A stretch of DNA of 64,000 nt from Bacilli bacterium (GCA_017435255.1 JAFSFI010000010.1:103219-167218), one strand, 5' to 3'; counted from the first letter of the stretch, positions 1 to 64,000 are shown. Notes: generated by a model from the sequence alone, not told the origin. Program-made: numbers and translations.

Positions 1-1
1 A

Positions 2-1030
2 AAAGATACTTATGACAGTTTAATGAATAGAGTTAAAAGAATAGTATTATTTTTAACGGTATTATTAGTAGTAGTTGTAGGTATTAGATTTGTTGATGTT
101 GGAATGCTTAAAGCAGCCGATCTAATTGTATTATATTTGTATTATGGTAATATATTTACTTTAATGGATAATTTTTCAAGCTTAAGAAGTTGTTTAAAAG
201 AATATGAACTAGCTGTTGAAAGAATATTTGACTTGTATGATAGCAACAAATATCCGAAGGACAATTATGGAAAAATCAATATAAAAGATTTTAAAGGTAA
301 AATTTGTTTTGAAGATGTTTCGTTTAGATATTCTAAAAACAAACCGGTCTTAGAAAATTTATCATTTACCGTTGATGCAAATGATACTGTAGCAATAGTT
401 GGCGCTAGTGGAAGTGGAAAAACAACAATCTTTAATTTAATAACTAAAAGTTACGATATAAATTCAGGAAAATTATCATTTGATGATATTGATATAAATG
501 AACTAAGCGAAGAAACTATAAGAAAAAATGTATCAATTATTACTCAATCACCTTATATATTTAATATGAGTATTAAAGATAACTTGAAATTAGTCAAACC
601 TAATGCTACTCAAAAAGAAATCGACGAAGTATGTAGGAAAGCTTGTTTTTATGATTATATTATGTCATTGCCAGATAAGTATGACACTATAATAGGCGAA
701 GGTGGAGTTAATTTGTCTGGTGGTCAAAAACAAAGGTTAGCTATAGCAAGAGCGTTATTAAAAACCAGTAAAATATTACTTTTTGATGAAGCAACTTCTG
801 CGCTTGACAATATAACCCAGAAAGAAATCCAAGAGTCAATAGATAATATATCAAAAGATTATACAATAATAATTGTAGCACATAGATTATCAACTATTAT
901 GAATTGTAATAGAATATATATGCTAAATGACGGACGAATTGTTGACTCGGGAACACATAAAGAGTTATTAAAGAAAAATAAAGAATATAAAAAACTATAT
1001 AATACAGAATCTAAGGGCGGAGATAAGTAA
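2..1030 (+). CDS. ABC exporter, C-terminal part (last TM segment + ATP-binding domain); 5' partial, gene continues upstream of window
   Basis: Reading frame is open to the window edge. Walker A GASGSGKTT, ABC signature LSGGQKQRLAIARAL, Walker B ILLFDEATSALD, H-loop AHRLSTI. The first ~60 aa are hydrophobic, consistent with the end of a fused permease domain. Confidence 0.85.
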   Translation, partial: KDTYDSLMNRVKRIVLFLTVLLVVVVGIRFVDVGMLKAADLIVLYLYYGNIFTLMDNFSSLRSCLKEYELAVERIFDLYDSNKYPKDNYGKINIKDFKGKICFEDVSFRYSKNKPVLENLSFTVDANDTVAIVGASGSGKTTIFNLITKSYDINSGKLSFDDIDINELSEETIRKNVSIITQSPYIFNMSIKDNLKLVKPNATQKEIDEVCRKACFYDYIMSLPDKYDTIIGEGGVNLSGGQKQRLAIARALLKTSKILLFDEATSALDNITQKEIQESIDNISKDYTIIIVAHRLSTIMNCNRIYMLNDGRIVDSGTHKELLKKNKEYKKLYNTESKGGDK

Positions 1031-1032
1031 AA

Positions 1033-1935
1033 ATGAACGAGTTTAGTTATAGAATAACAAAAGAAGTATATAATTGGATTATTAATGGAACTAAGAATGT
1101 TGAGATAAGGCTTTATAATGAAAAATCTAGTAGGATAAAAATTAATGATGTTATAAATTTCAAAGTTTTAGATGATGAAGAAAAAAATATAAAAGTTGTA
1201 GTTAAGGATTTGTTTATATATAATGATATAAAATCGTTATTAAAAGACATATCAATTACTAATATTGCTCCTGTTGAAGAAGAAAAACTATGTGATATGC
1301 TAAATGATATTTTTGGTGAAGAGAAAGTTAAAAATCAGAGAATCATTGGAATAAAGTTTGCGATAGCTAGTGATAAAGAAGAAGATGTTTTAATAGATTT
1401 GGATATTGATAAAGACCCTTACGTCAAGCAAATAACAGATGATAAAATCATTAATTTGACTGGTCAAAGTGGTTCTGGAAAGTCATATTATGTTAAACAA
1501 AAATTTAATAATAGTGATTATTTAGTAGTTGATACTGATGACATATTAAACGAAAAAAGATTTTTAAAATCATCTGGTATTAATAGAAAACTTGGTGAGA
1601 TATTTAGAAAAAAATATGAAACATTACCAACTTTGGGAGATAATTTTGACTTAATTTATAAAGAAATTTTAGAATATTGTAAAGATTTGGGGAAAACAAT
1701 TGTTATAGATTGTGCAACATTTCATTGTATAAAAGATATTAATTTATTAAAGGGTAAAGTAATAGTTTTAAGAACATCCATTAAAACTTGTTATGATAGG
1801 TGCATTGAAAGATTTAAAAAGGAAAATCCTAATTATACAGAAGTAGAACTAAATGCCTACGCTGAACGCAAAAAGAAAATATTTATATGGTACAAATATT
1901 CAAATGAATTTATAAAAAAACTTAATAAATTATAA
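1033..1935 (+). CDS. ASCH-domain / P-loop kinase fusion protein
   Basis: N-terminal ~110 aa resemble the ASCH/PUA-like fold (YqfB-like; GTKNVEIR...GD-like beta-barrel pattern). C-terminal Walker A GQSGSGKS followed by DTDD. Start is 2 nt after the ABC gene stop (translational coupling). A perfect palindromic terminator follows at 1939-1962. Confidence 0.5.
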   Translation: MNEFSYRITKEVYNWIINGTKNVEIRLYNEKSSRIKINDVINFKVLDDEEKNIKVVVKDLFIYNDIKSLLKDISITNIAPVEEEKLCDMLNDIFGEEKVKNQRIIGIKFAIASDKEEDVLIDLDIDKDPYVKQITDDKIINLTGQSGSGKSYYVKQKFNNSDYLVVDTDDILNEKRFLKSSGINRKLGEIFRKKYETLPTLGDNFDLIYKEILEYCKDLGKTIVIDCATFHCIKDINLLKGKVIVLRTSIKTCYDRCIERFKKENPNYTEVELNAYAERKKKIFIWYKYSNEFIKKLNKL

Positions 1936-1938
1936 AGT

Positions 1939-1962
1939 AAGACTTATGCATAAGTCTTTTTC
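1939..1962 (+). terminator. rho-independent terminator (perfect palindrome aagacttatgcataagtctt + T-run)
   Basis: 20-nt perfect inverted repeat followed by ttttt immediately after the stop of 1033..1935. Confidence 0.7.
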
Positions 1963-1999
1963 TCTTATTTTTACATAGAATCTAATAGAGGTGTTTATT

Positions 2000-2917
2000 A
2001 TGTTAAGTGAGGAATCTTTTGTATTACAAACTTTAAATAGCGGATTATATTTTTTAAGAACCATTAGAGATTTTGCAATTAATATTCAACTTTCTTTTTT
2101 GGAAAATAATAGTGAATATATCAGTACTGCTAAAGATTTTGGAGATAGAGCTGAAGAGCTGATTGGCGACTTAATGGTATATGCGAATGAAAATGTTACA
2201 AAAGAAGCATTGAATAATCAGATTTTTGTAACCGCTTATACATTAGATACAGAACTACTAACAGAAAAATTATTTTTTATTGATATAGATACTACAATTA
2301 CAGAGGAGCAATCTAAGTTAGCAGCAGGTTTTACGCAAAATCCATCTCAAACTATTATTGATGAATTAATGAGAGTTAATAAAAGTGCATTGACATTAGT
2401 AACAAACTTTATTAGTTTCTGTGAAAATATTATTGCTAGAATGAGCAACAATGATTTGTTTTCATACTCTTATATTTCTTTAATAGAAGCTATGATGACA
2501 GAAGCAAATTTATATAAGTTAAATTTAGAAAGGCTTAGTGCCGGAAATAATATTGATCCCTCTTTTAAGGCGGATTATGAATATTTATTTAATAACTTGC
2601 TTCAACGATACGCGTCGTTTGTCAGAGGTTTTGTTGACCCTAAAAACGCAGAGGTAATATTAAGAGCAGGTGCTTTCTCTAGCGAGTTTGGATTAATTGC
2701 TAGTGAATACAAAAATGCAATAGTAAATCCTAATGTAGCTGAGGAATTAAAAGTGCGAAGTATAGATACTATAGACAGGTTTAGAGATTTTTTATCAGAA
2801 GTTATAGAAGATTTATTAGACTCGAAAACATATTTTATAGTAGAGCCAATTTTATTAGATAATATTTTAACTACTGCAAATTATTTTAAATATACTTTGT
2901 TGGCTACTTCATATTAA
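2000..2917 (+). CDS. hypothetical protein (helical; possibly a Firmicutes-restricted DUF with an internal two-fold repeat)
   Basis: ORF with RBS gaggtg 7 nt upstream of ATG 2000 (the six-frame GTG start at 1991 is too close to the RBS). Own terminator hairpin at 2916-2950. No recognisable catalytic motif. Confidence 0.5.
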   Translation: MLSEESFVLQTLNSGLYFLRTIRDFAINIQLSFLENNSEYISTAKDFGDRAEELIGDLMVYANENVTKEALNNQIFVTAYTLDTELLTEKLFFIDIDTTITEEQSKLAAGFTQNPSQTIIDELMRVNKSALTLVTNFISFCENIIARMSNNDLFSYSYISLIEAMMTEANLYKLNLERLSAGNNIDPSFKADYEYLFNNLLQRYASFVRGFVDPKNAEVILRAGAFSSEFGLIASEYKNAIVNPNVAEELKVRSIDTIDRFRDFLSEVIEDLLDSKTYFIVEPILLDNILTTANYFKYTLLATSY

Positions 2918-2950
2918 AGGAGTTCATGCTCCTTTTTGTTTTGATTTTTT
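2916..2950 (+). terminator. rho-independent terminator
   Basis: aaaggag-ttcatg-ctccttt stem-loop followed by a T-rich run. Confidence 0.6.
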
Positions 2951-3006
2951 CTTTTTAATACATTATTTGTTGTAAAAATATGATATACTATTTGAGGTTG
3001 GGTGAT

Positions 3007-3654
3007 ATGATGAAAAATAAAGATAGATCAGGTAATAAAAATTTAAAATGGATTATAGCAATTACATTGTTTTTTCTGTTTTTAATAATTGTAGTTAATA
3101 TATATAAAGATAATATAGCTGGGTTTGATGACTTTTTTTATAAACAAATATCTTTGCTAATTTCTGATAAAATGACTTCTTTTGTTAAAATTATAACTAA
3201 TTTTGGAAGTGCAATATCACTTATATCCATAACACTGTTAACTATGTTGTTATTTAAAAATAAAAGATATGGGATTTTAACTATGATTAATTTAGTAGTT
3301 ATATTTTTATTTAACTTGTTTTTAAAATCCGTTTTTGCTAGACCCAGACCCATAGACATAAATATAATAGAGGAGAATGGTTATAGTTTTCCGTCTGCTC
3401 ACTCTATGGTTTCAACTGCTTTTTATGGATTTATAATTTATTTAATAACGAAGTCAAATATAGATAAAAAACAAAAATTAATATATTCGCTTGTATTAGG
3501 TTTATTAATTATTCTTATATGCATTACTAGAGTTTATCTAGGGGTTCATTATATGAGCGATGTCTTAGGGGGATTATTAATAGCAATACCATATTTAATT
3601 TTGTTTACAACCTTAATAGATAAATATTTACCAAATAAAAAAAGTTCTAAATAG
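3007..3654 (+). CDS. PAP2-family membrane phosphatase (undecaprenyl-diphosphatase / PgpB-like)
   Basis: PAP2 motifs KSVFARPRP, SFPSAHS and TRVYLGVHYMSDV, in a polytopic membrane protein. Alternative start at 2980. Confidence 0.8.
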   Translation: MMKNKDRSGNKNLKWIIAITLFFLFLIIVVNIYKDNIAGFDDFFYKQISLLISDKMTSFVKIITNFGSAISLISITLLTMLLFKNKRYGILTMINLVVIFLFNLFLKSVFARPRPIDINIIEENGYSFPSAHSMVSTAFYGFIIYLITKSNIDKKQKLIYSLVLGLLIILICITRVYLGVHYMSDVLGGLLIAIPYLILFTTLIDKYLPNKKSSK

Positions 3655-3663
3655 AACTTTTTT
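3637..3663. terminator. bidirectional terminator hairpin shared by convergent genes
   Basis: aaaaagttcta-aa-tagaactttttt. The palindrome is flanked by A-run and T-run and contains the stop codons of both convergent genes (PAP2 on + and the AAA ATPase on -). Confidence 0.6.
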
Positions 3664-5155
3664 GTTTTGTTGCTGATATGGCGTGTTCTTTACCCCATGC
3701 ACGAATTTTTTCAATCTTTTCGGGATTTGTTTTTGAAAGAGATACTGTTTTACTAAATGTATCAACAAATATATTTTGAGTTAATTGAATGTTGTTAGCA
3801 ACTACTTGATAAGCTATTTCTCTAATACAAGATTCAATATCAGAACCTGCAAATCCTTTAGATAATTCTACTAATTGGTTTATAAAATCATCACCAACTT
3901 TAACATTTAAGTATTTTGCTAAATATAATTTTATTATTTCCGCACGTTCTACTTCGGATGGTAAATCCACAAAGAACATTTCATCAAATCTACCTTTACG
4001 AAGAAGCTCAGCAGGTAAGTTATTTATATCATTGGCAGTAGCTACAACGAAAACCTCTTTTTTACATTCTTGTAACCAGAAAAGAAATTGTCCAATCATA
4101 CGATTAGTAACCCCGGAGTCACCACTAGCGCCTGATAATCCTTTTTCAATTTCATCGATCCATAAGATACAAGGAGACACATATTCTGCTGTTTCTAAAG
4201 CCTCTTTTAATTGTTGTTCACTTTGGCCAACGTATCTTCCTTGTACAGTTGCAAAGTCTAATAAATATAGGGGCATTTGCCATTTTGCTGCAATAGCTTT
4301 AGCAGATAAACTTTTTCCACACCCAGGAACACCTACAATTAGTATTCCTCTAGGTGGTTTAATACCCCTTGCCATCATTTGTTCTTTTTTATCTGGTGCT
4401 AGTAATTTTTTCTTTTCATCTAACCATTCTTTTAAGTTTTCTAATCCTCCAAATGCAATAGTAGGATCAACATCAATTTTTTCTAGTCCACTAATATCAG
4501 AGAACATACTATCTTTGGCAAATTTTAAATCAACTAAATCTTCTTTAAGTAAAGAACCTTTTGCTATTAAAGAAGAAATAACATTTCTAACCTCTATTTC
4601 GCTCAAACCAAGCAAAATAGTAGCGGCTTCTTTAAAATTGTTATCATCCCATTCAACGGTTATTTGTCCTTGATAAGGAGCAGCAACATTTTTGATTAAT
4701 GTATATAATTCTTTTTCATCTGGTAATGCAAGCTCTACATTCATTCCCAAACGCTGTAGATTTGTCCAAATAGGAGATGATGTAATAACTATTATTGTTC
4801 CCCCTTTTTCTTCCGCAATTGTAACTATATCGTTTAAATAACGGGATACTAGACTTTCTGTACCAAGTTCAGATGCATCTGTTAATACAAATGTAGCATT
4901 TTCTTTAACCTTTATTTGTTCACCAATATAATCAAGCACACCCATGATATTTTTTTCATCGCTAACTAAATCATTAGTAACAATATCGGTAACTCCTTTT
5001 GACATAGAGTGAACATGAATAGGTAGATTTAATTCGCTAGACAACTCTTTTAAAACATCAATAGCTCTACTTTTTTCTATTGTATTAATTGATATAAATG
5101 GTATCCTTGCTAGTAGGTATTGTCTTAACAAGGTTTTTGTTTCTTCATAATTCAT
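3647..5155 (-). CDS. classical-clade AAA+ ATPase (FtsH/CDC48/Vps4-like ATPase module) with ~250-aa N-terminal alpha/beta domain lacking a P-loop
   Basis: Walker A GVPGCGKSLSAKAIA, Walker B ILWIDEIE, second region of homology VVATANDINNLPAELLRKGRFDEMFFVDLP. Last gene of an overlapping four-gene operon. Confidence 0.85.
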   Translation of the reverse strand: MNYEETKTLLRQYLLARIPFISINTIEKSRAIDVLKELSSELNLPIHVHSMSKGVTDIVTNDLVSDEKNIMGVLDYIGEQIKVKENATFVLTDASELGTESLVSRYLNDIVTIAEEKGGTIIVITSSPIWTNLQRLGMNVELALPDEKELYTLIKNVAAPYQGQITVEWDDNNFKEAATILLGLSEIEVRNVISSLIAKGSLLKEDLVDLKFAKDSMFSDISGLEKIDVDPTIAFGGLENLKEWLDEKKKLLAPDKKEQMMARGIKPPRGILIVGVPGCGKSLSAKAIAAKWQMPLYLLDFATVQGRYVGQSEQQLKEALETAEYVSPCILWIDEIEKGLSGASGDSGVTNRMIGQFLFWLQECKKEVFVVATANDINNLPAELLRKGRFDEMFFVDLPSEVERAEIIKLYLAKYLNVKVGDDFINQLVELSKGFAGSDIESCIREIAYQVVANNIQLTQNIFVDTFSKTVSLSKTNPEKIEKIRAWGKEHAISATKQKSSI

Positions 5156-5156
5156 A

Positions 5157-5600
5157 TTAATCCTCCAATATATTAATTTTACTATTTTTTATCATTATTA
5201 TAGCTTCGCCGGTAGTATCGAATCCGGTAAGACTTTTTTCTAACGCCTCATTAATTTCATCAGCGAATCTTTGTAATGTTTCTTTAAACTTTTTTTTGTT
5301 TTCTTCTGGAATTGATGGTAAATTAATTATTTTTTTAGCAAATGCAATTTCTTTTTTAATATTAATAACTTCTAAAGATAAAGAGTTTAAATCGTTATAA
5401 ATTGTACTCATTTTTAATAAGATGCCATCTAAGGCATTTTTTAATCTAGTTCTTATTACATCATTTATATGAATAATAAATCGATATAATATATTCCCAA
5501 CAAGTTCAATATTGTTATTATATAAAGTATCTAATAGTGAATCGTTTCTTGGCCCGGTTTTAAGTTGTTCTAAACTTTCAACCCAATCGTAATAAGTCAT
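5157..5600 (-). CDS. hypothetical helical protein (147 aa), operon partner of the AAA ATPase
   Basis: Its stop is 1 nt from the AAA gene start, and its ATG overlaps the stop of the upstream 69-aa gene (ATGA-type overlap). No known motif. Confidence 0.6.
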   Translation of the reverse strand: MTYYDWVESLEQLKTGPRNDSLLDTLYNNNIELVGNILYRFIIHINDVIRTRLKNALDGILLKMSTIYNDLNSLSLEVINIKKEIAFAKKIINLPSIPEENKKKFKETLQRFADEINEALEKSLTGFDTTGEAIIMIKNSKINILED

Positions 5601-5806
5601 TTTCTGCTCACTCTCCTTATTATTTCATATGGTGGAGTAAGATCCCATGAAGGAAGCCCCGTAACAAAATCTTCTGTTGTTTGTGCGTCTATTTTTACAT
5701 CTTTAATTTCTTTTGTTTCGGTTTCTAATGGGATAATGTTTTCTTCATTATTGATAAATTCAAAGGTGTTTGTATTTTGATTATTATCCATATTATTTAC
5801 CTCCAT
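5597..5806 (-). CDS. hypothetical small acidic protein (69 aa) with C-terminal GLPSWDLTPPYEIIRR motif
   Basis: Overlaps the upstream gene by 14 nt and the downstream gene by 4 nt. Polar, Asn/Glu-rich N-terminus. Confidence 0.5.
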   Translation of the reverse strand: MEVNNMDNNQNTNTFEFINNEENIIPLETETKEIKDVKIDAQTTEDFVTGLPSWDLTPPYEIIRRVSRK

Positions 5807-7526
5807 TTACAATTATATTTCTTGATGCATTATTATCTATATATTGTTCATAGTTTAATGAATTAACATAATTAATAAAGTTATCCCTATCTTTTTCGCT
5901 ATTTTTATATATGAAGTAATAATCTACTATTTCTGCCATTATATTTGTTAATAGTGTTTTATGTTGTTTTTTGATTTCATTTAATTGCTTAACCTTAGTT
6001 TCTCTTTTAGAATATGCCCTTAAGAATTCTACAACATTATATATTAGTACGGCACAGAAGATAACTGCTGCTAGTATTGGCTGTTTTAGTGTTAAGAATA
6101 TTCCAATTAAACCTAATACTATAGCAACTAACATTTTAATATTAAATAAATGAACACCATATACTTCATCATAGAATTTATCATCTAGGTAGCTTTCAAG
6201 ATTTTTCTGTAATTCTGATTCATTATTTCCGGTTTTTGTAAGTCCATTCCATTCATTTATTGTTATGTTTAAATCTGGTAGCATTTCACTTGATTTAACA
6301 CTTGAAATCCTTGTATATCCTTCAACAATCGAATCTTTTGAAAGTGCAATAGCTAGTTTTTTTGTATTTAGTTCAGCATTAACGGTACCATTAGCAATAG
6401 CTATATTTGTTATGTGGTTATAGAAATTATTCTCGTTTTCTAAAGCAATACTTGTTTTTTCAAATTCTTGCAACGCCTTAACCATATCTCCATTTTCGTC
6501 GATTATATGTTTATTTTTTTGTATATCTCTTTTTAATTGCAATTCTTCTTTGTCGTAATTGAACACTAACATATGCAATAAATTATCTATTTTGTTTATA
6601 GAAGAAGTTCTGGTATGATGTTCTTCGTTTATAATTTTTCTAAAGTCTTTTAAGACAGTTTTTTGTGCTTGAGCAGATGCGATAACATCCACAACATTAT
6701 CTTTTTCTTGAACATATTTAATAATATATGGATATTCGTCTTTATCTACTTCTTCAATTTGCTCTCTAAAATATCTTTCCCATCTATCTATTTGAGTCTT
6801 TTTTATTTCTCCATAACCATTTAGTTCTGTCATCCAAGAATTAACTTTTTCTAAACAGTTTTTCTTGGCTTCAATACCAAACACACCACTAGTAATAGCA
6901 TCTAATACAGTAATTATTTTACTTTCCATTTTGGTAGGATCTTGCATAGATAAGTATCTATTTAACCATTTCATAGCAGTTTCATTTCTATTTGCTCTTA
7001 GATGAACTAAACAGAAAAGTAGGGATGTTTTCTCATCGTCTCTAGACATAGCTTCTTTCAACGCGTTTTCTGCTAAAGGTTTGTTATCTGTGTACCAAGC
7101 ACAAAGACTAACTAGTGCTGGTGCTAACCAATAATCAGGAGTGTTTATAATTGTCTCTTCACTAATATTTTCTACTGTACTTTTTTTAATTGCATTTATA
7201 TCAATAGATTGTAGTAAACCATTAACTCTTCTTCTTACTTCATCGCGATGACCATATTTTTTTGTGTATTCTGACTCTGCCATTAAAATAGTTTGTCTAG
7301 CATTAGAAACAACAGTACCTTGTTTTATTTCTAACATGAATGCTTTGATTTCTTCTTCCAAACTTTTAACATCGTTTTTAACCGTATTAACTTGTCCTTG
7401 AACATCATTTATATGACCATTAACTGTATTTACGTTTTGAGATACTGTACCTATATTATTGGCCAGTACTTGTAAATTGTTTTCTAAAGTAGATAAATTG
7501 GCAGCACTAATTGCTACAGCACTCAT
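5793..7526 (-). CDS. hypothetical 577-aa protein: N-terminal coiled coil with N/V/Q heptad-like repeats, central helical domain, two C-proximal TM helices
   Basis: N-terminal stretch NNIGTVSQNVNTVNGHINDVQGQVNTVKNDV is a repetitive coiled-coil pattern. Hydrophobic segment MLVAIVLGLIGIFLTLKQPILAAVIFCAVLIYNVV gives 2 TM helices. First gene of the operon. Confidence 0.6.
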   Translation of the reverse strand: MSAVAISAANLSTLENNLQVLANNIGTVSQNVNTVNGHINDVQGQVNTVKNDVKSLEEEIKAFMLEIKQGTVVSNARQTILMAESEYTKKYGHRDEVRRRVNGLLQSIDINAIKKSTVENISEETIINTPDYWLAPALVSLCAWYTDNKPLAENALKEAMSRDDEKTSLLFCLVHLRANRNETAMKWLNRYLSMQDPTKMESKIITVLDAITSGVFGIEAKKNCLEKVNSWMTELNGYGEIKKTQIDRWERYFREQIEEVDKDEYPYIIKYVQEKDNVVDVIASAQAQKTVLKDFRKIINEEHHTRTSSINKIDNLLHMLVFNYDKEELQLKRDIQKNKHIIDENGDMVKALQEFEKTSIALENENNFYNHITNIAIANGTVNAELNTKKLAIALSKDSIVEGYTRISSVKSSEMLPDLNITINEWNGLTKTGNNESELQKNLESYLDDKFYDEVYGVHLFNIKMLVAIVLGLIGIFLTLKQPILAAVIFCAVLIYNVVEFLRAYSKRETKVKQLNEIKKQHKTLLTNIMAEIVDYYFIYKNSEKDRDNFINYVNSLNYEQYIDNNASRNIIVNGGK

Positions 7527-7598
7527 ACAAACACCTTCCTATTCTATATAGATTATATCATAATAATTTTAAAAACAAAATAAAAAAGAACCGAAGTT

Positions 7599-8150
7599 CT
7601 AATTATTTTGTGAGTAATAAATGTATCCAATAATTTCTACAACAGAATAAACCATAATACATAATCCGATCATCTGAAACACAAGATTAGTACTTAGGAT
7701 CATGTATATTCCACCTAGAATCATTATACTTGATAAAATTATTAATATCTTAGATGAGTTAGCTTTTGATTTAACACCCTTAATAGAATTTATAAGTAAA
7801 TGAACTCCATTAAATAATATCCAAGCCCCCATAATGATTCTTATTAACACTTCTACTGTTCCGGAAAACACAAGTAAGATAATTCCTGCAACAAAAGCTG
7901 TAATACCAATGCATAAATCTTTAAAGTGTGTTTCTTTCTCTTTTTTCTTTCTAATATAAAATACAATTGTTTTAAATGTACCAATAATAGTAAATCCACT
8001 ACCTAGCACATATGCGATTAACTTTATAGTACCATTAGGATTAGTAAAAATAATACTTCCTATTATAAAAAAGAAAATTGCACTAATTAAACTAGTGATG
8101 TTAGAGTAACCTTTTTCCCTAAATTTGTCTAAGTTCATAACTACCTCCAA
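7599..8150 (-). CDS. DUF308/HdeD-like small membrane protein
   Basis: 183 aa with 6 predicted TM helices and repeated glycine-containing helices typical of the HdeD/DUF308 family. Confidence 0.5.
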   Translation of the reverse strand: MEVVMNLDKFREKGYSNITSLISAIFFFIIGSIIFTNPNGTIKLIAYVLGSGFTIIGTFKTIVFYIRKKKEKETHFKDLCIGITAFVAGIILLVFSGTVEVLIRIIMGAWILFNGVHLLINSIKGVKSKANSSKILIILSSIMILGGIYMILSTNLVFQMIGLCIMVYSVVEIIGYIYYSQNN

Positions 8151-8241
8151 AAACTAATCATATTATATAATAAAATAGAATTATTTGGTAGATATAAATA
8201 TTTTAAATATGATATACTACTAGTGATTGGAGGGATCCTTT

Positions 8242-9879
8242 ATGAAGAGTGATATAGAAATTTCTCAAAAGTGTAACAAAAAGAAAATTGTTGATGTAGG
8301 AAAGAGCATAGGTATTAGCGAGGATACGTTAGAATTATATGGTAATTATAAATCCAAGGTCGATTATACCAAATATAAGAATAAGAACAATGGTAAATTA
8401 ATATTGGTAACATCTGTTAATCCGACTCCATATGGTGAAGGAAAAACTACTGTTAGTATTGGTTTAGGAGATGCATTAAATTTGATCGGTAAAAAGGCTA
8501 TGATTGTTTTGCGTGAGCCTTCATTAGGCCCTGTTTTTGGTATAAAAGGTGGCGCTACTGGTGGAGGATATTCTCAAATTGTTCCGATGGATGATATAAA
8601 TTTACATTTTACAGGAGACCTACACGCTATTACTAGTTGTAATAATTTAATTAGTGCTGCTATTGATAATCATTTGTTTTTTGGCAATGAATTAGGGATT
8701 GATCCTAATAATATAGTTTTTAAAAGATGCATGGATATGAACGATAGAGCGTTAAGAAATATAACTATTCATAGTAAGGTTGATAGAAATGATTCATTTA
8801 ATATAACTGCAGCTAGTGAAGTAATGAGTATATTTTGTCTATCAAATGATTTGATGGAATTAAAAAATAATCTTTCTAATATCTTAATTGGATATACATT
8901 TGATGGGAAAGAAGTATTAGCTAAGGATTTACATTTAGAAGGCTCACTGACAGCGCTATTAAAGGATGCTATTAAACCTAATTTGGTTCAAACTTTAGAA
9001 AATAATCCAGTATTAGTTCATGGTGGACCTTTTGCAAATATTGCACACGGATGTAATACTATTATAGCTACCAAATTAGGATTATCTCTTTCTGATTATG
9101 TTGTAACTGAAGCTGGATTTGGATCTGATTTGGGTGCAGAAAAGTTTTTTGATATAAAATGCAGAAAAGCGGATTTGTCACCAAATTGCGTTGTTCTTGT
9201 TACAACATTGAAATCATTGAAATATAATGCAGGAGTCAGTAAAGATGAGATATTAATACCATCTGTGGATAAAGTTAAAGAAGGTCTACCTAATTTAATG
9301 GCCCATGTGGAAAACATAAAAAAATATACAAAAAATCTAATAGTTTGTTTAAACAAATATACAACAGATACAAATGAAGAGATAGATGTTGTTGAAGATT
9401 ATTGTAATAATGCAGATGTGTTGTTTGTAACCGAAGACAGTTATGTAACTGGTGGTAAAGGTTCTATTTCTTTAGCAGAAAAAGTAGTTGAACTCTGTAA
9501 TAATGAAAACGACTTTAAACTACTGTATGAAGATAATTTGTCAATAAAAGAAAAGATTGAAACTATAACAAAAGAAATTTATCATGCTGGCAAAGTAGAA
9601 TATACTCTTGACGCAGAAAGACAACTAGAAGAGTTAAATCAATATAGTAATTTGCCGGTATGTATTGCAAAAACACAATATTCATTGAGTGATGATCCTA
9701 AAGTGTTAGGGTATCCTAAAGATTATACAATTACAGTTAAAGAACTTAGACTTTATCGTGGAGCAGGTTTTATAACGGTATTATTAGGAGATATACTTAC
9801 TATGCCAGGATTATCCAAAAAACCTAATTTAGAAAATATAGATATAGATGAACACGGAGAAATAATAGGGTTATTTTAA
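8242..9879 (+). CDS. fhs: formate--tetrahydrofolate ligase
   Basis: N-terminus MKSDIEISQ, motif PTPYGEGKTTVSIGL, and ~545 aa length are typical of FTHFS. RBS ggaggg 7 nt upstream of ATG 8242 (the six-frame start at 8227 is less likely). Confidence 0.9.
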   Translation: MKSDIEISQKCNKKKIVDVGKSIGISEDTLELYGNYKSKVDYTKYKNKNNGKLILVTSVNPTPYGEGKTTVSIGLGDALNLIGKKAMIVLREPSLGPVFGIKGGATGGGYSQIVPMDDINLHFTGDLHAITSCNNLISAAIDNHLFFGNELGIDPNNIVFKRCMDMNDRALRNITIHSKVDRNDSFNITAASEVMSIFCLSNDLMELKNNLSNILIGYTFDGKEVLAKDLHLEGSLTALLKDAIKPNLVQTLENNPVLVHGGPFANIAHGCNTIIATKLGLSLSDYVVTEAGFGSDLGAEKFFDIKCRKADLSPNCVVLVTTLKSLKYNAGVSKDEILIPSVDKVKEGLPNLMAHVENIKKYTKNLIVCLNKYTTDTNEEIDVVEDYCNNADVLFVTEDSYVTGGKGSISLAEKVVELCNNENDFKLLYEDNLSIKEKIETITKEIYHAGKVEYTLDAERQLEELNQYSNLPVCIAKTQYSLSDDPKVLGYPKDYTITVKELRLYRGAGFITVLLGDILTMPGLSKKPNLENIDIDEHGEIIGLF

Positions 9880-9911
9880 TAAATTATATCCATAATATTA
9901 ATGGTGATATT

Positions 9912-10619
9912 ATGGATTTTTTTTATATCTTTATGAAATCTATCGGTTCAATTTTAGCTCTTTTCTTTTTTACTAAAGCAATGGGAAGAAAACAAGTATC
10001 CCAGTTGAACTTATATGACTATGTAATTGGTATTACAATAGGGAGTGTGGCTGCAGAAATATCAATTAACTTTGAAGCTAAATTTTTAAATGGGTTAATT
10101 GTCATGGGTGTATATACCATTGTGTCAATCTTAATCGCCCACTTTACAGCGAAAAGCATGAAACTTAGAAGATTTGTTGTAGGAGTACCAATTATTATTA
10201 TAGAAGATGGAAAAATAATTGAAGATAATGTCGAAAAATCAAAAATAGACTTAAGTGATTTATTACAAGAAGCTAGAAATAACGGATATTTTGATATAAG
10301 TGAAATAGAGTTTGCAATTATGGAGGCTAATGGTAAAATTAGCTTTAAACCTAAGAGCAAATATTCCCCAATTACCCCTAGTGATGTTAAACTAAAAGTA
10401 CCTTACGAAGGTTTGTGTTCCAACTTAGTCGTTGACGGACAAATAATGTCCAATAATTTAAAAGTGATAGAAAAAGATGACAAGTGGTTGTTAACTAGAC
10501 TAAGAAAAGAAGGATATAATCATGTAGAAGATTTGTTGTTAGTAACATGTGATAGCAAAGAAAAATTAACAATCTATAAAAAAGGCGAAGATAGTACAAA
10601 GCAAGGTTGCTTAGAATAA
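9912..10619 (+). CDS. DUF421 (YetF-family) membrane protein
   Basis: N-terminal TM helices plus a C-terminal soluble domain. Size and pattern match the B. subtilis YetF/YdfS family. Confidence 0.55.
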   Translation: MDFFYIFMKSIGSILALFFFTKAMGRKQVSQLNLYDYVIGITIGSVAAEISINFEAKFLNGLIVMGVYTIVSILIAHFTAKSMKLRRFVVGVPIIIIEDGKIIEDNVEKSKIDLSDLLQEARNNGYFDISEIEFAIMEANGKISFKPKSKYSPITPSDVKLKVPYEGLCSNLVVDGQIMSNNLKVIEKDDKWLLTRLRKEGYNHVEDLLLVTCDSKEKLTIYKKGEDSTKQGCLE

Positions 10620-10656
10620 AGAATATATGGTACACTTTTCGTATAGAAGGTGTACT

Positions 10657-12078
10657 ATGAAAAAATTGGATTGGAAATTATTTTTAATATTTGGAGGTAT
10701 TCTTTTTCTTGCAATATTTAGTTTTGGTTTCGGCTATGATTATTACTGGCATGTTAAAGCTGGTGAATATATGATAAGTAATCTAAAAATTCCTTATCAT
10801 GATGTTTTCTCTTGGTATGGTATTTCAAAAAACTTATACTGGATGAGTCATGAGTGGTTAAGTGAAGTAGTGATTTATGGATATAAATATATTTTTAAGG
10901 ATTTAGGACCGATTTTATTTAATATAACGGTTTATTCTATTTTAATATTATCATTATTTATATGTAACAAAGAAAAATTAGCCAAAAACAAAATATTCAC
11001 TTTTATTTGGTCTCTAATTGGTGTAATGACATTTTCGAGAGTGATGCTACCAAGGCCACACATGATTAGTTATGTGTTGTTGGCACTTACTATTCATGTT
11101 TTATATGATAATTTTAATAATAAAAATTCAAAAAAAATATATTGGTTGCCGTTTATTAGTATGTTGTGGTCAAACTTTCATGGTGGTTCATCTAATTTAC
11201 CTTATATTTTATGTTTTATGTTTTTAATTGCAGGCCTTTTCAAGTTTAAATTTGGCAAGATAGAAGCAAATAGAATAAATAATAATCAAATAAAAAAATA
11301 TTTAATTTGTGGATTACTAAGTATACTGTTTATTGCAATTAATCCGCATGGCTTGAAAATGCTTACATACCCATATATAAACATGGGAGATACTTTAATG
11401 ATTTCTAACATAACAGAATGGGCTAGCCCTAGTTTAAGTAATATGAGTGACATTGGTGATTTTATTTTATTAGGAATTGTTATTCTTGCTATGATAATTA
11501 CAAAGAAAAAAATAAAATTTATTGATTTTATTGTAGCGGGTGCATTTTTGGTTTTAGGTTTTAAAAGCTTGAAATTTATTTCTCTTTTATATATTGCTAG
11601 TACGTTTATAGTATTTAATTTTATAGATGAATATAAATTTAAAATACCCAATATAATGGCCGTTTCAATACTTGTTTCTATCATTATAGGTTTTGTAATA
11701 TCAACTCCAAAATTAATAGATAAATATAATAAAAAATTAATACCAGACGAAATAATTTCTTATATCAAAGAGAAAGAACCCAAGAAATTATATAATTATT
11801 ATGGATTCGGTGGATATTTAATTTACAATGATATACCAGTGTTTATTGATGGTAGAGCAGACATGTATTCTAAATATAACTTTAAAGATGCATTAGACAT
11901 TCAACACTATGGATATAGTTATTTATTAAAGGGGTATGATTTTGATATGTTTATAATACCTAATAACCTCTCACTAAACATACATTTATCTACTAATTCA
12001 AATTATGTTTTAACAATACAAAAAGAAAATGTAGTAATTTACGAAAAAAGTCAACAGAGCACTAGCAGTAATAGCTAA
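10657..12078 (+). CDS. polytopic integral membrane protein (>=10 TM), possibly GT-C-type glycosyltransferase
   Basis: Highly hydrophobic 470 aa. RBS aaggtg before ATG 10657. The function is a guess from topology only. Confidence 0.4.
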   Translation: MKKLDWKLFLIFGGILFLAIFSFGFGYDYYWHVKAGEYMISNLKIPYHDVFSWYGISKNLYWMSHEWLSEVVIYGYKYIFKDLGPILFNITVYSILILSLFICNKEKLAKNKIFTFIWSLIGVMTFSRVMLPRPHMISYVLLALTIHVLYDNFNNKNSKKIYWLPFISMLWSNFHGGSSNLPYILCFMFLIAGLFKFKFGKIEANRINNNQIKKYLICGLLSILFIAINPHGLKMLTYPYINMGDTLMISNITEWASPSLSNMSDIGDFILLGIVILAMIITKKKIKFIDFIVAGAFLVLGFKSLKFISLLYIASTFIVFNFIDEYKFKIPNIMAVSILVSIIIGFVISTPKLIDKYNKKLIPDEIISYIKEKEPKKLYNYYGFGGYLIYNDIPVFIDGRADMYSKYNFKDALDIQHYGYSYLLKGYDFDMFIIPNNLSLNIHLSTNSNYVLTIQKENVVIYEKSQQSTSSNS

Positions 12079-12144
12079 TGCTTTTTATTTACAATAATAC
12101 ATGGTTATGATACTATTTAGGTATAAAGTAATAGTGAGGTGTAT

Positions 12145-12681
12145 ATGAAAAAAAGGCTTAACTTTTTGTTGATTTTGTCTATCATATTCTTGGTAGTTAC
12201 AATTGTGTTGGGGTTTTTAGCCATTAGGTTTGATGGATTTAATTTTCCGTTTCTTAGCAAAATGAGTGAAACATTTAATAATATGGAAAATGACCCTGGT
12301 GCAGGATGGTATTTAATCTTTGCTGGTGGAGCTGCTATATTAGGAGATTTAGCACTAGGGTTATTATTAGTGTGGTATATAATATTTGTTCCATTTATAA
12401 TGAATTTATTGATAATAATTCTACAAGGAATAGCTAGATTATTTCAAATCGGTGTAGAAAAGGACTGGAAAAAGATCGTTAGCAAAGTCTTAACTGTTCT
12501 TTCTATCATAATTAGAATATTATTGTGTTTGTTGCTTTTATTTATATCACTTCTAGGTTTCCAAGTAAGTCAAATAATATTATTTATATTACTTGCTGCT
12601 AATATAGCGTGTGTGGTTTTATTTATTAAAGAATATATAAAAATGGGTAAAGGTAATACACAAGAACAAATAGTCCAATAA
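12145..12681 (+). CDS. small membrane protein, hypothetical
   Basis: 4 predicted TM helices. RBS gaggtg upstream of ATG 12145. Confidence 0.5.
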   Translation: MKKRLNFLLILSIIFLVVTIVLGFLAIRFDGFNFPFLSKMSETFNNMENDPGAGWYLIFAGGAAILGDLALGLLLVWYIIFVPFIMNLLIIILQGIARLFQIGVEKDWKKIVSKVLTVLSIIIRILLCLLLLFISLLGFQVSQIILFILLAANIACVVLFIKEYIKMGKGNTQEQIVQ

Positions 12682-12701
12682 AAAAAGCACTTAGTGCTTT
12701 T

Positions 12702-13778
12702 TTATTTTACGTATTCATTTAATGGTTTAACTCTGTATTTTAACTCATCCATTTTTTCTGTAGTAATAAATCCTGGTTCACAATTAATTAAATCAGGAAT
12801 TCTGTTAACTACAGTAGCACAAGTTAATTCAACGGTGTTAGGACGATTAACTACAATTGTAGTTGTTGGTTCACCTTCAACAGTCCATTCGTTTTTATCA
12901 AAGTCAGTATCTGCATACACTTTACCGATACATTCAGATTCAATGATAATTCCTTCTTTTGTTTCAGTAGTAACTACAGCACTCATTCCTGTAGCTTTCC
13001 CTTTTTCTACAACCATTCCTAAAGTACTAGAATTGATATCTTCGGTATGGGTTTGAGGAACACATTTTTGAGATTGACTTATTACTGTTAGTCCAAGTTT
13101 AGAAGCAAGCCAACCATTAACATTCCACATATATGAAGGCATAAATTCACCTTCGTTAATTAATTTTTGTCTTTCTTCTTCTGATATATTATCTGCCGAT
13201 GCTATATCACGTTCAAATTCTTCTAGTGTAAGCCCTGCACCATGTGCTTGCGCTAAAGCAATACCATAATCTTCTACATTATAGCTAGAGCTACCTTTAA
13301 TTTTTGTAATTTTGTTAGTAGAAGCGGCTATTGCACTAATAAGTTCACCCCAATAAATATCTTGGTATCCGCTACCCGTAATTGTACATCCAGTATGTTT
13401 AGCTATGACATCTATTGCTTTAGTTGCTATAGGATTTGAATTCCAAGAGAAGAAAGCTTCTTCACATGTAGAAATTGCATTTATACCCAATTTTGCACAA
13501 AGCATTAATGCATCATAAACATCATTTAAAAGGCTCATAGTAGTGACAATAGCAACATCCGGTTTAGCATTTTGTAGCATCTCAATAGCGTTATCTAATG
13601 ATGTAACCACAACACCTTGGTTTTCTATTCCCATTACTTCACCAATATCTTTTCCAATAATATTTGGATTAACATCGATAGCACCAACTATTTCACAACC
13701 ATGTTCCATAGCATATCTCATAGTATATACTGCCATTTTTCCAGTTCCGAATTGAACTACTTTAATTTTTCTATCCAT
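12702..13778 (-). CDS. NAD(P)-dependent amine dehydrogenase / dihydrodipicolinate reductase-like protein (2,4-diaminopentanoate dehydrogenase family-like)
   Basis: N-terminal Rossmann motif KVVQFGTGKMAVYTMRYAMEHGCEIVGAIDVNP. Start MDRK has RBS aggagga upstream. The longer six-frame ORF to 13922 is a non-coding 5' extension. Confidence 0.6.
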   Translation of the reverse strand: MDRKIKVVQFGTGKMAVYTMRYAMEHGCEIVGAIDVNPNIIGKDIGEVMGIENQGVVVTSLDNAIEMLQNAKPDVAIVTTMSLLNDVYDALMLCAKLGINAISTCEEAFFSWNSNPIATKAIDVIAKHTGCTITGSGYQDIYWGELISAIAASTNKITKIKGSSSYNVEDYGIALAQAHGAGLTLEEFERDIASADNISEEERQKLINEGEFMPSYMWNVNGWLASKLGLTVISQSQKCVPQTHTEDINSSTLGMVVEKGKATGMSAVVTTETKEGIIIESECIGKVYADTDFDKNEWTVEGEPTTTIVVNRPNTVELTCATVVNRIPDLINCEPGFITTEKMDELKYRVKPLNEYVK

Positions 13779-13905
13779 TTTATCCTCCTTATAATAAGGA
13801 TACAATATATGGTAAAAATATACAATAAATAACTTCTTCAACATCTGTAAAATCTTGACAATTCGTAAAGGTGGTATTATTATATTTTGATACGGAGGGA
13901 TTGGT

Positions 13906-14703
13906 ATGGAAGAGGATAACAAAAGAGAATGTGATAAACATGAAGATAGTTACTACAAAAAATTAACATTACCAAATGTTTTAACTTGTTTTAGGATGGT
14001 ATCATCAGTAGCTCTTTGTGGATATATTGCTACATATGGTATTACTTCACCATTATTAATAACATTAGCCACTGTTGGTATTGGTGCAACAGATGCCTTA
14101 GATGGATATTTAGCAAGAAACCACGGAATGGCTTCTCAATTAGGCTCTGTTTTAGACCCTATAGCGGATAAAATATATAATTGGGGGCTGGGTATTACTT
14201 TGATGGCAACTGGAATTATGCCATTATGGCCACTCTTAATATCTGCAAGAGATATAACAGTAGCAGGGATTACTAGTTATCAATTTAAGAAAAACGGAGT
14301 GGAGATGAAACCAACATTTCCAGCTAAAGCAAAAATGTTTTTACAAAGTGCGGGACTAGTAGCTACTTTAGCTTTTGGATTTGGAAGTAGTGGACTTTCT
14401 TTAATCGCTCCAATATGCATGGGGGCAGCAATTGCTACTGCTGTACCTGAAGCATTCTGTATTAAGAAAAAATATTTCAGCAAAAAAGGAGATAATGAAG
14501 ATATGGATTTTATGTCCGCAGAAATAAGGCATAATCAAGAAGAAAACAAAACTATGTCTCCAAATGAAAATAGTAAGACTTTAGAATATACAAGTCCTAC
14601 TATTGAAAATGTTAAAGATAATCCAAAAGTAATGAAAAAAACTATTTTTGGTAATTCACTTTTTCATAGTAAAAATAATAATAATAGTAATACAAGAAAG
14701 TAA
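13906..14703 (+). CDS. CDP-alcohol phosphatidyltransferase family protein with Asn-rich C-terminal tail (second pgsA-like paralog)
   Basis: Motif DGYLARNHGMASQLGSVLDPIADK matches D-G-x2-A-R-x8-G-x3-D-x3-D. RBS ggaggga upstream. ~70-aa low-complexity C-terminal tail. Confidence 0.75.
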   Translation: MEEDNKRECDKHEDSYYKKLTLPNVLTCFRMVSSVALCGYIATYGITSPLLITLATVGIGATDALDGYLARNHGMASQLGSVLDPIADKIYNWGLGITLMATGIMPLWPLLISARDITVAGITSYQFKKNGVEMKPTFPAKAKMFLQSAGLVATLAFGFGSSGLSLIAPICMGAAIATAVPEAFCIKKKYFSKKGDNEDMDFMSAEIRHNQEENKTMSPNENSKTLEYTSPTIENVKDNPKVMKKTIFGNSLFHSKNNNNSNTRK

Positions 14704-14863
14704 AAGAGTTCCTAAAAGAAAGAACGATGCTATTGTTTCAAGACTTATTACCATATTTATCACCTAATTAATTATAACTAAAAAAAATTATAATTGAAAG
14801 TATAAAACCGAAAAAAATTATTCATTATATAATATCATATGGTGATATATGATTAAGTGCATT

Positions 14864-14886
14864 GCAACCTTAATGGTTGCTTTTTT
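14864..14886 (+). terminator. rho-independent terminator
   Basis: gcaacc-ttaat-ggttgc followed by tttttt. Confidence 0.6.
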
Positions 14887-14952
14887 GTTGATATATTATT
14901 AAATTATTAATATAATTAATCATAGACACAATATAAATTATTTAGTTAAAAT

Positions 14953-14980
14953 TGATAAAAAAACAAACCTAGTGTATAAT
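14953..14980 (+). promoter_or_regulatory. sigmaA-type promoter TTGATA-N17-TGTATAAT
   Basis: Near-consensus -35 and extended -10, ~15 nt upstream of the RBS of gene 14998..15477. Confidence 0.5.
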
Positions 14981-14997
14981 TGTTTTTGGAGGTAGTT

Positions 14998-15477
14998 ATG
15001 AAATATATTAAAAAGAATAAATTAACTGTATTTATAATAGCAATATTTGTTGTAGTTGTTATTATCGGGGGATACTTGTATAATGCATTATTTAGTCAAG
15101 GAAGAAGTGGAATATACGGTAATAGACTTGACGGAATAAGTGAAGTGGAAATTAGTAAAAAGCAATATAAAGAAATAAAATCTAAATTAAAAGAAAACGA
15201 AAATGTTTTAACGGTTGATACAGATTTAAAAGGAAAAATTGTTAATATCATTATAACCGTTAAAGATGAAGTGACAAAAGAACAAGCTAAACAAATAGCT
15301 GGAACATCATTAAATGGATTTGACGAAGAACAATTAAAATTTTACGATATACAAATCTTTGTCAAGAAAGAAAACAAGGAATTAAATGATTTCCCTATAA
15401 TAGGGTATAAACAAAATGGAAAAGAAGGACTTTCGTGGTCAAAAGATAGACAGGTGACAATTAATGAAACTGAATAA
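14998..15477 (+). CDS. membrane-anchored hypothetical protein (N-terminal TM, ~130-aa extracytoplasmic domain)
   Basis: RBS ggaggt 5 nt before ATG 14998. Overlaps the downstream sensor gene by 14 nt. Confidence 0.5.
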   Translation: MKYIKKNKLTVFIIAIFVVVVIIGGYLYNALFSQGRSGIYGNRLDGISEVEISKKQYKEIKSKLKENENVLTVDTDLKGKIVNIIITVKDEVTKEQAKQIAGTSLNGFDEEQLKFYDIQIFVKKENKELNDFPIIGYKQNGKEGLSWSKDRQVTINETE

Positions 15478-17500
15478 AAAATTAATTATTTTTATACCAA
15501 TAATAATTGCAGTAATAGTATTCTTATCGCTTTACTTTTACTATAACAATGAGGATCAAAATGCTCTAACGGTAAGTGATAAAAAATGGATTGAATCCAA
15601 TGCCTCTACAGTTTATGATTTGGAACTTATAAGCAATTATCCTGTATATGGAGAAAATGGAGTGTTTTATGAGTTCGTGGACGACTTTGAAGAAGATACA
15701 AAGCTAGAAATTAATATTGTACCTTATTTAAAAACAGGTAAGCCAATGACAAATAGCTTTAGATTTAGAGTTTTAAAAAATGATGAGACTTTAACGGACA
15801 AAGATTTATTATTAGGTGAGGATGTTTATGTTGCTATTAGTAAAAGCAATTTAAAAATTAATAGAGTTATGGATTTTAAAGACATGACTATAGGTGTATT
15901 TAATGACGATGTAGGGGAAATTAGTTATTATTTAAAAACTGGTTCTAATACAACATATAAGCCATATGACTCTATAGAGAAAATGATTGATGCTTTAGAA
16001 AATTCTGAAGTAGAAATAATTATCATTCCGAATATTATGTATTTAGATAAAACAATTTCAAATGAAGAATATTTTATTAATTACACATTAACTGAAATGA
16101 ATAATAAGATTGTATTAACATTAAGTGATAATAACGAAAGATTAAATGATATTGTTAGAAAGTATTATAAAAAATGGAAAGATAACAACTATGTTAATGT
16201 TTATAACAATAATTTATTAGACTATTATATTGAAAACAATAATATTAATGATAAAACGAAGGCAGATTTATTGTCTAAAAATTATGTTTACGGATATGTA
16301 GAAAATCCGCCATACGAAGCTACAGTAGATAAGAAATTAGTAGGTATTAGTGGTGAATATATAAATCGAATTCAAAGATTAACTGGAATTGAATTCACAT
16401 TTAAGAAATACAATTCAATAGATGAATTAAAAAAAGCAAATGATAATGGTGAAGTGGATATTTATTTTAATTATTATAATTATTCAAAATCAAATTATAA
16501 GGCAACAACATCTACCTTTGTAGAAGAATATGTAGTTTTGTCAAAAACAAAGAACTTATATGTTATTAATTCGTTTGAAGCATTAAAGGGTGTTAAAACT
16601 AGTATTCTAGGTGGAAATGCTTTATATAATTATTTTAAAGATAATAGTAAAGCAAGTATTACACCATATGATGATTTAGATACATTAATTAAAAAAAGTG
16701 ATGACAGTGTTTTAGTAATTGATAGAGAAGTTTATACAATTAATAGAAATAGTAAATTTAAAAACTATGAAGTTCTATATAATGGAATAATGACTAACGA
16801 TTATAATTTTATGGTAAAAGAAAATAATCATTCTTTCTATGAATTGTTTAATTATATAATTAATACTAATTCATACTATCGTTATAGAAATGCAGGTATT
16901 AATAGTCTTAACCCTTCTATATTAGAAAGAACTACTTTTGAACAATTATATGTAATAATTTTAGGGATAATATTTATACCTCTTATTATATTAAGTATCT
17001 TATATGTGGTTATTAAAAGACGTCATAAAGTAAAAGTTGTGAAGAAAGAAGAAAGAAAAAAATATACAGATATGCTTACTTCTTTAAAAAACAGAAATTA
17101 TTTGAATTTTAATATAAAAATATGGAATGAATCTAAAAAATATCCACAATCTATAGTTATAATAGATTTAAATAATGTTAAATACGTTAATGATAATTAT
17201 GGACATGAAGCAGGAGATAAATTGATTGTCCAAGCAGCTAGCATCTTAGTAAACACTCAATTAGAAAATAGTGAAATTATAAGAACCGATGGAAATGAAT
17301 TTTTAATATACTTAGTAGGATATAGCGAACAACAAATATCAACATATACTAATAAGTTAACTAAAGAATTCAAAACTCTTCCATACGGATTTGGTGCTGC
17401 TTTAGGTTATAGTATGATTAAAGATGATATCAAAACTATTGATGATGCAATAAACGAAGCAACTTTGGAAATGAGAACAGAAAAAGAAGATTATAAATAA
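15464..17500 (+). CDS. membrane sensor protein with large extracytoplasmic domain and C-terminal degenerate GGDEF domain
   Basis: TM1 near the N-terminus, TM2 around residue 490, then a GGDEF-like domain (DLNNVKYVNDNYGHEAGDKLI ... RTDGNEFLIY). The GGDEF motif is replaced by DGNEF. Confidence 0.6.
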   Translation: MKLNKKLIIFIPIIIAVIVFLSLYFYYNNEDQNALTVSDKKWIESNASTVYDLELISNYPVYGENGVFYEFVDDFEEDTKLEINIVPYLKTGKPMTNSFRFRVLKNDETLTDKDLLLGEDVYVAISKSNLKINRVMDFKDMTIGVFNDDVGEISYYLKTGSNTTYKPYDSIEKMIDALENSEVEIIIIPNIMYLDKTISNEEYFINYTLTEMNNKIVLTLSDNNERLNDIVRKYYKKWKDNNYVNVYNNNLLDYYIENNNINDKTKADLLSKNYVYGYVENPPYEATVDKKLVGISGEYINRIQRLTGIEFTFKKYNSIDELKKANDNGEVDIYFNYYNYSKSNYKATTSTFVEEYVVLSKTKNLYVINSFEALKGVKTSILGGNALYNYFKDNSKASITPYDDLDTLIKKSDDSVLVIDREVYTINRNSKFKNYEVLYNGIMTNDYNFMVKENNHSFYELFNYIINTNSYYRYRNAGINSLNPSILERTTFEQLYVIILGIIFIPLIILSILYVVIKRRHKVKVVKKEERKKYTDMLTSLKNRNYLNFNIKIWNESKKYPQSIVIIDLNNVKYVNDNYGHEAGDKLIVQAASILVNTQLENSEIIRTDGNEFLIYLVGYSEQQISTYTNKLTKEFKTLPYGFGAALGYSMIKDDIKTIDDAINEATLEMRTEKEDYK

Positions 17501-17519
17501 TGGATAGGAATAACAAAAT

Positions 17520-18335
17520 ATGAAAAGAAGGATAAAAGCTTTATATAAACGATTAATAAAAAATATAAGGAAGCCGGAAATGTTAATTTTGCCTGGTCAG
17601 CTTTCCTTCTTTTTTCTTATGACTATTGTTCCATTAGGTGCGTTATTTATTAGTATTTTTTCTAGATTACATATAACTACAGATTTTATTGGAGATTTAA
17701 TTATCAATAACGTACCAAAAGCCTTAATAGGCATTATAGATACATTATCCATTGGCGCTAGAGCTAACACTAATGCGATTATTTTCTTTATATCAGCTTT
17801 AGTTTTGGCTTCTAATGGAACACATTCAATGATAATAGCTTCTAATAAATTATATAATATTAAAGATAAAGATTATATTGGTAGAAGAGCTAAATCAATA
17901 TTAATGATGCTAGTATTAATTGGATTATTGCTTTTTATATTTTTAGTACCAGTTTTTGGTGATATGATTATTAAAATGGTTCAAAGTGTTAGCAACCAAA
18001 ACATAGGAAACATTGTAAAGAATATATATAATATTTTAAAATATCCAATATCTTTTGCGTTAGTGTTTGCAGCAATTAAATTACTATATATAATGGCACC
18101 GGACATTAAAATAAAGTCTAAAGAAGTAAATTATGGTGCAATATTTACAAGTTTCAGTTGGGTATTAGTTACGCAAATATATTCAATATATGTAGAAAAT
18201 TTTTCAAACTATACCAATTTATATGGAAGCTTGTCTAATATTTTAGTACTTATGTGGTGGGTATATATACTTTCATATATTTTTGTATTAGGAATAGGGT
18301 TAAATGTTACCAAATATCAACTAACAAAAGAATAG
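17520..18335 (+). CDS. YihY/BrkB-family membrane protein
   Basis: 271 aa, 6 TM, N-terminal basic region then PGQLSFFFLMTIVPL, typical of the YihY family. Confidence 0.6.
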   Translation: MKRRIKALYKRLIKNIRKPEMLILPGQLSFFFLMTIVPLGALFISIFSRLHITTDFIGDLIINNVPKALIGIIDTLSIGARANTNAIIFFISALVLASNGTHSMIIASNKLYNIKDKDYIGRRAKSILMMLVLIGLLLFIFLVPVFGDMIIKMVQSVSNQNIGNIVKNIYNILKYPISFALVFAAIKLLYIMAPDIKIKSKEVNYGAIFTSFSWVLVTQIYSIYVENFSNYTNLYGSLSNILVLMWWVYILSYIFVLGIGLNVTKYQLTKE

Positions 18336-18399
18336 CCAATATTCTTTTTTTATTGATATAATTTAATAAAAAACTTATAATATTAAGCATTGACTAGAA

Positions 18400-19413
18400 A
18401 TGCGGTGGATTATGGAAAAAATATCTTTACATGAACAAAGAATTATTAATGAAATAATAGATATTTCTAAATTAATAATTAATATATATCAAAGAATCTT
18501 TTTCGAAGAGATAGAAGAAAGTATTAATACTGAAAACTATTGGAATTTATTAAGTGAATTAAACCGTGTGGTGGAAAAAGAAGATGTATTATATTCTAAA
18601 TTGGAATTAAGTATAGAAGAAGTTACAAAATTAATAGAATATTTAGATGTTATTGAACCAAAATATATTAGCCATGGTAATAATGTTTTAGATGCTATAA
18701 ATTTCCCTACAAACCAACCACTATATATTCATAGGATATTGAATAGATTAAAAGATGCATCATTGAAAGAAGATAAAGAATGGGAAAAGTGGTTAATAGG
18801 AAATAATGCCTTTCTGTCGCAAAAAGAAGCTAAAAAATATATAGGATTTAGAAGACTGGATATGGCTGTAGTTAATGATTTTGAAAATGCATTTGTATAT
18901 TATTTAAATGAACAATTAGAAAATAGTAATAATGAAAATAATAGGGATGCATTTGCCAGAATAAAATATAATTTGCTTAGTATTTCACAAAATGTTGAAG
19001 ATAATTTTTTGAACGCTTCTAAATTAAACGATGGAATATACTTTACTTATCCTTTTATATCAGAATACTACAGAATACCACAACAAATAAGTGAAGAAAT
19101 TGTGTTTGTTGCGTGTAGAGGTTATTGTGAAGTTGGAATGACTAATGTTTTAATTAGGGATGATAATGTTAGCAATGATTTTGAATTAGACTTTATAACA
19201 TTTTTTACATATATGAAAGCTGGTTTATCTTTTTTGTTTTCGTTTGATGATTATGATTATTTAATGGAAACCTTGGGTGATGAAATAACAGATATAAATA
19301 ATTGTGCAAATAATGAGCTTTCTATTATCACTAACTTGCTTCTTTCGCAAATAGATGATATAGGTTCTAACAAACCTAAGTGTAAATATATACATCTAAA
19401 ACAACCAAAATAA
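18400..19413 (+). CDS. hypothetical protein
   Basis: ORF only, no motif recognised. The start may be ATG 18412. Confidence 0.4.
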   Translation: MRWIMEKISLHEQRIINEIIDISKLIINIYQRIFFEEIEESINTENYWNLLSELNRVVEKEDVLYSKLELSIEEVTKLIEYLDVIEPKYISHGNNVLDAINFPTNQPLYIHRILNRLKDASLKEDKEWEKWLIGNNAFLSQKEAKKYIGFRRLDMAVVNDFENAFVYYLNEQLENSNNENNRDAFARIKYNLLSISQNVEDNFLNASKLNDGIYFTYPFISEYYRIPQQISEEIVFVACRGYCEVGMTNVLIRDDNVSNDFELDFITFFTYMKAGLSFLFSFDDYDYLMETLGDEITDINNCANNELSIITNLLLSQIDDIGSNKPKCKYIHLKQPK

Positions 19414-19488
19414 TTACAAATGTGTAATTATTTTTAATTTGTCAAATAATAACAGTAGTGTTATAATGTAGTAAGCGAGGTTGGTTTT

Positions 19489-21591
19489 ATGAAAAAAACG
19501 ATTAAAAACAATAAGCAAAAAGAACATAAAATATTGAATAAATTAAATAAAGTTGCTGAAAATCCTGGGAAATTTATATTGGATGTGTTTAAAAAATTGG
19601 GAAAAAGTTTTTCTGAAAACATAGTGTTTGTTATGTTTGTTTTTTTAAATGTATTAAATGCATTCGTGCTTAGAATGCTTACTATGAATAATCCTAGTAA
19701 CTTTTTTGCGTTTCAACCACTACTTGCAGATTTTGCATTCGTATTAATAATAGGTTCATTTGGCTTTTTATTCAAGAAGTTAGGAAGAACTATATACTAT
19801 TTTATTGTGACAATTATTTTGACAGCAATTTGTGTAATCAATTCGTCATATTATACATTCTATACCTCATTTACTTCAATATCGTTAATATCTACTTTAA
19901 AATTTATTGGACAAGTAGGAGATGCAGTAGTTGAGAATGTTATGAAGCCTAAAGATTTTGTATACATTTTGGCGCCAATAATTATGCTTGCTATATGTAT
20001 AAAAAAACTAAAAAGCAATGTAATGACTAGAAGTGATTATAAAGATAAACCAAGAGCACTTAAAACATTAGCTGTTGGAGTGGCATGTGCGGTTGTATTT
20101 GTTGCTACCTTAACATCTACTGATATCGGAAGATTTGTAAAACAATGGAATAGAGAATACATTGTTATGAAATATGGTATTTATGTATATCATGTAAATG
20201 ATTTAATAAAAAGTGTTGAGCCTAAAATTACCTCTTTATTTGGGTATGACGAGGCTATGAAAACTTTCAAAGAATATTTTGGCGAAGAAACTGAACAAAA
20301 AACAAATAAATATACAGGAATATATGAGGGTAAAAACATCATTGCAATACACGCTGAAAGCATTCAAAGCTTTGTGATAGGATTACAATTCAATGGAGTA
20401 GAAGTAACTCCAAATTTAAATAAACTTGTTAATAGTGGTTTATATTTTGATAATTTCTATTCACAGGTTAGTGTAGGAACTAGTAGCGATAGCGAATTCA
20501 CTTTTAGTACTTCGTTAATGCCATCTAATACAGGTACAGCATTTGGTAGTTATTATGATAGAACTTATATTACTACACAAAAATTATTAAAGGAAAAAGG
20601 ATATTATACATTCTCTATGCATGGTAATAATGCTGATTATTGGAATAGACGAATAATGTACGAATCAATTGGATATGATGAGTTCTATGCAAAAGATGAT
20701 TATGATATTGACGAAGTAATTGGACTGGGGATATCTGATAAATCATTTTTCCGCCAATCTGTGGATAAAATTAAAAAGATAAACGAAGAAAATGAAAAAT
20801 TTTATGGAACAATTATAATGCTTACTAATCATACACCGTTCTCAGATACTGAAAAATATGGAGAATTTGATGTTAGTTTACATGAAACCGTTTACAATGA
20901 AATAACAGGAACATATGAAGAAGTGATATATCCTTATTTAGAAGGTACAAAGTTAGGAAATTATTTAAAATCCGTTCACTATGCTGATGCTGCAATAGGT
21001 GAATTTATAACAGCGCTAGATGAAGCCGGAATATTAGAAGATACAGTTGTTGTAGTGTATGGTGATCATGATGCTAGACTTCCAAAAGCAGATTATCAAA
21101 AAATGTATAACTATGATAAAAATACAGATGGCATATTGCCGGATGATACACTAGGATATATAAAGTTTGATAGTTACCAATATGAATTAAATAGAAAAGT
21201 TCCATTCATTATTTGGACTAAAGATGGTAAATACCAAGGTGTTAACTCAAACGTAATGGGAATGTATGATGTGCAACCAACATTAGGTAATATGTTTGGA
21301 TTTTCTAATCCATATTCTTTAGGAAATGATATATTTAATATAGGTGAAGAAAATATTGTTGTTTTCCCTACAGGAAATTGGGTGACAAACAAAGTATATT
21401 ATAATAGCCAAAAAAATGCGTTCTTAACTCTTAAAGATACAGTTATTACTGATGAATATATTGTACAGTGTAATGATTATTCAGATAAACTATTAAATGC
21501 ATCTAATGCAGTTATTGTATATGATTTAATTAAAAAAAGTAGTGAAGAACAAGCTAATGAATCGCAAGTTATAGAAGATTCCACAAAATAG
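19489..21591 (+). CDS. ltaS: lipoteichoic acid synthase family protein (LtaS-type sulfatase-domain polyglycerolphosphate transferase)
   Basis: 5 N-terminal TM helices followed by a ~450-aa extracellular alkaline-phosphatase/sulfatase-fold domain. Size and architecture are typical of LtaS. Confidence 0.75.
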   Translation: MKKTIKNNKQKEHKILNKLNKVAENPGKFILDVFKKLGKSFSENIVFVMFVFLNVLNAFVLRMLTMNNPSNFFAFQPLLADFAFVLIIGSFGFLFKKLGRTIYYFIVTIILTAICVINSSYYTFYTSFTSISLISTLKFIGQVGDAVVENVMKPKDFVYILAPIIMLAICIKKLKSNVMTRSDYKDKPRALKTLAVGVACAVVFVATLTSTDIGRFVKQWNREYIVMKYGIYVYHVNDLIKSVEPKITSLFGYDEAMKTFKEYFGEETEQKTNKYTGIYEGKNIIAIHAESIQSFVIGLQFNGVEVTPNLNKLVNSGLYFDNFYSQVSVGTSSDSEFTFSTSLMPSNTGTAFGSYYDRTYITTQKLLKEKGYYTFSMHGNNADYWNRRIMYESIGYDEFYAKDDYDIDEVIGLGISDKSFFRQSVDKIKKINEENEKFYGTIIMLTNHTPFSDTEKYGEFDVSLHETVYNEITGTYEEVIYPYLEGTKLGNYLKSVHYADAAIGEFITALDEAGILEDTVVVVYGDHDARLPKADYQKMYNYDKNTDGILPDDTLGYIKFDSYQYELNRKVPFIIWTKDGKYQGVNSNVMGMYDVQPTLGNMFGFSNPYSLGNDIFNIGEENIVVFPTGNWVTNKVYYNSQKNAFLTLKDTVITDEYIVQCNDYSDKLLNASNAVIVYDLIKKSSEEQANESQVIEDSTK

Positions 21592-21640
21592 GTATAAAAT
21601 ACCTATTTTTTGATAAAAACTAATTAGAAAGTGGTGTATT

Positions 21641-22828
21641 ATGGAAAGAGTAATAATGATTAAATATGGTGAACTATCTACTAAAAAGGGAAATATTAAA
21701 TTTTTTATTAATACATTATATCGTAATATAGAAAATAAATTAAAGGGATACGATGTAAAAATATCTAGAGATATATCTAGGATGTATATTGAATTTAATG
21801 AAAAAGACTTAGATAAAATTTTAAAAAAAATTAATAATATTTTTGGGATTCATGAGTATTTAGTTGCATATAAAGTAGATACTAATATTGATAGTATTAA
21901 AAATAATATTTTAGAAATTTTAAAAAAAGAAAGTTTTAAAACTTTTAAAGTAGAAACCAAAAGAAGTGATAAACGTTTTCCTATTCAAAGTTTAGACTTT
22001 TCAAGACAAATAGGTGGATTAATCCTAAAAAACATTGAAAATGTTAAGGTAGATGTTCATACACCAGAACTTCTATTAAATATTGAAATAAGAGAACATT
22101 ATACTTATATATATTTAAACGGATATCAAGGTCTTGGTGGATACCCAAATGGAACTTTAGGAAAAGGAATGTTAATGCTATCGGGCGGAATTGATTCGCC
22201 AGTAGCGGGATACCTTGCTTTAAAAAGAGGAATGGTTTTAGAAGCGGTTTATTTTGAAGCGATTCCACATACCAGTATCGAAGCAAGAAATAAAGTCATT
22301 GAATTAGCTAAAAAATTAGTTAAATATTCTAATAAAATAAAGTTACATGTTATTCCTTTTACCGAAATACAAGAATCTATTTATAAAAATATTGATTCAG
22401 CATATTGTATTACTATTATGCGTAGAATGATGTATCGTATAATGGAAAAACTTGTAAAACGAACTAAATCTCAAGTAATTGTAAATGGTGAATCTATTGG
22501 CCAAGTAGCAAGTCAGACATTAACTAGTATGCAAGTGATAAATGATGTTACTAGTTTACCAGTAATTAGACCTGTGGCTTGTCTAGATAAACTAGAAATA
22601 ATTGATATAGCAAAAAAAATTGATACATACGATATTAGTATTTTACCATTTGAAGATTGTTGTACAATATTTGTTCCAAAACATCCGGTTATTAATCCTA
22701 ATCTAGAAGACTGTATAAAGTATGAATCAACATTTGATTATGAAAGTATGATTGATAAAGCAATCGAAGAAAGATTGGTTATCGAAATAATAGAAGAGGA
22801 AAATCACAAGTTTGAAGATTTGTTATAG
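21641..22828 (+). CDS. thiI: tRNA 4-thiouridine(8) synthase ThiI
   Basis: THUMP-like N-terminus and PP-loop SGGIDSP. ~395 aa. Confidence 0.85.
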   Translation: MERVIMIKYGELSTKKGNIKFFINTLYRNIENKLKGYDVKISRDISRMYIEFNEKDLDKILKKINNIFGIHEYLVAYKVDTNIDSIKNNILEILKKESFKTFKVETKRSDKRFPIQSLDFSRQIGGLILKNIENVKVDVHTPELLLNIEIREHYTYIYLNGYQGLGGYPNGTLGKGMLMLSGGIDSPVAGYLALKRGMVLEAVYFEAIPHTSIEARNKVIELAKKLVKYSNKIKLHVIPFTEIQESIYKNIDSAYCITIMRRMMYRIMEKLVKRTKSQVIVNGESIGQVASQTLTSMQVINDVTSLPVIRPVACLDKLEIIDIAKKIDTYDISILPFEDCCTIFVPKHPVINPNLEDCIKYESTFDYESMIDKAIEERLVIEIIEEENHKFEDLL

Positions 22829-22852
22829 GAATAAATTACCATTCTAAAAAGT

Positions 22853-22881
22853 GTATGAATTGTTAAAAATTTCACATTCTA
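22853..22881 (+). promoter_or_regulatory. putative forespore sigmaG/sigmaF-type promoter (GTATG-N17-CATTCTA)
   Basis: Matches the sigmaG consensus GHATR-N17/18-CAHWHTA, ~25 nt upstream of the SASP start codon. Confidence 0.5.
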
Positions 22882-22905
22882 TAAATGTATAGGAGGTGAA
22901 AACAA

Positions 22906-23124
22906 ATGAACAGCAATTCAAAAAACGCAATGAAAATGCACGTTCCTGGTGCTAAACAAGCTATCGACAAAATGAAATATGAAATAGCTAACGAATTTGG
23001 TGTTAACTTAGGACCAGATACAACTTCTCGTGCTAACGGATCAGTTGGTGGTGAAATCACTAAAAGATTAGTACGTAGCGGAATGAACCAAATTTCATCA
23101 GGTTACAATAACAGTAATTTCTAA
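22906..23124 (+). CDS. small acid-soluble spore protein, alpha/beta type
   Basis: 72 aa. Motifs [13 protein letters not shown] and the conserved germination-protease site region EIASEFGV-like. Strong RBS aggaggtg. Terminator follows at 23145-23177. Confidence 0.9.
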
Positions 23125-23144
23125 TTAATATAAATTAATAAATA

Positions 23145-23177
23145 AACTATCAACTTCTTATGTTGATAGTTTTTTTG
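23145..23177 (+). terminator. rho-independent terminator
   Basis: aactatcaac-ttcttat-gttgatagtt followed by tttttt. Confidence 0.75.
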
Positions 23178-23207
23178 TTTATGGTATCCTTAGAATAGAA
23201 GGGTAGT

Positions 23208-23987
23208 GTGATAAAGATGAATCAAAATGATTTTAATATGCAAAACAATAATATGCATTATCAACCACAACAAAATATGAAAAGTTATGGACAAGTTCCA
23301 AATTATCCACAACAACCTACTAATCATTTTAATAATAATCAAAATCAAGATAATAAGAAATCTAATAAAAAAATAGGTATAATAATTGGAATAGTAATAG
23401 TATTAATAATTGCAATAGTTGCTATAGTATTAATTTTTAATTTAGGTAAAGAAAAAGCAAAAACATCTTCTCTTGGTTGTCATTATGATGGTGAGTTAAT
23501 TCAAGGTGCTGAATATGTAAATGGGCAATACACGTATAGATATATAGGTAAAGGGTGGTATGTGGAGTTGACTGATAAAGATTCAAAAGCCCCCGTCACT
23601 ACTAAGTTATGCACATCAATTAATGGTGAGTATATAATAGATATGCGACTTATGTTCAGTGATAGTAAAGCAACAAGCTTATATTTAAGTAGTTTTGATA
23701 CATCCAACGTAACAAATATGAGTGATATGTTTAATGGTAGTCAAGCAACAAGTCTAGATTTAAGTAGTTTTGATACAAGTAATGTCACAAATATGCATGG
23801 TATGTTCATTGATAGCCAAGTAACAAGTTTAGATTTAAGTAGCTTTGATACAAGTAATGTAACAAATATTGGGTTTATGTTTGCTGATAGTAAGGCTACT
23901 ATTGGATATGCCAAAACACAAAGTGATGCAGATAGGTTTAATTCTACTGAAAATAAACCAGAGCCTTTAGTTTTTGTCACAAAATAA
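23208..23987 (+). CDS. membrane-anchored surface protein with DUF285 (BspA/Mycoplasma-lipoprotein-type) repeats and Q/N-rich N-terminus
   Basis: Q/N-rich cytoplasmic N-terminus, one TM helix, then three tandem ~24-aa repeats LxLSSFDTSNVTNMxxMF. Alternative start at ATG 23217. Confidence 0.6.
   Translation: MIKMNQNDFNMQNNNMHYQPQQNMKSYGQVPNYPQQPTNHFNNNQNQDNKKSNKKIGIIIGIVIVLIIAIVAIVLIFNLGKEKAKTSSLGCHYDGELIQGAEYVNGQYTYRYIGKGWYVELTDKDSKAPVTTKLCTSINGEYIIDMRLMFSDSKATSLYLSSFDTSNVTNMSDMFNGSQATSLDLSSFDTSNVTNMHGMFIDSQVTSLDLSSFDTSNVTNIGFMFADSKATIGYAKTQSDADRFNSTENKPEPLVFVTK
23683..23900 (+). repeat. three tandem ~72-nt coding repeats (DUF285 motif)
   Basis: agtagttttgatacaagtaatgt(c/a)acaaatat... recurs three times with few substitutions. 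Confidence 0.7.
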
Positions 23988-24100
23988 AATAATTTTTAAG
24001 ACTATTGATTAATTTCATTAGTCTTTTTTTGCAATATAAAAAAATGTGGCTAAATATAAGGTTTTGTGGTAGAATAAACTTGTTAGAAAGAGGGATAAAT

Positions 24101-25282
24101 ATGAAAATAATGTCAATCAATGCGGGAAGTAGTTCCTTAAAATTTAGCTTATTTGAAATGAATACAAAAGAGGTATTAGTATCTGGTTTATTTGAACGTA
24201 TTGGTATAGAAGGTAGTATGTATACTATTAAATATCAAGAGTTTAAAATAAAAGAGGAAGCTGAGTTAAAGGATCATGCAGATGCTGTTAGGATATTACT
24301 AGAAAAATTAATCGAATTAAAAATAATTGATAGTTTAGAGGAAATAGATGGTATAGGGCACAGGATAGTACATGGTGGTTCTGAATATACTGAGTCAGTA
24401 ATGGTTACAAATAAAGTTGCTGATGATATTTTAAAACTTAGTGATTTAGCACCTCTTCATAATCCTGCACACTATTTAGGAATTAAAGCATTCCAAGAAG
24501 TGTTACCTAAAACACCAATGGTAGTAGTTTTTGATACTGCTTTCCATCAAACAATGGAAAAAGAAAATTATCTATACGCATTACCTTATGAATGGTATGA
24601 AAAGTATGCTGTAAGAAAATATGGATTCCATGGAACTTCACATAGATATATAGCTAAAAAAATTAGTGAAGAACTAGGAAGAGATGATTTAAAAATTATT
24701 AGTTGTCATTTAGGTAATGGAGGAAGTGTAACTGCAATTAAAGATGGTAAATGCGTTAATACTTCTATGGGATTTACTCCACTTGCAGGTATTATGATGG
24801 GAACTAGAGCTGGAGATGTTGATTGTTCTGTTATTCCTTATGTAATGGAAAAAGAAGGAAAGAGTGCTGGAGAAATTTTAAGTGATTTCAACAAAAAGTC
24901 AGGATTCCTTGGAATTAGCCAGTTCAGTAGTGACTCAAGAGACATAGAAGATGGTTGTAAAGAAGGAAAAGAAAATTGCCTTTTAGCACAAGAAATGTTT
25001 ACGAGATCGGTTGTAAAATATATTGCACAATACTATGTAGAATTAGGCGGAGCAGATGTAATTTGCTTTACAGCAGGAATTGGTGAAAATAGTGTTGATG
25101 CAAGAAGAGATATTGTTGAAAGACTAGGAGTATTAGGAATTAAACTAGACTTAGAGGCTAATAATGTTAGGGGAAAATTGTCAAAGATTAGTGCTAAAGA
25201 ATCAAGTTCATTAGTATATGTAGTTCCAACTAATGAAGAATTAATGATCGCTCTTGATACTTTAGATATAGTAAATAGATAG
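24101..25282 (+). CDS. ackA: acetate kinase
   Basis: MKIMSINAGSSSLKF N-terminus and HLGNGGS motif. RBS agaaagaggg before ATG 24101. The six-frame ORF start at 24005 is a non-coding extension. Confidence 0.9.
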   Translation: MKIMSINAGSSSLKFSLFEMNTKEVLVSGLFERIGIEGSMYTIKYQEFKIKEEAELKDHADAVRILLEKLIELKIIDSLEEIDGIGHRIVHGGSEYTESVMVTNKVADDILKLSDLAPLHNPAHYLGIKAFQEVLPKTPMVVVFDTAFHQTMEKENYLYALPYEWYEKYAVRKYGFHGTSHRYIAKKISEELGRDDLKIISCHLGNGGSVTAIKDGKCVNTSMGFTPLAGIMMGTRAGDVDCSVIPYVMEKEGKSAGEILSDFNKKSGFLGISQFSSDSRDIEDGCKEGKENCLLAQEMFTRSVVKYIAQYYVELGGADVICFTAGIGENSVDARRDIVERLGVLGIKLDLEANNVRGKLSKISAKESSSLVYVVPTNEELMIALDTLDIVNR

Positions 25283-25290
25283 GAAATAAT

Positions 25291-26250
25291 ATGTTAAAGG
25301 ATATTTATAAACAAATAGAAAAATATGATAATATTGTAATAGCAAGACATATAGGTGTAGATCCCGATGCTTTAGCTAGTCAATTAGCATTACGTGATTC
25401 AATTAGAAAGACATTTCCTAATAAAAAAGTACTTGCCGTGGGAAGTAGTAGTGTTAAATTCAATTATTTTCCCAAATTAGATAAGACAGAAGAATTAGAA
25501 AACGCACTGCTAATAGTGGTAGATACTCCTGACAAAAAAAGAATAGATATTAGCAATTTTGGAAACTTCAAATATTACGTTAAAATGGATCATCATCCGT
25601 TTATAGAAAAATTTGCAGATATTGAATATATTGACGATGAGGCATCTAGTGCTTCAGAAATAATCTATAGATTTATCAATAGCACGGATTTAATATTGGA
25701 CGAAGAAGTTGCGAAAACTTTATTTTTAGGAATAGTTTCTGATACTAATAGATTTTTAAATAGTTCAACTAGTAATACTTTTGCAGTTGTTACAGATATG
25801 TTAGAAAGGTTTAATCTAAATTTACCAGAATTATATAGTAATATTTTTATGAGACCTCTAAGTGAAATAAGACTGCAAGGGTATATTGCGGAGAACATGA
25901 ATGTAACAGAAAATGGATTAGCAAGTATAAAAATAACCAATGACACAATGATAAAATATGGTGTTGATGTTGGCTCAGCAGGAAATTTAGTCAATAATTT
26001 TAATTACATAGAGGAAGTCATTGTTTGGGTAACTGTATCAGAAGATGTTAAGAACAATTTGATAAAATTAAATATTAGATCTCGCGGTCCTATTATCAAT
26101 CATATTGCGGAAAAATATAATGGTGGAGGGCATCGTTTTGCAAGTGGCGCTAGAGTATCTAGTATGGCTGAAGCTGATTCTTTAATAGAGGAATTAGATG
26201 AGGTGTGTAAAAATTATATAGAAAAATTAGGTGATAATGGTGAAAATTAA
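25291..26250 (+). CDS. nrnA: DHH-family bifunctional oligoribonuclease / pAp phosphatase NrnA
   Basis: DHH motif (VKMDHHPF) and DHHA1 GGGH motif (YNGGGHRFASGA). ~319 aa. Confidence 0.8.
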   Translation: MLKDIYKQIEKYDNIVIARHIGVDPDALASQLALRDSIRKTFPNKKVLAVGSSSVKFNYFPKLDKTEELENALLIVVDTPDKKRIDISNFGNFKYYVKMDHHPFIEKFADIEYIDDEASSASEIIYRFINSTDLILDEEVAKTLFLGIVSDTNRFLNSSTSNTFAVVTDMLERFNLNLPELYSNIFMRPLSEIRLQGYIAENMNVTENGLASIKITNDTMIKYGVDVGSAGNLVNNFNYIEEVIVWVTVSEDVKNNLIKLNIRSRGPIINHIAEKYNGGGHRFASGARVSSMAEADSLIEELDEVCKNYIEKLGDNGEN

Positions 26251-26839
26251 TAATGTTGATTTATTCATAAGCGCAGTTAGACGTAGTCAATATCCGACTG
26301 AAGGTAAGCCAGAATTTTTGCTGGTAGGAAGAAGTAATGTAGGAAAAAGTAGTTTTATAAATACTGTTGTAAATAGAAAAAATATTGCTAGAGTTTCTGC
26401 TACTCCAGGGAAAACTCAAACACTAAATTTTTATTTAGTAAATAACAGATTCTTTTTAGTAGATGTTCCTGGGTATGGATATGCTTTAACCAGCAAAGAG
26501 CAACAAAAGAAATTTGGACTTATGATTGAAGAATATTTAGAAAAAAGAAACGAGTTAAAAAGGGTATTTATGTTAGTAGACTTTAGACATAAACCTACTG
26601 AAGATGATTTGCTTATGTATAATTTTCTAAAATATTATCATGTTCCTGTAACTATTGTAGCTACTAAAGTTGACAAAGTTGGAGCTAGTAAAAAAGATGC
26701 AAATTATAAAATGTTAACAGATTCTCTAGATTTGGTAGTAGGAGATGATATAGTATTGTTTTCTAGCATAACTAAATTAGGTAGAGATGAAATAGTAGAA
26801 AAATTGAATAATTTAACAATAGATACTATAGAAAATTAA
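26231..26839 (+). CDS. engB: ribosome biogenesis GTP-binding protein YsxC/EngB
   Basis: G1 GRSNVGKSSFIN, G3 DVPGYG, G4 TKVDK. ~200 aa. Confidence 0.85.
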   Translation: MIMVKINNVDLFISAVRRSQYPTEGKPEFLLVGRSNVGKSSFINTVVNRKNIARVSATPGKTQTLNFYLVNNRFFLVDVPGYGYALTSKEQQKKFGLMIEEYLEKRNELKRVFMLVDFRHKPTEDDLLMYNFLKYYHVPVTIVATKVDKVGASKKDANYKMLTDSLDLVVGDDIVLFSSITKLGRDEIVEKLNNLTIDTIEN

Positions 26840-26933
26840 AGATGATTCATCATCTTTTTATTTTGGATAACTAGTGATAATTTTGCTCTATTACCAATCT
26901 TTAAATATTACATAAGATATTGTAGGTGGTAAA

Positions 26934-27398
26934 ATGAAAGTTGAAATTATTGATGATGATTATTATAAAGTTTTTATAAATGGTTTATACACTAAGGAAA
27001 TAGATATAAATAACAAAGACGAATTAGGGAAATACGTAAAAGATATAATTTTAAAGTTAAGAAAAATATATAATATTATTTTACAAGGATTATATGAAGT
27101 TAGAGTATACTATATTAGGTTCATTGGGATAATATTAGAAATAAGCAATATAGATAAATATTTAAGTAAAACGGTTGATTTAAAAATAATTGTTCATAAT
27201 GATGAAGAAATATTTTTAAAAATATTTCGATATGAACTAATAAACCATTATAACCATCTAAAATATTATAATAATTGTTTTTATTTTGATATAAATGATT
27301 TGAAAGAAGAGGATGTATATAGGTTAATAGAAAGCACTAATATTGTTTATGGGGACGAATTAGAAGAGCTAAAGCCAAAGTGGATTGAGTTGACATAA
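26934..27398 (+). CDS. hypothetical protein (possibly MecA-like adaptor N-domain; weak)
   Basis: RBS ggtggt upstream. No confident motif. Confidence 0.35.
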   Translation: MKVEIIDDDYYKVFINGLYTKEIDINNKDELGKYVKDIILKLRKIYNIILQGLYEVRVYYIRFIGIILEISNIDKYLSKTVDLKIIVHNDEEIFLKIFRYELINHYNHLKYYNNCFYFDINDLKEEDVYRLIESTNIVYGDELEELKPKWIELT

Positions 27399-27442
27399 TA
27401 GTGTAAATATGATATAATTAGCACTGTTCGTAGGGGGATATT

Positions 27443-27832
27443 ATGAGTAGAGTTGGAACAATAATTTTAGATAATAACTATGCTAATCCAAGGGTAATCA
27501 TAGTTGATAAACCAAATTGTTTGAGAGCTCTTGATTTAACAACAGATAACGATCCAATAAGGACTTTTCAATTAAAAGAAGAAGATGTTTTTATAATCAA
27601 GTATAGAGGCAAACAATTAGATGGACGAAGCGTTAGTTTAGCAAGCGTTTCTGGAATTTACAATCTAAATATAAGAGAAATAGGTGTGTTATCAAAGAAC
27701 GCTTATTACATGTTGTTAAGAAAGTTTAACAGTCATCAGGTAATGCAAGGTGCCAATTCCTTAGGATTTTTAGAAGTAAGAGAAGATGTTCAAGGACAAA
27801 TACTAGAGTTAGGTAAAAGACTTATAAAATAA
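27443..27832 (+). CDS. hypothetical protein
   Basis: ORF with RBS ggggga upstream. No motif recognised. Confidence 0.4.
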   Translation: MSRVGTIILDNNYANPRVIIVDKPNCLRALDLTTDNDPIRTFQLKEEDVFIIKYRGKQLDGRSVSLASVSGIYNLNIREIGVLSKNAYYMLLRKFNSHQVMQGANSLGFLEVREDVQGQILELGKRLIK

Positions 27833-27884
27833 ACTTAATTTATGCGGTGATATTCACCGTTTTATTTAAAAAGGAAGTGATAAT

Positions 27885-37477: not shown

Positions 37478-38088
37478 TAGAAGATTTAGAAAAATATTTA
37501 GATGAATTATTTCCAAGTCCTAAATGTGAGCTTAATTTTAATAAAGATTATGAGTTGTTGATTGCAGTTGTATTAAGTGCTCAAACAACAGACAAAAGAG
37601 TTAATTCTGTGACATCTGTTTTATTTGATAAATATAAAAGTTTAGAAGATTTAAGCAAAGCAGAAATAGAAGATATAGCAACCATAATTAAACCAATTGG
37701 TACTTTTAATAAAAAGGCAATGTTTGTAAAAGAAATTACTAAAATTTTAGTAGAAAAATATGATGGTAGGGTTCCGAATGATAGAAGAAGTTTAGAAAAC
37801 TTACCAGGAGTAGGTAGAAAAACAGCAAATGTTGTATTAAGTGTTTTATTTAATGTCCCGGCTATTGCGGTAGATACGCATGTATCTAGAGTTAGCAAAA
37901 GGTTAGGATTAGTAAAAAAGAATGATGATGTTGGTATTATAGAAAAAAAGTTGATGAAGAAATTGGCTAAACAAAATTGGAGTAAGAGACATCATCAGTT
38001 AGTATTGTTTGGGAGATACCATTGTAAAGCAATATCTCCAAATTGTAGTAATTGTAAAATCAAAGAACATTGTAAAGATAGTAGGTAA
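37474..38088 (+). CDS. nth: endonuclease III
   Basis: HhH-GPD motif LPGVGRKTANVVL and 4Fe-4S cluster C-x6-C-x2-C-x5-C at the C-terminus. Confidence 0.9.
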   Translation: MIEDLEKYLDELFPSPKCELNFNKDYELLIAVVLSAQTTDKRVNSVTSVLFDKYKSLEDLSKAEIEDIATIIKPIGTFNKKAMFVKEITKILVEKYDGRVPNDRRSLENLPGVGRKTANVVLSVLFNVPAIAVDTHVSRVSKRLGLVKKNDDVGIIEKKLMKKLAKQNWSKRHHQLVLFGRYHCKAISPNCSNCKIKEHCKDSR

Positions 38089-38185
38089 CACTATCTTTTT
38101 TATGTAAAAATAAGTTAAATTGGTTTTATTATCAAAGAAATTATGTAATAATATATACAGATAGTTAAAGACTTGGAGGATAATT

Positions 38186-39454
38186 ATGATGAAATTTACT
38201 GAACTTAAAGAAGAAGAATTTCAAAAATTTGCAAAAAATCACGAACAAGCAAGTTTCTTTCAAACAAATGAAGTAGCAAGATTAAGAGAAAGTTATGGCA
38301 GTAAAATATATTATTTAGGAGTTAAAGAAAACAAAAAGATTTTAGCTGCTGCGATGTTTACTGTCACTAAAACATTTGCTAATAAATATACTTTTTATGC
38401 TCCAAGAGGATATTTAATGGATTATCATGATAAAGAATTACTATCTTTTTTTACCAAAGAATTAAAAAAGTATTGTAAGGGAAAAAATGCTCTAAGAATT
38501 AAGTTAGATCCTAATGTAATATATAGAATAAGAAGCAATGATGGAAGTGTTGTTGATACTAATTATACAGATGATGAAGCAATTAACAACTTAATAAATG
38601 CGGGGTATGAGCATTACGGATTTAATACTGATATAGTTAATACACAATCACGTTGGAATTGTAGATTAGAACTTAATAAAAACTATGAGGAATTGAAAAA
38701 AGATTTTTCGAAAAGTACTAGAAAAAATATTGAATCAACATATAAAAAAGGTGTTCAAGTAAGAAAGGGTACTTTGGATGATCTAGAAAGTATGGAAGAA
38801 ATTCTTATTAAGACTGCGGAAAGAAAAAAGTTTAAGTATAGAAGTTTAGAATATTATACTAGAATGTATAATTATTTTGGTGATATGATGCAAATATATA
38901 TCGCTTATCTAGATCCGAAAGTTTATTTAGATTCTTCTATAGAACTTCTAAAAAAAGAAGAAGAAAATAATAAAATAATTTGTGAGAAAATGGAAAAGGA
39001 TAATGTCGGAAGAAAATTAATCAATCAAAAATCAACTTCTGATAAACTACTGGAAAAATATAAAAAAGAGGTAGAAGAGGCTGAAAGATTTAAAAAAGAC
39101 TATCCAAAAGGCAAGGATATAGGTGTTTTAATTTCCGTTAAATCAGGGCTAGAATATATATCTTTATATAGCGGAATTTTGGTTGAAGACAAAAGATTTA
39201 CTCCCAAATATGCTATGTATAATGAGCATATATTGGATGCATATAAGTTTAATATCCCTTATGTAAATTTTTACGGCATATCAGGAATATTTGATCCTAA
39301 AGATGAAAACTATGGAATGTACGAATTTAAAAAAGGATTTGGTGGTAATGTAATAGAATTAATTGGTGAATTTAATTATGCTTTGTCACCTTTATACTAT
39401 TTGTATGTGTTATTGCGAAAGATAAAACATTTGGTTATGAAATTTAAAAAATAG
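38186..39454 (+). CDS. FemAB-family peptidoglycan interpeptide-bridge aminoacyltransferase (paralog 1)
   Basis: ~420 aa. N-terminus FTELKEEEFQKFAKNHEQASFFQT...YFYAPRGYLMDY is FemA/FmhB-like, followed by a central coiled-coil insertion. Confidence 0.8.
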   Translation: MMKFTELKEEEFQKFAKNHEQASFFQTNEVARLRESYGSKIYYLGVKENKKILAAAMFTVTKTFANKYTFYAPRGYLMDYHDKELLSFFTKELKKYCKGKNALRIKLDPNVIYRIRSNDGSVVDTNYTDDEAINNLINAGYEHYGFNTDIVNTQSRWNCRLELNKNYEELKKDFSKSTRKNIESTYKKGVQVRKGTLDDLESMEEILIKTAERKKFKYRSLEYYTRMYNYFGDMMQIYIAYLDPKVYLDSSIELLKKEEENNKIICEKMEKDNVGRKLINQKSTSDKLLEKYKKEVEEAERFKKDYPKGKDIGVLISVKSGLEYISLYSGILVEDKRFTPKYAMYNEHILDAYKFNIPYVNFYGISGIFDPKDENYGMYEFKKGFGGNVIELIGEFNYALSPLYYLYVLLRKIKHLVMKFKK

Positions 39455-39469
39455 AAAAGAGATGATTAT

Positions 39470-40756
39470 ATGAAATTACAAATATTAACACCAAAAGAAT
39501 ATGAAAAATTTGCAAAAAATCATGTTCAAGCAACATTTTTACAGTCAATGAGTTGGTCAGAATTAAAAAAAGAAAATGGTTGGCATCATGAACTTTTAGG
39601 GTTTAAAGAAGGTAAGAAAATTATTGCTGCAACTTTATTATTATCAAAGCAGACGCCTGTAAAAAAGAAAATGTTTTATGCGCCTAGAGGATTTTTGTTA
39701 GATTATCAGAACGAGGGACTACTAAAGGAATTTACCCTAGCAATCAAACAGCATGTTAGAAAAAATAATGGAATCTTCTTTAAAATAGATCCGTATATTA
39801 TGAAAGTGCAAAGAGATATTGATGGTAAGGTAGTAGAAGAAGGGGTCAATAATTTAGATGTTGTTGAGTCATTAAAAAAATTAGGGTATAAAGAAAAATG
39901 CTCTCGACCAGGACAACAAACCTTGCAATCGAAATTTATGTACTGGATTGACTTAAAAAATAGAACTTTAGAAGATGTTATGAAGGATATGTCTTCTAAG
40001 ACTAGACAAATGATTCGTAAAAACGAAAAAAATGGAGTAATAATTCGTGAAGGTAATTATGAAGAAATGGATAAATTCAAAAATATTATGGATCATACCG
40101 GTAAAAGAAGAGAATTTATTAGTAGACCTTTAAGATATTTACAGAATATGTATAAAGCATTTGGTAATGGTAAAGAATTAAAATTATATTTTGCTGAACT
40201 TCATATTGAAGATACTTTGAATAACCTTAAAGAAGAAGTTAAAGTCTTAGAAGATGATTATAATAAAGTTATTTCTAATATTGAATCTGGAAAAGCAAAA
40301 ATGAGTGAAACAAAACTGAAATTAAAGAAAGATGAAATTGAAAGAATTAATAAAAGAATAGAGGAGTACGAAAAATTATATTCTAAACATGGAAGTATAT
40401 TAATGCTGGGTGGAATTATGTATTTTATCTATGGCAAAGAGGTTTTATCTTTTATAGGTGGTGCCTACGAAGAGTTTATGGAGTTCCAACCTTTCTATAC
40501 ACTTCACTATGAAATGATTAAATATGCTTTAGAAAACGGTTATGAACATTATAATTTTTATGGTATTTCTAGTGACTTAACTCCTAAGGATCCAATGTAT
40601 GGTATATACATATTTAAAAAAGGATTTGGGGGAGAAGTTGTTGAATTAATTGGTGAGTATGATTATATTGTAAATAAAGGGTATTATATTATTTATGATA
40701 TTAGTTTTAAAATAGTACGCTTCTTAAAAAAAATAAAAACTAAATTACATTTATAA
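39470..40756 (+). CDS. FemAB-family peptidoglycan interpeptide-bridge aminoacyltransferase (paralog 2)
   Basis: ~428 aa, same architecture as paralog 1. FYAPRGFLLDYQNE and a C-terminal GNAT-like half. Tandem with paralog 1. Confidence 0.8.
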   Translation: MKLQILTPKEYEKFAKNHVQATFLQSMSWSELKKENGWHHELLGFKEGKKIIAATLLLSKQTPVKKKMFYAPRGFLLDYQNEGLLKEFTLAIKQHVRKNNGIFFKIDPYIMKVQRDIDGKVVEEGVNNLDVVESLKKLGYKEKCSRPGQQTLQSKFMYWIDLKNRTLEDVMKDMSSKTRQMIRKNEKNGVIIREGNYEEMDKFKNIMDHTGKRREFISRPLRYLQNMYKAFGNGKELKLYFAELHIEDTLNNLKEEVKVLEDDYNKVISNIESGKAKMSETKLKLKKDEIERINKRIEEYEKLYSKHGSILMLGGIMYFIYGKEVLSFIGGAYEEFMEFQPFYTLHYEMIKYALENGYEHYNFYGISSDLTPKDPMYGIYIFKKGFGGEVVELIGEYDYIVNKGYYIIYDISFKIVRFLKKIKTKLHL

Positions 40757-40818
40757 AAGAACTTATTATTAAGTTCTTTTTTATTAGTAAAAATTATGTT
40801 AATCAAACATAAATTTAA

Positions 40819-41592
40819 TTGGGTGATAATGTGAATAATGTTGAATATAGTTTTTTAATAACACTATTAGCGGGATTATCTACAATAGTAGGTTCATTTC
40901 TTATTTTTTTAAAATTTAAAGACATTTCTAAAGTAATATGTTGTTCTCTTGCCTTTGCGGCAGGTGTTATGATAACAATCAGTATGACTGATCTTATACC
41001 ATCAGCTATTAATGGTATATTGCAAAAATATTATTTGGTTCCAGGAATATTGATTACTTTGATTTTTATTATTATAGGAATAGTAATTTCTAATTTAATT
41101 AATAAATATATACCAGATGTAAATGTGGATAAAATAGGGGATTCAGGATTATATAAGGTTGGCTTAATATCGATGATAGCTATAATATTACACAATGTAC
41201 CAGAGGGTATTGCAACATTTATGACGTCTACTAAAAATTTAGAATTAGGCTTATCATTGGCTTTAGCAATAACTCTTCATAATATACCGGAAGGCATTAG
41301 TATATCAGTACCAATTTATTATAGTACAAAAAGTAAATTTAAAGCTCTGGTATATACTTTTATATCTGGTATATCAGAATCGTTTGGTGCTGTTATAGCA
41401 TATCTTTTTTTAGCCCCTTTTATGAGTGATTTAATTATGAGTTTTTTACTTGCTATTATTGCAGGTATTATGATTTCTATTTCAACTAACGAGTTGATCC
41501 CTGCTTCTTTAAAATATAATCATAAAAAGAAATCTATTGTCTTTTATTTAATAGGTAGTATTTTTATGATAATGTGTCATTTGTGTTTATAA
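40819..41592 (+). CDS. zupT: ZIP-family zinc transporter ZupT
   Basis: Two HN(V/I)PEGI(A/S) metal-binding motifs, 8 TM. TTG start at 40819 (or GTG at 40831). Confidence 0.8.
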   Translation: MGDNVNNVEYSFLITLLAGLSTIVGSFLIFLKFKDISKVICCSLAFAAGVMITISMTDLIPSAINGILQKYYLVPGILITLIFIIIGIVISNLINKYIPDVNVDKIGDSGLYKVGLISMIAIILHNVPEGIATFMTSTKNLELGLSLALAITLHNIPEGISISVPIYYSTKSKFKALVYTFISGISESFGAVIAYLFLAPFMSDLIMSFLLAIIAGIMISISTNELIPASLKYNHKKKSIVFYLIGSIFMIMCHLCL

Positions 41593-41603
41593 AAAAGGAG
41601 TCT

Positions 41604-44441
41604 TTAATTTGACTCCTCTATTTTTATTTTTCTATTTACAGAAACTACTTCTTCATCATCATAATAAACTTTATATGTAACAGTATATTCTTCTTTATTA
41701 TTTGTAGTTATATTACTTACCGTATCACCACTTGAGTTTTTTATTGAGATTTCTACTTTAAAACTTTTTTCTTCTTTATTGTTTCTGTATAATTTAATAT
41801 CACTTTGTGATGGTTTTTGATCCCAACTATCTAAATTATCTCCGACTGTGTATTTTCCGTTTTCAGGCACTAATAATTCCGCAGTATATGCTGAACCATC
41901 ATCTAATTCAAAGGTTGCACCGCTACTATCCATACCATTGTATTTTTCAAATGTTGTTATAACTTTGTATGTAGCGAAAGGATTATCTTCATCTGATAAA
42001 GTGAAATAATTTTTTTCTGTAAATCCTAAGTATGTTCCATCTTTATAAACTTTATATCCAAAATTTCCATAAGAATCTTTTGCGTTTTGTTTAGCGGCTT
42101 TTGACCAACTAATGTTTACTGTCATTGTAGTAGGATTGTAAGTAACAGATAAATTTGTTACATTGTCTAATTTTCTATATGCTGGAGAAATTTCAGTAGG
42201 TTCCGTTCCTTTTGCAAAGTATTCTTCAACAATCATGTCACCAGGTGTATTTTCACTAGGTAACATAATAGGGTTTGATCCTTTTTCGATTGCAACTTTT
42301 ACAACACTTTTTGGAACTTTAAAATCCTGATAATTTTTTGTAAATACTATCTCTCCGGCAGCTCTAAACAACCTACCACGTTCAACTACAGCAACGGTTT
42401 GTTTTAAATTATATGTTTTATCTAATTCAGGATATCCATACCATAATCCAATTGAATATTCAGGGTCATAACCAATTACCCAAGCATCACTTACGATATC
42501 AAGTGGATAACCATTATTTCTTAAAAGAGCTTCAGGGTAGTTTGTGGTTCCTGTTTTAGCAGCAACATTAACTCCGTTTACTCGTGCTCCATTACTTAAA
42601 CCGTAAGTTACTGCACTTCTTAATGAATCAGTAATCATGAATGCGGTTGAGTCACTCATAACATTTTCATCTTTTTTGTTTGTATAAACATCTTCTTTTC
42701 CCGTATTTCTAAAGACAACTTTATGTACTGTGTATGGTTCATAGTAGTCTCCGCCATTTGCAAACGCAGCATAAGCAGCAGCCATCTCTAGTGCATTAGA
42801 ACCAGTAAATGCACCAATAGAATGTGCTTCATGAATATTTCCATATTTGTCTATTTCTGGTGTTATTCCAAGACGTGTTACCATGTCTATAATTTTATTT
42901 TTATCAACTTGTTGGAATGCTTGTAATGCAGGGACATTTCTAGAATAAGCTAATGAATCTCTTAGTGTCATCCAACCCCAATATTGTCTATCAGAGTTTC
43001 TTATTGGTTGACCTGACGAATAGTAATACTCTTTATCCTCGAATAATGTCGCTGGCGACCAGTTATTGTATTCTATTCCTGGGGCATAATCGAATAAAGG
43101 TTTTGCAGTTGAACCAATTTGTCTTTTATTACCAGAGGCGTAGTTCCAGTTGTTAGCTCCGGTAGAGCGTCCTCCTCCGATTGCCACGATCTTACCTGTA
43201 TCTACGTCCACAACTGCAATACCAGCTTGAACGACTGGGTCAGTCCAATTATAAGTAGTGCCATTGAATATATTATCAATTCCAGTTTGTTTTGCTGTAT
43301 CCATGTTTGTATATATTAACATTGGGGTATTATATATATTAACCCCATATCTATTTTCAATTTCTTTTGCTACTTGGTCGATATAAGATTGGTATTGATT
43401 GTCTTGTGACTTTTTATCTGTAAGTAGACTTGTTACTGGAATTGCCTTAGCCATATCGGCTTCTTCCTTAGTTATATAACCGTGTCTAACCATTAGGTTT
43501 AATACTGTATTTCTTCTTGATTCTGCATCTTCTGGATATTTGAACGGGTCTAGTGAACTAGGTGATTTAAACAACCCTGCTAATAAAGAAGCTTCAGCTA
43601 AGTTTAAATCTCTTGCAGATTTATCAAAATATGTTTGAGAAGCTTGTTCTACACCATAAGCACCAGCTCCCATGTAATGCACATTTACATAAAACTCAAT
43701 GATTTCTTGCTTGCTATAGGCTTTTTCTAACTCAAATACCGCCAAATAAATATCGGTGAATTTTCTAACAATACCTTTGAAACCTGAATCTAATTTTGCA
43801 TCTGTAAAACTATTTTTTATAACCTGCATTGAGATGGTTGAAGCTCCACCAGCATCAGTTTTTCCTGCCACTTGACCAAGCGATGCTTTTAGGAATCTGG
43901 CTGCATCAAATCCATTATGTTGGAAAAACTTAGAATCTTCAGTAGCAATCAAAGCGTCTATGAAAACCTGACTAATTTCGTCGTAAGTAATTTCTTCACG
44001 TTTTTCGACACCGAGCTCTGCTCTTACAACATTATCTTTATCATATAATAGTGTTGATTCTGAACGTTCAAGATTTGCAATGTTAAATTCCGGTGCTTCC
44101 TTTACTACATAATAGAAGAAAACTGTAACGCCAATACATCCTGCAATACACAATAGTAGTCCTATTATTAATAAAATATTGATAATTATTCTAGTGCTTT
44201 TTTTTCTCCTTAGCTTTTTCATTACCTTAGATAAGAATAAAATAAGTGCTATTCCTACAACCATTATTATTGTAAATAATAATCCAATTAATTTTAATAA
44301 AAGAAGTAATAATGCAATTCCTATTAAAAGCAATATAATTAGCTCTTTATTAAATTTAAATCCAGTTTTATTTCGGCTTTTTTTGTAAGTGGTTCCTGTT
44401 TTTCTTTTTTTTGCCCCTCGATTATTTCTTTTTGATTTCAT
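41604..44441 (-). CDS. ponA: class A penicillin-binding protein PBP1A (transglycosylase/transpeptidase) with ~250-aa C-terminal extension
   Basis: GT51 motif EDSKFFQHNGFD and transpeptidase SxxK (STAK). N-terminal basic cytoplasmic tail plus TM. Overlaps recU by 20 nt. Confidence 0.9.
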   Translation of the reverse strand: MKSKRNNRGAKKRKTGTTYKKSRNKTGFKFNKELIILLLIGIALLLLLLKLIGLLFTIIMVVGIALILFLSKVMKKLRRKKSTRIIINILLIIGLLLCIAGCIGVTVFFYYVVKEAPEFNIANLERSESTLLYDKDNVVRAELGVEKREEITYDEISQVFIDALIATEDSKFFQHNGFDAARFLKASLGQVAGKTDAGGASTISMQVIKNSFTDAKLDSGFKGIVRKFTDIYLAVFELEKAYSKQEIIEFYVNVHYMGAGAYGVEQASQTYFDKSARDLNLAEASLLAGLFKSPSSLDPFKYPEDAESRRNTVLNLMVRHGYITKEEADMAKAIPVTSLLTDKKSQDNQYQSYIDQVAKEIENRYGVNIYNTPMLIYTNMDTAKQTGIDNIFNGTTYNWTDPVVQAGIAVVDVDTGKIVAIGGGRSTGANNWNYASGNKRQIGSTAKPLFDYAPGIEYNNWSPATLFEDKEYYYSSGQPIRNSDRQYWGWMTLRDSLAYSRNVPALQAFQQVDKNKIIDMVTRLGITPEIDKYGNIHEAHSIGAFTGSNALEMAAAYAAFANGGDYYEPYTVHKVVFRNTGKEDVYTNKKDENVMSDSTAFMITDSLRSAVTYGLSNGARVNGVNVAAKTGTTNYPEALLRNNGYPLDIVSDAWVIGYDPEYSIGLWYGYPELDKTYNLKQTVAVVERGRLFRAAGEIVFTKNYQDFKVPKSVVKVAIEKGSNPIMLPSENTPGDMIVEEYFAKGTEPTEISPAYRKLDNVTNLSVTYNPTTMTVNISWSKAAKQNAKDSYGNFGYKVYKDGTYLGFTEKNYFTLSDEDNPFATYKVITTFEKYNGMDSSGATFELDDGSAYTAELLVPENGKYTVGDNLDSWDQKPSQSDIKLYRNNKEEKSFKVEISIKNSSGDTVSNITTNNKEEYTVTYKVYYDDEEVVSVNRKIKIEESN

Positions 44442-45006
44442 TTTTCATACCTCCATATATTAAGTCAATAATTTTTAAATAATCAACCCTAGGAATATAT
44501 TTTTCCTCAATTAAATATGCTTTTTTTTCAAAATAATTTAATGGAATAGATTTTCTATCATTATTTTTTATGAAGTTAACTAAATCTATAGCTAATAAAA
44601 GGAATGTTTTGTTTAATTTGTTAAATCTAATAATTATAAATCCAATTCCATCGTGATTAATAATATTTTCCAGATGTTTAATTTGGTGGTTGTGAATATT
44701 ACTTAGGGGAAACGCTGTTCTACTTTCTGTTTCCTTAGCTTCAAAATCTATATATTTACCTTTATACAACCCGTTGTAATCAGTAGTTGAAGGTTCTTTG
44801 AAATAAGCTTCTTTAATTAGCGCGTTATTCCTAGAATAATCAACTTTAGTTACTTGTATAGGAGTAGGTTTTTTATAGATAAAAGCAATATTATTATCAA
44901 TATAATATTGGTTTGTTATATTTATGTCTGCTTCTAGATTCATACCTCTATTGTTATAGGTAATATTCTTTGTTGTATTTAATTTTATTCCGCTAGGGTA
45001 TTTCAT
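44422..45006 (-). CDS. recU: Holliday junction resolvase RecU
   Basis: MKYPSGIKL...NRGMNLEADINITNQYY...IYKKPTPIQV matches the RecU N-terminus. Operon with ponA. Confidence 0.85.
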   Translation of the reverse strand: MKYPSGIKLNTTKNITYNNRGMNLEADINITNQYYIDNNIAFIYKKPTPIQVTKVDYSRNNALIKEAYFKEPSTTDYNGLYKGKYIDFEAKETESRTAFPLSNIHNHQIKHLENIINHDGIGFIIIRFNKLNKTFLLLAIDLVNFIKNNDRKSIPLNYFEKKAYLIEEKYIPRVDYLKIIDLIYGGMKNEIKKK

Positions 45007-45150
45007 AAAACCACCTATATTAAATTATACTATATATTGATATTTTTTTCTATCTTTTTTCTGTTTATCTGTTTTGACTAATTTTAGCTAGTTTTGTCGA
45101 ATTTATGACAAACTTTATCTAATATTGTATTATTTAGACTAGGAGGAGTT

Positions 45151-45261
45151 ATGATAACTGAAAACGTAATTGATGTGATGAATAGAATTAATGAAAATAT
45201 AGCTGTTTCCAAACTAATTTATAGAAGTAAAATGAAAAAACGATATATAAGGAACAAATAG
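45151..45261 (+). CDS. possible small protein (36 aa, basic C-terminus)
   Basis: Perfect SD aggagg 6 nt upstream of ATG 45151, in the 318-nt recU-gpsB intergenic region. Peptide MITENVIDVMNRINENIAVSKLIYRSKMKKRYIRNK. Confidence 0.35.
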   Translation: MITENVIDVMNRINENIAVSKLIYRSKMKKRYIRNK

Positions 45262-45267
45262 TATTTA

Positions 45268-45296
45268 TTGACAAACAAAGTATATTTTGTGATAAT
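45268..45296 (+). promoter_or_regulatory. sigmaA promoter TTGACA-N17-(TGt)GATAAT upstream of gpsB
   Basis: Consensus -35, 17-nt spacer, TG-extended -10. Confidence 0.55.
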
Positions 45297-45323
45297 ATAA
45301 ACATAAGGGATTGGTGATGAAAT

Positions 45324-45653
45324 ATGTATCAAAATAAAGTAACTTTAACTCCACAAGATATATTAGAAAAAGAATTTAAAATAGATACTAGAGGGTATCG
45401 TTTGAAAGAAGTAGATCAGTTTTTAGATATTATCATTGGAGATTATGAACAATTTTTATTGTTATTAAAAGATAGTGAAAGAGAAAAAGAAGAGTTACTA
45501 GAAGAAATTATGAGTTTAAAGCAGGAAATTCGTAATTTAAAGATGAGTATTGAAATTGCCAAAAGTGGTGATAGTAAAGAAGTTACTAATGTTGATGTAA
45601 TGCGTAGATTATCGCAACTTGAAAAAATTGTATATGGAAAAGATGAAGAATAA
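45324..45653 (+). CDS. gpsB: cell-cycle protein GpsB (DivIVA-domain)
   Basis: LTPQDILEKEFKIDTRGYRLKEVDQFLDIIIGDYEQF is the GpsB/DivIVA N-domain. C-terminal MRRLSQLEKIVYG. Confidence 0.9.
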   Translation: MYQNKVTLTPQDILEKEFKIDTRGYRLKEVDQFLDIIIGDYEQFLLLLKDSEREKEELLEEIMSLKQEIRNLKMSIEIAKSGDSKEVTNVDVMRRLSQLEKIVYGKDEE

Positions 45654-46000
45654 TACTTTGACAAACGCTGCATAAAACTATGTAGAGGAAAGTCCATGCT
45701 TGCAATAGCTGAGATGCTATTAGTGATCGCGCTAAGGGAAAAAATAACCTTAGGTAGAATTATCTAACGGAGACGAGGTAGTCTAAGTCTAACGATATGA
45801 TTATAGTAGTTATAAAGGGCCATAGTGACGAGAAATCTAGAAATAGAGGAAGTGGAACGCGGTAACCCCCACGAGCAAGAAACCCAAAATTGGTAGGGGA
45901 GCTTTAACGAAGGAATTAAACGGAGTTAAGGACCAGTAATGGTAGATAAATGTTTGTCGCCTAGTAATAGGAACAGAACATGGCTTATGAAGTATTATTT
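45649..46000 (+). ncRNA. rnpB: RNase P RNA, bacterial type B
   Basis: Conserved GUAGAGGAAAGUCCAUGCU at 45682-45700, and AGUGGAACGCGGUAACCCCCACGAGCAAGAAACCCAAAAUUGGUAGGGGA (P15-P18 region). P1 pairing of 5' aauaauacuu with 3' aaguauuauu at 45990-45999, followed by a U-run. Confidence 0.9.
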
Positions 46001-46024
46001 TTTTTCTATTAAAGAGGTGTTAAT

Positions 46025-46516
46025 TTGAAAGATTTAGGAGAATATCTAAAAGAGCATAGAGAATCAACCGGTGTTGGATTAGAAGAAGCTTCAGAAGATA
46101 TAGATGTTTCTAAAGATGATTTAGAAAATATTGAAGAGGGAAACATAAGAGCTTTTAAAGATGTGCTAAGTTTAAAAAACAAAATAAAAGTTTATGCTAA
46201 ATATTTAGGGTTAGATCCTGAAAAAGTTGCAGATGAATTTAATGATTTTATGTTTGAACATACTTCAAAAATATCACTTGCTGATATACTAGAAGCAGAA
46301 AAGAAAACAAACGAAGAAATGAAGAAGCAAGTTCGTTCACCGTATACAATTATCAAGAAAAAGAAGACGAATCCAAAAGGAATAGCAATTTTTGCCGGAG
46401 CAGTAGTTATTGTTATTATATTAATATTAGTTTTAATGAAATTATTGGAACCAAAAGATCCTATAATAAACCAAGAATTAAGAAGTGGAGGAGTAAATTA
46501 TGAATTTACCTACTAA
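46025..46516 (+). CDS. RodZ/YmfM-like HTH membrane protein
   Basis: N-terminal XRE-type HTH (LGEYLKEHRESTGVGLEEASEDIDVS), one TM, located upstream of pgsA as B. subtilis ymfM. TTG start with RBS agaggtg. Confidence 0.6.
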   Translation: MKDLGEYLKEHRESTGVGLEEASEDIDVSKDDLENIEEGNIRAFKDVLSLKNKIKVYAKYLGLDPEKVADEFNDFMFEHTSKISLADILEAEKKTNEEMKKQVRSPYTIIKKKKTNPKGIAIFAGAVVIVIILILVLMKLLEPKDPIINQELRSGGVNYEFTY

Positions 46517-47105
46517 GTTAACAATTTCAAGAATTGTAATGAGTATTATTGTTATAATAATAATGTTATTTCCTTTTTATGCAATTAATATTAATTTTCC
46601 GCAATTTTATATTTCTGATATTTTAGTTGATTCTAGATATTTAATTGCTGGGGGATTATTTATAATTGCTAGTGCAACAGATTGGTTGGATGGTTATATT
46701 GCAAGAAAATATGGTCTTATCACTAATACTGGTAAAATGTTAGATGCTATTGCTGATAAAATTTTAGTTAATTCAGTATTGATTATTTTGGCTTCTACAG
46801 GATTTATAAATGCAATTATTCCAGTGGTTATCGTATTAAGAGATATCATTGTTAACGCAATTAAAATGGAAGCAGCATCTCGTGGTAAGGTTGTGGCTGC
46901 TATTGGTTCAGGAAAACTAAAAACAGCTGCGTTAATGGTTGGTATTTCGCTAACGTTCTTCTATAATTTACCATTTGAGTTAATTAATATTAGAGTAAGT
47001 GATTTCTTGTTATATTTTGCAACAATTATGTCTATAATATCAATGATTGAATATTTTAATATGAATAAAAAACTTATTTTTGATAAAAAGGATAGTAAAA
47101 ATTAA
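46500..47105 (+). CDS. pgsA: CDP-diacylglycerol--glycerol-3-phosphate 3-phosphatidyltransferase
   Basis: Motif DWLDGYIARKYGLITNTGKMLDAIADK. ~200 aa. Position upstream of recA as in Bacilli. Confidence 0.85.
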   Translation: MNLPTKLTISRIVMSIIVIIIMLFPFYAININFPQFYISDILVDSRYLIAGGLFIIASATDWLDGYIARKYGLITNTGKMLDAIADKILVNSVLIILASTGFINAIIPVVIVLRDIIVNAIKMEAASRGKVVAAIGSGKLKTAALMVGISLTFFYNLPFELINIRVSDFLLYFATIMSIISMIEYFNMNKKLIFDKKDSKN

Positions 47106-47132
47106 GATTTTCTTAAATGAAAATCTTTTTTT
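47104..47132 (+). terminator. rho-independent terminator
   Basis: aagattttc-ttaaat-gaaaatctt followed by tttttt. Confidence 0.7.
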
Positions 47133-47162
47133 GTGCTTAAATTTCAAGGGAAAACCAATAAT

Positions 47163-47176
47163 CGAACATTTGTTTA
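47163..47176 (+). promoter_or_regulatory. putative LexA (Cheo/SOS) box CGAACATTTGTTTA
   Basis: GAAC-N4-GTTT, one mismatch to GAAC-N4-GTTC. 8 nt upstream of the recA -35. Confidence 0.5.
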
Positions 47177-47184
47177 AAAAACTA

Positions 47185-47213
47185 TTGCAATTAAAAAAAA
47201 TATATTGTATAAT
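47185..47213 (+). promoter_or_regulatory. sigmaA promoter TTGCAA-N17-TGTATAAT for recA
   Basis: Near-consensus -35 and extended -10. Confidence 0.55.
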
Positions 47214-47246
47214 TGATTTGTAGTTAAGATTATGGAGGTAATATAA

Positions 47247-48257
47247 ATGGCTAAATCAATAGATAAAGATAAAACATTAGAACAAGTATTAAGTGATATC
47301 GAAAAACAATTTGGAAAAGGTTCAATTATGAAATTAGGGGATAGTAAACATATGGAAATAGATGTTTGTCCTAGTGGTTCATTATCACTTGATATTGCGT
47401 TAGGAATAGGTGGTTATCCGAAAGGAAGAATTATAGAAATATATGGACCAGAGTCTTCTGGTAAAACCACTTTTGCACTTCATGCGATTGCAGAAGCACA
47501 AAAGCAGGGAGGGCGTGCAGCTTTTATTGATGCTGAACATGCTCTTGATCCTAATTATGCAAAAAGTTTGGGAGTAAATATTAATGAATTATTATTATCG
47601 CAACCAGATACAGGTGAACAAGCGTTAGAAATATGCGAAGCGTTAGTAAGGAGCGAAGCGGTTAGCATTATAGTAATCGACTCAGTTGCTGCATTAGTAC
47701 CTCAAGCTGAAATAGATGGTGAAATGGGGGATTCTCATGTAGGACTTCAAGCAAGACTTATGTCGCAAGCTTTAAGAAAACTTTCTGGGACTATTAATAA
47801 GACTAATACAATAGCAATATTTATTAACCAATTACGTGAAAAAGTAGGAGTAATGTTTGGTAATCCCGAAACAACTACTGGTGGTAGAGCGTTGAAATTT
47901 TATTCATCAATTAGACTTGATGTTAGACGAAGCGAAGCATTAAAAATAGGGGATAGTGTTATCGGAAATAAAACTACAGTTAAGGTAGTTAAAAATAAAG
48001 TAGCCCCTCCTTTTAAAAGTGCTGTTGTTGATATAATGTATGGTGAAGGGGTTAGTAGAGAAGGAGAAATTGTTGACTTAGGTGTTAACGCGGGAATTAT
48101 CGAAAAAAGCGGTGCTTGGTTTGCATATAACGGCGAAAAGCTAGGCCAAGGAAAAGAAAATGTTAAACTTCTATTAAAAGAAAAAACAGAATTACGTGAT
48201 GAGTTAGAAACTAAGATTAGAGCATATTATGGAGTAGAGTTAAAGAAGAGCAAATAA
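47247..48257 (+). CDS. recA: recombinase RecA
   Basis: Walker [11 protein letters not shown]1/L2 loop regions. 336 aa. Confidence 0.95.
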
Positions 48258-48378
48258 TGCTCTTCTTTAAATTTGATGGTTTACTCTTTTTCTTGACTTA
48301 TGATTGAATAAAAACTACAATAGAATTAGATGTTAAAACTATATAAAATTTAACATAAATAGAAATGGAGGTAATAAT

Positions 48379-49929
48379 ATGGATTTATTTTTCTCCATTT
48401 TGCTAGTCGTAATTGGGTTAGGAGCAGGATTTGTAGGCGCGTATTTGATTAATAATATGAAAGAAAAGAGTTCTGCGAAAAAGGCTGAAGAAATAATTGA
48501 AAAAGCTAAAAAAGAAGCTGAAAAAGCTAAAAGAGAATCTTTATTAGAAGCAAAAGAAGAAATGCACAAGTTGAAAATAGAAACAGATAAAGAAATTAAA
48601 GAAAGAAAAAGTGAATTAAAACTTTCTGAGGATCGTCTTATTCAACGTGAAAATAATATGGATAAGAGAGAAGAACTGTATCAAAAACGTGATATAGCTT
48701 TAGATGAGCGAGAAAAAGGTTTGTTAACAAAACAAGAAGAGATCCAAAACGAACGTGCAAAAGTGGAAGAATTAAAACAAGAACAACTAGAGTTGTTAAG
48801 TAAAATATCTGGGTTAAGTAAAGATAAAGCCCACGATTTAATGATGAAAAAAGTAGAAGAGCAAATGTCCAAAGAGATTGCCGTCTACATAAAAGAAAGA
48901 GAAAATGAAGCTAAATTAATTGCGGATAAAAAGTCAAAAGACTTAATAGTATTATCTATGCAAAGGTACGCAGCAGATTTAGCTAATGAACAAACTGTTA
49001 CAGTAGTAACGCTACCTAATGATGAGATGAAAGGAAGAATCATCGGTAGAGAAGGTAGAAATATAAGAACAATCGAAGCAATTACTGGTGTAGATTTAAT
49101 AATAGATGATACACCTGAAGCAGTAGTGTTATCTAGTTTTGATCCGCTACGTCGCGAAATGGCTAGAGTTACTCTTGAAACATTAATTAAAGATGGAAGA
49201 ATTCATCCGACAAGAATAGAGGAATTATACGATAAAGTAAGTAAAGAAATGAAAGCAAAAATTATTGAATATGGTAATGATGCTTTATTTGAATTAGGAA
49301 TTACTAAAGTTGATCCGGTACTGGTTGAAACTATAGGAAGATTATATTTCAGAACTAGTTATGGACAAAATGCTTTAGAGCATTCTAAACAAGTAGCACA
49401 TTTAGCGGGACTTATTGCTGCTGAATTAGGTGAAAATGTAGGGCTTGCTAAACGCGCAGGATTATTACATGATATAGGAAAAGCAGTTGATCATGAAATA
49501 GAAGGAAGCCATGTTGAAATAGGTGTAGACTTAGCTAAAAAATATAATGAAAACGAAGTAGTAATTAACTCTATAGCATCACACCATGGAGATACTGAAG
49601 CAAAATCTACTATTTCAGTAATTGTAGCTATAGCAGATAGCTTATCAGCATCTCGTCCAGGTGCAAGAAATGATTCATTAGAGAACTATATTAAACGTTT
49701 AGAACAACTTGAAAATGTAGCTAACGATATTTCAGGAATTGAAAAAACATTTGCGGTTCAAGCTGGACGTGAATTAAGAGTTATTGTTAAACCAGAAGAA
49801 ATAGACGATTTAGGAGCTCATCAAGTAGCTCGTGAAATTAAAGAAAAAATCGAGCAGACTATGCAATATCCTGGAACAATTAAGGTAACAGTTGTAAGAG
49901 AAACTAGGGCTCAAGAAGAAGCAAAATAA
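48379..49929 (+). CDS. rny: ribonuclease Y
   Basis: N-terminal TM, coiled coil, KH domain, HD domain (LLHDIGK). 516 aa. Confidence 0.95.
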
Positions 49930-49931
49930 AA

Positions 49932-49958
49932 ATAGTGATTAAAGTCACTATTTTTTTA
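49932..49958 (+). terminator. rho-independent terminator
   Basis: atagtgatt-aaag-tcactat followed by ttttttt. Confidence 0.7.
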
Positions 49959-49974
49959 TTACAGGCCTCTAAAA

Positions 49975-50003
49975 TTTACATAAATTGTCATGTGTGATAT
50001 AAT
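49975..50003 (+). promoter_or_regulatory. sigmaA promoter TTTACA-N17-TGaTATAAT for glycopolymer locus
   Basis: Extended -10 consensus ~35 nt upstream of the first GT2 gene. Confidence 0.45.
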
Positions 50004-50041
50004 AAAAATGATTAGCGAGATATTTTACAAGGGAGATATTT

Positions 50042-50986
50042 ATGATTAAATACAGTGTATTAATTCCGGCCTATAACAGGGTGTTGGAAACTGAAAGAGC
50101 GATTGAATCGGTTTTAAGACAAAAAACAAAAGATTACGAAATAATCGTATTGAATGATGCCAGTAAGGAAGATTTTGAACCTTTAAAAATGAAATATAAA
50201 AATCAAGTTAAATTTTTAGTACACAAGAAAAACAAAGGACTTTCTGCAAGTAGAAACGATTTAGTAACAATTGCAAAGGGTAAATATATAGTGTTCTTAG
50301 ACAACGATGATTATATAGACGAAAAGTTTTTTGAAACTATTGATGAATATACTAACGATGATATTGATATTATCAGCTTTACATATGATGAAAAATGTTT
50401 AACCGATGATAATAATGTTACTGTTTATCATAAAGTTCCTTTTGAAATTACTAGTGGCATAGACGCTTTAGTTAGTTGGATTAATTCTGGAAATAGTTTT
50501 GATTCGTCGTGTAGTTATGTTTATAACAGGGAATTCTTTACTAAAAACAAATTTAAATTTTCTGAAGGTAGAGCTCACGAAGATTATGCTTTAACATCTG
50601 TGGTTTTATCAAAGGCAAAAAAAGTTGTTTCTTTAGATATGCCTTTATATCATGTGGTATTTACTAGCGAAAGCATCACTCGAGGCATAAATCAAGAAAA
50701 ATTAAAAAGAAACATTTATGATACTCTATATCATTTCGATAATTTGTTAGATTATTTTACAAACTTAGATATAGACAAAAAAAAGAAAAAAGTAATATAT
50801 AGTTTTTTAGCTAATTCGGTTTTGAACAACGTTAATAAACTAAAAGGAATTGACAACAAAAAATATATTAAAGAATTAAGAAATAGAAAAGTTCATAAAT
50901 TACTTTTAAATGATAGTTTAAAAAGAAAAACAAAGAAAATGTTAGTTAGTTTTAATTATAGATTGTTTTTAATAGTTAGGAGATAA
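50042..50986 (+). CDS. family 2 glycosyltransferase
   Basis: N-terminus YSVLIPAYN...LNDASKED and DxD-type motif LDNDD. Confidence 0.8.
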   Translation: MIKYSVLIPAYNRVLETERAIESVLRQKTKDYEIIVLNDASKEDFEPLKMKYKNQVKFLVHKKNKGLSASRNDLVTIAKGKYIVFLDNDDYIDEKFFETIDEYTNDDIDIISFTYDEKCLTDDNNVTVYHKVPFEITSGIDALVSWINSGNSFDSSCSYVYNREFFTKNKFKFSEGRAHEDYALTSVVLSKAKKVVSLDMPLYHVVFTSESITRGINQEKLKRNIYDTLYHFDNLLDYFTNLDIDKKKKKVIYSFLANSVLNNVNKLKGIDNKKYIKELRNRKVHKLLLNDSLKRKTKKMLVSFNYRLFLIVRR

Positions 50987-50988
50987 AT

Positions 50989-51948
50989 ATGAGAGGAATA
51001 AGTGTAATTGTACCAGTATATAATAGCGAAGAATATCTAGAAAAGTGTTTAAAATCACTGGTAAATCAAACACTAAAAGATATTGAAGTTATAATAATAA
51101 ATGATGGAAGTACAGATGGTTCACAAAGTATTATAGATAATTTCGAAAGTGTATACCCGAAAATAATAAAATCATATAATATGAAAAAAAATAGTGGGTT
51201 AGGATTCGTTAGAAATTTTGGTATATCTAAAGCGACTAAAGAGTATGTCGCTTTTGTAGACTCGGACGACTATGTTGATGAAGATATGTTTGAAATTATG
51301 TATAATAAAGCAACTGAAGATAAAAGTGAAATAGTAGAATGTGATTTTATTTGGGAATTCCCTAATAAAAATAATATAGATAGCGGTTCATTTTACGATA
51401 ATGTTAAAGATATGTTAATTAAAGTAAGAGTTATGGCATGTAATAAAATTTACAATATTTCTTGGCTTAAAAAAGTTAATCCGCAGTTTGCTGTTGGATT
51501 AAAATACGAGGATGTGTTATTCACATATCAATATGTGCCATATGTAAAGAAAGTATCCTTTGTTAAAGAACCTTTTTATCATTATGTTCAACGAAGCAAC
51601 TCCTTAGCTAATTATCAAACTAAAAGAGTTGCAGATATGTATGAAATTTTATCACAGGTTTTATCTTTTTATAAAGATAAAAAAATATATAATAAATATA
51701 AAACTGAATTGGAATATTTGTTCATAAGATACTTATTGGGTAGTTCTTATAAAAGGGCTTGTAAAATCAAGAATAATCGAGATAAAAAAGAAGTGCTAAA
51801 TAAAGGGTGGAAATTTTTAAATGATACATTTCCTAATTGGAAGAAAAATAAATATTTAAATAAATCAGGACTAAAAAATAAATATTTTAAATTGATGAAT
51901 AAACCTCTATATAAATTTAATAGTATTCTATTTAAAATATGGAGATAG
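50989..51948 (+). CDS. family 2 glycosyltransferase
   Basis: ISVIVPVYNSEEYLEKCL...IINDGSTDGS and motif VDSDD. Confidence 0.8.
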   Translation: MRGISVIVPVYNSEEYLEKCLKSLVNQTLKDIEVIIINDGSTDGSQSIIDNFESVYPKIIKSYNMKKNSGLGFVRNFGISKATKEYVAFVDSDDYVDEDMFEIMYNKATEDKSEIVECDFIWEFPNKNNIDSGSFYDNVKDMLIKVRVMACNKIYNISWLKKVNPQFAVGLKYEDVLFTYQYVPYVKKVSFVKEPFYHYVQRSNSLANYQTKRVADMYEILSQVLSFYKDKKIYNKYKTELEYLFIRYLLGSSYKRACKIKNNRDKKEVLNKGWKFLNDTFPNWKKNKYLNKSGLKNKYFKLMNKPLYKFNSILFKIWR

Positions 51949-53363
51949 TTGTGCAAAAAATAAAAAAAGAAGATTTCATTTATCTATTTATATTACTTAG
52001 TCCTATATTAGATGTCTTTAGTTCGATTATTAATTTTGGTTCTTTTTCGCCTTCGTTATTCATAAGGCCTATAATACCCTTAATATTATTGATATATATA
52101 TTTATTAAAGATAAAAAAACTAGAAAATATTTAATTACAGCAGGTTTTATATATATATTGTTTGCTATTGTTCATTTGTTGTTATATAGAGATTTAATAA
52201 CAGGAATATCTTATGGTGGAATAATATATGAAGCTAGTTATTTATGCAATTATACTTATTTAATATTTACTTTGTTTTTATTTTTATATTTGTTTAAAGA
52301 TAAAGATAAAAATAAATTGAATAGAACTTTTGTTATATATACAACAATTTATATTATAAGTATTTATCTGTCGATAATAACTAATACCGCTGGAAGCACT
52401 TATGTTGAAGGTGCTGGATATAAAGGTTGGTTTAATACGGGAGGAGCCGTCGGCTCAATATTTATTAGTTCCTTATTTATATTAATTCCATATTTATTTA
52501 ACAATAAAAAACATTTTACTTTAAAAGTATTGTTGATTGCTTCCATAATATTTTATTTGTGTTTCCTTTTGGGAACTAGAGTAGGATTATTAGGCGGTAT
52601 TATAGTTCTTTTTTGCTATATAGCATTTCAAATTTTCTGTTCCATAACTAAAACAAATAAAATAGTGTTTAAAAATATATTAACTAGTTGTGCTTTGTTA
52701 ATTGTTACCATCTTAGGCCTTTTTGCCATAGGTAGTGAAAGTATAAATAGAAGACAGGACTTAGCTGATTTAGCAGGTAAAGTTCCCGATGTGGAAGAAA
52801 ATACAGTGGTAGACTTGGATGAAACAATATATATGGCCTATGATTTAGTAAAGTTAAAAGTTCAAATAGAAAATAATATTATAAGTGAAGAATATATGTC
52901 AAAAGAACAGCAACGAGCACTTCTAGAATTAGACAAATACAGCAGTAAAAATAAACTAGCTAGTACAGATGTCAGGAAGCAACAACTTTTGTATCATCGT
53001 TTTTTATATCAAGAACAAAACAATATATTTTTAAAATTATTTGGAAATGGTTATTTAACTAATGCAGGTAATTTAACATTAGAGATGGAAATTATAGCAC
53101 TTTTTTATAATTTTGGAATTATAGGATTTGTTATATTCATAGGACCATTCTTTTTAATATTTGGTTATGGCTTATATAAAGGAGTAAAAAATATAAGGCA
53201 AATTAACGTAAGTTATTTGATGTTATTAGCGGGTTGCTTTATGACTTATATGATTTCTTTTTTAGCGGGTCATACATATTTTAATAGTTCGGTAATGATT
53301 GTTATAGTTTTGTTACACACATTATTATTGGAAAAAGCATTTTTATTAAAAAAGGAGAAGTAA
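51939..53363 (+). CDS. polytopic membrane protein, O-antigen polymerase/ligase (Wzy/WaaL)-like
   Basis: ~11 TM with a large hydrophilic loop near residues 270-350. Overlaps the upstream GT2 by 10 nt. Confidence 0.45.
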   Translation: MEIVVQKIKKEDFIYLFILLSPILDVFSSIINFGSFSPSLFIRPIIPLILLIYIFIKDKKTRKYLITAGFIYILFAIVHLLLYRDLITGISYGGIIYEASYLCNYTYLIFTLFLFLYLFKDKDKNKLNRTFVIYTTIYIISIYLSIITNTAGSTYVEGAGYKGWFNTGGAVGSIFISSLFILIPYLFNNKKHFTLKVLLIASIIFYLCFLLGTRVGLLGGIIVLFCYIAFQIFCSITKTNKIVFKNILTSCALLIVTILGLFAIGSESINRRQDLADLAGKVPDVEENTVVDLDETIYMAYDLVKLKVQIENNIISEEYMSKEQQRALLELDKYSSKNKLASTDVRKQQLLYHRFLYQEQNNIFLKLFGNGYLTNAGNLTLEMEIIALFYNFGIIGFVIFIGPFFLIFGYGLYKGVKNIRQINVSYLMLLAGCFMTYMISFLAGHTYFNSSVMIVIVLLHTLLLEKAFLLKKEK

Positions 53364-53364
53364 T

Positions 53365-54465
53365 ATGAAAAAAGTATTATTTGGAATTACTAATTTAGAA
53401 ATAGGTGGAGCTGAAAAAGTTCTTGTTAATATAGTAAATGAGTTAAAAGATACATATGATATTACGATATTAACTTTATATGCACAAGGATGTTTGGAAA
53501 AAGATATTTCTAAAGATGTAAAGCTAGAAAGCGTTTGTAATAAATCATACGAACAACTTGGTTTTATTAAGCGCAAATTTTTTTCTTTACAATTGAAAAT
53601 GCCTTTTTTTAGAAAAAGATTATACAAAAAGTATGTTGCTAAAAAATACGATGTTGAAGTTGCATTTTTAGAAGGACCTATAACAGAATTACTACAAGAA
53701 AAGTCGAAAGCTAAAAAAGTTGCCTGGATTCATACTGATTTAGAAAAACATTATCACGAAAGAAAACATAATAAATTAATTGAAGTATATAAAAAATATC
53801 AACATCTAGTTTTTGTGAGCCAAAATAGTTTAGATAAGTTTAATTTAATAGATAGTAGTAATACTTTTTTAGGTAAAAAAGAAATTATTTATAATTATAT
53901 ATCTTTTGATTCAATTATAAGATTAAGTAAAGGAAAGATAGATGATAAATTTAGCAAAGAAATTAACTTTGTCGTAGTAGCAAGATTAGTCTCAGCTAAA
54001 GGTATTGATCGTTTAATGAAGGTTCATAAAAAACTCATGGACGACAAATTAAATCACCATATATATGTGGTAGGAGATGGCCCTTTAAAACAGGAATTGA
54101 TTAAATTGCAAAGAGAATATAAAGTCGAAAATACGTTTCATTTATTAGGACAGAAAACTAACCCCTATCCATATATTAAAAAAGGGGATTATTTCTTGTT
54201 GCCGTCCTATTATGAAGGGTATCCAGTTACTTTAATAGAGGCAATGGCATTAAATAAATTTATAGTTGCTACAAACATTGCTAGTTGTGAAGTGCTTAAA
54301 GATTACTCTAGTAAGCTTATAGCGGAAAATTCTGAAGAGGGTATTTATAATAGTTTAAAACAAATTATAACTAGTCCAAATACCAAGAACAATAAAAACA
54401 AATTTAACAATCCTAATAATGATATATTAGATAAAATAAATAAATTGATTGGAGGAGAAGAATAA
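53365..54465 (+). CDS. family 4 (GT-B) glycosyltransferase
   Basis: C-terminal E-x7-E region LLPSYYEGYPVTLIEAMA. Confidence 0.75.
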   Translation: MKKVLFGITNLEIGGAEKVLVNIVNELKDTYDITILTLYAQGCLEKDISKDVKLESVCNKSYEQLGFIKRKFFSLQLKMPFFRKRLYKKYVAKKYDVEVAFLEGPITELLQEKSKAKKVAWIHTDLEKHYHERKHNKLIEVYKKYQHLVFVSQNSLDKFNLIDSSNTFLGKKEIIYNYISFDSIIRLSKGKIDDKFSKEINFVVVARLVSAKGIDRLMKVHKKLMDDKLNHHIYVVGDGPLKQELIKLQREYKVENTFHLLGQKTNPYPYIKKGDYFLLPSYYEGYPVTLIEAMALNKFIVATNIASCEVLKDYSSKLIAENSEEGIYNSLKQIITSPNTKNNKNKFNNPNNDILDKINKLIGGEE

Positions 54466-55364
54466 TGATTTCTATTGTAACACCGACTTACAATCGTGCT
54501 TATAGTCTTCCGAGATTGTATAAAAGTTTATTAAAAAATAAAAAAACACACTCTGATTTTGAATGGGTTATTATTGATGATGGTTCAACTGATAATACTA
54601 AAGAGTTAATCGACAAATGGATAGATGAAGGGAAGGTGATAATACGTTATTATAAGCAAAAAAATAGCGGTAAAATGGCGGCATTGAACTTTGTTATGAA
54701 GAACACAAAAGGGAATATTATTGTTGAGTTGGATTCTGACGATTATTTGAAAGACAAAGCTTTAAAAATAATAGCAAATAGTTTTGAAGAAATAGAAAAT
54801 GATCCAAAACTTTATGGCGTGCTTTTTAGGAAAGAATTTAATAACAAAGCAATAGATGAAAAAAATGTCTTTCCTTTTGATAGAGAAGTATCTAAAATGT
54901 TTGATTTATATATGAAAAAAGGATTTGATAAAGATGCTGCAGTTGTATTTAAAGGTGATATTAGAAGAAAGTTTAAACATAAGCTTGAACGCAATGAGAA
55001 ATTTATAACTGAAGCTAGAATGTATAATGAAATGGACAAGTTGTATGACGGGTTATTATGTATTAATGAACCAATTATGGTATGTGAGTACCTACAAGAT
55101 GGTTATTCTAAAAATATTAATAACGTATTTAAAAATAATCCTTATGGTTATCGATGTTATTTTAAGGAATCATTAGAAATGGATTTAACTAACTTGCCGT
55201 TTAAAAAACGTTTATATTTTGTAAAACACTATATTTTATTTTCGTATCTTACTAGCACAACTAAATATAAATGTATCAAAGAAGTTTATGGTTTTTTTAA
55301 TAAAATTTTAACAACAATTCTTGTAATTCCGGGGTATTACAAGAGTAAAAAAAGGTTTTTCTAA
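54465..55364 (+). CDS. family 2 glycosyltransferase
   Basis: ISIVTPTYNRAYSL...IIDDGSTDNT and motif LDSDD. Confidence 0.75.
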   Translation: MISIVTPTYNRAYSLPRLYKSLLKNKKTHSDFEWVIIDDGSTDNTKELIDKWIDEGKVIIRYYKQKNSGKMAALNFVMKNTKGNIIVELDSDDYLKDKALKIIANSFEEIENDPKLYGVLFRKEFNNKAIDEKNVFPFDREVSKMFDLYMKKGFDKDAAVVFKGDIRRKFKHKLERNEKFITEARMYNEMDKLYDGLLCINEPIMVCEYLQDGYSKNINNVFKNNPYGYRCYFKESLEMDLTNLPFKKRLYFVKHYILFSYLTSTTKYKCIKEVYGFFNKILTTILVIPGYYKSKKRFF

Positions 55365-55419
55365 GTAGAAATATATGATATAATATTAATAAGACCTAAA
55401 GAAAGGAAAATGGAGTAGT

Positions 55420-55893
55420 ATGAAAAAAGTATTATTTATTTCTAGTACTGGTGGTCACTTGTCCGAAATGTTAGAATTAAAGGATCTTTTTAAACAGTAC
55501 GACTATCATATTATTACTGAGAAAACTAAAAGCAATTTGTCCTTGCAAAAAGAATATCCTAACAAAGTAAATTATCTTATTTATGGTACAAAAGATCATA
55601 TGTTAACATATCCTTTTAAATTAATTGCTAATTGTTTTAAAAGCTTATACTTTTATATAAAAATTAGACCACAAGTAATTGTCACAACAGGAGCCCATAC
55701 AGCTGGTCCTATGTGTTGTATTGGTAAAATTTTTGGTAGCAAAATTATATATATTGAAAGTTTTGCTAATATACATACAAAAACTATTACAGGTAGGTTA
55801 ATTTACCATTTTGCTGATTTGTTTATTGTTCAGTGGAAAAGCATGTTAAAACTTTATCCTAAAGCAGTTTATGGAGGGTGGATTTACAAATGA
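55420..55893 (+). CDS. Alg14-like membrane subunit of split UDP-GlcNAc-type glycosyltransferase (EpsE/Cps14F-like)
   Basis: MKKVLFISSTGGHLSEMLEL N-terminus typical of Alg14/PssD. 157 aa. Confidence 0.65.
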   Translation: MKKVLFISSTGGHLSEMLELKDLFKQYDYHIITEKTKSNLSLQKEYPNKVNYLIYGTKDHMLTYPFKLIANCFKSLYFYIKIRPQVIVTTGAHTAGPMCCIGKIFGSKIIYIESFANIHTKTITGRLIYHFADLFIVQWKSMLKLYPKAVYGGWIYK

Positions 55894-56384
55894 TATTAGT
55901 GTTGTTAGGTACGCAAGATAAAAGTTTCCATAGACTATTAGAACAAATAGATAAATCTATTGTTAAGGGCACAATTACAGAAGAAGTAATAGTACAAGCT
56001 GGGCATACCAAATATAGTAGTCCTAATATGAAAATATTTGATTTTGTTTCTAAAAAAGAGTTAGAAGAATATGTAGAAAAAAGTTCCCTTATTATTACTC
56101 ATGCCGGAGTAGGGTCAATATTAGACGGAATAAGAAAATGTAAAAAAATGATAGTTGCACCTAGGCTAAAAAAATACAAAGAGCATACTAACGATCATCA
56201 GTTGCAAATATTAAAAGAGTTTGGCGAACTAGGATATATTTTACCGCTTTATGATTTTAGTTCTTTAGATAAATTAATATTAAAATCAAAGAAATTTAAA
56301 GTAAAGAAATATCAAAATACTAATCAAATGATTAATTTAATTGCTGATTATATAGATAAAAACGTAAAGGACGTGAGAAAATGA
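55878..56384 (+). CDS. Alg13-like catalytic subunit (GT28 C-terminal domain; EpsF/Cps14G-like)
   Basis: ITHAGVGSILDGI motif. Overlaps its Alg14 partner by 16 nt. Confidence 0.65.
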   Translation: MDLQMILVLLGTQDKSFHRLLEQIDKSIVKGTITEEVIVQAGHTKYSSPNMKIFDFVSKKELEEYVEKSSLIITHAGVGSILDGIRKCKKMIVAPRLKKYKEHTNDHQLQILKEFGELGYILPLYDFSSLDKLILKSKKFKVKKYQNTNQMINLIADYIDKNVKDVRK

Positions 56385-57127
56385 AAGATAAACATGATAA
56401 AACTATAGCTATTACTGTTAGGCGTGTTAATAAAGATTTTAAATTGTTTTATGATAAAGCTAATACATTAAAGGAGAAACTTTTATTTTGGAATAGAAGC
56501 AAAAATGATATTTTACATATTTTAAAAGATATTAACTTAGATATTTATAAGGGTGAAACGGTAGCATTGATAGGTGTAAATGGTAGTGGAAAAAGCACTT
56601 TATTAAAGCTAATGACAAAAATAATTTATCCCAATAGTGGATATTTAAAAACTTATGGTAAATTAACTTCTTTATTAGAACTAGGTGCTGGATTTCATCC
56701 AGATTTTTCAGGTAGAGAAAATATTTATTTTAATGCGTCTATTTTTGGTTTAACAAAAGGAGATATTGACAAACGAATAGATAAAATTATTGAATTTTCT
56801 GAATTAGAAGAATTTATTGATAATCCAGTTCGTACATATTCTTCGGGTATGTATTTACGTTTAGCTTTTTCTGTAGCTATAAATGTTGATGCTGATATTT
56901 TGTTAATAGATGAAATCTTAGCGGTAGGAGATCAACATTTTCAAGAAAAATGTTATAAGAGATTAGAAGAATTAAAAAAAGATGGGAAAACTATTGTGAT
57001 TGTTACTCATGCATTAGATGTTGTTAAGTCTTTTTGTAATAGAGCCATTTGGATATCAGAGGGGGTTGTTAAGATGGATGGAGACCCTAAAAAAGTCGTT
57101 GGCGCATACTTAAATGATTGCAGATAG
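56381..57127 (+). CDS. polysaccharide/teichoic-acid export ABC transporter ATP-binding protein (Wzt/TagH-like)
   Basis: Walker A GVNGSGKSTLLKL and signature YSSGMYLRLAF. Confidence 0.85.
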   Translation: MKDKHDKTIAITVRRVNKDFKLFYDKANTLKEKLLFWNRSKNDILHILKDINLDIYKGETVALIGVNGSGKSTLLKLMTKIIYPNSGYLKTYGKLTSLLELGAGFHPDFSGRENIYFNASIFGLTKGDIDKRIDKIIEFSELEEFIDNPVRTYSSGMYLRLAFSVAINVDADILLIDEILAVGDQHFQEKCYKRLEELKKDGKTIVIVTHALDVVKSFCNRAIWISEGVVKMDGDPKKVVGAYLNDCR

Positions 57128-57138
57128 GAGGTCTTAAA

Positions 57139-57915
57139 ATGGTACAATTATTTAAAAATTTATATGATTATAGAGAACTATTAAAAACTAACGTTAAAAA
57201 AGAAATTAGAGGGAAATATAAGGGGGCATGGTTAGGTGTGTTTTGGTCTTTATTAAATCCCATATTATTGCTAGTTGTATATTCAATTATTTTCCCTTAT
57301 ATTTTAAGAATTCAAATACCTAATTATACAATGTATTTATGTGTGGCATTATTACCGTGGACATGCTTTACTTCTACTATACAACAAGGTACTTATGCTG
57401 TTGTAGTTAATGGTAATATTATAAAAAAAGTATACTTCCCCAGAGAGATATTGCCTATATCGGTTGTTACAAGCGGCGTTGTTAACTTCCTAATTACTTC
57501 TCTTGTAATGTTTGGATTTTTGATTTTTGGAGGTCTAGGACTTACTCCTTATGCCTTACTATTTCCAATCATTTTATTATTACAATTTATTATTATGATA
57601 GGCATTACATTTATTTTATCGGCTGTTACAGTTTATGTTAGAGATTTAGAACATCTAGTAGGATTAGGGCTAATGGTGTTATTCTATGGTACTCCAATTG
57701 TTTACACTATGGACTCTATTCCGGCTAAACTAGCATGGATTTTAAATTTAAATCCAATGACTCACATTATTACAGCATATCGCGATATTTTATATTATCA
57801 ACAAATGCCTAATTGGATTAATTTAGGAATACTAGCTTTAGTAGGAGTTGCACTATTTATCGTGGGTTATTATATATTTAAAAGATTAGAAAGAAATTTC
57901 GCTGAGGAATTTTAA
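57139..57915 (+). CDS. ABC-2 type polysaccharide export permease (Wzm/TagG-like)
   Basis: 6 TM ABC-2 permease pattern. RBS aggagg 7 nt before ATG 57139. Confidence 0.8.
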   Translation: MVQLFKNLYDYRELLKTNVKKEIRGKYKGAWLGVFWSLLNPILLLVVYSIIFPYILRIQIPNYTMYLCVALLPWTCFTSTIQQGTYAVVVNGNIIKKVYFPREILPISVVTSGVVNFLITSLVMFGFLIFGGLGLTPYALLFPIILLLQFIIMIGITFILSAVTVYVRDLEHLVGLGLMVLFYGTPIVYTMDSIPAKLAWILNLNPMTHIITAYRDILYYQQMPNWINLGILALVGVALFIVGYYIFKRLERNFAEEF

Positions 57916-57936
57916 TTATAGAGGAGGTTTTAAATT

Positions 57937-58824
57937 ATGAAAGGAATTATTTTAGCGGGAGGAAAAGGAACTAGGTTATATCCAATGACATTGGTTACTT
58001 CAAAACAATTATTGCCTATTTATGATAAACCGATGATTTATTATCCACTATCTGTTTTAATGCTAGCAGGTATAACTGAAGTACTTATTATTTCTACACC
58101 ACAGGATTTAGCAAATTATGAAAAACTACTTGGTGATGGTAGTAAATACGGTATTAAATTATCTTATAAAGTACAAGAACAACCTAGGGGATTAGCGGAT
58201 GCGTTTATATTAGGTGAAGAATTTATAGGTAGAGACAGCGTTTGCTTAATTTTAGGTGATAATATCTTCTATGGTGGTGGAATTACATTGGCGTTAGAAG
58301 ATGCTATGAGTAGGGATAAAGGTGCTACTATATTTGGATATCCAGTTATGAATCCAAAATCATTTGGGGTAGTTGAGTTTGATAAACATGGTAATGTATT
58401 GTCAATCGAAGAAAAGCCAGAACATCCAAAATCAAAATATGCTGTTCCTGGACTATATTTTTATGATAACGATGTAGTTGAAATTGCAAAAAATGTTAAA
58501 CCATCAGCAAGAGGGGAAATAGAAATAACTGCTATCAACAACGAGTATTTAAGAAGAGGAACGTTAAAAGTAGAACTATTAGGTAGAGGTATGGCATGGC
58601 TAGATACTGGTACACCTAAAAATATGCAATTAGCATCAGCATTTGTAGAATCAGTCCAATCACAGCAAGGTTTCTATATAGCATGTTTAGAAGAAATTGC
58701 TTATCAACAAGGATTTATAAGTTTAGAAGAATTAAAGATGCGTGCAGATGAACTTAAAGCTAGTGATTATGGGCAATACTTATTAAAAATATATGAAGAA
58801 GAAAAAGAGAAAGAAGGTAAATAA
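57937..58824 (+). CDS. rfbA: glucose-1-phosphate thymidylyltransferase
   Basis: [19 protein letters not shown]-terminus. 295 aa. Confidence 0.9.

Positions 58825-64000: not shown

What the first reader, a model, noticed from the sequence alone, without database searches (positions are those of the whole stretch)
3647..7526. Tightly overlapping four-gene operon: coiled-coil/2-TM protein + 69-aa + 147-aa proteins + classical AAA+ ATPase with degenerate N-domain (candidate undescribed module)
Four minus-strand genes (5793..7526, 5597..5806, 5157..5600, 3647..5155) are joined by 14-nt, 4-nt and 1-nt overlaps or gaps, so they are almost certainly co-translated as one unit. The last gene is a classical-clade AAA+ ATPase: Walker A GVPGCGKS, Walker B, and an intact second region of homology. 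This is the FtsH/CDC48/Vps4/katanin class, which usually acts as a protein-remodelling motor. Its ~250-aa N-terminal alpha/beta domain looks like a decayed ATPase domain. The first gene encodes a 577-aa protein with a distinctive N/V/Q-periodic coiled coil at the N-terminus and two TM helices near the C-terminus. The two small proteins carry no motif I recognise; the 69-aa one ends in GLPSWDLTPPYEIIRR. I cannot map the ensemble to FtsH, SpoVK, ARC, CBASS Cap6/HORMA, Zorya, gas-vesicle GvpN or T7SS EccA architectures. The flanks are unrelated housekeeping genes (PAP2 phosphatase, HdeD-like protein, fhs), which argues for a self-contained accessory module. A membrane-associated remodelling or defence-type machine is plausible.
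Basis: partly seen in the sequence, partly recalled or inferred. Interest (0 to 1): 0.75.

Follow-up and report, generated by a model that had tools for sequence, protein, structure and literature searches.

The report
Uncharacterised membrane-tethered AAA+ ATPase operon
This is a real, tightly coupled four-gene operon (five genes in most other bacteria) that pairs a Ycf46-type AAA+ protein-remodelling motor with a membrane-anchored scaffold and two small partners; it is conserved across several bacterial phyla, sometimes carried on plasmids and a phage satellite, and none of the partner proteins has a described function.

Summary
The four minus-strand genes exist, are translationally coupled, and have their own promoter-like and terminator-like signals. 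One correction: the small gene most likely starts at 5791, giving 64 aa.

The genes co-occur in the same order in 59 of 61 informative loci. These span uncultured Bacilli, Clostridia, Enterococcus, Streptococcus, Veillonella, Selenomonas, Brachyspira, Fusobacterium, Stenotrophomonas, Cupriavidus and acetic acid bacteria.

D is a classical AAA+ ATPase. All catalytic and pore-loop motifs are invariant, and the N-terminal domain is a P-loop-less AAA-like domain. UniRef names orthologues 'ycf46'. A is a coiled-coil plus TPR-like protein anchored by a transmembrane hairpin. B is an acidic, variable protein whose C-terminal peptide (LPxWDLxPPxxxxRRxxR) is conserved across phyla. C is a confident helical bundle. 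Outside this Bacilli clade a fifth gene (E, about 159 aa, invariant Cys/His/His/Glu) belongs to the module.

A, B, C and E match nothing in Pfam, NCBIfam, PADLOC, PHROGs or PDB.

Best reading: an AAA+ machine that remodels a membrane-anchored A/B/C complex. Its biological role is unresolved. Mobile-element carriage points to a conflict system. Stable synteny next to fhs in this lineage points to a physiological role.

Verdict: undescribed, moderately interesting.

The parts
5793..7526 (-). Gene A, 577 aa: membrane-anchored scaffold with an N-terminal coiled coil, a TPR-like helical domain, a TM hairpin and a C-terminal helix.
7209..7505 (-). A, aa 8-106: N/V/Q-rich coiled coil, the likely oligomerisation element.
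   Evidence: Helices 8-34 and 41-106 in the model, with low confidence for aa 1-50. Only sub-threshold similarity to trimeric coiled coils such as Lpp, sigma-1 and fibritin.
6627..7184 (-). A, aa about 115-300: TPR-like helical repeat domain carrying the most conserved motifs (PDYWLAPALV..W, RDDEKTSLLF).
6012..6155 (-). A, aa 458-505: two hydrophobic helices separated by a short loop (LKQP), forming a TM hairpin. A K/R-rich segment follows.
   Evidence: Kyte-Doolittle window above 1.8 over aa 455-487 and the sequence itself. Helices 463-478 and 483-556 in the model. Both termini cytoplasmic is an inference from the positive-inside rule.
5597..5791 (-). Gene B, 64 aa (69 aa if started at 5806): acidic, variable N-terminal part plus a conserved C-terminal peptide.
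   Evidence: SD GGAGGT lies 7 nt before ATG 5791. Family found in 60 loci by HMM, plus Brachyspira by eye. N-terminal part has net charge -9. Some homologues carry zinc ribbons in the N-terminal part.
5600..5665 (-). B C-terminal motif VTGLPSWDLTPPYEIIRRVSRK. Family consensus: [LF]PxW[DNS][LIV]xPPxxxx[RK]R[VRK]xR.
   Evidence: Conserved from Bacilli MAGs to Stenotrophomonas and Cupriavidus while the rest of the protein is not alignable.
5157..5600 (-). Gene C, 147 aa: stand-alone helical bundle.
3647..5155 (-). Gene D, 502 aa: Ycf46-type classical AAA+ ATPase.
   Evidence: PF00004 at 3.8e-28. Full-length match to phrog_8638 at 1.6e-87. p97, NSF and VAT D2 domains are the best PDB sequence matches. 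UniRef names orthologues 'AAA domain-containing protein ycf46'.
4460..5155 (-). D, aa 1-232: conserved AAA-like domain without a P-loop, the probable partner- or substrate-docking domain.
   Evidence: hhalign aligns aa 113-186 to positions 129-205 of the AAA-domain sub-alignment, i.e. about residues 361-437 (beta4, sensor-1, SRH, start of lid), pairwise E 0.0016. There is no GxxGxGK; A16, P19, E27 and R30 are invariant. Mean identity 51% across phyla.
3650..4459 (-). D, aa 233-502: active AAA module plus lid.
   Evidence: Walker A, pore loop 1 (YVG), Walker B, sensor-1 and both Arg fingers are invariant or nearly so in 62 sequences. Mean identity 64%.
7532..7560 (-). Promoter-like extended -10 (TGaTATAAT, 7560-7552) and SD AGGAAGGTG (7540-7532) upstream of A.
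   Evidence: Read from the sequence. This is a consensus match only and was not tested.
7571..7600 (-). Weak terminator-like hairpin (AGAAC-UUCG-GUUCU followed by a U tract) directly after the upstream DUF308 gene. It separates that gene from the operon.
   Evidence: Read from the sequence. It falls below the scan's G+C criterion.
3638..3663 (.). Perfect 11-bp inverted repeat (AAAAAAGTTCT-ATTT-AGAACTTTTTT) spanning the D stop codon and the end of the convergent PAP2 gene. It looks like a bidirectional terminator.
   Evidence: Read from the sequence.

Best explanation
The operon encodes a self-contained, membrane-tethered AAA+ remodelling machine. I propose that D forms a hexamer, as classical AAA+ ATPases do. 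D has an active classical AAA module with an intact Tyr-Val-Gly pore loop, preceded by a conserved AAA-like domain without a P-loop that serves as a docking platform. I propose that D uses ATP to pull on, and so assemble, disassemble or reset, a complex formed by its three co-translated partners at the cytoplasmic face of the membrane.

The proposed partners are:
- A, anchored by a transmembrane hairpin and oligomerised through its N-terminal coiled coil, presenting a TPR-like peptide-binding domain.
- B, a disordered acidic polypeptide whose invariant proline/tryptophan/arginine C-terminal peptide is the docking element, either for the TPR groove of A or for the N-domain of D. Its free N-terminal part would be the natural entry point for threading.
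- C, a compact helical bundle acting as a subunit or adaptor.

Shown here: gene structure, translational coupling, strict co-occurrence and order, motif conservation, predicted folds, and absence from known family libraries.

Inferred: who binds whom, and the direction of the reaction.

The biological role is that of an accessory module. In this Bacilli lineage I favour a membrane or protein-homeostasis (stress) function. A conflict or defence role is the main alternative.
For: - Coupling and own signals.
- Co-occurrence: A-B-C-D order in 56 of 56 loci where all four were detected, and C plus D present in 59 of 61 loci with enough sequence. Starting from D instead of A gives the same neighbourhood.
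- D is catalytically intact and under strong constraint: 46-65% identity across phyla, motifs invariant or nearly so.
- The D N-domain is AAA-derived but lacks a P-loop.
- A has a TM hairpin and a TPR-like domain.
- The B tail is the only conserved part of B in all phyla.
- C is a confident helical bundle.
- Stable synteny next to fhs through a whole clade, with fhs 57-80% identical, argues for a maintained cellular function here.
Against:
- C resembles only generic bundles.
- There is no sequence or profile similarity of A or C to PspA/ESCRT-III. The precedent is therefore an analogy, not homology.
- The role of the fifth gene E, present in all other lineages, is not explained, and this genome lacks it.
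- The stress-type role has no direct support, since no expression or phenotype data exist.
Confidence: 0.5

Rival explanations
1. An undescribed anti-phage or anti-mobile-element defence system of the abortive-infection type. A is a membrane-disrupting effector held in check or triggered by the AAA+ ATPase D. B, with its variable N-terminal part that is sometimes a zinc ribbon, is the sensor or decoy.
For: - The module occupies the accessory 3' end of Streptococcus satellite phage Javan368. That is where satellites carry accessory genes, which occasionally confer phage resistance (PMC13376191).
- It sits on 26-38 kb Komagataeibacter plasmids between IS elements.
- It lies next to T4SS genes in L001 and next to two large serine recombinases in L076.
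- Its distribution across phyla is very patchy.
- A is duplicated in L043, and the N-terminal part of B is hypervariable.
- The best PADLOC match of D is the Iet defence ATPase.
- Many truncated D copies occur in S. oralis.
Against: - A, B, C and E hit no PADLOC model, even in their proteobacterial and satellite versions.
- 143 flanking genes from 30 loci are mostly housekeeping, with only scattered defence hits.
- Only 2 of 2.9 million viral contigs carry the module.
- In this lineage the locus is vertically inherited next to fhs.
- D is unusually conserved for a defence gene.
- The IetA match covers only the generic AAA domain, and no protease partner is present.
Confidence: 0.28
2. A divergent member of the ESCRT-III/PspA-Vps4 type of membrane repair system, with A or C being a cryptic ESCRT-III-fold protein polymer that D disassembles.
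For: - ATPases of the same two-domain architecture are found next to PspA and a TM-Snf7 in other bacteria.
- A starts with long helices and is membrane-bound.
- CdvC/Vps4 models give partial hits to D.
Against: - No PspA_IM30 or Snf7 hit for the window's A (all hits to E 0.1 shown), and none among the 25 most frequently matched of 70 sub-threshold families for 20 diverse A proteins or of 40 for 20 C proteins.
- D has no MIT domain.
- The CdvC score is 87 bits against a cut-off of 650.
Confidence: 0.07
3. An accessory chaperone of a secretion or conjugation apparatus, comparable to the T7SS ATPase EccA (TPR plus AAA) or to TPR-type T3SS chaperones.
For: - In L001 and L002 the module follows a T4SS coupling protein. 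In L002 it also lies near WXG100 and FtsK/SpoIIIE (EssC-like) genes.
- TPR plus AAA is the EccA domain combination.
Against: - Secretion genes are absent from the window and from most loci.
- The TPR-like domain is on a separate membrane protein rather than fused to the ATPase.
- D is CDC48/NSF-like by sequence, not CbbX-like.
Confidence: 0.05
4. Four unrelated genes that merely lie side by side, with the small ORFs possibly not real genes.
For: B and C have no known domains, and B is short and of low complexity.
Against: - Order and presence are conserved across at least five phyla.
- The B tail motif is conserved.
- The C model is highly confident.
- Each start has a Shine-Dalgarno site inside the preceding gene.
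Confidence: 0.01

Closest known systems
Ycf46-family AAA+ ATPases (cyanobacteria, plastids, many bacteria): the 'inactive classical AAA + classical AAA' proteins of Ravi, Aravind and colleagues (PMC11237479)
   Same: - About 500 aa, with a degenerate N-terminal AAA-like domain followed by one active classical AAA module.
- UniRef names D orthologues from this very operon type 'AAA domain-containing protein ycf46', and JGI names them 'SpoVK/Ycf46/Vps4 family'.
- The architecture has been reported next to membrane-associated helical proteins.
   Different: - The partners here (A, B, C, E) are not PspA or Snf7 and have not been described.
- Cyanobacterial ycf46 lies in a three-gene operon whose partners I could not compare.
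- No direct alignment to a cyanobacterial Ycf46 was made.
Vps4/CdvC with ESCRT-III (and bacterial PspA/Vipp1)
   Same: The likely working principle is shared: a classical AAA+ hexamer that remodels a membrane-bound helical protein assembly and recognises partners through short C-terminal peptides (MIM motifs in ESCRT-III; the LPxWDLxPP..RR tail of B is a candidate counterpart).
   Different: - D has no MIT domain.
- No ESCRT-III or PspA homology was detected in A or C.
- A is an integral membrane protein with a TPR-like domain.
CDC48/p97/VAT and NSF (type II AAA+)
   Same: They are the best sequence matches of the active domain, at E about 1e-55 to 1e-59 to D2 domains. They also have two stacked AAA-type domains, one of which may be catalytically weak, and they use adaptor proteins with short binding motifs.
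   Different: - D is much shorter.
- Its first AAA-like domain has lost the P-loop altogether.
- It has no double-psi barrel N-domain.
- The TIGR01243 score is 118 bits against a cut-off of 803.
IetAS (Gao_Iet) anti-phage system
   Same: IetA models are the best PADLOC match of D (2.5e-31). Both are mobile, AAA+-based modules.
   Different: - The match covers only aa 255-489, the generic AAA domain.
- The NCBIfam IteA score is 80.5 bits against a cut-off of 510.
- There is no IetS-like subtilisin protease.
- The partner proteins are different.
EccA of type VII secretion
   Same: It combines TPR repeats with an AAA+ ATPase.
   Different: In EccA the TPR is fused to a CbbX-type ATPase and the protein is soluble. 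Here the TPR-like domain belongs to a separate membrane protein and the ATPase is CDC48/NSF-like.

Membership tests
Classical-clade AAA+ ATPase (PF00004) | Walker A, Walker B, sensor-1, second region of homology with Arg fingers, aromatic-hydrophobic-Gly pore loop | tested here: met
   PF00004 at 3.8e-28. GVPGCGKS, DE334-335, N375, R386/R389 and Y308-V-G310 are invariant or nearly so in 62 homologues.
Ycf46-type AAA+ (inactive AAA + active AAA, about 500 aa) | N-terminal degenerate AAA-like domain followed by a single active classical AAA module | tested here: met
   hhalign of N-domain against AAA domain: aa 113-186 aligns to sub-alignment positions 129-205 (about residues 361-437), E 0.0016. 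The N-domain has no P-loop. The length is 496-542 aa in nearly all homologues; longer values (571, 613) reflect longest-ORF start calls.
Ycf46-type AAA+ (inactive AAA + active AAA, about 500 aa) | Orthology or close sequence relationship to cyanobacterial or plastid Ycf46 | tested here: inconclusive
   Only indirect evidence: UniRef names orthologues from Komagataeibacter, Acetobacter and S. oralis operons 'ycf46'. No Ycf46 sequence was available to align.
IetAS defence system | IetA ATPase passing the family threshold | tested here: not met
   The PADLOC hit covers aa 255-489 only. NCBIfam IteA_antiphage scores 80.5 bits against a cut-off of 510.
IetAS defence system | Adjacent IetS subtilisin-like protease | tested here: not met
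   No peptidase domain in A, B or C or in the flanks.
Vps4/CdvC-ESCRT-III | N-terminal MIT domain on the ATPase | tested here: not met
   The N-domain is AAA-like. CdvC scores 86.9 bits against a cut-off of 650, and only over aa 237-454.
Vps4/CdvC-ESCRT-III or PspA | Partner with Snf7 or PspA_IM30 domain (ESCRT-III fold) | tested here: not met
FtsH | N-terminal TM helices and C-terminal M41 zinc protease domain | tested here: not met
   D ends after the AAA lid and has no TM segment. FtsH_fam scores 92 bits against a cut-off of 600.
CBASS type III TRIP13/HORMA | TRIP13-type ATPase with HORMA partner | tested here: not met
   The TRIP13 PADLOC hit has E 0.0078 over aa 271-294 only. C is all-alpha, and no cyclase is present.
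T7SS EccA | TPR domain fused N-terminally to a CbbX-like AAA domain, within an ESX/T7SS locus | tested here: not met
   The TPR-like domain is in the separate membrane protein A. D is closest to p97/NSF D2. The window has no T7SS genes.
SpoVK (sporulation AAA+) | SpoVK-type ATPase restricted to endospore formers | tested here: not met
   No SpoVK model among the NCBIfam hits. The operon occurs in Stenotrophomonas, Cupriavidus, Brachyspira and Streptococcus.
Anti-phage defence system (generic) | Protection against phage on expression; enrichment in defence islands | tested here: inconclusive
   Protection cannot be tested with these tools. A rough neighbourhood survey of 143 genes from 30 loci shows mostly housekeeping genes and a few defence hits. 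The module does occur on a satellite, plasmids and an ICE.

The most novel reading that the evidence does not exclude
The A-B-C-D(-E) module is a previously unrecognised, horizontally mobile, AAA+-powered membrane machine. It would be a new family of conflict (anti-phage or abortive-infection) systems. Its partner proteins also reveal what Ycf46-type ATPases, an orphan family conserved in cyanobacteria and plastids, act on: membrane-anchored TPR/coiled-coil scaffolds recognised through a short C-terminal peptide.
Probability: 0.25. Interest if true: 0.75.

Novelty: new variant of a known kind. Interest (0 to 1): 0.55.

Why it matters
Four protein families (A, B, C and the fifth gene E) have no annotation in Pfam, NCBIfam, PADLOC, PHROGs or the PDB. 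Yet they are strictly linked to a highly conserved AAA+ motor across several phyla (Bacillota, Pseudomonadota, Spirochaetota, Fusobacteriota and others) and travel on plasmids, an ICE and a phage satellite.

This gives a concrete set of candidate partners and substrates for the Ycf46-type ATPases, whose function has stayed obscure. It also offers a simple, testable system: a trap mutant, deletion of the B tail, and mutations in the TPR groove of A.

If the module proves to be a defence system, it adds a new membrane-linked mechanism. If it is a stress system, it is a bacterial analogue of AAA+-driven membrane-complex remodelling that does not use ESCRT-III.

Tried and rejected
- Profile libraries. 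Pfam, NCBIfam, PADLOC and PHROGs were scanned with all four proteins. The family sets were covered only partly: diverse A, C and E sets against Pfam, and proteobacterial/satellite copies of A, B, C and E against PADLOC. Only the AAA domain of D and the full-length phrog_8638 (unknown function) matched.
- PDB by sequence, using single sequences for A and D and profiles for A, C and E: nothing for A, C or E beyond coiled-coil or three-helix noise.
- ESCRT-III/PspA idea: rejected for lack of any profile signal.
- C as a duplicated piece of A: rejected.
E could therefore not be modelled.
- Defence-island test through flanking genes: inconclusive.
- Phage association: only Javan368 and 2 IMG/VR contigs. 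Other phage hits to D, such as the mycobacteriophage Corndog-type AAA ATPase, are distant (30% identity) and lack the partners.
- Literature searches on PspA/Snf7 partners, Ycf46, satellites and AAA+/TM/coiled-coil defence found no description of this operon.
- Search for E in the window: absent.

Full report
**1. The observation**

The window (28% G+C) carries four consecutive minus-strand ORFs at exactly the reported coordinates:
- A: 5793..7526, 577 aa.
- B: 5597..5806, 69 aa as listed.
- C: 5157..5600, 147 aa.
- D: 3647..5155, 502 aa.

Reading the junctions gives the following.
- A ends with TAA at 5795-5793.
- A perfect Shine-Dalgarno GGAGGT (5804-5799) lies 7 nt before an in-frame ATG at 5791, whereas the ATG at 5806 has no such site. 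B therefore most likely starts at 5791 (64 aa). That agrees with the 54-65 aa of most homologues.
- B and C overlap by ATGA.
- C and D are separated by one base, with GGAGGA 5 nt upstream of the D start.

Upstream of A there is a weak hairpin plus U-tract right after the DUF308 gene, an extended -10 element (TGaTATAAT, 7560-7552) and a strong SD. A perfect 11-bp inverted repeat spans the D stop codon and the end of the convergent PAP2 gene. These signals are consensus matches only. The automatic scan found no more promoter-like sites than in shuffled sequence.

**2. The four genes belong together**

A search with A returned 159 full-length, domain-less homologues.

A scan of one genome per species found 63 loci. 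They lie in uncultured Bacilli, Clostridium, Ruminiclostridium, Lachnospiraceae, Enterococcus, Sporolactobacillus, Veillonella, Selenomonas, Brachyspira, Stenotrophomonas, Cupriavidus and a Chitinispirillia MAG. tblastn added Streptococcus, Fusobacterium, Comamonas and Komagataeibacter.

Using blastp and iterated HMMs on the ORFs of these loci:
- C and D follow A in 59 of 61 loci that have at least 2.6 kb downstream.
- The stop-codon order is A<B<C<D in 56 of 56 loci where all four were detected.
- The two exceptions are one MAG lineage in which an IS110 transposase follows an orphan A.
- The Brachyspira B proteins were missed by the HMM but are visible by eye.

Starting from D rather than A, two arbitrarily chosen relatives (61% and 67% identical) have the same A-B-C-D context.

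**3. A fifth gene elsewhere**

In all lineages outside the Bacilli-MAG clade, a gene for a protein of about 159 aa (E) lies directly before A or after D. It is present in 37 loci (alignment).

E has invariant Cys, two His, Glu and Tyr residues. It has no Pfam, PADLOC or PDB match. It is absent from the whole 64-kb window and from the flanks of the related MAGs. The window therefore holds a reduced four-gene form.

**4. The parts**

*D.* D is a classical AAA+ ATPase.
- PF00004 matches at 3.8e-28.
- The best solved relatives are the D2 domains of NSF, VAT and p97.
- The sub-threshold NCBIfam hits are CDC48, PAN, FtsH and CdvC.
- Walker A, the Tyr-Val-Gly pore loop, Walker B, sensor-1 and both arginine fingers are invariant or nearly so (98-100%; pore-loop Val 84%) in 62 homologues. 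The enzyme should therefore translocate polypeptide.
- The first 232 residues have no P-loop but are well conserved (51% mean identity).
- A profile-profile comparison aligns aa 113-186 with the beta4/sensor-1/SRH/lid segment of the active domain, with pairwise E 0.0016.
- The whole protein matches phrog_8638, of unknown function.
- UniRef calls orthologues from Komagataeibacter, Acetobacter and S. oralis operons 'AAA domain-containing protein ycf46'.

*A.* A was modelled at pLDDT 79.
- It has long N-terminal helices (aa 8-106, low confidence at the very start).
- It has further helices, a hydrophobic hairpin at aa 458-505 and a long C-terminal helix.
- The most conserved motifs lie in the TPR-like part.

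*B.* B has an acidic, unalignable N-terminal part, in some lineages with one or two zinc ribbons or long low-complexity inserts. Its C-terminal peptide is conserved from Bacilli to Proteobacteria: [LF]PxW[DNS][LIV]xPPxxxx[RK]R[VRK]xR.

*C.* C gave a very confident model (pLDDT 95.5, pTM 0.88) of a six-helix bundle. It resembles only generic helical bundles. Its family comprises 172 cluster representatives, all stand-alone (140-224 aa when full length, plus shorter fragments).

**5. What it is not**

A, B, C and E match no model in Pfam, NCBIfam, PADLOC or PHROGs (E was scanned only against Pfam and PADLOC) and no PDB sequence. This holds even when diverse family members are scanned.
- The PADLOC IetA hits of D cover only the generic AAA domain, the NCBIfam IteA score is far below threshold, and there is no IetS protease.
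- D has no MIT domain.
- A and C show no PspA/Snf7 signal: no such hit for the window's proteins, none among the top 25 Pfam families listed for the diverse sets, and hhalign probability 0.1% against PspA (the PspA sequence was recalled from memory, so this is a weak test).
- FtsH, TRIP13/HORMA, EccA and SpoVK fail on architecture or distribution (see the membership table).

All sources name A, B, C and E 'hypothetical protein'. Five literature searches found no description of the operon.

The nearest statement in print comes from the PSP survey (PMC11237479). [quoted passage not shown]

**6. Genomic setting**

Two signals pull in different directions.

Mobility:
- The module fills the accessory 3' end of the 14-kb Streptococcus satellite phage Javan368.
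- It lies between IS elements on 26-38 kb Komagataeibacter plasmids.
- It follows T4SS genes in L001.
- It abuts two large serine recombinases in an IMG/VR contig.
- Its distribution is very patchy.

Stability:
- In the clade to which the window belongs the module always lies next to fhs. This holds over species whose fhs is only 57-80% identical and whose A is 43-76% identical.
- D is as conserved as fhs.
- A crude survey of 143 flanking genes from 30 loci shows mostly housekeeping functions, with a few defence-type hits.
- Only 2 of 2.9 million viral contigs carry A.

**7. Most likely mechanism**

The following is inference, built on established knowledge of classical AAA+ unfoldases and TPR domains.
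- D hexamers are recruited to the cytoplasmic face of the membrane by A. A is anchored by its TM hairpin and oligomerised by its coiled coil.
- The conserved C-terminal peptide of B is the docking element. TPR domains typically bind short extended peptides, and AAA+ N-domains bind adaptor motifs.
- The disordered acidic N-terminal part of B is a natural substrate-entry segment for the pore loops.
- C is a further subunit or adaptor.
- ATP hydrolysis remodels or resets the complex.

I put about 0.5 on this general mechanism. On the biological role I split the probability. I give somewhat more weight to a membrane or protein-homeostasis function in this lineage, and about 0.28 to an undescribed defence or abortive-infection system. 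Small probabilities go to a cryptic ESCRT-III-like system and to a secretion chaperone.

**8. Verdict**

It is a new combination of uncharacterised partner families around a known kind of motor, so I rate it 'new variant of a known kind'. Interest is moderate (0.55). The module is conserved, mobile, experimentally tractable and linked to the orphan Ycf46 family. No unusual chemistry or mechanism has been demonstrated, and conserved operons of unknown function are not rare.

Noticed in passing
L067:11202-11681, L069:6525-7001, L070:13775-14257, L071:1106-1576 (absent from the window): A fifth module gene (E, about 159 aa) lies directly before A or after D in 37 loci from all lineages except the window's Bacilli-MAG clade. 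It has an invariant basic N-terminal motif (L..R...RS..Y) and invariant Cys, His, His, Glu and Tyr, which suggests a metal site or a hydrolase. It has no Pfam, PADLOC or PDB match.
   Followed up: partly
window 5791-5806: The listed start of B (ATG 5806) has no ribosome-binding site. The in-frame ATG at 5791 is preceded by GGAGGT at ideal spacing and lies 1 nt after the A stop codon. The real protein is therefore probably 64 aa, and the '14-nt overlap' is probably a 1-nt gap.
   Followed up: yes
L005:7001-11037, L006, L023: In one MAG lineage A is intact, but B, C and D are missing. An unrelated 313-aa membrane or secreted protein and an IS110 transposase follow it. This looks like an IS-mediated break-up of the operon that left an orphan A.
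   Followed up: partly
L043:6950-13537: A Clostridia MAG has two A paralogues in one operon, in the order A-B-E-A'-C-D. Its B carries a long Pro/Ala-rich repeat (APRAE x8).
   Followed up: no
L044:11178-12149, L045:10590-12668: Lachnospiraceae versions carry an extra gene between D and E. It encodes an acidic, coiled-coil protein with a 'GTCGPTSVANS ... SDHWITV ... VDSGGG' segment that looks like a papain-type Cys/His peptidase. It has no Pfam match.
   Followed up: partly
cluster of L070:12050-13627 (S. oralis D): The 90%-identity cluster of the S. oralis ATPase contains many 171-172 aa members seen on up to 119 contigs. This suggests a frequent truncation or frameshift of D in oral streptococci.
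   Followed up: no
window 3638-3663: A perfect 11-bp inverted repeat (AAAAAAGTTCT / AGAACTTTTTT) with a 4-nt loop spans the 8-nt convergent overlap of D (stop at 3647-3649) and the PAP2 gene (ends at 3654). It is a likely bidirectional terminator.
   Followed up: partly
window 1033-1935 and 1991-2917: A 300-aa protein appears to fuse an N-terminal ASCH-like domain to a P-loop kinase-like domain. All Pfam hits are below threshold. It is followed by a DUF2935 protein. Both seem unrelated to the operon.
   Followed up: no
L075:14257-15801 and 1824-5674: In a high-GC IMG/VR contig the module is surrounded by several proteins that begin with zinc-ribbon motifs (CxxC...CPKCG) and by a J-domain protein. 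This echoes the zinc ribbons seen in some B proteins.
   Followed up: no
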